A stretch of DNA of 52,574 bases, filler included, from an uncultured virus (IMG/VR IMGVR_UViG_2049941000_000887) (taxonomy: Duplodnaviria > Heunggongvirae > Uroviricota > Caudoviricetes). It is 7 parts of one record of this genome, joined end to end, with 100 filler letters (N's around TTAATTAATTAA, not from the genome) between each part and the next. Parts side by side here need not be neighbours in the genome. Positions count along the whole stretch, not along the records: positions 3,931 to 28,174 come from IMGVR_UViG_2049941000_000887; 6 more parts are not named here. One strand, given 5' to 3'. Below the pieces are notes generated by a model, which saw nothing but the letters and a program-made list of their open reading frames with translations, ran no database searches and had not been told where the DNA came from. The translations under genes and the position numbers were made by a program. Positions 1-52,574 of this stretch are shown one piece after another. Within the stretch, counting starts at the first letter, position 1. Each line of letters begins with the position of its first letter.

Positions 1-83
1 AAAAACATCCCCATCTGAGTTGTACGCATATATCCGCCGATTGAGCTGCCTTAGCCGGCAGATGGCGGGAAATACTCATTCTT

Positions 84-112
84 ATTATAGACTCCCAAAC
101 CAGACTTGTCAA
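84..112 (-). promoter_or_regulatory. Consensus sigma-70 promoter firing leftwards off the window
   Basis: Minus strand TTGACA (112-107), 17-bp spacer, TATAAT (89-84); followed by a hairpin-rich ~80-nt segment ending in TTTTT. Confidence 0.75.
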
Positions 113-362
113 GATGCGGTCCAAGCAGAAAATCCCCGCCTTGAACGACGGTATCTCTCAGCGCGCGTCTGGCTTGCATCTTTTGTGTCATATTTTACGG
201 AACCGAAGCGCAAAAAAAGGGGCGTCGACGATATGATCGCCGAAGACACGGTTTGCCTCAAAGATTTTACCAAGGGGAACGCAGCCGGAGGCAACGGTGC
301 GTATCCGCTTTATTTATACTCTATTGACAACAGGTAGATGTCGTCAAAATGTGTATTTTCTC

Positions 363-391
363 TTGACGATGATAGAAAAATGTGTCATAAT
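363..391 (+). promoter_or_regulatory. Promoter of the TIR-TPR gene
   Basis: TTGACG-17bp-CATAAT; inverted pair TCGTCAA (341-347)/TTGACGA (363-369) overlaps the -35; GGAGG RBS before ATG 458. Confidence 0.6.
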
Positions 392-457
392 GGTTTAAAG
401 AATTGTCTGTATCAAGATATATGACTTATCAACGAAACAGGGAGGAATTATTACATC

Positions 458-2021
458 ATGTCAAATCCGATACTTACCTACAAAACCAGAAGCGGAGACG
501 TCACCAACGCTACCGGGCTGGGCGTGGTGTTCCTGAGCTACCGCAAGAAGAACGTGATCTACCGCAACGATGTGGCGCGTGACATACTCGACGCGAATGA
601 CTGTGCGGTATGGTTCGACCGCAATCTCACCGCCGGCGAGGATTACAACGCTGAGATCGACGCGGCTCTGGAGCGCATGAATGTCTTTGTGCTGCTGGTC
701 ACGCCGGCGACTTTTGAACCCGGCTGCTACGTGATGACCAAGGAAATTCCCCGCGCGCTGGAGCGGAAAATTCCCATCATCCCCATCATTCTGGAGGAAA
801 CCGACATGGGGCGGTTCGCGGAAGTGCTGGGTGACAGACACGCGCTGGACAAGCGCAAGCCGGACGAATACGAGGACGGACTGAAGCGCGCGCTGGCTAT
901 GCACCTGCTCACCAAGGACGAAAAGGAGAAAATCCATATGGCACAGAAGGAAGACAGCGCCCGTGCCGCCAAAACCATCTATTATCAGGGGCTCGGCTGG
1001 CTGACGGGCGAGAACTGCGAGCGTGACCCGGAGAAGGGCGTGCAGATGATCACCGCCGCGGCAATGAGCGGCGAAGCGCCGGAAGCGCTGCTGCGTCTGG
1101 CGCAGATGTACGAAACCGGCGACGGCGTCACCCGCGACTGGCAGCAGGCGGTGGGTTGGTACGACAAATACGCCGCCGCCATGGAGCCGAATTTCGGCAA
1201 GAACGAGGACGATGACCTGTCGCTTGCCAAGGCGTATGACGCCAAAGGCACTCTGCTGCAAAGCTACGGAAAGCTAACCGGTGCCAAAGCTGCCTTTACA
1301 GCCTATCATCGGGTCTGTGAGCGCATGATGACACGGTACGACGGCAGATATGAGCGCGTTTTGTCAATCAGCTACGAGCGTCTCGGCGACATCTGCACGG
1401 CACAGGGCGACCTCTCCGGCGCAAAGGAGTATTATCTGAAAGCTTTGGCAATCCGCGAGCGGCTGGCGGCGGAGTCTGAGACGACAGAGGCGCAGCGCGA
1501 TTTGTCCGTCAGCTACGAGCGTCTCGGCGACATCTGCGAGGCACAGGGCGACCTCTCCGGCGCTAAGGACTATTATCTGAAAGATTTGGCAATCAGCGAG
1601 CGGCTGGCGGCGGAGTCTGAGACGACAGAGGCGCAGCGCGATTTGTCAATCAGCTACAATCGTCTCGGCGACATCTGCACGGCACAGGGCGACCTCTCCG
1701 GCGCAAAGGANNNNNNNNNNNNNNNNNNNNNNNNNNNNNNNNNNNNNNNNNNNNNNNNNNNNNNNNNNNNNNTGACAGAGGCGCAGCGCGATTTGTCCGT
1801 CAGCTATATTAAACTCGGCGACATCTGCACGGCACAGGGCGACCTCTCCGGCGCTAAGGATTTTTATAATAAATCTTTGGCAATCAGCGAGCGGCTGGCG
1901 GCGGAGTCGGAGGGTACGGACGCGCAGCGCGGTTTGTCAATCAGCTATATTAAACTCGGAGACATCTGCAAGGCACAGGGCGACCTCTCCGGCGCTAAGG
2001 ATTTTTATAATAAATCTTTGG
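458..2021 (+). CDS. TIR domain + SEL1-like + TPR repeat protein, N-terminal part (cut by scaffold end)
   Basis: TIR-type motifs VFLSY, VWFD..L.AGED, FVLLVTP and TKEI.RA (candidate catalytic Glu); SEL1-like EALLRLAQMYETGDGVTRDWQQAVGWY; 47-aa repeats RDLSVSYERLGDIC.AQGDLSGAK.YY.K.LAI.ERLA. Confidence 0.85.
1360..2021 (+). repeat. Near-identical 141-bp tandem repeats encoding 47-aa TPR units
   Basis: GCTACGAGCGTCTCGGCGACATCTGC at 1371 and 1512 (141-bp period); further copies run to the gap and recur at 16520-16970. Confidence 0.9.
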
Positions 2022-2065
2022 NNNNNNNNNNNNNNNNNNNNNNNNNNNNNNNNNNNNNNNNNNNN

Positions 2066-2077
2066 TTAATTAATTAA
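2066..2077. other. Artificial scaffold linker (also at 2806, 3875, 28219, 42860, 51408)
   Basis: TTAATTAATTAA centred in identical N blocks, six occurrences; introduces stop codons on both strands. Confidence 0.97.
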
Positions 2078-2121
2078 NNNNNNNNNNNNNNNNNNNNNNN
2101 NNNNNNNNNNNNNNNNNNNNN

Positions 2122-2761
2122 CTCCACGCTGATGTCCTTGCAGATATACCAGCCGATATACTTCTTGTTGCGCAGAATGGTGGTCAGGCTGTTTTTGTTG
2201 TAATCATTGCCTCTGGCAGTCTTGATCCCGACGGAGTTCAGGTAGTCGCATATCTCTTTGCAGGTGTGTCCTTCCGCGTACATCTCAAAGATTTTCTTTA
2301 CCACCGGCGCGGTCTTTTCATCAATTTCAAACCGCTTGTCCGCGCCGATCTTGTAACCGAGCGCACAGTTGCCGCCGGTCGCGTGGCACTTCAATGCGCT
2401 CTCCCTCATGCCGCGCCGGAGCTTCTGCGACAGCTCCGCGGAATAATACTCCGCCATGCCTTCCAGCAGTGACTCAAAGAGAATGCCTTCCGGTCCGTCC
2501 GGAATGTGTTCCTTCGCGTAAAGCACCGTCACGCCGTTCCTTTTGAGGCGGCTCTTGTAGATGGCGCTGTCGTAACGGTTGCGGGCGAATCGGTCGGTGC
2601 GATAGACCAGCACCGCGTCAAAGGCCTTGCGGTCGCTGTCGCTGATCATCTGCTGGAAGGCTTCGCGGTTCTCGGCGGCCTTGCCGGAGATCGCGCGGTC
2701 TATGTATTCCTTGACCACGGTCAGACCGTGGGCTTTGGCGTAGGCGTAGCACTCGCGGAGC
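2122..2761 (-). CDS. Large serine recombinase (integrase), internal fragment
   Basis: EYIDRAISG, VLVYRTDRFARN, LLEGMAEYYSAELSQK, GYK, EIC..LN..G..T.RG, ILRNKKYIG: resolvase + recombinase domains. Confidence 0.9.
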
Positions 2762-2861
2762 NNNNNNNNNNNNNNNNNNNNNNNNNNNNNNNNNNNNNNN
2801 NNNNNTTAATTAATTAANNNNNNNNNNNNNNNNNNNNNNNNNNNNNNNNNNNNNNNNNNNN

Positions 2862-3069
2862 GCGCATTTTATTGCTCATCCACCTGATGAGCAGCGAAAG
2901 CTTCGCGGCCATGCCGCAGACCGAAAAGGCGATCCTGCTGACGGAATTGCTTTACGGTAAGGATAAGCCTGAGCCGGCGGCGGCTCCCAAACCGGAGAAG
3001 AAGACAGGCGGCAGATCCAAGAAGGCGGCGGCTCCCGCCGAGGAGAAGACGGAGGGGGACGCGGAATGA
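2862..3069 (+). CDS. Phage hypothetical protein, 5'-truncated (paralog of 23032..23253)
   Basis: LLIHLMSSESFAAMPQ.EKAILLTELLYGKDKPEPAAAPK is shared with the second copy. Confidence 0.6.
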
Positions 3070-3230
3070 AATACGCACTGTATGACGCTTATGAAGCCGA
3101 TTCCTACCCCGGCGAGCTGGTCGCCGAGTCGGACGACTTCGCCGCGATCAAGCTGGCGGCAATTGCGTACATGGAGGACTGCGACGGGGAGTGCCTTATG
3201 AATCTGGTGGAAGAGGAGGAAGTAGTATGA
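3066..3230 (+). CDS. Small acidic phage protein MKYALYDAYE.. (paralog 23450..23614)
   Basis: 54-aa ORF read by hand; ATGA overlaps at both ends; second diverged copy present. Confidence 0.6.
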   Translation: MKYALYDAYEADSYPGELVAESDDFAAIKLAAIAYMEDCDGECLMNLVEEEEVV

Positions 3231-3436
3231 GCAACGAAGAAACGATGGAATACCTGAGAAATGAAACCGAGAACGCGCTCAGTATGAAAAGCCGTGATCT
3301 GATGTACCGGACATTAAGTATGGTGTACATGGCTGCAAGGCTGGGAGCAATCAACTATGAGCAGCTCATGGAATTCCATAACAGGCTGATGTATGACGGT
3401 ATTCAGGAGCTCGACCTTGCTATGCTCTATGAATAA
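3227..3436 (+). CDS. Phage hypothetical protein (paralog 23662..23874)
   Basis: SRDL.Y....MA..LGAI.YEQ motif is in both copies; GAGGA RBS. Confidence 0.6.
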   Translation: MSNEETMEYLRNETENALSMKSRDLMYRTLSMVYMAARLGAINYEQLMEFHNRLMYDGIQELDLAMLYE

Positions 3437-3480
3437 GAAAAAGCCGCCTCGGAAGCTGGCACTTCACGGGGCGGCAAAGG
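3436..3480. terminator. Hairpin with A-tract (terminator on minus strand); identical copy at 23882-23930
   Basis: AAAAAGCCGCCTCG...CGGGGCGGCAAA. Confidence 0.6.
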
Positions 3481-3537
3481 AATANNNNNNNNNNACACTT
3501 ATATTATTATACCACAACAACGGAGGTAAGTCAAGAC

Positions 3538-3830
3538 ATGAGTGTAAAAATCAATTCGCTTGAATTCGAGAACGTCAAGCGGGTGAAGGCGGTGCGCATC
3601 GAACCGACTGCCAACGGATTGACGGTCATCGGCGGCAGGAACGGGCAGGGGAAAACCTCTGTACTGGATTCCATCGCATGGGCATTGGGCGGCGAGAAAT
3701 ACCGTCCGTCACAGGCACAGCGCGAAGGCTCGGCACTCCCGCCCGCTCTCCACATCGAACTGAGCAACGGTCTGATCGTGGAGCGCAAGGGCAAGAATAG
3801 CGCATTGAAGGTCACGGACCCGAAGGGGCA
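3538..3830 (+). CDS. Phage SMC-like/AAA ATPase, N-terminal fragment
   Basis: KINSLEFENVKRVKAV...VIGGRNGQGKTS (Walker A); C-terminal part at 48929..49952. Confidence 0.85.
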
Positions 3831-3930
3831 NNNNNNNNNNNNNNNNNNNNNNNNNNNNNNNNNNNNNNNNNNNNTTAATTAATTAANNNNNNNNNNNNNN
3901 NNNNNNNNNNNNNNNNNNNNNNNNNNNNNN

Positions 3931-4497
3931 CCGGCAGGGCTGAATTATCAGGAATGGCTTAACGTCGGCATGGCACTTCATTACGAGGGAATACCTGCCG
4001 ACGTATGGGAGCAATGGTCACGGCGCGACGGCAAGCGTTATCATTCCGGCGAATGCAGTCGCAAGTGGGAGGGGTTTCATGGAAGCCCTTCCCCCGTAAC
4101 CGGCGCGACCATCGTGCAGCTTGCCAAAGAAGGCGGCTGGCAACCGGATTTTTCTTCCAGGGGAACGGAACTGGACTGGAACGACACCATTGAAAAGGAT
4201 GATCTGGTAGTTATAGACAAGGACTGGATAGAGGGCAAAGAATTCAAAATTCCTGAGAAATGGGAGCCTGTAAAGCAGCTTATCACGTATCTGGAAACGC
4301 TTTTTGAATCCACCGACAANNNNNNNNNNGCCGTCCAGAGGACAAGAACTGGACTGGAACGACACCATTGAAAAGGATGAATTGGTTGTCATAGACAAGG
4401 ACTGGATAGAGGGCAAGGAATTTCGTATTCCCGATGAATGGGAACCAGTAAAGCAGCTTATCACGTATCTGGAAACGCTTTTTGAATCCACCGACAA
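3931..4497 (+). CDS. PriCT-2-containing primase/helicase, two overlapping variant fragments
   Basis: YQEWLNVGMAL..WEQWS..D..Y...EC..KW.GF (PriCT_2-like); the segment after the gap at 4320 repeats with SNPs. Confidence 0.75.
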
Positions 4498-4507
4498 NNN
4501 NNNNNNN

Positions 4508-4705
4508 GTACCTGTCGCCGATCAAGGCGGTGACCATCCCTTTAAAGCTGGACTTGAGCGGCGTCGCCATTCAGTCGGGAGATTACAAGGCATCCGACGT
4601 GGACTGCGCTTTGGAACCGTATTTATTCCAGATAGCGGAAGAAATGAAGAAATACTGCGAAAAGCGGAAAACAGTGGTGTTTCTTCCGCTGGTCAGAACG
4701 TCGCA
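4508..4705 (+). CDS. SF2 helicase, internal fragment
   Basis: YLSPIKA...RKTVVFLPLV; lies between the N- and C-terminal helicase pieces by motif order. Confidence 0.7.
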
Positions 4706-5040
4706 NNNNNNNNNNNNNNNNNNNNNNNNNNNNNNNNNNNNNNNNNNNNNNNNNNNNNNNNNNNNNNNNNNNNNNNNNNNNNNNNNNNNNNNNNNNNNNN
4801 NNNNNNNNNNNNNNNNNNNNNNNNNNNNNNNNNNNNNNNNNNNNNNNNNNNNNNNNNNNNNNNNNNNNNNNNNNNNNNNNNNNNNNNNNNNNNNNNNNNN
4901 NNNNNNNNNNNNNNNNNNNNNNNNNNNNNNNNNNNNNNNNNNNNNNNNNNNNNNNNNNNNNNNNNNNNNNNNNNNNNNNNNNNNNNNNNNNNNNNNNNNN
5001 NNNNNNNNNNNNNNNNNNNNNNNNNNNNNNNNNNNNNNNN

Positions 5041-5187
5041 TGCGCCGGCGAAAGGTTGCTGGGATAGAACTGCCGGGCAGTTAATCGAAAAGCTTTCCGC
5101 GTGCGGCGGCGATATAGGCGCTGTACTGGGCGATTATAATCCCGAATACGGGGCATGGATACGCTTCAATCCTCTGGACGGTCAGGG
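5041..5187 (+). CDS. Primase/helicase internal fragment
   Basis: GDYNPEYGAWIRFNPLDG, duplicated at 51464-51610. Confidence 0.65.
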
Positions 5188-5197
5188 NNNNNNNNNN

Positions 5198-6044
5198 AAA
5201 ATTCCGCGACATTCTGAATGAAGCCGGATTTCATGCCGCGGAAGTCAACGGCAACAGCCCCGACAGAGAGCAGATTCTGAAGGATTTCAGCGACGGGAAA
5301 TACAACGTCCTGTGCAATTCCATGCTGCTGACGGAAGGCTGGGACTGCCCATCGGTAGACTGCATTGTGGTGCTGCGCCCGACAAAGGTGCGCTCCCTTT
5401 ACTGCCAGATGGTGGGACGCGGCACACGGCTCTGCGAGGGCAAGGAAGACCTGCTGCTGCTCGACTTCCTCTGGCACACGGAGCGGCACGAATTATGCCG
5501 ACCGGCTCACCTGATCTGCGAGAGCGAAGAGATCGCACAGAAGATGACCGAACAGCTTGCGGAAGCTGCCGGCTGTCCGATCGACATTGAAGATGCCGAA
5601 AAGCAAGCCTGTGAAGACGTGGTGGCGCAGCGTGAAAGCGCCCTTGCAAAACAATTGGAAGAAATGAAGCACCGCAAGCGCAAGCTGGTTGACCCGCTGC
5701 AATTTGAAATGTCGATTCAGGCGGAAGACCTTGCGAACTATGAGCCGTCCTTCGGATGGGAAATGGCTCCGCCGAGTGCCAAACAGGTTGCCGCACTTGA
5801 AAAGCTGGGGATTTTCCCCGACGAGATAGAGAATGCGGGAAAGGCGAATATGCTGCTTGACCGTCTGGACAAACGTCGCCGCGAAGGACTGACCACACCG
5901 AAGCAAATCCGTTTTCTGGAAAGCAAAGGCTTCCAGCACGTCGGTACATGGCAGTTTGAAGCGGCGCGGAATCTCATTGACCGCATAGCGGCAAACGGTT
6001 GGCATATTCCCCATGGAATAGAGCCGGAAACATATCAGCCGTAA
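5198..6044 (+). CDS. SF2 (DEAD/DEAH) helicase, C-terminal part
   Basis: LLTEGWDCPSVD...RPTK...QMVGRGTR (motifs V-VI). Confidence 0.9.
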
Positions 6045-6047
6045 CGG

Positions 6048-6220
6048 ATGGTGATTCGCATAGAAAAACAAGAACTTGAAAAACTGCTGGATTATATCAA
6101 TCCGGCGGTGCTGAATTATCAGGAATGGCTCAATGTCGGCATGGCGCTCCATTACGAGGGAATACCTGCTGACGTATGGGAGCAATGGTCACGGCGCGAC
6201 GGCAAGCGTTATCATTCCGG
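6048..6220 (+). CDS. Primase/helicase N-terminal fragment
   Basis: LLDYINPAVLNYQEWLNVGMAL directly after the helicase stop. Confidence 0.7.
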
Positions 6221-6272
6221 NNNNNNNNNNGTATTTGTATTATTATACCACAACAACGGAGGTAAGTCAAGC

Positions 6273-6509
6273 ATGGAAAAAACGGAAATCATGAAAAAAT
6301 CGGAGATTTACAAGTGCGCGCTGGTGGCGGTCATCACCGACCTTGCCGCAGAAATCAGAAACGGCATGACCGGCGCTGAAAGAGTCTACGCCATTGTCAA
6401 CGAGCTTTGCCAGCGGATCAACATGGAACTGCAGATTGAGCCGGTGCGGGAGCGCAATCTCGCCGCGAATCCTTCCGCAGCGAAGGCAAGGGAGAACGGT
6501 CATGAATAA
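6273..6509 (+). CDS. Phage hypothetical protein
   Basis: GGAGG RBS, MEKTEIMKK...; overlaps the next start. Confidence 0.55.
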   Translation: MEKTEIMKKSEIYKCALVAVITDLAAEIRNGMTGAERVYAIVNELCQRINMELQIEPVRERNLAANPSAAKARENGHE

Positions 6510-7185
6510 TCCTCCCGAGAACATGAGCATTTACAACGCCGTGCGGACGCCGCCGCCCGAGGCATTGAAACCGATCACGGGCGGCAGGCTCAAGGGCAAG
6601 AGCGACATCAATCCCATGTGGCGCATCAAGGCGCTCACCGAACAGTTCGGACCGGCGGGGATCGGGTGGTATTACACCATTGAAAGCCAGTGGCTCGAGC
6701 CTGGCGCCGGCGGGGAGATTGCCGCCTTCTGCCGCATTGCCCTGTATGTCAGGCGAAATGAAGACGAGGACTGGAGCCAGCCCATTCCGGGAATCGGAGG
6801 CTCCATGCTGGTCGAAAAGGAAAAAGAAGGGCTGCACACCAACGACGAGTGCTACAAGATGGCGCTCACCGACGCGATCGGCGTTGCCTGTAAGGCTTTG
6901 GGCTTTGCCGCTGACGTCTATTGGGGCGCGGACAGGGACAAGTATTCCAAAATCCAGCCGCCGCCTTCCACGCCCGCGCCTCCTCCGCCTTATCCGGCTT
7001 ATCCCCCTCAGGGGAACGGACGGCAGAGGAGCTACGTCTGCCACGACTGCGGGCGAGGCATCTATGATCTGCCGCTGCAGGACGGGCGTGTGGTCACGGC
7101 CGGGGAGATTTACGACAGGGCAATGACAATGTACGGCACGGCGCTCTGTGCCGACTGCCAGAACAGGAGGAAGGTTGGCCGTTAG
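6502..7185 (+). CDS. Rad52/Sak-like single-strand annealing protein with C-terminal Zn finger
   Basis: GRLKGKSDINPMWRIKALTEQFGPAGIGW...DECYKMALTDA; CxxC...CxxC tail; located upstream of ssb. Confidence 0.7.
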   Translation: MNNPPENMSIYNAVRTPPPEALKPITGGRLKGKSDINPMWRIKALTEQFGPAGIGWYYTIESQWLEPGAGGEIAAFCRIALYVRRNEDEDWSQPIPGIGGSMLVEKEKEGLHTNDECYKMALTDAIGVACKALGFAADVYWGADRDKYSKIQPPPSTPAPPPPYPAYPPQGNGRQRSYVCHDCGRGIYDLPLQDGRVVTAGEIYDRAMTMYGTALCADCQNRRKVGR

Positions 7186-7216
7186 CAGCTATCGGCTAAA
7201 GAAGGAGGATAAAAAA

Positions 7217-7864
7217 ATGCTTAACAACATTACACTCATGGGGCGGCTCACGGCTGACCCCGATTACAGAACCACACAAAGCGGCGTCGCGCTCGCCAAA
7301 TTCACCCTCGCGGTGGAGCGTGATTATTCCGGATCGGACGGTGAGCGGGCTACCGATTTTCTCGATGTGGCCGCGTGGCGGCAGACCGCCGACTTCGTAA
7401 GCAGATATTTCCACAAGGGACAGCTGGTTTGCGTAACCGGCTCGGTACAGGTGGAGAATTACACCGCCAGCGACGGCAACAAGCGCCGCTCCTGGTCGGT
7501 GCAGGCGAACCACTGCTATTTCGCCGAGCCGAAGCGCGACGCGCAGCAGGGACAGCCGCAGAGCTACCAGCCGCCGCAGAATCCGGGCAATGCCCCAGGC
7601 TATCCGCAGCAGCGGCGCAATGTGGACATTCCCTATGAGCCGCCGCGCAACGCCCAGGGCGGGTACAATCCCCCCGGCTATCAGCAGGCCGCTTACGGCG
7701 GTTACGCGCAGCAGCCCCAGCCCCAGCCGCCTTATCAGGGGCAGCCCTATCAGGGACAGCAGACGCAGATGAACGGCTACGGGCAGCCCCAGCCTTCCCC
7801 GTATCAGGCCGGGTATCAGAACGGCGATTTTACCCCGGTGAACGACGGCGATCTGCCCTTCTGA
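7217..7864 (+). CDS. ssb: Single-stranded DNA-binding protein
   Basis: MLNNITLMGRLTADP...FTLAVER...; Q/P/G-rich linker; ends DGDLPF. Confidence 0.95.
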   Translation: MLNNITLMGRLTADPDYRTTQSGVALAKFTLAVERDYSGSDGERATDFLDVAAWRQTADFVSRYFHKGQLVCVTGSVQVENYTASDGNKRRSWSVQANHCYFAEPKRDAQQGQPQSYQPPQNPGNAPGYPQQRRNVDIPYEPPRNAQGGYNPPGYQQAAYGGYAQQPQPQPPYQGQPYQGQQTQMNGYGQPQPSPYQAGYQNGDFTPVNDGDLPF

Positions 7865-7879
7865 GCGGGGTGAGATGAT

Positions 7880-8806
7880 ATGGCGAGAAACGGGCGGAAC
7901 GGGAGAATCTTCTTCTACTTTTCCACCGATTTCTTTGCGGACAGAAAAATCAAAATTCTCAAAGCCCGCTACGGCGCGGACGGCATCACGCTGTATATTT
8001 ATCTCCTGTGTGAGATTTACCGGGAAGAAGGCTATTTCCTCCGGTATGACGAGGACGCGAAGTACATTATCGCGGCGGAGCTTAACATGAATTATGAGAA
8101 AATAGGGCAGATTCTGAACTTCCTGCTGGAACGGTCACTGTTTGACAATACACTTTTCCAGTCGGACAAGGTTCTCACGTCCCGCGAAATACAGATTACC
8201 TTTCAGGACGCGGTCAAGACCATGGGCTCAAAAAATCCTGTATTGGTAAGTGAAAGACTGTGGCTTCTCGAAAAAAACGAGACCGCAGCCTATATTCAGA
8301 CGCAGGCTGAAAATGATAATTCCGGGAAATCTGCCCCTTTTTCCGGGAAAACAACCGATTTTTCCGGGAAATCCGCGACAAAGCAAAGGAAAGTAAAGGA
8401 AAGTAAAGTAAAGGAAAGCAAAGCAAAGACCGGCGGCAATCCGCAAGCGGATGCGCCTGCCGCCGCTGCCGCTGCCGCTCCAGCCATCGAAAAAGCGTTT
8501 TACGATATGACGGGAAGGCGCTTTTCCGATACGGATATCCGCGCGCTGGAGGAAATGCGGGAGATGGGCGCGGACGACGCGCTGATTCTCAGGTGCATGG
8601 GTATGGTGGCGGAGCGGAAACATCCGGCTATTACATCCATGAAGTATTTTATCCCCATCGTCAGCGAGGCGCTCCGTCCTCCCCGCTCCGGCTCCGGCCG
8701 GTATCCCGAAACATCCGACACCGCGGACATCGAGTCCGTCCTGGATCAGGAGTGGGCGGACGAGGTCTCCCGGATCGGCAGCGGCGATTACCATTACGAC
8801 GACTGA
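7880..8806 (+). CDS. Phage replication initiator (DUF4373/Lin1244-like N-terminus)
   Basis: YFSTDFFADRKIKILKARYGADG...LLCEIYREEGY...VLTSREIQ; internal iterons; KESKVKESK linker. Confidence 0.8.
   Translation: MARNGRNGRIFFYFSTDFFADRKIKILKARYGADGITLYIYLLCEIYREEGYFLRYDEDAKYIIAAELNMNYEKIGQILNFLLERSLFDNTLFQSDKVLTSREIQITFQDAVKTMGSKNPVLVSERLWLLEKNETAAYIQTQAENDNSGKSAPFSGKTTDFSGKSATKQRKVKESKVKESKAKTGGNPQADAPAAAAAAAPAIEKAFYDMTGRRFSDTDIRALEEMREMGADDALILRCMGMVAERKHPAITSMKYFIPIVSEALRPPRSGSGRYPETSDTADIESVLDQEWADEVSRIGSGDYHYDD
8320..8430 (+). repeat. Probable intragenic origin: three 21-bp-spaced iterons plus an A-rich tract
   Basis: TTCCGGGAAA at 8320, 8341 and 8362, followed by AAAG(T/C/G) pentamers. 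Confidence 0.7.
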
Positions 8807-8817
8807 AGGCAGGGAAA

Positions 8818-8915
8818 AGTGAGTGGTCAGTGGGGAGAAATAGTGGCCAGTGGACAGTGGTCAGTGGACAGTAAGTGGGAAGTGGGGAGTGGGAAGTGGT
8901 CAGTGGACAGAGTGA
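8818..8915 (+). repeat. Degenerate heptamer array (AGTGGTC-like)
   Basis: gagtggtcagtgggg...agtggccagtggacagtggtcagtggacag; the inverted array is at 9255-9313. Confidence 0.8.
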
Positions 8916-9038
8916 TGGTCGGAATCTGGTCATTATTCGCCCGGAGTTGACGCTTGACCGGGCGGAACGTGCGCTCCCCCAGCCTAGTCTTGCGGTGCAG
9001 CCCACCTCAGAGAGGGAGCCTTTATGCCTCCTTCTTTG

Positions 9039-9201
9039 AGAGCCTGTTCAGAATCTCTCCGCACGCGTCTTGCTTGCATATTTTCCGCCATATTTTGCCA
9101 AAATACTCGTTAATACACAAAGTATTGCCTGCGTTTTTGGCTTCATCTGGCAAAAAATCTGACGGCGCAATCCGCATACGCGGAGAATCTGAACAGGCTC
9201 T
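9039..9201. mobile_element. MITE-like element with 14-bp perfect terminal inverted repeats
   Basis: AGAGCCTGTTCAGA (9039-9052) / TCTGAACAGGCTCT (9188-9201); imperfect internal symmetry; no ORF of its own. Confidence 0.65.
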
Positions 9202-9254
9202 AAGGGAGGTGACACGAAGTGCCGGTGGGAGTGCTATCGGCTATCGGCTGATCA

Positions 9255-9313
9255 CTTCCCACTGATCACTGACCACTGACAACTGACCACTGACCACTGA
9301 CCACTGACCACTG
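9255..9313 (+). repeat. Heptamer array (ACTGACC)n, reverse complement of 8818-8915
   Basis: cactgatcactgaccactgacaactgaccactgaccactgaccactgaccactga. Confidence 0.85.
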
Positions 9314-9336
9314 AAGAAAGGAAAGGTGTTTTTGAC

Positions 9337-9431
9337 ATGACAGACATTGGCAGAGCGGCGCACACGGTGATGAAGTTCAACCCCTTCGGACTGTGCGGCG
9401 AGCATACGATCGGAGAATACACCGTCATTTA
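9337..9431 (+). CDS. 5' fragment of a hypothetical protein (full copy 12467..12679)
   Basis: Near-identical to 12467 onward, including the RBS region. Confidence 0.6.
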
Positions 9432-9441
9432 NNNNNNNNNN

Positions 9442-9559
9442 GACGGCAGAAAGATATTTGAGGGAGATATTATTGAGTATATCTTTCCGGTGACGAATAA
9501 AGCTGTAGAAAAAGAGACAGGTGTTGTGATATACGACGGTTGCGGTTTCCATATTGCTA
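9442..9559 (+). CDS. YopX-family fragment
   Basis: DGRKIFEGDII motif; bounded by gaps. Confidence 0.55.
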
Positions 9560-9569
9560 NNNNNNNNNN

Positions 9570-10761
9570 GATTGACGGCATTCTCCGGCAAGGACACAAA
9601 ATGCTCATCGCGGGGCCTTCCAAAGCGGGCAAGTCCTATGCTCTTCTGGAATTATGCTGCGCGATCGCCGAAGGGAAAGGCTGGCTTGGCTTCAACTGTG
9701 CGCAGGGAAAAGTCATGTATGTCAATCTGGAACTTGACCGCGCTTCCTGCCTTCACCGTCTGAAGGACGTTTATACACGCCTCGGCTGGAAGCCTGAGAA
9801 CGCCCACAATATTGATATGTGGCACCTGCGCGGCAAGTCCGTTCCGATGGACAAGCTTGCGCCGAAGCTCATTCGCAGGGCGGCAAAGAAGAATTACATT
9901 GCCATTATCATCGACCCGATTTACAAGGTCATCACGGGCGACGAAAACAGCGCCGACCAGATGGCGCGATTCTGCAATCAGTTTGACAAAATTTGTACGG
10001 AACTCGGCTGCGCGGTTATCTACTGCCACCATCATTCCAAGGGACTGCAGGGGCAGAAGCGCAGCATGGACAGAGCGTCCGGTTCCGGCGTCTTCGCCCG
10101 CGATCCTGACGCGCTGCTTGACCTGATCGAGCTGGAACTCAGCGAGGATATTCTGAAACAGGAGCAGAACAAAGCGGTATGTAAAATCTGTACCGATTGG
10201 CTTGACCGCTTCGGATTCTCGGAGGAATACTCGCAGGACGACGCCCTGAGCGAAAGTACCATGAAGCAGAAGTGTCGGGAGCTGCTGGAGCCGAATTCTT
10301 TCGACAGGCTGACGGAAGCCGTACTCGAGGCAGAAAAGGCCGTCCAAAGCCGGACAGCGTGGCGCGTGGAAGGCACCTTGCGCGAATTCCCGAAATTTCC
10401 TGCCATTAACGTGTGGTTTGATTATCCCATACACCGCATTGATACAGTGGGCGTTCTCGGCGATCTGCAAGCGGAATCGGAACGTCCGGTATGGCAGAAA
10501 GCGACCGACAAGCGGAAAAAGCAAGCCGAAAAAAAGAAGGAAAAGCAATCCAATGAATTTGAGATCGCGTTCAGCAATCTGGAATTTGACGGCGGCGATG
10601 TAGCGGCGGCAGATCTGGCGGAGGCTTTGGAAGTATCAGCGCATACCTTATGTACATGGCTCGGGCAAGGTAATCGTTCAAAGAAAGAATTAAAAAAAGA
10701 GTTTGAGATTTTCACAAGCGAAGACGGAAAAAGATGTGTGCGGAGGGTGGAACAGACTTAG
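9570..10761 (+). CDS. Primase/helicase C-terminal part (RecA-like AAA_25 domain + terminal HTH)
   Basis: AGPSKAGKS, YVNLEL, IIIDPIYK, HHHSKG, RASGSG. Confidence 0.9.
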
Positions 10762-10950
10762 ACAAGGTGGAACAGACCATGGTCGGTTCCAGTGCATCAG
10801 GGGTGGAACAGACCATGGTCTGTTGCCGCCGCACCACTGGTGCAACGGACCTATATATACTACGTATATATACAACGTTCCCGTTGCACCCCTTCGCAGG
10901 GGATGTGGTGTGGCGAATGCTGACGCCACACACACCACACCCCGTGCGAC
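10745..10950. repeat. Putative replication origin, variant 1
   Basis: GGTGGAACAGAC x3, GACCATGGTC palindromes, TATATATA tract, GTGTGGCG..CGCCACAC hairpin. Confidence 0.65.
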
Positions 10951-11015
10951 GGGAGGCAACTCCGCGCGAAAGAAAATCTTTAAGCGTGCTTTAGTGATTT
11001 AGTGAGGTGAAACAA

Positions 11016-11203
11016 ATGGATATTCAATTTTTCATGCCGATGAACCCGCCGACCGTTACCCAGCAGCAACACCGTGTCGGAAAAGGCAAAAATGGCAAGC
11101 CGGTGTTTTACGATTCTCCGGAGCTGCTTGACGCCAAAGCAAAGCTGACGGCATATCTGGCAAAGCATATTCCGGAGCAGCCGTTCACCGGTGCGGTGCA
11201 GCT
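11016..11203 (+). CDS. RusA-family resolvase, 5' fragment
   Basis: Near-identical to the N-terminus of 11808..12221. Confidence 0.7.
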
Positions 11204-11213
11204 NNNNNNNNNN

Positions 11214-11553
11214 ACATCGCATTGATACGGTAGGCGTTCTGGGCGATCTGCAAGCCGAATCGGAACGTCCGGTATGGCAGAGAGCCACCGTCAAGCGCAA
11301 GAAGCAAGCCGAGAAAAAGAAGGAAAAGCAATCAAACGAATTCGAGATTGCGTTCAGCAATCTGGAATTTGACGGCGGGGACGTGGCGGCGGGAGACCTT
11401 GCGGAGGCACTGGAAATCACCCCTCGGACGCTGTGCAAATGGTTCAGTCAGACCAGCCGAGGAAGGGACGATCTGAAAGAAGATTTTGAGCTTTACACGG
11501 GCGAGGACGGCAAGCGATATGTGCGAAGGGGTGTCACCGACCATGGTGCGTGA
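11214..11553 (+). CDS. Primase/helicase C-terminus, variant 2
   Basis: Matches 10432-10625, then diverges in the terminal HTH. Confidence 0.8.
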
Positions 11554-11730
11554 CACGCGCGAAACGGTGACAGGGGTGTCACGAAGGGTGTCACCGACCA
11601 TGGTGCGTGACATGACACCCATGGGTGTCACCGACCTATATATATATATATAGTCCGTGACTGTGACAGTCCCTCCATTCACAGGGATGGTGTGTGGCGA
11701 ATGCTTCCGCCACACACACACCACCCCATG
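11528..11730. repeat. Putative replication origin, variant 2
   Basis: GGTGTCACCGAC x3, GACCATGGT palindromes, (TA)n tract, same downstream hairpin as variant 1. Confidence 0.65.
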
Positions 11731-11807
11731 GAACGGAAAGGGACACCGCGCGAAAGTTTTTTAAAATAATAAAAAGCGCGATTCAGCACTTTAATTTATG
11801 AAAGTGA

Positions 11808-12221
11808 GTGATTCAAACGGAACTTGAATTTTTCATGCCGATGAACCCGCCGACGGTTACCCAGCAGCGGCACCGCGTGGGAAAAGGGAAGAATGGCAAG
11901 GTGTTCTTTTACGACCCGCCGGAGCTGCTTGACGCCAAAGCCAAGCTGGCGGCGCATCCGGCAAAGCATATTCCGGAGCAGCCCTTCACCGGCGCGGTGC
12001 GGCTCGTGGTCAAATGGTGCTTTCCGGTCAGTGGAAGCCATTCCGACGGCGAATACAAGACCACCAAGCCGGACACGGACAATCTGCAGAAGGCGCTCAA
12101 GGACATCATGACAAAGCTCCGCTTCTGGAAGGACGACGCGCTGGTCGCTTCGGAAGTGGTGGAAAAGTTCTGGGCGGATACTCCCGGCATCTGGATCGGC
12201 ATCAGGGAGATCGGACAATGA
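11808..12221 (+). CDS. rusA: RusA-family Holliday junction resolvase
   Basis: KPDTDNLQKALKD...FWKDDALV. Confidence 0.85.
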   Translation: MIQTELEFFMPMNPPTVTQQRHRVGKGKNGKVFFYDPPELLDAKAKLAAHPAKHIPEQPFTGAVRLVVKWCFPVSGSHSDGEYKTTKPDTDNLQKALKDIMTKLRFWKDDALVASEVVEKFWADTPGIWIGIREIGQ

Positions 12222-12421
12222 AGCTGCCGGAAGTAAAGCGGGTGATGTCGCTCCGGCTCCCCGTGCGGTGGAACGGCATGGAATACACCGTCACCGGCTG
12301 CACGCTCAAATTCGACAGGAAGGGCTGCAATTGGTACTACCTGCTGGAGCTGCTCGACAAGCGCACAGGACACAGCGTGATGGTAGTACCGATGGAAGAT
12401 GTGAGCGCTCAGCAGAACTGA
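12218..12421 (+). CDS. Phage hypothetical protein
   Basis: MKLPEVKR...YYLLELLD; ATGA overlap with rusA. Confidence 0.55.
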   Translation: MKLPEVKRVMSLRLPVRWNGMEYTVTGCTLKFDRKGCNWYYLLELLDKRTGHSVMVVPMEDVSAQQN

Positions 12422-12466
12422 GCTAACTGAAGACTGAAAACTGAAGAAAGGAAAGGTGTTTTTGAC

Positions 12467-12679
12467 ATGAAAGACATTGACAGAGCGGCGCACACGGTGA
12501 TGAAGTTCAATCCCTTCGGACTGTGCGGCGAGCATACGATCGGAGAATACACCGTCATTTACCATGAGGACCGGCTGTATTCCCTCAGGCGGGCGGACAC
12601 GGACATGGTTATTCTCGTCCGCGCTCGCAATCCCCATGAAGCGGTGGCGAAGGCCAGGGGGGTTTTTGAGGATGACTGA
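12467..12679 (+). CDS. Phage hypothetical protein
   Basis: AAAGG RBS; duplicated at 9337. Confidence 0.6.
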   Translation: MKDIDRAAHTVMKFNPFGLCGEHTIGEYTVIYHEDRLYSLRRADTDMVILVRARNPHEAVAKARGVFEDD

Positions 12680-13157
12680 GAAGAAATACGAGCGGGATAT
12701 TGCTTTCATCGCGGGGTTTTACGGCGAGGAACACCAGCTGATCCAGACCGCGGAGGAATGTGCCGAGCTGGCGCAGGCGGCTATCAAGATGTGCAACGCG
12801 CTCACGGCGGAGGACCATCCCGAAGCAAAACGCGACGCCCGCGCCGCTCTGATCGGGGAGATCGCCGATGTGTTGGTGATGTGCGAACAGATCGCGTACC
12901 TGGAGGACTGCGCGGACGACGTGCGCAGGGTGATGGATGAGAAAATACAGCGGCAGATCGGGAGAATCAGGGACAAGACGGAAGCCGCTGAGCAGCCTGC
13001 TCAGCCTGCTCCTCGATGGGTGGAGGACGAATACGGCTATTGTCGGTGTACCCGCTGCGGGTATGAGCATGACGCCCCGGAAACCATCACGCCCTACTGT
13101 CCGGAGTGCGGCGCGAGAATGGGCGGGATTGTGGAGGTGAGTGACGACAATGGATAA
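12672..13157 (+). CDS. MazG-like NTP pyrophosphohydrolase-fold protein with C-terminal Zn ribbon
   Basis: EECAELAQA...EIADV; CTRCG...YCPECGARM. Confidence 0.6.
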   Translation: MTEKKYERDIAFIAGFYGEEHQLIQTAEECAELAQAAIKMCNALTAEDHPEAKRDARAALIGEIADVLVMCEQIAYLEDCADDVRRVMDEKIQRQIGRIRDKTEAAEQPAQPAPRWVEDEYGYCRCTRCGYEHDAPETITPYCPECGARMGGIVEVSDDNG

Positions 13158-13286
13158 ACCGGAATTGAAGCCATGCCCGTTTTGTGGCGGGAAGGCGATC
13201 TTAACGGGTATAGAAGCAAATTATTTTGCTACGCGCTGTTTCGTAATATGCGATAATTGCCATGCTTCAAGTAAACGGTGTAAGAA
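13150..13286 (+). CDS. Lar-like (restriction alleviation) Zn-finger protein, fragment
   Basis: ELKPCPFCGGKA...ICDNC. Confidence 0.65.
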
Positions 13287-13324
13287 NNNNNNNNNNTTGA
13301 CATTCTGAAGGAGGCGAACGAGGA

Positions 13325-13636
13325 ATGACGAAAGTACAGATTATCCATCAGTTGGAAACCCTGATCGAGGACGCGGAAAGCCACCGCAATTCCGATGGGA
13401 CGCTGGATGATGTTTTTCAAAATGATGCGGAGGCGTTGCGTTACGCCATTACAGAGGCCAAGCGCGGGCTGGTGAGAGAATTCTGCCACCAATACCGGGG
13501 ATGCGATGCCTGCCCGCTTAACGTCAGCAGGAACCTGCATCACTGCGGCGGGTACGAATGGGCCGACGAAAACGGGCTTGACATGGTGATCGCGGAGATC
13601 AGGGCGCTGGGCGACGGAGGAAAAGCGGATGATTAA
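13325..13636 (+). CDS. Phage hypothetical protein (Cys-rich C-terminus)
   Basis: GGAGG upstream; C..Y.GCDACPL; overlaps the next gene. Confidence 0.55.
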   Translation: MTKVQIIHQLETLIEDAESHRNSDGTLDDVFQNDAEALRYAITEAKRGLVREFCHQYRGCDACPLNVSRNLHHCGGYEWADENGLDMVIAEIRALGDGGKADD

Positions 13637-14123
13637 GGACCTTGCACAAAGCTCTGGAGAGATCACCATTGAGGACGTCAAGGAACGCCTGCGGGCCTAT
13701 CGCAGGGCCTGCCGCCGCTGCGACGAGCTGGAACAGCGCATCGCCCGCAGGCGCGACGATATGGCCGTCCCGAGAGCGGTCAGGGCCGACTCGCTGCCCG
13801 GCGGCAGGGGAAATTCCCTCGAGGCCGCGGTGGAGAAGATCGACGGACTGGAGCGGCGGCTCCGCGCGGACGAGGAGGAGAGAGACGCGGCGCTGAAGGA
13901 CGTAAAAAAACTGATCGACGCGGTCGGGAACGGCAAAGGCTCCCGGGACGCAAAGGACATCCTCACCTGGCGCTACATCGACGGGGTGCCGTTCTCCGCC
14001 ATCTGGGAGCGGCTCTATATCTCCGACCGCTCGATGTGGCGGAAATACGATCGGGCGGTCAGGGCGATTGCCGATGTTCTCAACGCCCTCCATTCCCCCA
14101 ACGGCGAAAAAAATGAGGAATAA
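13629..14123 (+). CDS. RinA/ArpU-like late transcriptional activator, variant 1
   Basis: KERLRAYR...DILTWRYIDG..FSAI...LYISDR...RAV; followed by a TATAAT with upstream direct repeats. Confidence 0.7.
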   Translation: MIKDLAQSSGEITIEDVKERLRAYRRACRRCDELEQRIARRRDDMAVPRAVRADSLPGGRGNSLEAAVEKIDGLERRLRADEEERDAALKDVKKLIDAVGNGKGSRDAKDILTWRYIDGVPFSAIWERLYISDRSMWRKYDRAVRAIADVLNALHSPNGEKNEE

Positions 14124-14467
14124 ATCAAAAAAAATCAAAAAAAATCAAAAAAATCAAAAATTGGCAGTGAATGTCAGTGACTTATGTGTTATAATACTAT
14201 CATGGAAATTGAGCGCGATGATGCGCTCTCAAATTGACTATGACGTGCCCTTTGAGATACNNNNNNNNNNCAACCAATTAAGCGTCGGCGATAAGGTTTA
14301 TCAGACCAACGGATTCAACACTTATGAATCTACGGTCAAACATGTTCTTTACGATACGGAAAAAATTACATTTGACTCTGAAGCAATTGGACAATCGGTT
14401 TTTCTGACCAGAGAAGAAGCGGAGAAAAGGACGATGCACCTCGCCTTGGAAGAAGCGGAGAATCACG

Positions 14468-14677
14468 ATGAAAAATCATAAATGCACCTTCGGCGACCAG
14501 AACACAGAAATCACCGTCAAACTCGACGGCAGGAACGAGCTTGACCCTTGCTTATATCAGGAAATCGAAACATACGAAAACGTCACGGTTCACATTCTGC
14601 GCTGCGTCCGGTGTGGGCATATCGAGGTGGAATGGGAACGGCAGGACAACACAATCGACATAACGGAAGGAGCGTGA
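14468..14677 (+). CDS. Phage hypothetical protein
   Basis: ELDPCLYQEIE..ENVTV.ILRC.RCGH.E.EW. Confidence 0.6.
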   Translation: MKNHKCTFGDQNTEITVKLDGRNELDPCLYQEIETYENVTVHILRCVRCGHIEVEWERQDNTIDITEGA

Positions 14678-14682
14678 ACGCC

Positions 14683-15168
14683 ATGCAAAATGCATCGCAG
14701 AATGCATCGGACAATAGACACGGAGAGATGACGCCTAAAGAATATCTCAGCCAACTGTGGAAGCTCCGCGTGCTGATCGAACAGCGCAAGCGGCAGCTCG
14801 AGAGCCTGAACAGCAATAAATTTTCCTCCCATATCGAATACGGTAAAACGCCTTCCGGCAACCGCCCCACAGGTGCGCCATTCGAGAGCATTGCCATCCG
14901 GGCAGTGGATCTGAGCGTGGAAATAGCCCGTATGATCGAGGAGTACAACAGGCTGAAAAATTCCATCATCGGCATGATCCATCAGCTCGACAAACCGGAA
15001 CATATTCAGGTGCTTTATAAGCGATACGTTGAGGAAAAGCGGCTGGAAACAATCGCGCGGGAGATGAATTATGATTACGACTATATCCGCCATCTGCACG
15101 GGAAGGCGCTCCACGCCTTTGGGGCGCTGGTGAAAATAATAAAAAATATGGAAGAGGACACACAATGA
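14683..15168 (+). CDS. RinA/ArpU-like late transcriptional activator, variant 2
   Basis: MTPKEYLSQ...VLYKRYVE...IAREMNY.YDY..HLHGKAL. Confidence 0.8.
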   Translation: MQNASQNASDNRHGEMTPKEYLSQLWKLRVLIEQRKRQLESLNSNKFSSHIEYGKTPSGNRPTGAPFESIAIRAVDLSVEIARMIEEYNRLKNSIIGMIHQLDKPEHIQVLYKRYVEEKRLETIAREMNYDYDYIRHLHGKALHAFGALVKIIKNMEEDTQ

Positions 15169-15195
15169 CACATTCGCCCGTGATATAATGATAAT
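15157..15195 (+). promoter_or_regulatory. Late promoter with activator-type direct repeats (equivalent site at 14162-14195)
   Basis: GACACA-caat-GACACA then TGATATAAT with no canonical -35; variant 1 has GGCAGTGA/GTCAGTGA then TGTTATAAT. Confidence 0.55.
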
Positions 15196-15345
15196 GCAAA
15201 GGTTCTGAGTATAGATATTCCCATTTCTAAAGGCATCTCCTAGGGAGCGGCTGCTAACGCCAACAACAGCCACTCCCGGCTCCTTGATTTTGACGGATAG
15301 TTACCCTCCAATTTTAATTCTTCTCCTAATTTTTCCTCCCAAAGG

Positions 15346-15405
15346 ACAGCAAAAGCACCTGTGGCGTAAGAAATTACGAGCCGGCAGGTGTTTTTGCTGT
15401 TTTTT
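15346..15405. terminator. Long hairpin/terminator
   Basis: ACAGCAAAAGCACCTG...CAGGTGTTTTTGCTGT followed by TTTTT. Confidence 0.6.
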
Positions 15406-15436
15406 GGAATTTTTTCATACCCCCGGAGGTGACGGC

Positions 15437-16084
15437 ATGGCACACAGAGAAACCCGCAACGGCTATGAAAACTGCAATATCGGCGTATTCGCCAAGGGAT
15501 GCACCGCCGGAAAGTACGACATCCCCATCATCCGACCGCTTCACGCGCTGGACTGTAAAACCTTTATCGGCTTTGACGCAAACAGGGAGAAGCACCTCGA
15601 TAAGGGGATTCATTTCTTCCTGCATGATTACCAGTTCGAGCGCGTCTGGCGGTCGCTCGGCCATTACACCGACATTCTCAGCCGGCATCCCTGCGTATGC
15701 GCGCCGGATTTCTCCCCCTACGCCGATTTCCCGCGCATCATCCAGATTTACAACCACTACCGCAAGCACTACTGCGCGGCATACTGGCAGTTGCACGGGC
15801 TGACCGTGGTGCCGGTAATCACGTGGTCGACCCCGGAGAGCTATGATTTCTGCTTTGAAGGTGAGCCGGAAGACAGCATTGTCGCGGTGTCCTCCGTCAG
15901 CGTGATGAATTCTGCGGAAGGCAGGAAAATCTTCCTCGGCGGGTTCGCCGAGATGATGCAAAGGCTTCACCCTCGCCGGATTCTGTTCAATGGCAAGGTG
16001 CCTGACGAGCTGAAATCGCTGGAAATCATCGAGCCGATGAAGGATTCCTATCCCCGCTACAGGAAGGCGCGTGCCGATGGCTAA
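15437..16084 (+). CDS. DUF4417-family protein
   Basis: GIHFFLHDYQFERVW...PDFSPY.D.P...QIYNHYR; GGAGGT RBS; located upstream of terS. Confidence 0.8.
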   Translation: MAHRETRNGYENCNIGVFAKGCTAGKYDIPIIRPLHALDCKTFIGFDANREKHLDKGIHFFLHDYQFERVWRSLGHYTDILSRHPCVCAPDFSPYADFPRIIQIYNHYRKHYCAAYWQLHGLTVVPVITWSTPESYDFCFEGEPEDSIVAVSSVSVMNSAEGRKIFLGGFAEMMQRLHPRRILFNGKVPDELKSLEIIEPMKDSYPRYRKARADG

Positions 16085-16319
16085 GAGCAAATACGGTGTG
16101 ACGACGCTCGGCGGCTCCGGAGGAAATTCCGGGGGCGGCAGCGGAAAAAATTATGCCGGCATTGCCCGGACATTTGCCAAAGGCGGCTATCTTCCAGACG
16201 CATTGGAGCACGGCGGCGGTGAAAAATATTCCGGCAGGGGCGTGAAATCCATCTCGGATATTGCGGGTAATGATAAATCGACTGGAAACGATATTTTTAC
16301 TTCATTCAGAAAGAAATAG
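16077..16319 (+). CDS. Gly-rich small protein accompanying DUF4417
   Basis: MAKSK...GGSGGNSGGGSG; overlaps the DUF4417 stop. Confidence 0.55.
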   Translation: MAKSKYGVTTLGGSGGNSGGGSGKNYAGIARTFAKGGYLPDALEHGGGEKYSGRGVKSISDIAGNDKSTGNDIFTSFRKK

Positions 16320-16344
16320 CAGATTGAGGTGAATAATAAAAACC

Positions 16345-16509
16345 ATGCTTACGCCGAAACGCGAGAAATTCGTACAAAATTTAATAGCCGGAATGTCCCA
16401 GCGCGAGGCGTACCGCAAGGCATTCCCCAGCGCGGTCAAGTGGAAGGATTCGACGGTCGATTCCAAAGCCTCCGAACTCTTCGGAAATGATGAGATTCTG
16501 GAAAGGTAT
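16345..16509 (+). CDS. Terminase small subunit, 5' fragment
   Basis: LTPKREKFVQNLIAGMSQREAYRKAF...ASEL. Confidence 0.75.
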
Positions 16510-16519
16510 NNNNNNNNNN

Positions 16520-17396
16520 GGCGGAGTCGGAGACGACAGAAGCCCAGCGCGATTTGTCCATCAGCTACGAGCGCCTCGGCGACATCTGCACGGAACAGGG
16601 CGACCTCTCCGGCGCTAAGGTGTTTTACGAAAAATGTAGAAATATCTGCATAAAGTTGACAGAAAAAACGGAAGATATCTGGTCACAACGTGAATTGTCC
16701 GTCAGCTATATTAAACTCGGCGACATCTGCACGGAACAGGGCGACCTCTCCGGCGCTAAGGATTTTTATAATAAATCTTTGACAATTTATGAAAATCTGG
16801 CAAAGGATTCCGACGATTATCTTGCCAAACGCGCTCCAACAGTCATCTACAATCGTCTCGGCGACATCTGCACGGAACAGGGCGACCTCTCCGGCGCAAA
16901 GGACTATTATCTGAAAGCTTTGGCAATCCGCGAGCGGCTGGCGGCGGAGTCTGAGGGTACTCAGGCAAAGGATGACCTTGCAGTGTCGTACTACAAAATC
17001 GGCACATTTGAAGGAACGGATCGTAACGAGCGGATCGGTTATCTGCAAAAAGCGAAAGCAATTTGGGCTGATCTGGCTAAGGCGACAGGAATCGACGAGT
17101 ATCGCAGGAGAATGAATATAGCGGAAAGTCTGATTCATGAAGCGCAGACCTCCGCTTCATCGGAACAGGCTCCCGCTCCCGAAGCACCCGCGGAGTCTTC
17201 CGCCTCTGTTGAATCCACACCCGCTCCCGAAACACCCGCGGAATCCACACCCGCCCCCGAATCATCCCCCAAAAAATCCCACCTTGCCGGAAAAATCATC
17301 GGGGCATTGCTCGTCGCCGGAATCGTCGCGCTTGTTGCGCTGCAATTGACCGGCGTGATGGATATTCTCGGTTGGCTCAAAGGCTTATTCGGCTGA
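16520..17396 (+). CDS. C-terminal part of the TPR repeat protein: repeats, Pro/Ala/Glu/Ser linker, terminal TM helix
   Basis: Same 141-bp repeat units as 1360-2021; ESTPAPE linker; IIGALLVAGIVALVALQL hydrophobic tail. Confidence 0.8.
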
Positions 17397-17435
17397 TTGA
17401 GCTGATTCATTCCATCAACCAACCATAATTCAAAC

Positions 17436-17476
17436 AAAGCGGTGTGCCTCTCCAAACAGTTGCACACCGCTTTTTC
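17436..17476 (+). terminator. Intrinsic terminator
   Basis: AAAGCGGTGTGC...GCACACCGCTTTTT. Confidence 0.8.
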
Positions 17477-17740
17477 TGTTTCCACCTCAATAGTCCCCTA
17501 ATCTCCCCATTTCGCCAATTCGGGCAAAACAAAAAAACTCGGAACACCGTGTTTCAGGCACTTCCGATGGTTTACTGCTGGAAGGGCAGTACAAAAAAGA
17601 TGCCACTTGGTTATTGAGCAGCAAGGAAAAATAACAGAATATTCGGCAATTTTCTGTAATTGGGAGAGGGCTGATTATTGATTTTTCCATTCAATTATCT
17701 ATTTTCAACTGAGCAGTGTCTTTTATTCCAGTGAATCTTA

Positions 17741-17848
17741 TTAGTGAATAGTGAATAAAGAATGGTGAACAGTGAATAGTACAACAGCGCGGCGAAGTTT
17801 ATCGCCTTACGTTATTCACTATTCATTATTCACCATTCACTCTTCACT
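17741..17848. repeat. Inverted heptamer arrays (AGTGAAT)n / (ATTCACT)n
   Basis: tagtgaatagtgaataaagaatggtgaacagtgaatag ... tattcactattcattattcaccattcactcttcact. Confidence 0.8.
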
Positions 17849-18721
17849 TAGCGGCGTCAGCCGCGCTGTTGGTGGACGCAAACCGTCAATAAGCGAACCG
17901 TCGGGACCCCCTTCATCGGGGGATTCCGGGTTAAAATGAATCTCCGAGCTGAACAACTCTGTGTCAGACTTGCCGATATTGTAGACGATCACAATCCTGT
18001 CCTCATAGGAGAATACCTTGTAGACAAGACCTTCGATGATGTCCTTGTTGTATTCCTCGCTCGGCTCGTCTGTCTCGCGGACGAAGCGGGAAAGCAGGTA
18101 TAATATTTCGTCCTTCGGCATGACCGTGTTTTTGACGCTGGTGATCTCAATTTCATATTCGAGTTTGTCGCGCTGCTGCTCCAGCTCTTCCAGTCTGGCT
18201 TTTGTGGAACGGGTCACTATCCCCTGCTCCATCGCGGAAAGCAATCCATTGATCGCCTTCTCCGTCGCCTTGAGCTGCTGACGGAGTGTGTCGGCTTCAT
18301 CGGGGCGGCTGTCGGCTGCGCTGATCGCGGCGCAATGTTCGGCTATCAGCTCCATCATATCCGGCTGGAGAATGTTCCGCACCGTCTCATCGACCACCAG
18401 ATTCTCTATCCAGTCCTTGCGGAGCGTCTTTTGCGCGCAGTCCTTTTCAACGGGTTTGTAATAGTAGTACCGGCTGCCGTTCCTGCTCGTGCCGGAATGA
18501 CCGACCATGCCGATATCTGTGTCGCCGCAGTAGAGCTTCCCTGTCAACAGATATTCTTCCTTTGCCCGCTTCTTCTGCGGGTGCTTCCTGTTCCCTTCCA
18601 GCTTGCGCTGCACCGCTTCAAATAATTCCTTATCCACGATAGCCGGAACGCCTCCTTCCACACAGATGTCCTTGCAGATATAATATCCGATGTATTTCTT
18701 GTTACGAAGAATCGTGGTGAG
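17837..18721 (-). CDS. Large serine recombinase, C-terminal part
   Basis: ILRNKKYIG, PAIVDKELFEAVQ, YLLTGKLYCG, coiled coil, then GSLIDGLRPP end. Confidence 0.85.
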   Translation of the reverse strand, partial: LTTILRNKKYIGYYICKDICVEGGVPAIVDKELFEAVQRKLEGNRKHPQKKRAKEEYLLTGKLYCGDTDIGMVGHSGTSRNGSRYYYYKPVEKDCAQKTLRKDWIENLVVDETVRNILQPDMMELIAEHCAAISAADSRPDEADTLRQQLKATEKAINGLLSAMEQGIVTRSTKARLEELEQQRDKLEYEIEITSVKNTVMPKDEILYLLSRFVRETDEPSEEYNKDIIEGLVYKVFSYEDRIVIVYNIGKSDTELFSSEIHFNPESPDEGGPDGSLIDGLRPPTARLTPLSEE

Positions 18722-18731
18722 NNNNNNNNNN

Positions 18732-19251
18732 CTAGTAGTAGTAGTACCGGCTGCCGTTCCTGCTTGTGCCGGAATGTCCGACCATGCCGATATTTGTGTC
18801 ACCGCAGTAGAGCTTTCCCGTCAGCAGGTATTCTTCCTTTGCGCGTTTCTTCTGCGGGTGCTTCCGGTTTCCTTCCAGCTTGCGCTGCACCGCTTCAAAC
18901 AATTCCTTATCCACGATCGCCGGAACGCCTCCCTCTATGCTGATGTCTTTGCAGATATAATATCCGATGTATTTCTTGTTACGAAGAATCGTGGTGAGAC
19001 TGTTTTTGTTGTAGGCATTGCCTCGGGCGGTTCTGATGCCGACGGAATTCAGGTAGTCGCATATCTCTTTGCAGGTATGCCCTTCCGCGTACATCTCAAA
19101 GATTTTCTTTACCACCGGCGCGGTCTATGTATTCCCTGACCACGGTCAGACCGTGGGCTTTGGCGTAGGCGTAGCACTCGCGGAGCTGCCCCTCAATGGA
19201 CTGCTCGTTCTGGCGCTCGGAACTGTATCGGGCGTAAATGACGGTCTTCAT
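18732..19251 (-). pseudogene. Serine recombinase allele with internal 386-bp deletion and frameshift
   Basis: MKTVIYARYSSERQNEQSIEGQ...EYIDRA jumps without a gap into the PVVKKIFEMY region in another frame (compare 2307-2701). Confidence 0.75.
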
Positions 19252-19281
19252 TAAAAATTCCTCCTTGATTTCATAAAATGT

Positions 19282-19400
19282 TTGACATACCGGGAGAAAT
19301 CTGCTATCATAATGACAGACCTCACCCTTGGGTGTTGGTTTGTATATTCCTCATTCCTCTATCCGGCTGTTTGGCGATGGACGGATAGGGGATTTTTTTA
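19282..19400 (+). ncRNA. Candidate antisense small RNA with its own promoter, upstream of the serine integrase
   Basis: TTGACA-17-TATCAT, ~85 nt, hairpin + T-run; homolog at 44467-44577. Confidence 0.55.
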
Positions 19401-19421
19401 TTTGGCTGAAGAAAAACAAAT

Positions 19422-20162
19422 TCAACTGAACTGTGTAAAAAACGTGAGCAGTTCCTTCCGCTCGGCTTCCGGAATGTCGGGATAAATCAGCGCGAAGGAT
19501 TTTTCGATCAGATGCTCCTTGGTCAGACTGTCCGGCGCATTCCGCAGGGAATGGCGGATTTCCGCGAGGGCGCGGCTCATCTCGGCGAGCTTCGGCCAGT
19601 CGGCGATATTGAATTGGTTGTAGAAGAGTCGTTCCAGCGGCTTTGCGTTCTTTGTCAGGTCAATGTGGCGGATATTGAATCTGATAAAGGGCGTGGCGCA
19701 GATTTCGGTGTTTTCATCGTAGGAATAGAAGCAGTATTCCTCCCCGTTGGTGAGGATGATCAGGTGCGCGTTTTTGGCCGCGTTGAAGTAGCCGGCAATC
19801 TGCCTGACGAAATTTTTGTTCCGGTCGATGTGCTTGAAGCGGATGCGTTTGGCTTCGACGTACACCCAGCCCTTGCCCTGTTTGGAGAAGGCAAAGTCGA
19901 CGTGCTTGTTGTAGCTGCCGGGAACCTTATGTTCCCAGCTCCAGAAGGGATCGTCGGTTTTCCAGCCGAACGCCCTGAAGAACGGCAGCACAAACTGTCC
20001 GCAGGTGTTGGCCTCGTTGATGTCCTTCTGCTTCAAAGGAAAATGCCCCATGTCATTCACGATTTTTTCAATGTCAATCTGCGCGTATTCCAGCGTGTAC
20101 TCATGGCGCGTCTTCTCCGGGGAAGCTTCGGGAAGCACCCGCGTTTTCTTCTTACCGAACAT
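19422..20162 (-). CDS. HsdR_N-like PD-(D/E)xK nuclease-domain protein
   Basis: NEANT...VLPFF.AFGW...VDFAF...VEAKR...ILTNG..Y.FY. Confidence 0.75.
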   Translation of the reverse strand: MFGKKKTRVLPEASPEKTRHEYTLEYAQIDIEKIVNDMGHFPLKQKDINEANTCGQFVLPFFRAFGWKTDDPFWSWEHKVPGSYNKHVDFAFSKQGKGWVYVEAKRIRFKHIDRNKNFVRQIAGYFNAAKNAHLIILTNGEEYCFYSYDENTEICATPFIRFNIRHIDLTKNAKPLERLFYNQFNIADWPKLAEMSRALAEIRHSLRNAPDSLTKEHLIEKSFALIYPDIPEAERKELLTFFTQFS

Positions 20163-20204
20163 ATTGCATCAATCTACTTTCTGCGAATATAATTAAAAAA
20201 ATGC

Positions 20205-20233
20205 TTGACAATCCCACTTGTGCGTATTATAAT
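20205..20233 (+). promoter_or_regulatory. Perfect sigma-70 promoter
   Basis: TTGACA-17bp-TATAAT. Confidence 0.85.
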
Positions 20234-20266
20234 GAAAGTGAAAATACCGAAAGGGGAATTTAAGAG

Positions 20267-20398
20267 ATGAATGAAAATCGCAATAAGGAAGATAAAAAGA
20301 TACTGATAAGCAAAATCAATGATCTGCTGTCGAAGATGTCAAAGAAGCAGCTCGCCCGAATTTATGACTTTATGAAGCTCCTTTACATATTCGACTGA
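20267..20398 (+). CDS. 43-aa protein convergent on the repressor gene (candidate antirepressor)
   Basis: MNENRNKEDKKILISKINDLLSKMSKKQLARIYDFMKLLYIFD; own promoter, AAGGGG RBS and downstream hairpin. Confidence 0.65.
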   Translation: MNENRNKEDKKILISKINDLLSKMSKKQLARIYDFMKLLYIFD

Positions 20399-20456
20399 GA
20401 GCACAGACAGGTACAACCGTGAGGTTCCAGCCAGATGGAGGGGGAGCCTCTTTTTT

Positions 20457-20816
20457 TTATTTGTTGTCGCTGAGGCTCATGATGTAATCCTTCAGAGCCT
20501 GCCGCGCCGCCTTGCTCATCTTTATGTATTCCTGAATAAGTTTGCGGTCGATCGGGTCAAGGTCATAAACCCGGCACAACTCGTCGAGTATTGTCTTGGG
20601 CAATTCGGAAAACATTTCCCCGTCGCCGTAAACCAGCCAGTCATAATTGACATTGAACTCCCGGCAGATGGATTTGATCATTTGCTCGGTCAGATTCCTA
20701 TTGCCTTTTTCAATATTTGAAATAGCCACTTTTGTGACTCCAACGCGGTCGCCAAATTTTTCAAGCGTCAGATCCATCGCCATCCGGAGCTGCTTTACTC
20801 TTTCGCCTTGTGTCAT
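20457..20816 (-). CDS. XRE-HTH prophage repressor, immunity type 1
   Basis: GERVKQLR...FGDRVGVTKVAISNIEKG...ICREFNVNYDWL..G.GEMF. Confidence 0.9.
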   Translation of the reverse strand: MTQGERVKQLRMAMDLTLEKFGDRVGVTKVAISNIEKGNRNLTEQMIKSICREFNVNYDWLVYGDGEMFSELPKTILDELCRVYDLDPIDRKLIQEYIKMSKAARQALKDYIMSLSDNK

Positions 20817-20873
20817 ATTATCACCACCCTTTGATAATAGTATAACTTATATGATTTGAAAAGTCAAGAAAAA

Positions 20874-20942
20874 AGTTATCAAAGATTACAAAAAACACTT
20901 GACAAAGTAATCTTTGAAGATTATACTGTAATCATAGATTAC
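20874..20942. promoter_or_regulatory. Operators and divergent promoters, type 1
   Basis: GTAATC-N3-GATTAC palindrome in 2-3 copies around TTGACA..TATACT. Confidence 0.7.
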
Positions 20943-20960
20943 TGAATAGAGGTGATACAT

Positions 20961-21110
20961 ATGGCAAAAACACTTCCCGAGGCTATGGCGGCTAACAGTC
21001 AGGTGAAGGAAATCATTGCTTTCATCAAACTGCTGGAAAAGCTCAATGATATCCAGAAGGCAAGACTCGAGGGCGTCGCCATCGGCATGACCATGGACAA
21101 GCCCGCGTAA
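20961..21110 (+). CDS. 49-aa first lytic-direction gene (Cro position)
   Basis: GAGGTG RBS; MAKTLPE...ARLEGVAIGMTMDKPA. Confidence 0.65.
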   Translation: MAKTLPEAMAANSQVKEIIAFIKLLEKLNDIQKARLEGVAIGMTMDKPA

Positions 21111-21130
21111 TAAGCGAAGGAGGAAAAAAC

Positions 21131-21412
21131 ATGAGATTATGGAACATGAGCGACGAGGAGATCGCCGGACTCGTCAAAAGCACAGGCGCGTCCCTCTATG
21201 GAAACTTCCGCAGGGACGGCAAGAAGAAAATCGTTAAGGCGCTTCCGGGGGAGCATGGCATTGATTACAATCTTTCGGTGAGCAAGAATCAATTCGGCGC
21301 GAGAGTGCTGAACATCACGCTTTACAACCCCGATATGCCGCCGGCTTTCTGGGCCAAAGGATACAGGTTCGACGACAACAAGGCGGTCAGGTACATCAAA
21401 GTAGAAATATAG
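21131..21412 (+). CDS. Phage hypothetical protein
   Basis: AAGGAGG RBS; in early operon. Confidence 0.6.
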   Translation: MRLWNMSDEEIAGLVKSTGASLYGNFRRDGKKKIVKALPGEHGIDYNLSVSKNQFGARVLNITLYNPDMPPAFWAKGYRFDDNKAVRYIKVEI

Positions 21413-21415
21413 GAG

Positions 21416-21643
21416 GTGAACATCATGGAGGAAGACAAACAGAAAATCTGTGATCTGCTGGTGCCTGTGCTGCAGGCGACCGGCGCCGGAAGCAGGCTCA
21501 TCGCGCTGGAGTATGAATGCGACCAGCGCAAGCACCGCGAAACGGTCACGATCCGCTTTCAGGGCATCCCCCAGCAGAAGGCAAATGTCACAGGCGACAG
21601 CGGCGTCGCGATGATCTATGACATTCTGTGCAAGGTATTTTAA
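21416..21643 (+). CDS. Phage hypothetical protein (paralog 25261..25488)
   Basis: EDKQKICDLL...ANVTGDSG.AMIYDI. Confidence 0.7.
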   Translation: MNIMEEDKQKICDLLVPVLQATGAGSRLIALEYECDQRKHRETVTIRFQGIPQQKANVTGDSGVAMIYDILCKVF

Positions 21644-21660
21644 ACAAGGAGGTAAGCAAA

Positions 21661-21849
21661 ATGCAAACACACATCACGCAGCTTTATTTCCACAACCGTG
21701 CGGATCACGCGCTCTGCGCGTTCATCCACAAGCTCCGCGAGAAGTACGGACCGCTTGACCCGGACGTCAACGAGGATTACCGCAGCTGGCTCATCGAGCA
21801 AGGCAAGCTCCCGCCGGACTACCAACCGAAGGATGTGATGGCGCAATGA
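21661..21849 (+). CDS. Phage hypothetical protein
   Basis: AAGGAGGT RBS; ATGA overlap with the next gene. Confidence 0.55.
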   Translation: MQTHITQLYFHNRADHALCAFIHKLREKYGPLDPDVNEDYRSWLIEQGKLPPDYQPKDVMAQ

Positions 21850-22028
21850 AAATCATCGGAGGACTGGGCGCGATCCTGCTGCTGATGATGGCGGCCGGAT
21901 GGCTCGCGAATCACATTACCGGCGGCATGATACTCGCGCTGGTGATCGTCCTGTGGCTGGGGTTCGTCGGGTGGATGATCCGCGGCTACCGCGATTCGGT
22001 CAGGCAGGAGAAGGACAGCCGTGTATAG
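21846..22028 (+). CDS. Small two-TM membrane protein
   Basis: Two hydrophobic stretches; partial copies at 25773-25824 and 48006-48120. Confidence 0.6.
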   Translation: MKIIGGLGAILLLMMAAGWLANHITGGMILALVIVLWLGFVGWMIRGYRDSVRQEKDSRV

Positions 22029-22331
22029 AGGACCGTATAACAGTGAACCGGCACCCATTCCGCTGACCGCGCAGGAACTCATGTGGCTCCACGGGCTGAC
22101 CGTCGAGCAGGGACTCCGGCAGGGGTATTGCATCGTAGGACACGAAAAAGAATGGCGCGCGGCAAGACGCGCGGCAAAGGCGGAGGAACAGAAGGCGCTC
22201 GGAGGCAGGCGGCGGGAATGGGATTATCTCGACAGGCCGAAAAAGCCCGAGAAGCCAAAGCCGCCGAAACCGGATAACGAATGGGTTCCGCCGCCGAGAT
22301 CATGGCGGCAGATACTTCCGAAGAACACGCC
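22021..22331 (+). CDS. Phage hypothetical protein (paralogs 47688..47995, 48124..48257)
   Basis: PLTA.ELMWLHGLTVE.GLRQGYCI.GHEKEWRAA in three copies. Confidence 0.6.
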
Positions 22332-22341
22332 NNNNNNNNNN

Positions 22342-22491
22342 GGAGCACATGGAAGATGTAAAATCACTATCCGCAGTTATGCAAAGAAAACAGACAAAGC
22401 AGGTGAGCAGACCGGGCGCAGCAACAATATACAATATCTCGAAGCGGAGACTGCCGCGCCTGCCAGACGGTTTACAGCGGGGACATTTTAA
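22342..22491 (+). CDS. C-terminus of the DUF669-like SSB
   Basis: GAHGRCKI...SNNI...FTAGTF directly before the helicase; plausibly continues 50994..51302 (NWPAVP). Confidence 0.55.
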   Translation, partial: GAHGRCKITIRSYAKKTDKAGEQTGRSNNIQYLEAETAAPARRFTAGTF

Positions 22492-22918
22492 TGAACAATA
22501 TGACTCTTCGACCCTATCAGCAGGAAGCGCGTGACGCTATCCTCGGGCAGTGGGAACAGGGGTTTCAGAAGACGCTGCTGGTGCTCCCTACCGGCTGCGG
22601 AAAGACAATCGTATTTGCCAGCGTTACCGAGGAATGTGTGCGTCAGGGTCGGCGGGTGCTGATTCTGGCGCACCGCGGGGAGCTGCTCGATCAGGCGGCT
22701 GACAAACTGAAAAAATCCACAGGTCTTGGCTGCTCAGTGGAAAAAGCGGAAGAGAGCTGTCTTGGCAGCTGGTTCCGTGTAACGGTCGGCTCTGTCCAGA
22801 CGCTCATGCGCGAAAAGCGGCTGGCACAATTTAAGCCGGATTATTTCAGCACTATCATCATTGACGAGGCGCATCACAGCCTGTCAGAGAGCTACCGGAA
22901 GATTCTCCGGCACTTTGC
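22491..22918 (+). CDS. SF2 helicase, N-terminal part
   Basis: LRPYQ, LPTGCGKT, IIIDEAHH. Confidence 0.9.
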
Positions 22919-23031
22919 NNNNNNNNNNGGAAAACACAACAAAACACGTCGGACGCGTTTCGGAAACACGCGAAAACACGTCGGACGCGATTCAAAACAC
23001 ATCACAAACACAAACGGAGGTTTTTACAAAC

Positions 23032-23253
23032 ATGGACAAGAACACACGCATTTTATTATTGATTCATCTCATGAGCAGCGAAAGCTTCGCGGCCATGCCG
23101 CAGGCCGAAAAGGCGATCCTGCTGACGGAATTGCTCTATGGCAAGGACAAGCCTGAGCCGGCGGCGGCTCCCAAGCAGCCGAAGCACCCCGGCGGCAGAC
23201 CAAAAAAGGACGCGACGGCAGCCGACGAGAAGGCGGAGGGGGATGAAGGATGA
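23032..23253 (+). CDS. Phage hypothetical protein
   Basis: GGAGG RBS; paralog of 2862..3069. Confidence 0.6.
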   Translation: MDKNTRILLLIHLMSSESFAAMPQAEKAILLTELLYGKDKPEPAAAPKQPKHPGGRPKKDATAADEKAEGDEG

Positions 23254-23453
23254 GAAGATTAAAGCCATGCCCGTTCTGCGGCCGGCAACCGATACTGATG
23301 GACGGGGCCGTTTCCAATATTCGGATGGTGCATTGTATGAATTGCGGCGCGATTGTATCATTCAGAGGCTGCGGGACGAGCGAATTGGAAACCATCGAGC
23401 GATGGAACACAAGAAGCAAGGACGACGAGAAGTCGGAGGGGGAAGCGGAATGA
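23250..23453 (+). CDS. Lar-like Zn-finger protein
   Basis: LKPCPFCG...VHCMNCG...IERWNTR; absent from the paralogous 2862-3436 array. Confidence 0.75.
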   Translation: MRRLKPCPFCGRQPILMDGAVSNIRMVHCMNCGAIVSFRGCGTSELETIERWNTRSKDDEKSEGEAE

Positions 23454-23614
23454 AATACGCACTGTATGACGCTTATGAAGAACCTGGGACCGAGCGGGGT
23501 GAGCTGGTCTGCGCATCGGACGATTACGCGGAGATTAAGGAAGCTGCAAAGCTCCGGTGCAAGGAAACCGACGGGGAGTGCGCCCTGTACTTATACGAAG
23601 AAAACGCCGGATAG
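23450..23614 (+). CDS. Small acidic phage protein
   Basis: Paralog of 3066..3230. Confidence 0.6.
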   Translation: MKYALYDAYEEPGTERGELVCASDDYAEIKEAAKLRCKETDGECALYLYEENAG

Positions 23615-23661
23615 TGCACTATGTACTTAATTGAAACGCTGCGCGGGGGGAGATTGGAAGA

Positions 23662-23874
23662 ATGAGCGGCACATCGGAGAGAATCATGAAAGAATTGCAC
23701 CGTGAAGCGGACTACGCGCTCAGGAGCCACAGCCGCGATCTGGTGTATCAGACCCACGGCAAGGCGCTGATGGCGTGCGATCTGGGCGCGATTTCATATG
23801 AGCAGTTCAAGGAGCTTAACCAGAAACTGGTGGTGGACGGGCTGAACAATTACGCCAAGTCCAGACTGAAATAA
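23662..23874 (+). CDS. Phage hypothetical protein
   Basis: Paralog of 3227..3436. Confidence 0.6.
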   Translation: MSGTSERIMKELHREADYALRSHSRDLVYQTHGKALMACDLGAISYEQFKELNQKLVVDGLNNYAKSRLK

Positions 23875-24025
23875 TTCCAAAAGAAAAAGCCGCCTCGGAA
23901 GCTGGCACTTCACGGGGCGGCAAAGGAATANNNNNNNNNNGCAGAACTTCGCGTCGTCATCATTGGCTGTGCGGCAATTGGGACATAGCTTCATAAACAT
24001 ACCTCCAAAAATTTCACGCCGGATA

Positions 24026-24145
24026 TTGACAAATTTCACTAGGCGTGGTAAAATATTTTCGGAGCGGTTGTCGCTCTATAGCACCACGTGATCTCTCTGC
24101 CGCCGATGTGGTAGTTGAACGGCAAAGAGGTCACAATCTTTTCTT
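24026..24145 (+). ncRNA. Candidate two-hairpin small RNA with promoter, copy 1
   Basis: TTGACA-17-TAAAAT; GGAGC/GCTCT hairpin; GTGATCTCT..CCG/CGG..AGAGGTCAC stem; T-run. Confidence 0.6.
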
Positions 24146-24334
24146 ATGCACAAAATCATACCTGATTACGCTTGTTTCTTATCCTCGGCAGGCTCGTCCG
24201 TGTATTTCGGCATACTCGCTATATCATCCGAGTAGGTTANNNNNNNNNNACAGAACTTTGCATCGTCCTCATTCTGTGTGCGGCAATTGGGACATAGCTT
24301 CATAAACATACCTCCAAAAATTTCACGCCATATA

Positions 24335-24455
24335 TTGACAAATTTCACTAGGCGTGGTAGAATATTTTCGGAGCTGCTGAGGCTCTATTGCACCACGTGA
24401 TCTCTTGGCCGCCGATGTGGCAGTTGAACGGCTGAGGGGTCACTTTCTTTTTTTA
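24335..24455 (+). ncRNA. Candidate small RNA, copy 2
   Basis: Same architecture; changes fall in loops or preserve pairing. Confidence 0.6.
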
Positions 24456-24474
24456 TGCACAAAATCGTATTCGA

Positions 24475-24855
24475 TTACGCTTGCTTTTTGGCTTCATGCG
24501 GCTCGTCCGTGTATTTCGGCATACTCGCTATATCGTCCGAATAGGTCACCAGCGTGTCCTGCCCCAGCTCGTTGAGCTGGTTATAATTATGGATTAACCT
24601 TTGCTTCTTGAAATCGCTCTCGCCTTGCGCGGGAGCTTTTTTTGTTTTGGGCGGTGAAGGGTCATTCGTACAACCAAGCAAATAATCTACTGAAGTATTG
24701 CATTGTATTGCAATCTTGACAAGAATTTCAGACTTTGGATCGTGTGTACCGGTTTCATATCCATTAAATGTGGTTGGCTTTATACCCAATAATTCCGCTA
24801 ATTCTTTTTGAGATAATCCTACTCGTTCTCGTGCTTCTTTTATGTAGAACTTCAT
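24475..24855 (-). CDS. XRE-HTH prophage repressor, immunity type 2
   Basis: IKEARERVGLSQKELAELLGI...YETG..DP...SVDYLLG; C-terminal YNQLNELGQ helix. Confidence 0.9.
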   Translation of the reverse strand: MKFYIKEARERVGLSQKELAELLGIKPTTFNGYETGTHDPKSEILVKIAIQCNTSVDYLLGCTNDPSPPKTKKAPAQGESDFKKQRLIHNYNQLNELGQDTLVTYSDDIASMPKYTDEPHEAKKQA

Positions 24856-25019
24856 GTGAAATCACCTCTCACAATGATAATACTACAAAAATTTCTAAAA
24901 GTCAATAAAAAAAATTCTAATTTCTCGAATTTTCTTTCTAAAAGCTCTTGATAAATTCGATTTTCTAGTATATCATTAACTTGTAAATCCGAGTTTCTCG
25001 AATTAAAGGAGGTGAACAT

Positions 25020-25238
25020 ATGCTTGCAAATATCGAAGCAGAGCGTGGCAGATTTCAGCTTACCAAAGAAGAGATTTCAAAAAGTTTGGGGATTACTTCA
25101 AAAACCTATTTAGCGTATATAAAGGGTAAGCCTATTCCTTCCAATGTTTTGATCAAAATGTCCCGGATGTTTGGTCGCTCTACCGACTACCTTCTGGGAT
25201 TGACCACGGAGCCGGAGGGCGAGGACAAGCCGGCGTAA
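25020..25238 (+). CDS. Cro-like HTH protein, type 2
   Basis: NIEAERGR..LTKEEISKSLGITSKTY...STDYLLG; divergent from the repressor. Confidence 0.85.
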   Translation: MLANIEAERGRFQLTKEEISKSLGITSKTYLAYIKGKPIPSNVLIKMSRMFGRSTDYLLGLTTEPEGEDKPA

Positions 25239-25260
25239 GCAAGCGATTCAGTGAGAGGGG

Positions 25261-25488
25261 GTGAAACACATGGACGAAGACAAGCAGAAAATCTGTGATC
25301 TGCTGCTGCCCGCGATACAGGCGACCAGCGCGGGAAGACGGATTCTCGCGCTGGAATATACCAGCGACGAAAGCAGACACCGCGAAACGGTGACCATCCG
25401 CTTTCAGGACATTCCCCAACAAAAGGCGAACGTCACAGGCGACAGCGGCGCCGCGATGATCTATGACATTCTGTGTAAGGTTTTTTAA
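25261..25488 (+). CDS. Phage hypothetical protein
   Basis: Paralog of 21416..21643. Confidence 0.7.
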   Translation: MKHMDEDKQKICDLLLPAIQATSAGRRILALEYTSDESRHRETVTIRFQDIPQQKANVTGDSGAAMIYDILCKVF

Positions 25489-25516
25489 TCTCAAACGAAA
25501 CAAGGAGGTAAACAGT

Positions 25517-25753
25517 ATGTATATCGAAGACGGTTTCAAAACGCCGGACAAGGTGGAAATCCTTTACATCTCGCCAAAGCAGGCGGCGGCTCGCTACGGC
25601 ATCAGCGCCGACATGGTGCGGCTGATGATTCACATGGAGGGCTTTCCGGACATCATGAAAGTCGGACGCAAAATCTGTATTCCGGTCAAGGCGTTTGACG
25701 AATTCATGGAGAAGAATTATCTCATCAGTCAGCCCCGGCATGTTTCCGGATAA
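25517..25753 (+). CDS. Excisionase-like (HTH_17/MerR-type) DNA-binding protein
   Basis: ISPKQAAARYGIS...FP..KVGRKICIP...FDEF. Confidence 0.75.
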   Translation: MYIEDGFKTPDKVEILYISPKQAAARYGISADMVRLMIHMEGFPDIMKVGRKICIPVKAFDEFMEKNYLISQPRHVSG

Positions 25754-25834
25754 GGACGAGGAGGTGACGGCATGATGAAAATCATCGGAGGACTGGGCGC
25801 GATCCTGCTGCTGATGATGGCGGCNNNNNNNNNN

Positions 25835-26924
25835 CTTTACTATCATTTAATGACCAAGCCTCAGAAACTTCAACCTCAACAGAATTCTTTTTATCATTTA
25901 ATAAATATGCCGTATAAACAGTCAGTGTTTTACCAGGTTTAATATCTCTGGTATCAGAATTATCATCATATTTTTTATCAAAAGAATAGGCTTTGTCGAG
26001 TTCTACACCATCTTGAAATGCTGTATATGACATTGCCAAGCTGAAATGAGCGGCTTTGCTGCTGTTGTTTGTAAACTTATACTCGACTATCAGACAATTT
26101 CTTTTTTTATAATCTTTACCGACTCTCGCAGAAACAATTTCCACATAATAGTCGCCCAATTTACCTTCATTAGTATTTATTGTGGATTCTTCTTCACTGG
26201 AAGAGTCATCGTCATCGTCATCGATTATTGCTGTATCCGTTTTTGCTGAATCTTTTTCAAGAGTCTTGAACAGCCCCATGACGTCCTCATATTCATTCCA
26301 CTCGCCATTGAAATATCCGTTGGCATAGTAAACGGTTGGTGCGTTTTTAACACTTGAATAGCCTATATAATAGCCGAAGACGGTAATTTTCGTGTTCTCT
26401 TTTAATTTGGAGTATATGTAGTTATCCAAAAACGTTACACACCAAATATNNNNNNNNNNNNNNNNNNNNNTGTCAACTGTTGTAAGCTCCTTGACCTTGC
26501 CGGAAAAATACACCTTTGTGTTTCCTAAACCGTTTTCACTTGCGGGAGAATTGTATTTGTCAAATTCAGCCGCCACATAGCTGTTTGCCTGAGCGTAATT
26601 CATTATTTCTTCCTGTGCCGACGGTCCGCTGGTACCAATTACTATCAGCAAAACGATGGTGAGTATAATCAGAACTCCATTTACCGAAGCGGAGATAATG
26701 CTGATTGGGTCTTTGATCCATACCTTTATTTTTTCCAGAATGACAGGCTGCTTCTTTACTGGCGGTACCGACATAGGAACCGGATTGGCAGGTACAACAG
26801 GAATCGGCGTAACCTGCGTGGGAACAACGCTTTTTGTTTCTTCCACAGGGAGACTGGTACCACAGTTCTTACAGAATTTTACATCATCCTGATTTTCTGT
26901 GCGGCAATTGGGACATAGCTTCAT
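25835..26924 (-). CDS. Zn-ribbon + single TM + extracellular (DUF5067/DUF4352-like) protein; superinfection-exclusion-like position
   Basis: CPNC...KFCKNCG; hydrophobic helix; YKFTNNS...AFQDGVEL...IKPGKT; other 5' copies at 23941-23994 and 24250-24303. Confidence 0.7.
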
Positions 26925-26955
26925 AAAAATACCTCCAAAAATTTCACGCCGGATA

Positions 26956-27052
26956 TTGACTTTTTTCACTCGGCGTGGTAGAATATTTTCGGAGCTGCCG
27001 AAGCTCTATTGCACCACGTGATCTCTTGGCCGCCGATGTGGCAGTTGAACGG
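26956..27052 (+). ncRNA. Candidate small RNA, copy 3 (cut by gap)
   Basis: TTGACT-17-TAGAAT; same hairpins. Confidence 0.55.
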
Positions 27053-27062
27053 NNNNNNNNNN

Positions 27063-27287
27063 GTTCCCAGCGGCGGGGGCTTTTTTTATCGGTTGTTCCT
27101 CTAAGTCATCAAGCGTATATCCAAGATAATGAACAATGGCGCGTACACTTGAAAGATAAGGCTCTTTTGTTTGACCTGAAAATAATTTATCAATAGTTGA
27201 CTTTGGTATTCCGGTAGCTTCAGATATTTCTTTTGAAGTCTTGCCGGATTGTTTTTTCATTTCTTTGAGCTTTTTTAACCAATCCAT
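27063..27287 (-). CDS. XRE-HTH prophage repressor, immunity type 3 (3'-truncated)
   Basis: KLKEMKK...EISEATGIPKSTIDKLFSGQTKEP...LGYTLDDL. Confidence 0.85.
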
Positions 27288-27454
27288 GCGAAAAAACCTC
27301 CCTGTGCTTTCAGTATATATCTGGTTATCCATTTTGTCAAGCAAAAAATTTCCGAATCAAGCAATTTTTTTCTAAAAATCTCTTGACAATTGCTTAATTC
27401 GGATGTATACTAAGCATGAAATTGCTTAATTCAGCAATTAAAGGAGGTGAGCGT

Positions 27455-27673
27455 ATGAAAAACTTAATCGCTGAGATGGCAAGGTACGGAGTAAGAATCG
27501 TCGATATTCAGTCTTTATTGAAATGCTCCGAGCGTACGGTCAGAAACAAGCTGAATAATGAGAGAGACTTTACGATTCCCGAAGCACTGAAAATAAGAAA
27601 CACATTCTTCCCTGGTATGTCAATTGAGTACCTGTTCGCCACTGAGCCTACGAGCGAGGACAAGCCGGCGTAG
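27455..27673 (+). CDS. Cro-like HTH protein, type 3
   Basis: MKNLIAEMAR...SERTVRNKLN...FT..EA..I...FFP...IEYLF; TTGCTTAATTC operator repeats at 27350-27440. Confidence 0.85.
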   Translation: MKNLIAEMARYGVRIVDIQSLLKCSERTVRNKLNNERDFTIPEALKIRNTFFPGMSIEYLFATEPTSEDKPA

Positions 27674-27704
27674 GATGCGCGGGGTGAGATTCAATGATAG
27701 GGGG

Positions 27705-28001
27705 GTGAGGAAAACGAACATAGAAAAAAGAAGGAAGGAGCTTCACTTGTCGCAGTCGGAGCTTTGTGCAAAGGTGGGTATCTGTCGCACAAGCTATCAC
27801 TTGTATGTTTTTAAGGGAAAGCCGATTCCGTCCGACAAGCTGATCAGGCTGGCTCAAGCTCTGGACTGCTCCACTGATTATCTGCTGGGTATAGCAAAAT
27901 ACACCCACATTACCGTCGCGGATAATATGGGTGTACCTGTTGCCGTCATCAGCAATAGCAAGATTGTCGAGCATAGCAATTATAAAGTGTTATTAGCCTA
28001 A
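27705..28001 (+). CDS. XRE-HTH protein
   Basis: NIEKRRKELHLSQSELC...GKPIPSD.L..LA..LDCSTDYLLG; resembles the type-2 Cro. Confidence 0.75.
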   Translation: MRKTNIEKRRKELHLSQSELCAKVGICRTSYHLYVFKGKPIPSDKLIRLAQALDCSTDYLLGIAKYTHITVADNMGVPVAVISNSKIVEHSNYKVLLA

Positions 28002-28174
28002 ATTGTTGCCCTTTTCCCCATCAGGATTGGAGCATGGGGTGGGTATTCCGTTGATGTTGCGTACATGGTAGTCGGGATAATTCCCTTTTTCGATAGACGT
28101 TACAAACTGCTGCGCATTCATGTTTCTGCCCGTAATGTTGTCGTGAAAGGTCATGAAAAGCTCTGTGTCTGACT
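27998..28174 (-). CDS. Small protein fragment (DUF3892-like end NPDG..GNNL)
   Basis: Hand translation ..FHDNITGRNMNAQQFVTSIEKGNYPDYHVRNINGIPTPCSNPDGEKGNNLG*. Confidence 0.5.
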
Positions 28175-28512
28175 NNNNNNNNNNNNNNNNNNNNNNNNNN
28201 NNNNNNNNNNNNNNNNNNTTAATTAATTAANNNNNNNNNNNNNNNNNNNNNNNNNNNNNNNNNNNNNNNNNNNNTCAGTTCGCGGTGGCGTTACGCGTGG
28301 AAAATGACCCGCGTACAGTGGGAACACCGCGACAGGTACAGCCGAAAATGCAACCTCGACTGCTTTAACTGTAAGGCAAAACACTGCTGACGTGTTTTAA
28401 ACGCTTCATGACGTGTTTTAAAAAATAAAGCGCGTTTTTTAAGTGATTTCAATTATTTTTTATTGGTTTCAATTATTGGATTGTAATTTAAAAAACAGTT
28501 TTTTTTAAATCA

Positions 28513-28646
28513 TGCCCTGGGTAAGGCGTTAAACTTCCTACCAATCTGCTCCGTTCCGCACGGAGCTTTAATTGTATGCGGGCGTGCCGGTGACGGAGTG
28601 AACCGTCGGTTAAACCAAATCAATTGCGGCACGGAAAGGACAGCTT
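28513..28646 (+). promoter_or_regulatory. Structured 5' leader of the scaffold gene (second copy 31749-31882)
   Basis: Conserved in both copies; two H-type pseudoknot candidates and a stem next to the RBS. Confidence 0.6.
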
Positions 28647-29059
28647 ATGGATTTTATCAAAGGCCTGGAAGAAATGTTCAACGGACAGGCGCTCACCTTC
28701 GAGCAGTTCTCCGAAAAGGCAGCGGCAAGCGGCATGAAGCTCGCCAATCTCGCGGACGGCGGTTATGTGGGCAAGGAAAAATACGCGGCGCTGGAAACGC
28801 GGTTGAATGCCGCCTCCCAGCAGCTCACGGCAGCCAATCAGAAGCTTGCCGGCTATGATCCCGAATGGCAGGCTAAAGCGGAGAAGGCAAAGCAGGAAGC
28901 CGACAGCCGTGTGCAGCAGATCGAATTTGACTACGCTCTCGGCGCGGCGCTGACCGCAGCCAGAGCGCGAAACGCGACGGCGGTCAAGGCGCTGCTCAAT
29001 ATGGACGGACTGAAGCTCTCGGACGGCAAGATCGTCGGTCTGAACGAGCAGCTTGACAC
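28647..29059 (+). CDS. Capsid scaffold (Phage_GP20-like), partial variant copy
   Basis: Near-identical to 31883..32437. Confidence 0.8.
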
Positions 29060-29069
29060 NNNNNNNNNN

Positions 29070-29822
29070 AGACGGCTTGTGCGGGTGGAACTGCCGGCAC
29101 AATTTCTTCCCGTTCTTCGAGGGAATCGACCTGCGCACCTACCGCGACGAGGATCTGAACAGGCTGAAAAACGACGGCTATTACGAAGCGGAGCAGCAGC
29201 AGCGGAAGCTGGAACGCGACGTCAGAGCGACCCGCCGCGAGCTGGCCGGATACGACGCCGCGATCACTGCGGCAACTGACGACCAGACACGCGCCGCTTT
29301 GCAGCAGGATTTTGACCGAGCTTCGGTGAAGCTGAAAAAGCAGGAAGGCAAGCTGAAAGACTGGATCAAGGAGAAGGAGCTTACTCCCGACCCGTCCCGC
29401 GTGCAGACGGGCGGCTTCGGCAGGAGCGTGTCACAAAAGGCCGTCTGGGCGAACAAAAAAGGGTTGAAAAATGCGGCTGACGGTGGTAGAATATATTCGG
29501 ATAGAGGAACAGGCAATTATCCTGTAACACGGCAAACTATTGAAAAAATGCCAATACCTAATGTGCCGGGGGACTCGTATTTCAGAGCACAGTATCACGC
29601 TGCTTGTCAAGATTTACTACGGGAAGTCATGGAGTCAAATACAGAGGCGGGCACTGAATTTTCTGGTGTGTTTAATATGGCAATGGAGCAAATCGGCGAG
29701 TATCGTCGCGGGTCTGTCGGACGGGTTGGTATTGATAATCCTGATGAGATGTACCATGCACTTCATAATCATGGAAGTGACAGCACTTTAAGCTACCCTG
29801 ATATCGCACGCTTTGTTAATCG
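29070..29822 (+). CDS. Minor capsid protein (Phage_min_cap2-like) C-terminal part with JAB/MPN-like extension
   Basis: GLCGWNCRHNFFPFFEG...QQRKLER..R..RR; extension with E...HNH...S..DI. Confidence 0.75.
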
Positions 29823-30218
29823 NNNNNNNNNNNNNNNNNNNNNNNNNNNNNNNNNNNNNNNNNNNNNNNNNNNNNNNNNNNNNNNNNNNNNNNNNNNNNN
29901 NNNNNNNNNNNNNNNNNNNNNNNNNNNNNNNNNNNNNNNNNNNNNNNNNNNNNNNNNNNNNNNNNNNNNNNNNNNNNNNNNNNNNNNNNNNNNNNNNNNN
30001 NNNNNNNNNNNNNNNNNNNNNNNNNNNNNNNNNNNNNNNNNNNNNNNNNNNNNNNNNNNNNNNNNNNNNNNNNNNNNNNNNNNNNNNNNNNNNNNNNNNN
30101 NNNNNNNNNNNNNNNNNNNNNNNNNNNNNNNNNNNNNNNNNNNNNNNNNNNNNNNNNNNNNNNNNNNNNNNNNNNNNNNNNNNNNNNNNNNNNNNNNNNN
30201 NNNNNNNNNNNNNNNNNT

Positions 30219-30671
30219 TCTGCACATGGCGATGATGAACGATTTTTAATTCATTTTGGAGCAGAAGCAATATCTGATTCACACGGCATTTTGCATTTGG
30301 GTGATATTCNNNNNNNNNNCTCTGCACATGGCGATGATGAACGATTTTTAATTCATTTTGAAGCAGAAGCAATATCTGATTCACACGGCATTTTGCATTT
30401 GGGTGATATTCCAAGTGCATCAGCGTTCTTTGAAGAAATAATCCACTTCGCTCAAATGCGTAAGTATGGTGATATGCAGACGGATGATATGATTGAACGT
30501 ACTGCCAGAGAAGTAGCTGCCAATCGTAAGCTACTGGCGCACGGAACAGAATACGGCTTTACGCAAGAGGATTTTGAAGATATAAGAAACAATCTTGCTT
30601 TTTGGGAAAAAGATTTCATACGAAAGGTAGGTGTCAGCTATGATGAAAGTGACTTCGATAGAGGAATATAA
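30219..30671 (+). CDS. Low-GC C-terminal domain with EEIIH (zincin-like) motif; probable alternative minor capsid extension
   Basis: PSASAFFEEIIHFAQ...REVAANRKL; two variant copies around the gap at 30310. Confidence 0.5.
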   Translation, partial: SAHGDDERFLIHFGAEAISDSHGILHLGDIXXXXSAHGDDERFLIHFEAEAISDSHGILHLGDIPSASAFFEEIIHFAQMRKYGDMQTDDMIERTAREVAANRKLLAHGTEYGFTQEDFEDIRNNLAFWEKDFIRKVGVSYDESDFDRGI

Positions 30672-30825
30672 CACCAGCTTTGGTCATGTTTTTTTGATTG
30701 ATAAAACTACAGAAACAATTGAAGTTGGTCAGAAAATTTCTATTAACGGTTCCGTTTATGAGGTGAAAAAGATTCAGCTGCAAACAAGACCTACCCAAAA
30801 AGAAATCATTGCTATTTTCGTATAA
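30640..30825 (+). CDS. Small protein overlapping the upstream domain (candidate immunity protein)
   Basis: AAGGTAGGTG RBS, 61 aa, low GC, followed by a terminator. Confidence 0.55.
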   Translation: MMKVTSIEEYNTSFGHVFLIDKTTETIEVGQKISINGSVYEVKKIQLQTRPTQKEIIAIFV

Positions 30826-30840
30826 CACAACCGAATAGCG

Positions 30841-30874
30841 AAGCCTGCCCGGCATCGGGTGGGCTTTTATTTTT
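30841..30874 (+). terminator. Intrinsic terminator
   Basis: AAGCCTGCCCG-gcat-CGGGTGGGCTTTTATTTTT. Confidence 0.75.
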
Positions 30875-31127
30875 GCACGACGGGAGGTGGATGTATATTA
30901 CGATGCTTATTACTAAAGCGATTCAAAAAATCAGCTATTGGGCTTCACGAAAAAGAAAAGTGAAAGTAGTCCAAAAAATGATCGGCGGCAATAATTGCTA
31001 TCAATGCCAGATAGGAATTGTCTCTGATAAGCTCCACAAATGACCTTGTTGGATTTTGTTAGGGGAAGCGGGACGTCCGGGGGCCGTCCCCTACAGATGG
31101 TTGATTATGCAAGTTACNNNNNNNNNN

Positions 31128-31367
31128 TGCCTCATCCATCGGATTAACAACTTTATTGTTTTCTGTTAGCTTTGTCAATCCTCTTGTCTTTATTATACCA
31201 CCGTCAGCCGTATTTTGCAAGGCTTTTTTGTTCGCCCAGACAGCCTTTTGTGACACGCTTCTGTCGAAGCCGCCCGCCTGCACGCGTGACGGGTCGGGAG
31301 TAAGCTCCTTCTCCTTAATCCAGTCTTTCAGCTTGCCTTCCTGCTTTTTCAGCTTCACTGAAGCGCG
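31128..31367 (-). CDS. Minor capsid variant fragment (gap-bounded, placed inverted)
   Basis: Near-identical to 29317-29460, then a different extension GGIIKTRGLTKL... Confidence 0.75.
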
Positions 31368-31467
31368 NNNNNNNNNNTGGAGCTTGGCAGAATGCAAAAC
31401 GAAAGTTAAAATCTGACAAGCTCTGCCGCAAAAGTCTTGCGGAAAATGCTTTGAAAGGAGGGATAGG

Positions 31468-31716
31468 ATGGTTATCTGGAGGATGATTAGATGGTTTTTC
31501 TATTACCTGCTGCGGGATTACGATGACGTAATGGCTTTTATGGAATGGAAACCAAAGCTGAAAGAGCAGGCTGTCAGAAGCGGCGAGTATGCCGACTGGT
31601 ACAGCTCGCGGTGGCGTTTCGCATGGAAAATGATTTGCGTAGAGTGGAAGCACCGCGACAGGCTCAGAAATGTACGCTTCGGCGGCGATTGTGCAAACTG
31701 TAAAGCAAAACGCTGA
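31468..31716 (+). CDS. Phage hypothetical protein before the scaffold
   Basis: AAGGAGG RBS; homologous 3' end at 28275-28389. Confidence 0.55.
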   Translation: MVIWRMIRWFFYYLLRDYDDVMAFMEWKPKLKEQAVRSGEYADWYSSRWRFAWKMICVEWKHRDRLRNVRFGGDCANCKAKR

Positions 31717-31882
31717 TGACGTTTTTGAAACGCTTCACTGTGTGTTTCTGCCCCGGATAAGGCATTAAACTTTCCACCAATCTGCTCCGTTCCGCACGGA
31801 GCTTTAATTATATGCGGACGTGCCGGTGACGGAGTGAACCGTCGGTTAAACCAAATCAATTGCGGCACGGAAAGGACAGCTT

Positions 31883-32437
31883 ATGGATTTTCTTAAAGGC
31901 ATCTTTAACGGACAGGCGCTCACCTTCGAGCAGTTTTCCGAAAAGGCGGCGGCAAGCGGTATGAAACTCGCCAATCTCGCGGACGGCGGCTATGTGGGCA
32001 AGGACAAATATGCGGCGCTGGAAACACGGTTCAATGCGGCTTCTCAGCAGCTCACCGAAGCCAACCAGAAACTCGCGGGCTATGACCCTGAATGGCAGAC
32101 AAAAGCGGAGAAGGCAAAGCAGGAAGCCGACAGCCGTGTGCAGCAGCTTGAATTTGACTACGCTCTCGGTGCGGCACTGACCGCAGCCAAGGCGAGGAAC
32201 GCGACGGCAGTCAGGGCACTGCTCAATATGGACGGCCTGAAGCTCTCGGACGGCAAGATCGTCGGTCTGAACGAGCAGCTTGACACACTCCGCAAGGAGA
32301 ATGACTATCTCTTTGAGAGTGAGCAGCAGACGCCGAGATTTTCCGCGGCTGCCCCCGGTATTCAGGGCGGTGCGTCTGACAAGAAGACGCAGCTCAACGA
32401 CGCGCTGAGAAGCGCACTCGGTAAACAGGAACAGTAA
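31883..32437 (+). CDS. Capsid scaffold protein (Phage_GP20-like)
   Basis: FDYAL..AL..AKARN..AV.ALL..D.LKL.DG...GL.EQL..L.....YLF; directly upstream of the MCP. Confidence 0.85.
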   Translation: MDFLKGIFNGQALTFEQFSEKAAASGMKLANLADGGYVGKDKYAALETRFNAASQQLTEANQKLAGYDPEWQTKAEKAKQEADSRVQQLEFDYALGAALTAAKARNATAVRALLNMDGLKLSDGKIVGLNEQLDTLRKENDYLFESEQQTPRFSAAAPGIQGGASDKKTQLNDALRSALGKQEQ

Positions 32438-32460
32438 CAAACAGAAAGGACGATTCATTT

Positions 32461-33152
32461 ATGGCTTTCATCAACAGATCGGCCGCAGAAGCGGTCATTC
32501 AGGAACAGATTATTCCCGACATTCAGCAGGAAGTCCCGAAGCAGTCGGTTTTCATGAGCCTTGCAAGGCGGCTTCCCAACATGAGCTCCAACACAACCCG
32601 TATGCGCGTGCTGGATATGCTGCCCACCGCCTATTGGGTGAACGGCGACACCGGCATGAAGCAGACTTCCCAGATGGCGTGGGACAATGTATTTCTTACC
32701 GCCGCCGAGCTGGCGGTCATTGTGCCGATTCCCGACAGCGTGAGAGACGACGCGAGCGTTGACCTTTACGGCGAAATCAAGCCCCGTGTAATCGAAGCAA
32801 TCAGTCAGTGTGTGGATGCAGCGACTTTCTTCGGTGTGAACCGCCCCGCAGAGTGGCAGAACGACATCGTTACCCTTGCGAGACAGGCGGGCAACAACAT
32901 TCCCGCGACCGTATCGGGCAAGGATTATTTTGACCTCATCATGGGCGAGGACGGTCTGATTGCCAAAGTGGAGCAGTTCGGCTATATGCCCAACGGCGCG
33001 ATCGCGTCTATGGCGATGCGCTCCAAGCTGCGCGGACTGCGTGACACCACCGGCCAGCCGATTTTCAAGAGCGATATGCAGGGCGCGACCCGTTATTCCC
33101 TGGACGGCGAGCCTATGTATTTCCCTGACAACGGCTCGTTCCGCTCGGACAT
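32461..33152 (+). CDS. Major capsid protein, N-terminal part
   Basis: LPTAYWVNGDTGMKQTS..AWDN..LTA.ELAVIVPIP...LRD..GQPIF. Confidence 0.85.
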
Positions 33153-33162
33153 NNNNNNNNNN

Positions 33163-33813
33163 AGAGAATATTCTCAAAGCAGTGTCCTGCGTTTCTGCTT
33201 CAATGGGTAGAAGAATACAATTATACATAATTCTTGCCGGAAGGTATGCGCAATAGGCCGGATATTTTCCAATGAATTCATCGATCTTGGACTGAAAGAT
33301 ACGGAAGACCTCAGCGTATCTGCTTTTAAATTCCTTCTTAACTTCACCGTGACGCAGAATATAAAGAAATTCATCCTTATCGTCATCTGTTGAAACCTGA
33401 GAATCTATTTTCAATTCATCCTCAATCAAATTATCAAATTCATCGCTCTTCCAAATGCATTTTGCTATAGAATTGCGAATGCTAATAGAATTCTTGTCCT
33501 GCATATTTAAAAATTTAGCATAGAACGCACGTAACAGCAGCATAAGCGTAGTCAGCCTCTGCTGTCCGTCAATGATTTCCTGTTTACCATTATTCTTATA
33601 TGTAACAATTGGTCCAAGGAAATATTCATCATCTTTCTTAAATTTATCACAATCATCGTCAGGAAAAGCAAAGGCGAACACATCATCCCACAATGTCTGA
33701 CACTCTGCTTCGCCCCAGGCGTATGGCCTTTGGTAATCTGGAATCAAAAAATCCGACTTTTTATCAGAAAATAACTGATAGACCGTTTGCTGGTCAATAT
33801 TTAACTTTGACAT
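33163..33813 (-). CDS. DUF262 (GmrSD/SspE-like) protein, N-terminal fragment, gap-bounded
   Basis: IPDYQRPYAW, YFLGPIV, IIDGQQRLTT, ALRIF; low GC. Confidence 0.85.
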
Positions 33814-33829
33814 ATCAGCNNNNNNNNNN

Positions 33830-34073
33830 GACCCGCGCCTGCACCTTCGTGGTAAAGGATAACGCATCCACTCCCGCAGCGATTGCCGACGCGATTGTGA
33901 ACGTCAACGGTTCCCGTATCAAGACCAATTCCAGCGGCAACGCCGTCTTCAATCTGAGAGCCGGCACCTATCCCTACACTGTCAAGAAGTCCGGCTACAA
34001 GTCGGTATCCGGCACGCTCACCGTGGCAAGCTCTGCCGTGACCACCAATGTGACACTGATCGCGGAATCGTAA
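33830..34073 (+). CDS. Beta-sandwich (carboxypeptidase-regulatory/Ig-like) domain, probably the capsid C-terminus or a decoration protein
   Basis: FVVKD...IADA.V.VNG...TNSSG.A.F.L.AGTY.YTV.KSGY. Confidence 0.6.
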
Positions 34074-34095
34074 TGGACGCGGGGAGGCGGACGGC

Positions 34096-34473
34096 ATGAA
34101 CCAATACGCGACGTATCAATTCTATACCGGCACCTTCCACGGCAGTCTGATCGGGGCGGACGAATTTGACGGGTACATCGTCAAGGCGTCCGCTTTTCTC
34201 GACGGCATTACCTTCGGCAGAATTGCCCAAGTGACAGAGGACATCAGCGCTGCCGCCTGCGCTGTCGCGGAGCAGATGCAGACGATTCAGTCAGCTTACT
34301 CCGACAGCTCCGGCGGTTCGGTCGCTGCCGAAAAAACCGGAGACGAGAGCGTCAATTACAATGCCGCTGCTGTTGTGTCTCCCACTTCGTCCGCCGCGAA
34401 ACGCTCGTATTATGCGGCGGCGGAAATGTATATCAAAGACAAGCGGATGCTGGAAAGGTGGTGCGGGGCATGA
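34096..34473 (+). CDS. Head-tail connector/adaptor
   Basis: YA.Y.FY...F.G...EF.....AS..LD.ITF.RI...A.CAVAE...E..G..SV.Y; position after the MCP. Confidence 0.7.
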   Translation: MNQYATYQFYTGTFHGSLIGADEFDGYIVKASAFLDGITFGRIAQVTEDISAAACAVAEQMQTIQSAYSDSSGGSVAAEKTGDESVNYNAAAVVSPTSSAAKRSYYAAAEMYIKDKRMLERWCGA

Positions 34474-34817
34474 TCGGACTGCAAAGCCTGACGCTGATTC
34501 ACAAGACCGACAACGGTTTTACCACTGCCCTTCTGAAAGGCAACTGGCAGGGCGTAAGCGCAATGAAGGCGGCGGCGCTTGGCAACGTGCCGGACAATTC
34601 CGTGGTGGTACGGATTCCGTTGAACCTGCTCGGCTCTGTCACGGTAAAAAAGAACGATCTGATTGTCAAGGGCATTGTCGGAATCACTCCATCCATGACG
34701 ACGGACAAGCAGATTTTCGCCGCGCACGGCTCTGACGGTATTATCCGTGTGCGCTCCGTGCGCGTCTGCGACGGGCTTTCCAATCGAGTAAATCATCTGG
34801 AGGTGGTCGGCTCGTGA
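34470..34817 (+). CDS. Head closure/neck protein
   Basis: Synteny; DLIVKG...HLEV.G. Confidence 0.55.
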   Translation: MIGLQSLTLIHKTDNGFTTALLKGNWQGVSAMKAAALGNVPDNSVVVRIPLNLLGSVTVKKNDLIVKGIVGITPSMTTDKQIFAAHGSDGIIRVRSVRVCDGLSNRVNHLEVVGS

Positions 34818-35188
34818 AAATCAATACACGATTCATCTATAACAAATCCGTAGGGCAGATGGTCGCGCACCGGAACCTGCAGGGCGGCGGCAAGGTGCAG
34901 AAATACATTGACAGCACCGTGCTGCGGAAGTCAGACCCTTATGTGCCGTTCCTGTCGGGGATGCTCAAATTATCCGGCATCAGCGGCACGGTCGTCGGCA
35001 GCGGCCTGGTGGTTTACAACGCGCCGTATGCCGGACGGCAGTATTACGCCAACGGCGGGAAAGGCAAGCAGGGCACGTCCCGCGGGGGACTTCGCGGACG
35101 GTACTGGTTTGAGCGCATGAAAGCCGACCACTTTGACGAAATTCTGCAGGGCGCGGCAAAAATCGCGGGAGGGACTGCAAGCAGATGA
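34814..35188 (+). CDS. Minor capsid 2-like neck protein
   Basis: DPYVP..SG.L..S...YNAPYA..QYY...RG.YWFERMK. Confidence 0.75.
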   Translation: MKINTRFIYNKSVGQMVAHRNLQGGGKVQKYIDSTVLRKSDPYVPFLSGMLKLSGISGTVVGSGLVVYNAPYAGRQYYANGGKGKQGTSRGGLRGRYWFERMKADHFDEILQGAAKIAGGTASR

Positions 35189-35622
35189 CAATCATTGAAT
35201 CCTTAAAAGAATACTTTGAAGCCTACGCGCCCGACATCAATGTGCTGGGCGTTGATTTTTTGGGCGACTGTATCGGGAGCATGGTCATCGAAGCGGTGCC
35301 GTGCGATCCGGTTCTCTCCGCTTATCTCGACGGCAGCACGGAACGGCAGTTCCTCTTTGTGATCGGCGGCAGGGAATTCTACAGCGAGGAAGTCTGGCAG
35401 GGCATCGAGAACGCGGGCGTCTACGAGCAGCTCCAGAACTGGCTGATGCGACAGACGCGCGGCGGCGTGCTTCCCGCTCTGGACGGCGGCAGAGAAGCGA
35501 CTTCCCTTTCCGTCACCAGCTCGGCATACATTCTGGAATCCGACGAACCCGGCAGCAATGCGCGGTATCAGATTCAGTGCCGGCTTACGTATTTTCAGTC
35601 TTTCAATAACGAACAGGAGTGA
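35185..35622 (+). CDS. Tail terminator/completion protein
   Basis: YLDGS..RQF.F...ARYQIQCRL.Y; located before the major tail gene. Confidence 0.65.
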   Translation: MTIIESLKEYFEAYAPDINVLGVDFLGDCIGSMVIEAVPCDPVLSAYLDGSTERQFLFVIGGREFYSEEVWQGIENAGVYEQLQNWLMRQTRGGVLPALDGGREATSLSVTSSAYILESDEPGSNARYQIQCRLTYFQSFNNEQE

Positions 35623-35630
35623 TTATTTCT

Positions 35631-36143
35631 ATGGCAAAAGCAATCATGCGTCACCAGATCGCGGACTATCTGGAATGCGGCAGCGGCAACGACGCCGCCT
35701 ACGCGCTGTGCGGCGTCGGCTACAGGTCACTGAACGAAGAGCTGAACCCGCAGGTGGAATCCACCATCTATGTGTGCGACAAGAGCGCGTCCAGCTCGGT
35801 CGACAGCTATCAGGCGAAATTCCCCTTTGAAGCGGATTATTTCAAGGATCAGACCGCCGTCAAGGAGGTCTGGGACATCGGGCACGACCACAAGGTCGGC
35901 GAGGACGCGGAAAGAAATTATGTGCGCGTCGATCTCTACGATCCTGTATCCGGCTCCGAAAACACCTATCAGGCCAGAAAATTCAAAGTCGCGGTGGAGG
36001 TGTCCTCCCTCAGCGGCGAAGCCGGCAAGAAGATGAGCGTCAGCGGCAATTTCAATGCCGTCGGGGATTTTGTACCGGGGACCTTCAACACGCAGACCAA
36101 GGCATTCACGGCGGCAACTGCTTCAACCACCACAACGCCGTAA
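35631..36143 (+). CDS. Major tail tube protein
   Basis: ADYL...G.G...LNEELNP.....YV.D......SY...F.FE...G.F......F. Confidence 0.75.
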   Translation: MAKAIMRHQIADYLECGSGNDAAYALCGVGYRSLNEELNPQVESTIYVCDKSASSSVDSYQAKFPFEADYFKDQTAVKEVWDIGHDHKVGEDAERNYVRVDLYDPVSGSENTYQARKFKVAVEVSSLSGEAGKKMSVSGNFNAVGDFVPGTFNTQTKAFTAATASTTTTP

Positions 36144-36160
36144 ACGAAGGATGACGCAAT

Positions 36161-36535
36161 ATGAAAATATTTGATGTGGAATTTGACATTGACTTCATGG
36201 ACCTTGAGACGGCGGAAGCCTACGACGAGGCGCTTGCCGCTTACCAGGAGAAGGCAGCCAGGCTTCCCAAGGCGCAGAACGGCAGATACGCCCCCGTTAT
36301 CCGCGCCGGCTGCAACCTGATCTTTGACTTTCTCGACACGGTGCTGGGCGAGGGCGCTTCCGGTGAAATCTTCCGGGGCAGATGCAACCTTGACAAGGCG
36401 CTTGACGCATTCGGTGCGGTGACAGACGAATTCGAGCGCCAGACCGGACAGATCGCCGCCAAGGTCAAAGCGAGGAAACCACAGCCCCAGAACAGACAGC
36501 AGCGCCGCTTTGAGCCTAAGCATCCGAAGGAATGA
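36161..36535 (+). CDS. Tail assembly chaperone
   Basis: FLD.VLGEG....IF...NRQQRR; located between MTP and Gp15. Confidence 0.7.
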   Translation: MKIFDVEFDIDFMDLETAEAYDEALAAYQEKAARLPKAQNGRYAPVIRAGCNLIFDFLDTVLGEGASGEIFRGRCNLDKALDAFGAVTDEFERQTGQIAAKVKARKPQPQNRQQRRFEPKHPKE

Positions 36536-37182
36536 CCAATCTGCTGACGGACGGACTGCCGGTCCGCGTGACGGTTCACGGGCAGGAATACGGCATTGAC
36601 CCGGACTTCCGGCTGATGGTGCGTCTCCAGCTGCTGCTGACGGAAGACGACGGCAGCGAGGAGGAACGCGGCGATAAACTGCTCGGACTGCTTTGGGAGC
36701 TGCTGCCGGAATGGGAAGAAATGCTGATGGCGTATAATCCGGATGAAATATTCCGGGCGGTTCTCGGATTTTACTCGGGAGAACCGGACGGCTGCGGACA
36801 GTCCCGGACGGCGGAGGACGAGGAAGAAGATGGTGAAGAAGAAAACGAGCGCGTCTATTCCTTCCTACACGACAGCGCCGCCATTTACGCGGCGTTCATG
36901 CAGGCTTACCACATCGATCTGACGAAGGCGCGGCTACACTGGTATCAATTCCGCGCCCTGCTCCGGGGACTGCCGGAGGACTGCCTTTTCTCCCGTATGC
37001 TGCTCTACCGCGCGACCGACCTCGCGGACGTGCCGGAGCATCGACGGGAGCATTACCGCCGTATGAAGCGACGCTATGCCCTTCCGCTGCCAAAGTCTGA
37101 GCAGGACAAGAACGACGCGGTTGCCGCGGCTCTGATGAACGGAGGCGATCTCGGGGCGCTTCGCTTGGAGAATAGTGAATAA
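36532..37182 (+). CDS. Phage Gp15-like tail assembly chaperone
   Basis: I.PDFR...D..AIYAAF.Q.Y.IDL....LHW..F.AL..GL. Confidence 0.85.
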   Translation: MTNLLTDGLPVRVTVHGQEYGIDPDFRLMVRLQLLLTEDDGSEEERGDKLLGLLWELLPEWEEMLMAYNPDEIFRAVLGFYSGEPDGCGQSRTAEDEEEDGEEENERVYSFLHDSAAIYAAFMQAYHIDLTKARLHWYQFRALLRGLPEDCLFSRMLLYRATDLADVPEHRREHYRRMKRRYALPLPKSEQDKNDAVAAALMNGGDLGALRLENSE

Positions 37183-37208
37183 ATAATGGATATTGGAGGT
37201 GAAACGCA

Positions 37209-40200
37209 TTGGCACGGTATGACGGAACAATAAAAATTGATACCTCTGTGGACCAAGAGGGGCTTGTCAACGGTATCTCAAAACTGAAGAATATAGGCGG
37301 CGTCGCAGCGAAGGCCGTCGGCGGCGCTTTCGCCGCAACCGGCGCCGCAATGGTAGCGTTCGGCAAGCAGTCCATTGAAGCCGGTATGCAGTTCGACAGC
37401 TCCATGAGCCAGGTTGCCGCCACGATGGGAACCACCGTCGATCAGATCGGGGAACTGCGCGATTTCGCGCAGGAAATGGGCGCGACAACCGCCTTCTCCG
37501 CAACTCAGGCAGCAGACGCACTCAATTATATGGCTCTTGCCGGATATGACGCGGAGACTTCCATGTCTATGCTGCCGAACGTGCTGAACCTTGCGGCAGC
37601 GGGAGGAATGGAGCTTGCGTCTGCGTCCGATATGATTACCGATTCACAGTCGGCTCTCGGTCTGACACTGAGCGAAACCTCCCAGCTTGTTGACAAAATG
37701 GCAAAGGCTTCGTCCAAATCCAATACCAGCGTCGCACAGCTCGGTGAAGCCATCCTGACCGTCGGAGGCACTGCCAAAATGATGGCAGGCGGCACAACAG
37801 AACTCTCTGCGGCTCTCGGCATTCTCGCCGACAACGGAACCAAAGGCGCGGAAGGCGGCACGAAGCTGCGCAATATTCTGCTGTCTCTTGGTGCTCCGAC
37901 AGATAAAGCAGCAGCAGAGCTGAAAGGTCTTGGTGTGGATGCTTATGATGCTGCAACAGGCAAAATGCGACCGCTTGTTGAAATTTTTGGTGATCTTAAC
38001 AACGCCATGGACGGCATGACCGACGCGCAGAAAACCAGAATCATCAGCAACATCTTCAACAAAGCGGATATTAAGGACGTTAATGCTCTTTTAGCGACTT
38101 CCGCGGACCGCTGGAATGAACTGTCATTTGCAATCGACGGTTCGTGGTATTCCACAAAGTCTTTAACATCGAGCATGGAAGACGTCGGTCTGTCCTACTC
38201 CGACATGGAAAAACGTCTGTCGGAGCTGGGGGTCTCTGCTGAAGATTTAGCTTTTTCATTAGATGTTTCCGGAGGAAGCGCGAATGAATTCCTTGGCTCG
38301 CTGCTGGAAGTGACGGATGCCAGCGTTTCAGAGGACGACCTTATCAAGGCGATGGGCGGCGATCTTTCCGTATTACAGACGGCATTTGACAATACCACCG
38401 GCGCGGCGCAGGCGATGGCTGACACGCAGCTCGACAACCTCGCCGGCGATGTGACGCTCTTCCAATCGGCTTTGGAAGGTGTGCAGATTGCTATATCCGA
38501 CGCGCTCACACCCGCCCTGCGTGATTTTGTGCAGTTCGGCTCTCAGGGTCTTTCAGAGCTGACAGAGGCACTCAAAAGCGGCGACTTCGGCGCGGTGATC
38601 GATACCTTCCAGGGCATTATCACCGACGGGCTGAATATGCTGATCGAAAAGCTGCCCGGATTTATCTCAGTCGGCACCGATATCCTGCTCGCGCTGGTAA
38701 ACGGCATTATCGCAGCTTTGCCGCAGGTAACAGGCGCGGCGGTGGATATCATATCCACCCTCGCTTTCGGATTGGCCGACGCTTTGCCGTCACTCATTCC
38801 CAACGCGGTCGATGCCATTATCACGGCGATTCTGTCGCTCACAGACCCTTCCAATATCAACCTGCTGATCGACGGCGCTATCTCTCTCATCATGGGACTT
38901 GCGGACGGTCTGATCGCGGCCATGCCGGTCATGATCGAGAGCGCACCGATCATCATCCAGAACCTTGTGGACGCGCTTGTGGAAAACGCGCCGATACTGC
39001 TGGACGCGGCGCTGGAACTGATTCTCGCGCTGGCGGAGGGATTGATTACCAACCTCCCCGCGATTCTGGCGGCGCAGTGGCAGATTATTACCGCAATTCT
39101 GCAAGGGTGCGCCGATCTGGGAGCGTCGCTCTGGAAATGGCTCACGGAGCTGGGGGCGAACATCTGGAATGCCGTCTCGTCGTGGTTTGCGGGGCTGGAT
39201 TCCGACGCCGAGGGATTCCTGATCGGTATCTGGGAGACCATAGCATCGTGGTTTTCGGGGCTGGCTTCGGATATTGCCGGGTTCTTTGCCGGTATCTGGG
39301 ACAGCATTGTGGCCTTCTTTACGTCTCTTCCCGGCAGGCTGCTTGAATTCCGACAGACCGTCAGGGAGCACATCAAAGAGATGCTCGCGAATCTATGGGA
39401 AAACGTTACTTCCTTCCTGACCGATCTCCCCGAGAAAATTGGGTTTGCGCTCGGTGTGGTGATCGGAACGCTGCTGAAATTCGGTCTCGAAGCTTTCAAT
39501 TGGGTCGTAACCGCCATTCCGGAACTGATTTCCAATATTGTCAGTTTCTTCAGCGAACTGCCGGGGAAAATCTGGGACTTCCTTGTCGAATCGGTGGTGA
39601 AAATCGCCGAATGGGGAATGCAGATGAGGGAAAAAGCCTCCTCGTCGGCAAGGGAATTCCTGACCAATCTTGTGAACGGCATTAAGGAACTTCCGGGGAA
39701 AATCTGGACATTCCTTGTGGAAACCGTCACGAAGGTCACCATGTGGGGAATGCAGATGCGCCAGAAGGCGAGCGCCGCCGCGCGGGAATTCCTGACCAAC
39801 CTCGTAAACGGCATTAAAGCTCTGCCGGGGAAAATCTGGAGCTTCCTTGTCAGCACCGTGTCAAAAATCGCCAACTTCGTTTTGGAGATGAAAGCTAAGG
39901 CAACCGAAGCCGCCAAGGGCTTTATCGCAAATATTGTAAGCGGGTTGACGAGTCTCCCCGGAAAAATGGCAGATATAGGCACCAATGTCGTTAAAGGTAT
40001 ATGGAACGGCATTAAGGACTGCACCAAATGGATTCTCGACAAGATCAAGGGCTTCGGCAACTCCGTGCTCAAAGGCATCAAGAGCGTTTTCGGTATTTCC
40101 TCGCCTTCCAAAGTTACCAAGGGCTACGGAAAATTCTTTGCCGAGGGCTTCGGCATCGGCTTCGAAAAAGAACTGCCCGAGGTCCGGCGCAAGCTGTTCG

Positions 40201-40412
40201 GAGGCCTGGAGGATATGAGCCGCAAAATGCGCGGGATGGTCAATGTGGAAAACCGCCTGATGGCTGCGGGAGCCTACGGCGGGCAGGGCTATTCCAGCGT
40301 GACGAACAACACCAGCACCACCTACAATCCCACACTGAATTTTTACCGTGAGGTAGAAACGCCGTCGCAGGCGGCAAGGGCATGGCGCAAAGCAATGGAA
40401 GTGATATATTGA
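37209..40412 (+). CDS. Tape measure protein (TP901 family core)
   Basis: FDSSMSQVAA...TAFSA.QAA.AL.YMALAG, DNL.GD...SA.EG, 44-aa LPGKIW repeats (132-bp period at 39561, 39693, 39825), GISSPSK. Confidence 0.95.
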   Translation: MARYDGTIKIDTSVDQEGLVNGISKLKNIGGVAAKAVGGAFAATGAAMVAFGKQSIEAGMQFDSSMSQVAATMGTTVDQIGELRDFAQEMGATTAFSATQAADALNYMALAGYDAETSMSMLPNVLNLAAAGGMELASASDMITDSQSALGLTLSETSQLVDKMAKASSKSNTSVAQLGEAILTVGGTAKMMAGGTTELSAALGILADNGTKGAEGGTKLRNILLSLGAPTDKAAAELKGLGVDAYDAATGKMRPLVEIFGDLNNAMDGMTDAQKTRIISNIFNKADIKDVNALLATSADRWNELSFAIDGSWYSTKSLTSSMEDVGLSYSDMEKRLSELGVSAEDLAFSLDVSGGSANEFLGSLLEVTDASVSEDDLIKAMGGDLSVLQTAFDNTTGAAQAMADTQLDNLAGDVTLFQSALEGVQIAISDALTPALRDFVQFGSQGLSELTEALKSGDFGAVIDTFQGIITDGLNMLIEKLPGFISVGTDILLALVNGIIAALPQVTGAAVDIISTLAFGLADALPSLIPNAVDAIITAILSLTDPSNINLLIDGAISLIMGLADGLIAAMPVMIESAPIIIQNLVDALVENAPILLDAALELILALAEGLITNLPAILAAQWQIITAILQGCADLGASLWKWLTELGANIWNAVSSWFAGLDSDAEGFLIGIWETIASWFSGLASDIAGFFAGIWDSIVAFFTSLPGRLLEFRQTVREHIKEMLANLWENVTSFLTDLPEKIGFALGVVIGTLLKFGLEAFNWVVTAIPELISNIVSFFSELPGKIWDFLVESVVKIAEWGMQMREKASSSAREFLTNLVNGIKELPGKIWTFLVETVTKVTMWGMQMRQKASAAAREFLTNLVNGIKALPGKIWSFLVSTVSKIANFVLEMKAKATEAAKGFIANIVSGLTSLPGKMADIGTNVVKGIWNGIKDCTKWILDKIKGFGNSVLKGIKSVFGISSPSKVTKGYGKFFAEGFGIGFEKELPEVRRKLFGGLEDMSRKMRGMVNVENRLMAAGAYGGQGYSSVTNNTSTTYNPTLNFYREVETPSQAARAWRKAMEVIY

Positions 40413-41251
40413 CAGGCATTTTAAAAATTACAATAGATAACGGGCTGTCAAGCATCTCGGTCGGAGATGACGGCTGTAATTTTAAACTGATTTCCCACAG
40501 TGGTTTTGCGGCTGCTGATTACGATGTAAAAGCGGCTGTCAGCGGCGCTTCGGACGGAGGCTACATTTCCTCCGCCCGGATAGGTACGCGCACGCTGGGA
40601 ATCAAATTTGACTTCGGCGGTTCCAATGCCGAATCTGTCAGACAGTCGCTCATCAGTTTCTTTACTCCGGGAAGAGAGCTGACCGTTACCGCCCAGAGAG
40701 GGCGCATTATCCGCCGGATAAGCGGACGCGCGTCTGACTTCGACATTTCAGAGAAGAACAGACACGCGCGGTCATCCGTCAATCTGTCTGTTCTCTGCCC
40801 TGACCCGTTTTTTAAAGCCGACAACACTGTTTATGTGAGCGCCGCCGTCAGAACGCCTATGTTTCACCTGCCGTGTCATTTTCCCTGCGTTCTCGGCGTG
40901 CAGAGCAGCACAGGAGATATTGAGATCATCAACAGCGGTGATACCTTCGCCGACATGGTAGCGGAGCTTGCGGCGGCTTCCTCTGTGACCGCGCCTTATA
41001 TCCTTAACAGAACAAACGGAAAGAGAATCAAGGTAAACAATACGCTCGGCAGCGGCGAGGTCCTGACGATCTCTACCGTCCGCAGAGCGAAAACCGCAGC
41101 CATCGGCGGCACACGCTGCCTGATCGACCCGACAAGCCAATTCTCCGACTTTTTAGAGGTCGGTCTGAATCAGATCACCTATGGTTCAGACGACGGCTCC
41201 GCGGGGCTGGCGGCAAACGTGCGATACACGGCCTTGTTTTACGGGGTATAA
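40409..41251 (+). CDS. Distal tail (Dit/Sipho_tail) protein
   Basis: DG.Y......R.....LCPDPFF...I.N.GD...L..G.N.I. Confidence 0.8.
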   Translation: MTGILKITIDNGLSSISVGDDGCNFKLISHSGFAAADYDVKAAVSGASDGGYISSARIGTRTLGIKFDFGGSNAESVRQSLISFFTPGRELTVTAQRGRIIRRISGRASDFDISEKNRHARSSVNLSVLCPDPFFKADNTVYVSAAVRTPMFHLPCHFPCVLGVQSSTGDIEIINSGDTFADMVAELAAASSVTAPYILNRTNGKRIKVNNTLGSGEVLTISTVRRAKTAAIGGTRCLIDPTSQFSDFLEVGLNQITYGSDDGSAGLAANVRYTALFYGV

Positions 41252-41255
41252 CTGC

Positions 41256-42278
41256 ATGGATATTTATCTTTTGAATGCTGACTTTGAGATACTGAAAATC
41301 ATCGACGGTTTTTCCTCGTTGATATGGCACAGGCGATATTACGAACCCGGCAGCTTTGAGCTGCACTGCACACATGACGCTTTCCCGGCTTTTGTGGAAG
41401 CTTCGTATGTCTGCCGCCCTGACAGGCAGGAAATCGGCGTAATAGAGAGCTATTCGCTCAGCGGTCTTACCTGCTCCGCAAAGGGACGCTTTCTGGAATG
41501 TCTGACCGAAGATAAAATTATCTACCCCGCAAAGAAATATTCCGCTAAGACGCCCGAATACATCTCCCGCGACCTTATAGCCGCATTTCTGCCGGATATT
41601 CAGCGCGCGGCTGCCAACGATCCGGAGATTGGCAGCCAGATCACGACGCAGATAACAGGTAAAAACCTGATGGAATACCTGTATGAGCTGCTTGCAACCG
41701 TTGAAGCTTCCTTTTCCGTCACCTGCGATCTCAGCAGTGGAGGGCTGACCTTTTCCGTGCGGCAGGGAGCCGATCGGACAGGGTCCGCGATATTCTCACA
41801 GGAGTGGGATAACCTCAAATCCTTCAGCTATCAGTATTCCGGCAAGGATATTAAGAATTACGCCCTTGTCGCGGGGGCTGGTGAAGGAGCCGCACGCAAG
41901 ACCGCGGAGGTTGACAATTCTCAGGGCGGCGTACGCAGGGAGCTATTCATCGACGCAAGGGACATTCAGCAGGACGAAAACGAATCCGACGGCGATTACA
42001 CCGAAAGGCTGAAGCAGCGCGGGCGCGAAAAGCTCGCCCAGTACGGAGCCGTTGAAAGCTGCGAGTGCGAAGCCGATACGCAGTCAAGCCTTGTATACAG
42101 GACGGATTTTGATCTCGGCGATATTTGCACTATTAAAGATGACACACACAGAATTGTGTGTCAAAAACGCATCACCGAATGTGAGGAAGTCTATGAAAAC
42201 GGGGCTTTTTCGCTCTCGCTGAAATTCGGCAGCGGCTTTCTGATTCTGCCGAAATATCTGGAAAGGAAGTTATCATAG
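41256..42278 (+). CDS. Baseplate hub (ReqiPepy6 Gp37-like) protein
   Basis: SLIW.RRYY..GSFEL...N.ALVAG.GEG..R...RRELFIDARD...YR.DF.LGD. Confidence 0.8.
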   Translation: MDIYLLNADFEILKIIDGFSSLIWHRRYYEPGSFELHCTHDAFPAFVEASYVCRPDRQEIGVIESYSLSGLTCSAKGRFLECLTEDKIIYPAKKYSAKTPEYISRDLIAAFLPDIQRAAANDPEIGSQITTQITGKNLMEYLYELLATVEASFSVTCDLSSGGLTFSVRQGADRTGSAIFSQEWDNLKSFSYQYSGKDIKNYALVAGAGEGAARKTAEVDNSQGGVRRELFIDARDIQQDENESDGDYTERLKQRGREKLAQYGAVESCECEADTQSSLVYRTDFDLGDICTIKDDTHRIVCQKRITECEEVYENGAFSLSLKFGSGFLILPKYLERKLS

Positions 42279-42279
42279 T

Positions 42280-42492
42280 ATGGCTTTACAGTACGGTTTT
42301 TTTGATTCCGTCCTTAACAACGGTATGATGAATTTATTCAATGAGATTCCTCAGCTCCACGCACAGCTTGAAACCAAAGGCGAATGGCGCAAATATTACG
42401 GTTCCCGTCTCCGCGGTCATCGACAGGGCAATCCGGCAATTTCTGGGAAAGCAGGAAAACAAAAATTGACTTTTTTCTCAAAACTATATTGA
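42280..42492 (+). pseudogene. Truncated baseplate/tail gene fused to unrelated sequence
   Basis: Typical MA..YGFFDS start, only ~15 codons before unrelated sequence; no tail fibre or lysis genes follow. Confidence 0.55.
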
Positions 42493-42602
42493 CAAACTTC
42501 ACATTGGTGTGATAAAATATCACCAGAGCCAATACATACGCTCCAAGCAAAATCCCCCTGCCGACTCACACGCACCACCGTGAATCTGGCAGGGGGATTT
42601 TG
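42489..42602 (+). ncRNA. Diverged member of the two-hairpin small RNA unit
   Basis: Promoter region aligns with 24024-24066; GAGC..GCTC hairpin; AAAATCCCCCTGCC..GGCAGGGGGATTTT terminator. Confidence 0.45.
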
Positions 42603-43119
42603 TTTATGATTTTTCTGACGATAATCAAAATATACACCGGCGCAAAGTTATGTAAATTCTATGTAAAAAGCTGTTTTTTGAGGGTAAAAACAAAACCGCG
42701 CAAAGCCGGCACTTGCTACAAATGCCCGATTTACGCGTTTTGTCGGTGGNNNNNNNNNNCTCCAACGTGGTGTAAAGCAGATTTCCCGAAGGAGACTGCG
42801 CGGACAGTTCGATGGNNNNNNNNNNNNNNNNNNNNNNNNNNNNNNNNNNNNNNNNNNNNTTAATTAATTAANNNNNNNNNNNNNNNNNNNNNNNNNNNNN
42901 NNNNNNNNNNNNNNNCTGATTGGTTGGGTATTAAATTGTTGTTTCTGGTGTTAGGGAAAGGCATAAAAATGCCCGTTACGGGAGTTCACAGTAAAAAATA
43001 CGCCGAAAATGCCCAAAGGCATCTACGGTAAGCCTGCTTCGTTTTTCGCCCTCTAAAACCACGAAAAGCCCCTACAATTGGGGCTTTTCTGGGGTGGCAT
43101 CTTTTTTGTTCACCTATTC

Positions 43120-43165
43120 TGGTCGAGGTGACAGGACTTGAACCTGCGGCATCCTGGTCCCAAAC
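43120..43165 (-). tRNA. 3' half of tRNA-Pro(TGG): att core of the tyrosine-integrase prophage (not a complete tRNA)
   Basis: Minus strand GTTTGGGACCAGGATGCCGCAGGTTCAAGTCCTGTCACCTCGACCA; similarity ends at the anticodon loop. Confidence 0.85.
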
Positions 43166-43301
43166 TGAACAGTAAGCAAATGATATTTATTGGAAATGGC
43201 GTATTTCAGGCGTTTTTTAGCATTCAGTCAACGATAAATCCGATAAAAACGAGAGCGAAGTTATGTAAAAAATATGTAAATCCGCGCTTGGATTTTGCGG
43301 A

Positions 43302-44441
43302 TTACATACCCGCCGCTGTCCAATTGGTGACGGCGTTTTCGCTTTGCTTCTCCTGCTCTTCCCGAAGGTGCGTATAAATCGCAAGCGTTGTTTCGATATT
43401 GTCATGTCCCATATACTTCTGGGCGGTGAGCATATCCACACCCATCTCAAAAAGGTTGGTGCAGTAGGTGTGCCGGAGTTGATGCTCCACCACATGACCG
43501 AATGCTCCGTCGGATATGCGGTTACAGATATTCTCGAAGCTCTCCCAGCCCCTTTTGATGGACGAATAGGAAACATACCCGTTGTCGGAGCCTTCAAACA
43601 GCAGCAGTCCCTTATCTTTGAGCGTCTGCTCTATCACTTCCTGAAGTACCGGCATGAGCGGCTTCGGTATCGGAACCTGTCGCACGCCCGCCTTTGTCTT
43701 GGGCGGTCCCAGCACCGCTTTCCGTCCTGTCTGTCCGGCTACCTCCGGATAGGTGATCTGTTTATTGACCGTGATTTTATTGTCCTTCACGTCGTTCACG
43801 GTCAGAGCGAGAGCCTCTCCCCTACGCAGTCCGCAGTAGTACATCAGCAGCACGATAGGGCCGATACGGGCGGTCTTGGCCGCTTCCAGCGCGATGCGCT
43901 GCTGCTCCTTGGTCAGAGCATTACGGGTCACCGGCTCCGCGCCGCTGACGGTCAGGTTTGCCGCCGGATTGCGCGGGATCACATCATCCGTCACCGCCTG
44001 ATTGAAAACCGCAAAGAGCAGGCTTCTGATTTCCTTGACCGTCTTCTGACTGTAGGGCTTTTCTTTCGGTCCGTAGGTGGAGCCGGCTACGTCGTTGAGC
44101 AGCTTTTGGAGATGATGCCGCTTGACGTCAATCATCCGCATGGAGCCGATCGCCGGGCGGATGTGCTTCCGGATCATGCCGAGGTAGCTCGACTGGGTGT
44201 TTTTCCGCAGCGGCGTCACATAGGTTTCCACATACATATCCAGCCACTTGCCGACGAGAATCCGGTTATCGGAGACAAAGCCCTGCTCCTTCTGGGCGTG
44301 GAACTGCTGCACCTTTGCGTCCAGCTCCGCCACCGTCTTGCCGTAAAGGGTCTTATACTTTATCCTGCCGGCTTCGGAATATTCTCCTGTGGCAAGCTGG
44401 GTGTAATACAGCCCGTTATCGCGTTTTTTGTATTTAGCCAT
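43302..44441 (-). CDS. int: Tyrosine integrase
   Basis: GLRRGEALAL, PKT..G.R, HQLRHTY, MGH.....T..IY.H. Confidence 0.95.
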   Translation of the reverse strand: MAKYKKRDNGLYYTQLATGEYSEAGRIKYKTLYGKTVAELDAKVQQFHAQKEQGFVSDNRILVGKWLDMYVETYVTPLRKNTQSSYLGMIRKHIRPAIGSMRMIDVKRHHLQKLLNDVAGSTYGPKEKPYSQKTVKEIRSLLFAVFNQAVTDDVIPRNPAANLTVSGAEPVTRNALTKEQQRIALEAAKTARIGPIVLLMYYCGLRRGEALALTVNDVKDNKITVNKQITYPEVAGQTGRKAVLGPPKTKAGVRQVPIPKPLMPVLQEVIEQTLKDKGLLLFEGSDNGYVSYSSIKRGWESFENICNRISDGAFGHVVEHQLRHTYCTNLFEMGVDMLTAQKYMGHDNIETTLAIYTHLREEQEKQSENAVTNWTAAGM

Positions 44442-44466
44442 GACTCTTTCATCTCCCTTCTTACAC

Positions 44467-44577
44467 TTGACACCGCGGGAGATTTATGCTATCATAATGA
44501 CAGACCTCGCCCTTGGTGATGGTTTACTCTTTCCTCTATCCGTCGGTCGCCAAACAGCCGGATAGAGGATCTTTTTT
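44467..44577 (+). ncRNA. Candidate antisense small RNA upstream of the tyrosine integrase
   Basis: TTGACA-17-TATCAT AATGACAGACCTC.CCCTTGG..; homolog of 19282-19400. Confidence 0.55.
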
Positions 44578-45154
44578 ATTTGCTGTTAATTGTAATATAC
44601 TCTGCGTCAATTCTTGGAATACTTACCTTTGCACCCATAACTGTTTCATAGGTTTCTATTCCGGCTAATTCTCCGTAGATGGTTATTATGTCATCTTCGA
44701 GGATTCTGTTTTCTGTCGTGCTTTGGGGTGTGTAGACTACATACATGGTATCGGTATATATGCCGTATTTGCCTTTGGTAACGTCTACTCTCAGCGTCGT
44801 GTCAAAGTAACCTTCTATTACCTGTACGACTTCACCTTTGAATTTGGCGCGCTTGCCGTAGTATTTATCTGGATTTCTGGCAATATCCTTGTATTTATAG
44901 GTTTTGCAGGAGGCTATATAATCTTTTTTGGCTTTTTTCGCTTTTTCTTTTTCGGCTTTTGCATCCGCCGCTCTCAGCTTGTCTCCCTTCGCTTTCAGGC
45001 GCTGATAAGTCTGCTCCGCCGCTTCTCCGGATTCTTCGATATAAGAATCTGAAAAATATACCCAATCATCAGCATTAGTCACATATGTTCCAACCAAGGA
45101 GACATAGAACTTATCCCAAAATTATCGAAGAAGTGGTATAATAATAAAAAACCG
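44576..45154 (-). CDS. Exported/membrane protein C-terminal part (OB-fold-like), integrase-proximal cargo
   Basis: YKDIARNPDKY.G....F.G.V.QV...ILEDD.ITIYG...G..TY....G.....P.I. Confidence 0.65.
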
Positions 45155-45164
45155 NNNNNNNNNN

Positions 45165-45789
45165 CCTCATTCATTTTGCTTGTGCCGTCATCGTTTGGCG
45201 CAAGCTCTTTCCTGTTCATCAAATCTAATTTTGGGATAAGTTCATAATCATTTTCGGAAAGGGCTGACAAATCACAACCCTTTTGCATGGATGCCCTTAA
45301 TTCTTTGCCATCAGAATCTTTTAGCACAATCATCTTATTGCCCAGATAAAGATCTTCTATGCTTCCCGATACCCTGTAATGTTTTCCTGTCACCATTTTA
45401 TCCGGATGACTTAAGTAATACACATAGTCAACCTCCGTAATATCACTTTCAGACACCTTAACTACTTCCGGTATGACTTCAGAAGAAACAAGGCTCGACA
45501 CAGAGGATGTTGTGCTCGCGGGTATGGTCGTCAGGTCTTTCTTTGAATTGTTGACGCCGATGATCAGAACAACAAACACCAAGACGATCATGACGATGAA
45601 AAACATCACATAATAATTTGATCTGACCCAGCCTTTGGTTTTCTGCCATAAGGAAGGCTGGCTTTCTGAGGCGACCGAAGTCTTTTTGAATCTGCCGATC
45701 AATTCATCCAGCGGTGCCTTCTCCTTGACGGCTTCCTGCGCCGCGGCGTAACCTGCGGCATTCGCGGTAAAAGGAGTTGCACATTCCTT
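45165..45789 (-). CDS. Membrane protein fragment (single TM, Ser/Thr linker), gap-bounded
   Basis: YYVMFFIVMIVLVFVVLIIGV. Confidence 0.55.
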
Positions 45790-46093
45790 NNNNNNNNNNA
45801 ATTCTACCTTTAGGAAGCCATGAACTCCGAATTGTAGTACAGGATTATTAATGATATAGACGTAATTCGGAAAACTTAGTTAACGATGATTTGAAAAAAA
45901 TCAATCATCAATACAAGTCGGAGCAGATTCGTTGTCACTGATTGCCAGATCAAATGCCCAGCCTTCCATATTCTCAACTTTTAATTGNNNNNNNNNNTTT
46001 TTAGTTGAGAAAACCCTTGCCACTCTTTTGCGTCTCACTCTTTTTTCAGCCCGATACTGGTCACATCGCTTAAACAAGCTGTTTACCATTTCT

Positions 46094-46651
46094 TCAGTAT
46101 TCTTCATAAATAAAACCGTCCTTTGCAAGTTGTAATTTTAATGATTGCTTTGCCCGATAAAGAAGATTCCTGACCTGACGGGAATTCTTTTTCATGATAC
46201 ATGACACATCTTCAAACTTAAGACCTTCAAAATAGACAAGCCATAGAATCTGTCTGTAATCCGCAGGAAGTTTTTTCATAGACTTATGGATAATAAGCCG
46301 CTGTTCTTCTTTAATGTAAGCGCGTTCTAAACCGGCTTCATCGCTCAGATCCGCTTCCGCAGCTACCATCGAAGCATCCGCTGATTTTGAATTGTGCCGT
46401 ATATAATCAACCGCCACATTACGTCCAATGGCATAGAGCCAAGATTTAAATGATGATTTTCCTGAGAATCGAGGTTTCTTAACCATCAGACGAAAGAATG
46501 TATCCTCCGTCAGTTCCTCGGCAATATTGATATTATTGACATAACCGTTCAAAAACAGAATCAGACCGTCTTTGTAATCTCCGACAATCTCAACTATTCC
46601 TTCATCATTTCCGTCAAGAAAACGACGGTAACTGTTTGCACCACGATCCAC
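46094..46651 (-). CDS. ECF sigma-70 factor; probable anti-sigma 5' fragment follows (45998-46107)
   Basis: AEELTEDTF...FKSWLYAIGRN..VD..R...LP..YRQILWL.YFEG......I.......V...L.RAK..LK. Confidence 0.9.
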   Translation of the reverse strand: MDRGANSYRRFLDGNDEGIVEIVGDYKDGLILFLNGYVNNINIAEELTEDTFFRLMVKKPRFSGKSSFKSWLYAIGRNVAVDYIRHNSKSADASMVAAEADLSDEAGLERAYIKEEQRLIIHKSMKKLPADYRQILWLVYFEGLKFEDVSCIMKKNSRQVRNLLYRAKQSLKLQLAKDGFIYEEY

Positions 46652-47362
46652 TGCTCTCCTCCTCTCTGAAAAGGATGATTATTTGCCCTTCCATCTATTA
46701 GTCGTATAAATACTTTGATTGTCTCACTACATGAAGATTTTTTTAATAAGAAAGGGAGTCTCCGCGGAAACTCCCTCGGTTGCATTTCTCGAAAGCTGCT
46801 GCAACACGTTTACTGTGACGATTTCATTTGATGTTTTTGATAAGCAATTATTTTNNNNNNNNNNTGGATTGTCGGATAATACCGAGCGCCGTTTATGATG
46901 ATTCCGCGGGAGGAAGTCACGGTGATTTCCTGCATGGTATCCGCAAGGGTTATGCAGAGATTGCTTGACTCCTTCTCCGTCATTCCGTTGAATACAAANN
47001 NNNNNNNNCATGTTTCAATTCTTTGTCAACGGTTTCAGTGGGATGATTTACCCCAATTCTCTGTCGAGCCTGTAATAATTGATTGCCCATTCCACATATC
47101 GGATTGTCGGATAATACTGAGCGCCGTTTATAATGATTCCGCGGGAGGAAGTCACGGTGATTTCCTGCATGGTATCCGCAAGCGTTATGCAGAGATTGCT
47201 TGACTCCTTCTCCGTCATTCCGTTGAATACAAANNNNNNNNNNNNNNNNNNNNNNNNNNNNNNNNNNNNNNNNNNNNNNNNNNNNNNNNNNNNNNNNNNN
47301 NNNNNNNNNNNNNNNNNNNNNNNNNNNNNNNNNNNNNNNNNNNNNNNNNNNNNNNNNNNNNN

Positions 47363-47463
47363 AAGCTCGTTCTGGAGCTTGAAGAATTGGGAGTCCTCCA
47401 AGCCCATCAGCCGGAAGCATTCTTGGGGAACAAGCCGCCTGACCCGTCCGTGATGAATCACGC
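47363..47463 (-). CDS. C5 DNA methyltransferase C-terminal fragment
   Basis: VRRLVPQECFRLMG (motif IX-like); very short and gap-bounded. Confidence 0.55.
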
Positions 47464-47687
47464 NNNNNNNNNNTCAAAACTATATTGTCTTAATATCAAG
47501 CAGGAAAAAGGGTGTGTTAATTGAGGGGTNNNNNNNNNNCAAGCAGGCGGCGGCACGCTACGGCATTAGTGCCGACATGGTGCGGCTGATCAGGGCCATT
47601 GCGCAGTATTCCGGCAAGTCGCAGGATGAGCTGCGGNNNNNNNNNNACACGGCTACTGTTCGACGCTCGGACAGGAGGGGAAACAGC

Positions 47688-47995
47688 ATGGGGGAGGCCG
47701 GACTTCACGTCGTTCCGCTGACCGCTGAGGAACTCATGTGGCTCCACGGCCTGACCGTAGAGGAAGGCCTTCGGCAGGGGTACTGCATCAAGGGGCATGA
47801 AAAAGAATGGCGGGCGGCGAGACGCGCGGCAAAGGCGGAGGAACGGAAGGTGCTCGGAGGCAGGCGGCGGGAATGGGATTATCTCGACAGGCCGAATAAA
47901 CCGAAAAAGCCCAAGAAGCCGCAGCCGTTCAATCCGGATGACGACTGGGTTCCGCCGCCGAGATCATGGCGGCAGATACTTCCGAAGAACACGCC
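47688..47995 (+). CDS. Paralog of 22021..22331
   Basis: Near-identical protein; third partial copy 48124-48257. Confidence 0.6.
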
Positions 47996-48928
47996 NNNNN
48001 NNNNNCTCGCGGCTCACATCACCGGCGGCATGATGCTCGCGCTGGTCGCTGTCATATGGCTGGGGGTCGTCATCCGGATGATCCGCGGCTACCGCGATTC
48101 GATCAGGCAGGAGGGAACGCAACATGGGAAAGGCCGGACTTCACGTCGTTCCGCTGACCGCTGAGGAACTCATGTGGCTCCACGGGCTGACCGTCGAAGA
48201 AGGACTCCGGCAGGGGTACTGCATCAAGGGGCATGAAAAAGAATGGCGGGCGGCGAGNNNNNNNNNNNNNNNNNNNNNNNNNNNNNNNNNNNNNNNNNNN
48301 NNNNNNNNNNNNNNNNNNNNNNNNNNNNNNNNNNNNNNNNNNNNNNNNNNNNNNNNNNNNNNNNNNNNNNNNNNNNNNNNNNNNNNNNNNNNNNNNNNNN
48401 NNNNNNNNNNNNNNNNNNNNNNNNNNNNNNNNNNNNNNNNNNNNNNNNNNNNNNNNNNNNNNNNNNNNNNNNNNNNNNNNNNNNNNNNNNNNNNNNNNNN
48501 NNNNNNNNNNNNNNNNNNNNNNNNNNNNNNNNNNNNNNNNNNNNNNNNNNNNNNNNNNNNNNNNNNNNNNNNNNNNNNNNNNNNNNNNNNNNNNNNNNNN
48601 NNNNNNNNNNNNNNNNNNNNNNNNNNNNNNNNNNNNNNNNNNNNNNNNNNNNNNNNNNNNNNNNNNNNNNNNNNNNNNNNNNNNNNNNNNNNNNNNNNNN
48701 NNNNNNNNNNNNNNNNNNNNNNNNNNNNNNNNNNNNNNNNNNNNNNNNNNNNNNNNNNNNNNNNNNNNNNNNNNNNNNNNNNNNNNNNNNNNNNNNNNNN
48801 NNNNNNNNNNNNNNNNNNNNNNAAAGGGCGGGCAGCAGCTTCTCAATGAATTTGTGGAGCAGTTCGCACTTGACCTTCCCAGATTCATGAGTGCGAACAA
48901 TGCCGACAAAGCAAAAATNNNNNNNNNN

Positions 48929-49952
48929 GAAGGGCGGACAACAGCTTCTCAATGAATTTGTGGAGCAGTTCGCGCTTGACCTTCCCAGATTCATGAGTGC
49001 GAACAATGCCGACAAAGCAAAAATCCTTCTCCGTATCATCGGCATTGAGGACAAGCTCACTGAGCTGGATTCCGCAGAACAGAAGCTTTATAACGAACGC
49101 CATTCCATCGGCGTGATCGGCGACCGGAAAAGAAAGTATGCTGACGAAATGATTTCCTATGAAGGTGTGCCGGACGCGCCTGTGTCGGCTTCGGAACTGA
49201 TTGCACAGCAACAGGAGATTCTTGCCCGAAACGGCGAGAATCAGCGAAAGCGGCAGCGTCTCAACGAAATCACCTATGAGAAGCAGCGAATCTTCGATGA
49301 AATTCAGCGGCTTGAAGCGCAGGCGCAGGAACTTGCCAAACGCATTGAAGAACGAAAAGCGGCCTATGAACAGGTAGCTCACGACGAGGAGATTGCCCGC
49401 ACGGACGCGCTTGCACTTCAGGACCAATCCACTGCAGAGCTGGAAGAAAATATCCGCTCCATCGACGAGATTAACCGCAAAATCCGCGCCAATCTCGACA
49501 AGGAAAAGGCGGAGGAAGAAGCGGCGCAGTATGCCGACCAGTACGGTGTACTCACTGATAAGATTGAGGCAGTCCGCCGCGAAAGAAAGAAGCTGCTCGA
49601 TTCCGCTGACCTTCCGCTGGAAGGCTTATCGGTGGCAGACGGCGAACTGCTCTACAACGGGCACAAATGGGATTGCATGAGCGGTTCCGATCAACTCCGC
49701 GTATCGACCGCCATTATCCGCCGGCTGAATCCCGAATGCGGCTTTGTCCTTCTCGACAAGCTGGAACAGATGGACACCGAAACGCTGCGAGAATTCGGTG
49801 AATGGCTGGAAGCGGAAGGCTTACAGGCCATCGCAACCCGCGTATCGACCGGAGACGAATGCAGCGTGATTATTGAGGACGGCTATTCCGTCACAGCCAA
49901 TCAGACGGAGCAGCCGCCGGAAAGAAAACAGTGGAAGGCAGGTCAGTTTTAA
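48929..49952 (+). CDS. Phage SMC-like/AAA ATPase, C-terminal part
   Basis: Coiled coil, MSGSDQL signature-like motif, FVLLDKLE Walker B-like motif. Confidence 0.85.
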
Positions 49953-50978
49953 TGAACATCACAAGCGGAAAGATTCACACGGCACAGAAGGTCGTGATCT
50001 ACGGCGTGGAGGGCATCGGCAAGACCACCTTTGCCTCGCGCTTCCCCGATCCGGTCTTCATCGACACGGAGGGCAGTACTAAATTTCTCGACGTAAAGCG
50101 GTTCGACGCTCCCACGAGCTGGACAATGCTTCTCTCTCAGGTCGATTATGTGATTCAGCACAAGCCCTGCAAAACGCTGGTGCTTGACACAATCGACTGG
50201 GCGGAAAAGCTGTGCTACGATGCGGTGTGCGCCGCGAATCATTGGGCGTCGATTGAATCCCCCGGCTACGGCGCGGGCTACCGTTACGCCTATGAAGAAA
50301 TGGGAAAGCTGATGAACAAGCTCACCGACGTGGTAGAGGCAGGAATCAACGTGGTTGTGACCGCCCACTGTGCGCTGCGAAAATTTGAGCAGCCTGACGA
50401 AATGGGAGCCTATGACCGTTACGAAATGAAGCTCCAGAACAGCCAGAAATGNNNNNNNNNNCGTTGTCAAAGACGGCGACGGCAAGAACGCCAAGAGCAA
50501 AGCGCAGGGCGGCACCAAGAGAATCATGCACACGACCCGTCACGCCTGCTGGGACGCAAAGAACCGCTACGGACTGCCGCCGGAAATACCCTTTGATTAT
50601 GAGGAAATCCGCCCCTATATCGAGGGCGGCAACCGTCAAGAAATCCTTGACAGTTCAGTTGTTGCAAAAAATGCAACAACCACTACGCCACCGAAACAGC
50701 CGGAACCGCCGAAGCCCGCGCCTGAACCGGAGCAGCCCGCACCGTCCGAAAGCAAGCCTATCAACATTCCCGACGGCATTCCGAAGGCGCTTGCCGATCT
50801 CATGCGGGAGAACGAAGTGGACGAAGAGGAAATCCGTCTGGCGGTTTCACAGGTGGGATACTTCCCGTATAACACTCCCATCACGAATTACGACCCCGAT
50901 TTCATTGACGGCTGCCTGATCGCGGCATGGGGACAGGTTTTCGCAAAGATTTCCAATAACAGAGACTTACCGTTTTAA
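49952..50978 (+). CDS. AAA_24 / Sak4-like ATPase (gap at 50452)
   Basis: IYGVEGIGKTT, FIDTEGS, TLVLDTIDW, GYG.GY, DAKNRYGLP. Confidence 0.85.
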
Positions 50979-50993
50979 GGAGGCAAATGATCT

Positions 50994-51302
50994 ATGAGTG
51001 AATATATGGACTGGAACGACGAAATAGAACAGGACAGCAGCGAATTTGAAGTTGTACCCGAAGGTGAATACGACTTTGAAGTAATCAAATTTGAGCGTGG
51101 AAGAACCGATTCCGACGCAAAATATCCCAACTGCAATCAGGCAATCATTACCCTTCATGTAACCAACAGTGTATACGCCGGAGAGATCACCGACAGGCTG
51201 ATTCTCAACAAGAAGCTCGAATGGAAACTGTCACAATTCTTCTGCTCCATCAGTCAGAAGACCAAAGGTGAAAAGGTTCGTATGAACTGGCCTGCGGTAC
51301 CC
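50994..51302 (+). CDS. DUF669-like phage SSB, 5' part
   Basis: FE..PEG.Y.F.V..FER...EWKLSQFF.SI; follows the Sak4-like gene. Confidence 0.75.
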
Positions 51303-51463
51303 NNNNNNNNNNGGTCAGAAGACCAAAGGTGAAAAGGTTCGTATGAACTGGCCTGCGGTACCCNNNNNNNNNNNNNNNNNNNNNNNNNNNNNNNNNNNNN
51401 NNNNNNNTTAATTAATTAANNNNNNNNNNNNNNNNNNNNNNNNNNNNNNNNNNNNNNNNNNNN

Positions 51464-52339
51464 AGCGCCGGCGAAAGGTTGCTGGGATAGAACTGCTGGG
51501 CAGTTAATCGAAAAGCTTTCCGCATGCGGCGGCGATATTGGCGCAGTTCTCGGTGATTACAATCCCGAATACGGGGCATGGATACGCTTCAATCCTCTGG
51601 ACGGTCAGGGCGTCGGCAATGCCAATGTGACCGACTTCCGCTACGCGCTGGTGGAATCCGACTATGTGAATCTGGAGAAGCAGAACGCCATTATCCGGGA
51701 GCTGGAGCTGCCTGTGGCGGCGCTGGTTTACAGCGGCGGCAAGAGCCTTCACGCTATCGTGAGAATAGAAGCCGCCGANNNNNNNNNNATCGGAAACGCC
51801 AATGTTACCGATTTCCGCTTTGCACTGGTAGAATCCGACAATGTGGATCTGGAGAAGCAGAACGCCATTATCCGGGAGCTGGAGTTGCCTGTTGCGGCAC
51901 TGGTCTACAGCGGCGGCAAGAGCCTTCACGCTATCGTGAGAATAGAAGCCGCCGACGCGAAGCAATACCGTGAACGCGTCGAATATCTCTACAAGGTCTG
52001 CGACAAGAACGGCTTTGAGGTAGACCGCAACAACAAGAATCCTTCCCGCCTGAGCCGTATGCCGGGTGTGATACGGGGCGGCAAAAAACAGTACCTTCTG
52101 GATACCAACATCGGCAAGAAGTCATGGAGTGACTGGGTAGAGTGGATAGAATCNNNNNNNNNNAAAACAGTACCTTCTGGACACCAACATCGGCAAGAAG
52201 TCATGGAGTGACTGGGTAGAGTGGATAGAATCNNNNNNNNNNGAAGCAATATCTTCTTGACACCAACATCGGCAAAAAGTCATGGAGCGACTGGGTAGAG
52301 TGGATAGAATCGGTCAATGACGATCTGCCCGACCCGGAN
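51464..52339 (+). CDS. Primase/helicase central fragments (several collapsed variants)
   Basis: ALVESD, YSGGKSLHA, NPSRLSRMPG (AEP-like motifs), repeated with SNPs across gaps. Confidence 0.8.
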
Positions 52340-52574
52340 NNNNNNNNNTGAACGGGGAGCCTGTAAACGCCTACAAAGATAGCTTCCCATAAGGATAACA
52401 ACCAAACACCCACACATACAACCNNNNNNNNNNGCTATGCGCTTATGTGATGACCGTCACGCAGAAATCCCCCAAGCATTTTCGGTTTACGTTCGTGACA
52501 CGAATNNNNNNNNNNTTCGCAAAAATCCCTTGAAATGTGCGCGTCGTCGCCAAAGGGGTGAGCAATCTGTGAAA

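Follow-up and report, generated by a model that had tools for sequence, protein, structure and literature searches.

A putative family of structured RNA genes opposite the lysogeny genes of prophages from one uncultured rumen Clostridia genus

The repressor region of an uncultured Caudoviricetes virus carries a repeated unit, here called type A, that opposes the lysogeny genes. The pairing and covariation of seven copies and a preference of the fold for one strand indicate that the unit is a real structured RNA gene, encoded on the + strand. As far as sequence comparison can tell, it represents a new RNA family of a known general kind that is so far confined to one uncultured genus. Tentatively, and with a little more doubt than conviction, we read it as a cis-antisense RNA against the leader of a repressor-to-cargo read-through transcript, which would set the expression of the cargo gene relative to that of the repressor.

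Copies, fold and covariation of the type A unit

The window, that is the whole stretch of 52,574 nucleotides that was analysed, contains a 182-nt direct repeat in three copies: 23941-24122 (90%), 24250-24431 (the reference) and 26871-27052 (92%). The units were confirmed to start where the first-pass annotation of this DNA had placed them, at 24026, 24335 and 26956, and each begins with a + strand promoter with a TG extension. The promoters of copy 1 (24026-24054; TTGACA, 17 nt, TG-n-TAAAAT) and copy 2 (24335-24363; TTGACA, 17 nt, TG-n-TAGAAT) each have 11/12 matches and the promoter of copy 3 (26956-26984; TTGACT, 17 nt, TAGAAT) has 10/12; the region has 14 promoter-like sites in all, compared with 7.2 +/- 2.8 in shuffled sequences.

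The fold begins about seven bases past the -10 box. The predicted RNA is ~85 nt long and consists of a 6-bp 5' hairpin with a 5-nt loop, a 10-nt unpaired linker, a 15-bp terminator hairpin with a 17-nt loop and a U-rich tail. For copy 1, the RNA (24061-24145, + strand) scores 167.9 bits with a covariance model built from five sequences; with the start placed from the -10 box, the 5' hairpin is at 24061-24077 and is followed by the linker, the terminator hairpin (24088-24134, with the 17-nt loop) and the U tail. The RNA of copy 2 (24370-24456, + strand; 162.7 bits) is contiguous with a complete repressor gene. Copy 3 (26956-27052, + strand; 92.8 bits) comprises the promoter and the 5' two thirds of the RNA and ends at an N10 gap at 27053. 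The 5' hairpin had at first been drawn with a 7-nt loop: its pairing stands, but it is better read as six base pairs closing a 5-nt loop, with G-C, U-G or U-A as the sixth pair.

The number of copies needs to be read together with the assembly. The window is a pseudomolecule with 61 N runs, in which separate scaffolds are strung end to end: the six scaffold linkers, at 2022, 2762, 3831, 28175, 42816 and 51364, consist of 44 N, TTAATTAATTAA (twelve bases) and another 44 N, and the remaining N runs are mostly N10 gaps within scaffolds. Many near-identical tandem duplicates are found across N10 gaps of the window, for example 23929-24228 and 24238-24537, with 87% identity at a spacing of 309. Copy 1 is inside a 299-bp piece that is bounded by two N10 gaps and is the near-duplicate of the piece with copy 2, and it may therefore be a strain variant set in tandem rather than a second copy of one genome. 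Of the original description of three copies in one prophage, the three repeats are real, but the number per genome is partly an assembly effect, with near-duplicates across gaps. A word-content search found the stretch in bovine gut metagenomes of 12 studies.

Pairing was examined in an alignment of seven copies, the three of the window and four from genomes of one uncultured rumen Clostridia genus. Standard pairs occupy 97.8% of the 135 cells, compared with 42-49% when the partners are slid by 1-3 columns. Four pairs have changes on both sides, namely 41/47 (UG, GC, UA), 68/104 (CG, UA), 69/103 (CG, UA, UG) and 73/99 (UA, GU), and the covariation score of the alignment was reached by none of 500 shuffles. 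The compensatory stem changes that had been noticed between the window copies are thus real, and their number grows as sequences are added.

The + strand of copy 1 folds with -32.8 kcal/mol (3 of 200 shuffles are as stable) and its minus strand with -32.4 kcal/mol (0 of 200). The + strand of copy 2 folds with about -33.8 kcal/mol (7 of 200) and has eight G-U pairs; its antisense fold, at -19.7 (57 of 200) to -16.6 kcal/mol, is weak because several stem pairs are G-U. The sense fold is more stable than the antisense fold in five of the six full copies, each with 4-8 G-U pairs, the exception being the copy of genome G001 (-26.4 kcal/mol sense, -28.1 kcal/mol antisense). Promoter, fold and covariation thus support the initial proposal of a structured RNA of ~85 nt that is encoded on the + strand and has a promoter of its own, and the gene also has its own terminator.

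These data also bear on the question of whether the unit is a DNA site (for an operator, for recombination or for packaging) rather than an RNA gene. Both hairpins are inverted repeats, a further inverted repeat, CACGCC/GGCGTG, flanks the -35 box, and the promoter spacer is conserved across the types of unit described below, all of which a DNA site could have. Yet, as DNA the repeats are imperfect because of the G-U pairs (antisense strand of copy 2, -16.6 kcal/mol; sense strand, -33.7 kcal/mol), the arms covary around an unchanged loop, and promoter and U tail are where an RNA gene should have them. We consider a DNA site very improbable.

Some further candidates were rejected. A pseudoknot between CCAC of the linker and GUGG of the loop was dropped by inspection, as it has only 4-5 bp and is broken in one copy. 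A coding frame opposite the unit (31 aa, GTG start, no ribosome site) has residue changes wherever the stems covary. An element that is solely an intrinsic terminator is ruled out by the promoter and the covarying 5' hairpin.

Expression is only hinted at. One metatranscriptome run has four contigs over 24301-24519, including variants like copy 1 and like the copy of genome G002, and a second run has two contigs over 24301-24371; cover in other RNA runs is over repressor or cro regions. The contigs span the cargo start, the unit and the 3' end of the repressor gene at a depth of 2-3, are strandless and possibly reflect DNA carry-over; uncovered parts of the 1575-bp stretch in RNA runs are uninformative. 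What can be stated is that the unit sequence is present in RNA libraries of two studies, nothing more.

The repressor junction and a predicted leader of the cargo gene

All seven type A copies are located at the same junction, on the opposite strand between the stop codon of an XRE/HTH_3 cI-like repressor gene and the ribosome site of the next gene (the cargo), and the tie between unit and junction, initially seen in the window only, is thereby extended to 7/7 copies. The repressors are of four HTH types with a common C-terminus of ~50 residues. The cargo genes are of three types, encoding a Zn-ribbon membrane protein with DUF5067, a smaller Zn-ribbon membrane protein or a SHOCT/DUF4428 protein, and metatranscriptome contigs have a different gene start behind the same cargo ribosome site. 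This interval, from repressor to integrase, is a hot spot of defence and exclusion functions in Firmicute prophages from the gut and rumen.

Within the window, both copy 1 and copy 2 are next to a repressor stop, as previously described, but only the repressor of copy 2 is complete: this cI-like XRE repressor gene (HTH_3, with the conserved C-terminal ~50 aa) is at 24475-24855 on the minus strand and its stop is ~20 nt beyond the U tail of the RNA, while copy 1 has a C-terminal repressor fragment (24166-24239, minus strand) on a piece that is cut off by an N10 gap. Of a second repressor type (MDWLKK...; HTH_3), the N-terminal part is present at 27066-27287 on the minus strand; its C-terminus and the 3' part of copy 3 are in the gap, and repressors of this type carry unit A in two other genomes. 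The cargo gene downstream of copy 3 encodes the Zn-ribbon membrane protein with DUF5067 (25782-26924, minus strand). The copies were correctly described as upstream of the Zn-ribbon gene, but beside copies 1 and 2 this gene is incomplete, with only the first ~18 codons present. The covariance model found no unit between another repressor of the window (20457-20816) and its downstream gene.

One natural variant has the same repressor and the same cargo but lacks unit A through a clean 143-bp indel, and this deletion variant retains just the 3' halves of the two leader helices described below. In one prophage (L071), the order is integrase, unit B, cargo, unit A and repressor, with both units pointing against the genes.

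With its own promoter and terminator opposite the lysogeny genes in all seven type A copies, the RNA has the orientation of a cis-antisense RNA. It overlaps no reading frame or ribosome site: the 3' end is before the repressor stop and the 5' start is ~55 nt from the Shine-Dalgarno sequence of the cargo gene. No minus-strand promoter-like or terminator-like site was predicted in 24026-24160 or 24335-24470, and a transcript from the repressor promoter would therefore have to read through the unit to reach the cargo gene.

In this read-through mRNA, a leader hairpin is predicted at 24002-24064 (minus strand, copy 1; the equivalents are 24311-24373 and 26933-26994). Its helix in copy 1 is predicted to consist of CUCCGAAAAU paired with AUUUUUGGAG, the Shine-Dalgarno sequence of the cargo gene, and in all variants CUCC(G/A)AAAAU is the predicted partner of AUUUUUGGAG. 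A predicted inner helix, CACGCC/GGCGUG, spans the promoter of the small RNA and encloses its -35 box. CUCC of the leader is the complement of the first bases of the small RNA (5' GGAG), and no other part of the RNA is so placed.

The leader pairing, with the Shine-Dalgarno sequence in a 10-bp helix and an inner helix of 7 bp, is possible in all seven copies: 95.7% of the cells of the seven sequences are paired, compared with 38-52% when slid. The changes of the leader are mostly one-sided, and four C-to-U changes opposite a G keep the pairs on the mRNA strand alone; covariation of the leader is not significant, with the score reached by 157 of 500 shuffles. The predicted probability of the Shine-Dalgarno sequence being unpaired is 0.02-0.20 in the free leader and 0.12-0.58 with the RNA-complementary stretch blocked, and even then it is still mostly paired in win1, win2 and G001 (from 0.20 to 0.21 in win2). 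Judged by reading of the sequences, type D units have the same leader, with A-U in the inner helix where type A has G-C.

The cis-antisense reading would combine these features as follows. A strong constitutive promoter would drive the ~85-nt RNA against the lysogeny operon (repressor, cargo gene, integrase), and transcription would halt at the intrinsic terminator of the RNA, just before the repressor stop codon. In its leader between the two cistrons, the read-through operon mRNA would contain a perfect complement of the small RNA, and immediately downstream the leader would fold with the Shine-Dalgarno sequence of the cargo (UUUUUGGAG) paired with CUCC(G/A)AAAA, the complement of the first bases of the small RNA and of the stretch just upstream of its start. 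Since the leader complement of the RNA is the predicted partner of the Shine-Dalgarno sequence, the small RNA could set the amount of cargo protein relative to the repressor, possibly by pairing with the leader, by cleavage of the duplex or by collision of the converging polymerases. Operon read-through, pairing in vivo and an effect on the cargo gene are all what we infer from the arrangement. It had been suggested that the RNA controls either cI or the downstream gene: control of the downstream gene is plausible via the predicted leader pairing, but control of cI by overlap is not, as the RNA ends before the repressor stop.

A converging promoter and a hairpin may also act as a transcriptional insulator that cuts read-through into cargo or integrase, with the RNA as a mere by-product. 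Near-consensus promoters indeed face the operon in every case of types A, B and D, the L071 prophage has units at both the repressor/cargo and the cargo/integrase gap, and the hairpin of type C is bordered by A and U tracts at either end and is equally stable on the two strands. However, the compensatory changes and + strand G-U pairs show that the RNA fold is under selection, with the 5' hairpin included, for which an insulator has no need, and type A has no minus-strand U tract after the hairpin. An insulator is, in our view, improbable.

Type I antitoxin RNAs of Firmicute prophages (for example SR4/bsrG) are convergent small RNAs with a 5' hairpin and a terminator that are encoded in accessory regions of the prophages, and an antitoxin role was among the functions first considered for the unit. 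The unit does converge with a neighbouring gene in a region that is rich in addiction and defence genes, and ParE pairs are found beside type B. Unlike SR4/bsrG, however, the unit has no small toxin frame: the ORF lists at the unit and its neighbours contain no short hydrophobic frame on or beside it, and the neighbours are the repressor, which is the converging gene, and proteins of 174-395 aa. The unit also lacks the build of a tandem repeat array, and in the ParE pairs the antitoxin partner is a protein. An RNA antitoxin, be it of type I or type III, is thus very hard to credit.

Relatives, sister types and action in trans

Searches with Rfam 15 resulted in no match at the gathering threshold over the whole window, in four chance-level matches in 23850-27150 at E up to 10 (E 2.8-5.3; 16-22 bits compared with thresholds of 37-80) and in one tRNA, but nothing else, over eleven loci with types A-D. 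The claim of novelty has therefore passed the cmscan check, with no known family matched. None of types A, B and C had a blastn match among 50,697 records of cultured phages. Four DNA patterns and one repressor-alignment scan identified no true match in IMG/VR (the 40 loci of one search have scores of 20 or less, compared with 85-88 for true copies), and the five loci found in JGI metagenome contigs were all chance matches, with scores of 18-23. A scan with one genome per species returned five loci, two of which are true copies, both from uncultured rumen or Clostridia genome bins.

In one uncultured rumen Clostridia genus, four of the 20 genomes scanned with the covariance model have strong copies (147-162 bits). 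Among 151 genomes of the family of G001, the model identified G001 alone; among 151 genomes of the family of G002, it identified G002 and four matches of 26-28 bits that contain little beyond the promoter. The promoter pattern was absent from 401 genomes of the order, but this pattern also misses some true variants, for example the promoter of G001.

Weaker covariance matches (28-49 bits) occur in the genus and at position 42489 of the window. The latter, already listed as a diverged unit, was recovered by the model with 33.8 bits (E 7e-5). All units were sorted into four types: A, with the seven copies studied, B, with six near-identical units, C, with three units including the one at 42489, and D, with two. 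The types have a common promoter, which consists of TTGACAAATTTCAC, about five bases and GTGATATAAT, and a common build of 78-87 nt: a (A/G)GAGC...GCUC hairpin at the RNA start, an unpaired linker and a terminator hairpin that is long and has a large loop. In the window, type C is represented by the unit at 42489-42605 (+ strand; model match to 42626). This unit is on a different scaffold from copies 1-3, so that its initial placement near the other end of the prophage does not follow from the window, and it has the same type of promoter, the 5' hairpin and the long terminator hairpin flanked by A and U tracts.

Type D is found at the same repressor/cargo junction as type A. Type B units are farther along the lysogeny module, where they separate cargo from integrase, are flanked by two ParE pairs or are adjacent to an Abi_alpha gene. 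Of the type C units, two come after the gene for a holin or a CHAP lysin, near a tRNA or integrase gene; the type C unit of the window follows a tail-protein gene and a 70-codon frame, and ARAGORN identified no tRNA at 42900-43400.

This distribution is relevant to the main rival of the cis-antisense reading, a trans-acting accessory or 'moron' RNA, which we consider unlikely: the linker or the 17-nt loop would pair with an RNA of the host or of a competing phage, or bind a protein, and the position in the operon would merely reflect where accessory genes are tolerated. The unit is a self-contained cassette of promoter, RNA and terminator that is present or absent by the 143-bp indel and is dispensable in one relative. 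Its loop varies less (3 of 17 columns) than its stems (11 of 30), a constraint that a pure cis-antisense RNA does not need. Types B and C have the same promoter and architecture in other contexts and without the leader, which argues for a function of the RNA itself, and types B, C and D occupy classic accessory slots, between lysogeny genes and after lysis genes, with ParE toxins, an Abi_alpha gene, an HSDR_N-like gene, holin and lysin as neighbours.

The searches for a target of such an RNA, however, found none. Complements of the loop with up to 3 mismatches in the window are the units themselves and one site with 3 mismatches. A duplex scan of start regions in four phage contigs found no recurrent plausible target, and in a scan for shared sites in the four contigs and the window, only the antisense of the units themselves and the conserved terminator (-17.7 kcal/mol) were recurrent. 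Loop matches in the host are at control level, with the near-matches in host genes inside ordinary coding sequence. Moreover, all seven type A copies are at one junction.

Known phage RNAs and CRISPR repeats

To our knowledge, very little is known about small RNAs in the immunity regions of prophages from gut and rumen Firmicutes. By analogy of logic, the nearest known RNAs appear to be OOP of phage lambda and sar and sas of P22, which are textbook regulators in immunity regions of Gram-negative phages. OOP and the cII reading frame overlap at the 3' end of the latter, sas is within sieB and determines which of two products this gene yields, and sar covers the ribosome site of ant. According to a review, OOP is a short immunity-region RNA with its own promoter that pairs with a polycistronic message, with cleavage by RNase III, sas (sieB) and sar (ant) are antisense RNAs of prophages that adjust the translation of a gene beside the immunity genes, be it an accessory, exclusion or antirepressor gene, and STnc6030 of the Salmonella phage BTP1 is a prophage antisense RNA to the tailspike gene that has an accessory role in the lysogen, the exclusion of related phages (PMC12197685).

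Like OOP, the type A RNA has its own promoter, is directed towards a regulatory gene and has an intrinsic terminator at its 3' end; in contrast to OOP, it stops ~20 nt before the repressor stop and covers intercistronic sequence only, and the two have no relation by sequence or Rfam. It differs from sas and sar in being located upstream of the ribosome site of the cargo gene, with an effect that would act through the leader fold, and there is no homology. A structural-gene target like that of STnc6030 was not found for type A in the loop and duplex scans. The unit also differs from OOP, sar and sas in that it appears to be a portable cassette that is combined with various repressors and cargo genes.

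Such a portable RNA cassette with varied repressors and cargo would give a simple, testable rule for cargo expression in lysogens, and types A-D, as a small set of related RNAs with one promoter type, are suited to knock-outs, reporter fusions and compensatory mutations. If the unit is just another antisense RNA, it would be an ordinary addition, limited to one uncultured genus.

Prophage RNAs that mimic CRISPR repeats or whole guide RNAs have been described as Racr RNA anti-CRISPRs (PMC10651486) and viral sgRNAs (bioRxiv 10.64898/2026.06.01.729453). The unit resembles such RNAs in its length of ~80-90 nt, its own promoter, a stem with a 5-nt loop and a terminator. It differs in that type A is unlike the host repeats and the tracrRNA-like region and has no guide, and in that type C is weakly antisense to the host repeat rather than a mimic. 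We give almost no credence to a CRISPR-directed RNA, be it a Racr-like repeat mimic, a viral sgRNA-like RNA or a complement of host repeats.

Of the genomes of the host genus, three of the five tested have Cas1 and two of 20 have Cas9. Two genomes have arrays with a 33-nt repeat and there is a second repeat type of 30 nt; we take the array of the host genus to be type I-C-like. Types A, B and D pair with the two array repeats, in either orientation, no better than chance would predict (27-197 of 200 shuffles are as good), and the loop pattern of type A occurs in five host genomes with control-level counts and in no arrays. Local alignment and a model both failed to detect any likeness to the tracrRNA-like region or the Cas9 locus, and the predicted start is at the 5' hairpin, with no space for a guide upstream of it. 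Type A was consequently rejected both as a Racr repeat mimic, being no better than shuffles against the two repeat types of the host genus (only two arrays were seen), and as an RNA derived from a viral sgRNA or tracrRNA, with no match in Cas9 loci and no guide 5' of the stem.

Type C is where complementarity was found. The type C unit of genome G157 is predicted to pair with the sense repeat with -39.8 kcal/mol, with 0-1 of 200-300 shuffled repeats as good, and the unit at 42489 with about -32 kcal/mol (0-5 of 200-300 shuffles). However, the type C unit of G167, the genome that holds the array, is the weakest, with about -25.5 kcal/mol and 7-21 of 200-300 shuffles as good. When compared with GC-matched natural 33-mers, the fraction of equally good duplexes is about 0.01-0.03 for G157, 0.02 for the 42489 unit and 0.08 for G167. 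We regard this predicted complementarity of type C to the host repeat as a lead rather than a finding.

A broader idea, which we consider quite improbable, is that the units are genus-wide prophage 'RNA morons' of at least four types: types A and D would be riboregulators that bring their own leader and put any cargo behind it under RNA control, and type C would be an RNA anti-CRISPR that pairs with host repeats, instead of mimicking them, and thereby blocks crRNA maturation. The units also have a GCACCAC(C) motif in common, presumably a candidate for complementarity to 16S rRNA.

Presence and absence of the type A unit, and a shared C-terminal region of the repressors

Two loci from related genomes of the host genus, an uncultured genus of rumen Clostridia, differ by the clean presence or absence of a 143-bp segment carrying the type A unit, the predicted RNA gene between the repressor stop and the ribosome site of the cargo gene (L066 420-680 versus L062 1380-1760, minus strand). 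The flanking repressor and cargo gene are the same at both loci. Short repeats border the insert: ATAAT[CT], and CGTGAAATTT, which is found both within and outside it.

The C-terminal ~50 residues of the repressors are almost invariant (ESDFKK...YSDD.ASMPKYT...KQA) among proteins with unrelated HTH domains (window 24478-24620, minus strand; L043 2800-2954; L041 3067-3210, minus strand); this region may serve in oligomerisation or inactivation, as a domain swapped in modular fashion.

Sister units and the host CRISPR repeat

Type B, a sister unit with the same promoter and build, consists of six almost identical RNA genes of ~82 nt each from three genomes, one of which contributes three of the six (L059 1501-1629; L060 848-981; L061 963-1093, minus strand; L066 1501-1630, minus strand; L069 1501-1631; L071 1501-1629). 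Their surroundings are prophage accessory genes: ParE pairs, Abi_alpha, an HSDR_N-like gene and an integrase. The type B terminator loop contains GGCACCACCUGAG. A GCACCAC(C)-like unpaired motif, which may match 16S rRNA, recurs in the type A linker and in the type B and type C terminator loops, and in type D it is reduced to a shorter form, ACCACC/ACACC. The analysis yielded no function for this motif.

The type C units (window 42489-42605; L070 1448-1566 and L068 1501-1641, both minus strand) show complementarity to the sense strand of a 33-nt CRISPR repeat present in two host-genus genomes, with 17 bp paired and two bulges in one unit. Their duplexes with the repeat, predicted at -32 to -40 kcal/mol, are better than those of nearly all shuffled repeats and exceed ~97-99% of GC-matched natural 33-mers; the type C unit of the very genome that bears the array forms a weaker duplex with the repeat.

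Make-up of the window and neighbouring genes

The window is a pseudomolecule of contigs strung together by linkers of 44 N, TTAATTAATTAA and 44 N (2022-2121, 2762-2861, 3831-3930, 28175-28274, 42816-42915 and 51364-51463), with many N10 scaffold gaps besides. Near-duplicate pieces face each other across the gaps, for example 18458-18721 and 18735-18998 (92%) or a 79-nt sequence in three copies at 52085-52321. Copy numbers and synteny taken from the window are unreliable.

In a second lysogeny module (19425-20162 and 20457-20816, both minus strand), the repressor is of a different type and the cargo gene is HSDR_N-like; the two are separated by a 294-nt spacer in which the covariance model built from type A copies found no unit. 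The early genes include a small Lar-like restriction-alleviation protein (23250-23450, plus strand; Pfam Lar_restr_allev, E 5e-14). In 42900-43400, ARAGORN detected no complete tRNA. The two sides of a scaffold linker carry similar copies of a motif, AAGTTATGTAAA..TATGTAAA (42630-42670 and 43255-43290), next to a tyrosine integrase gene (43302-44438, minus strand); the pair may be attachment-site or arm-type sites.
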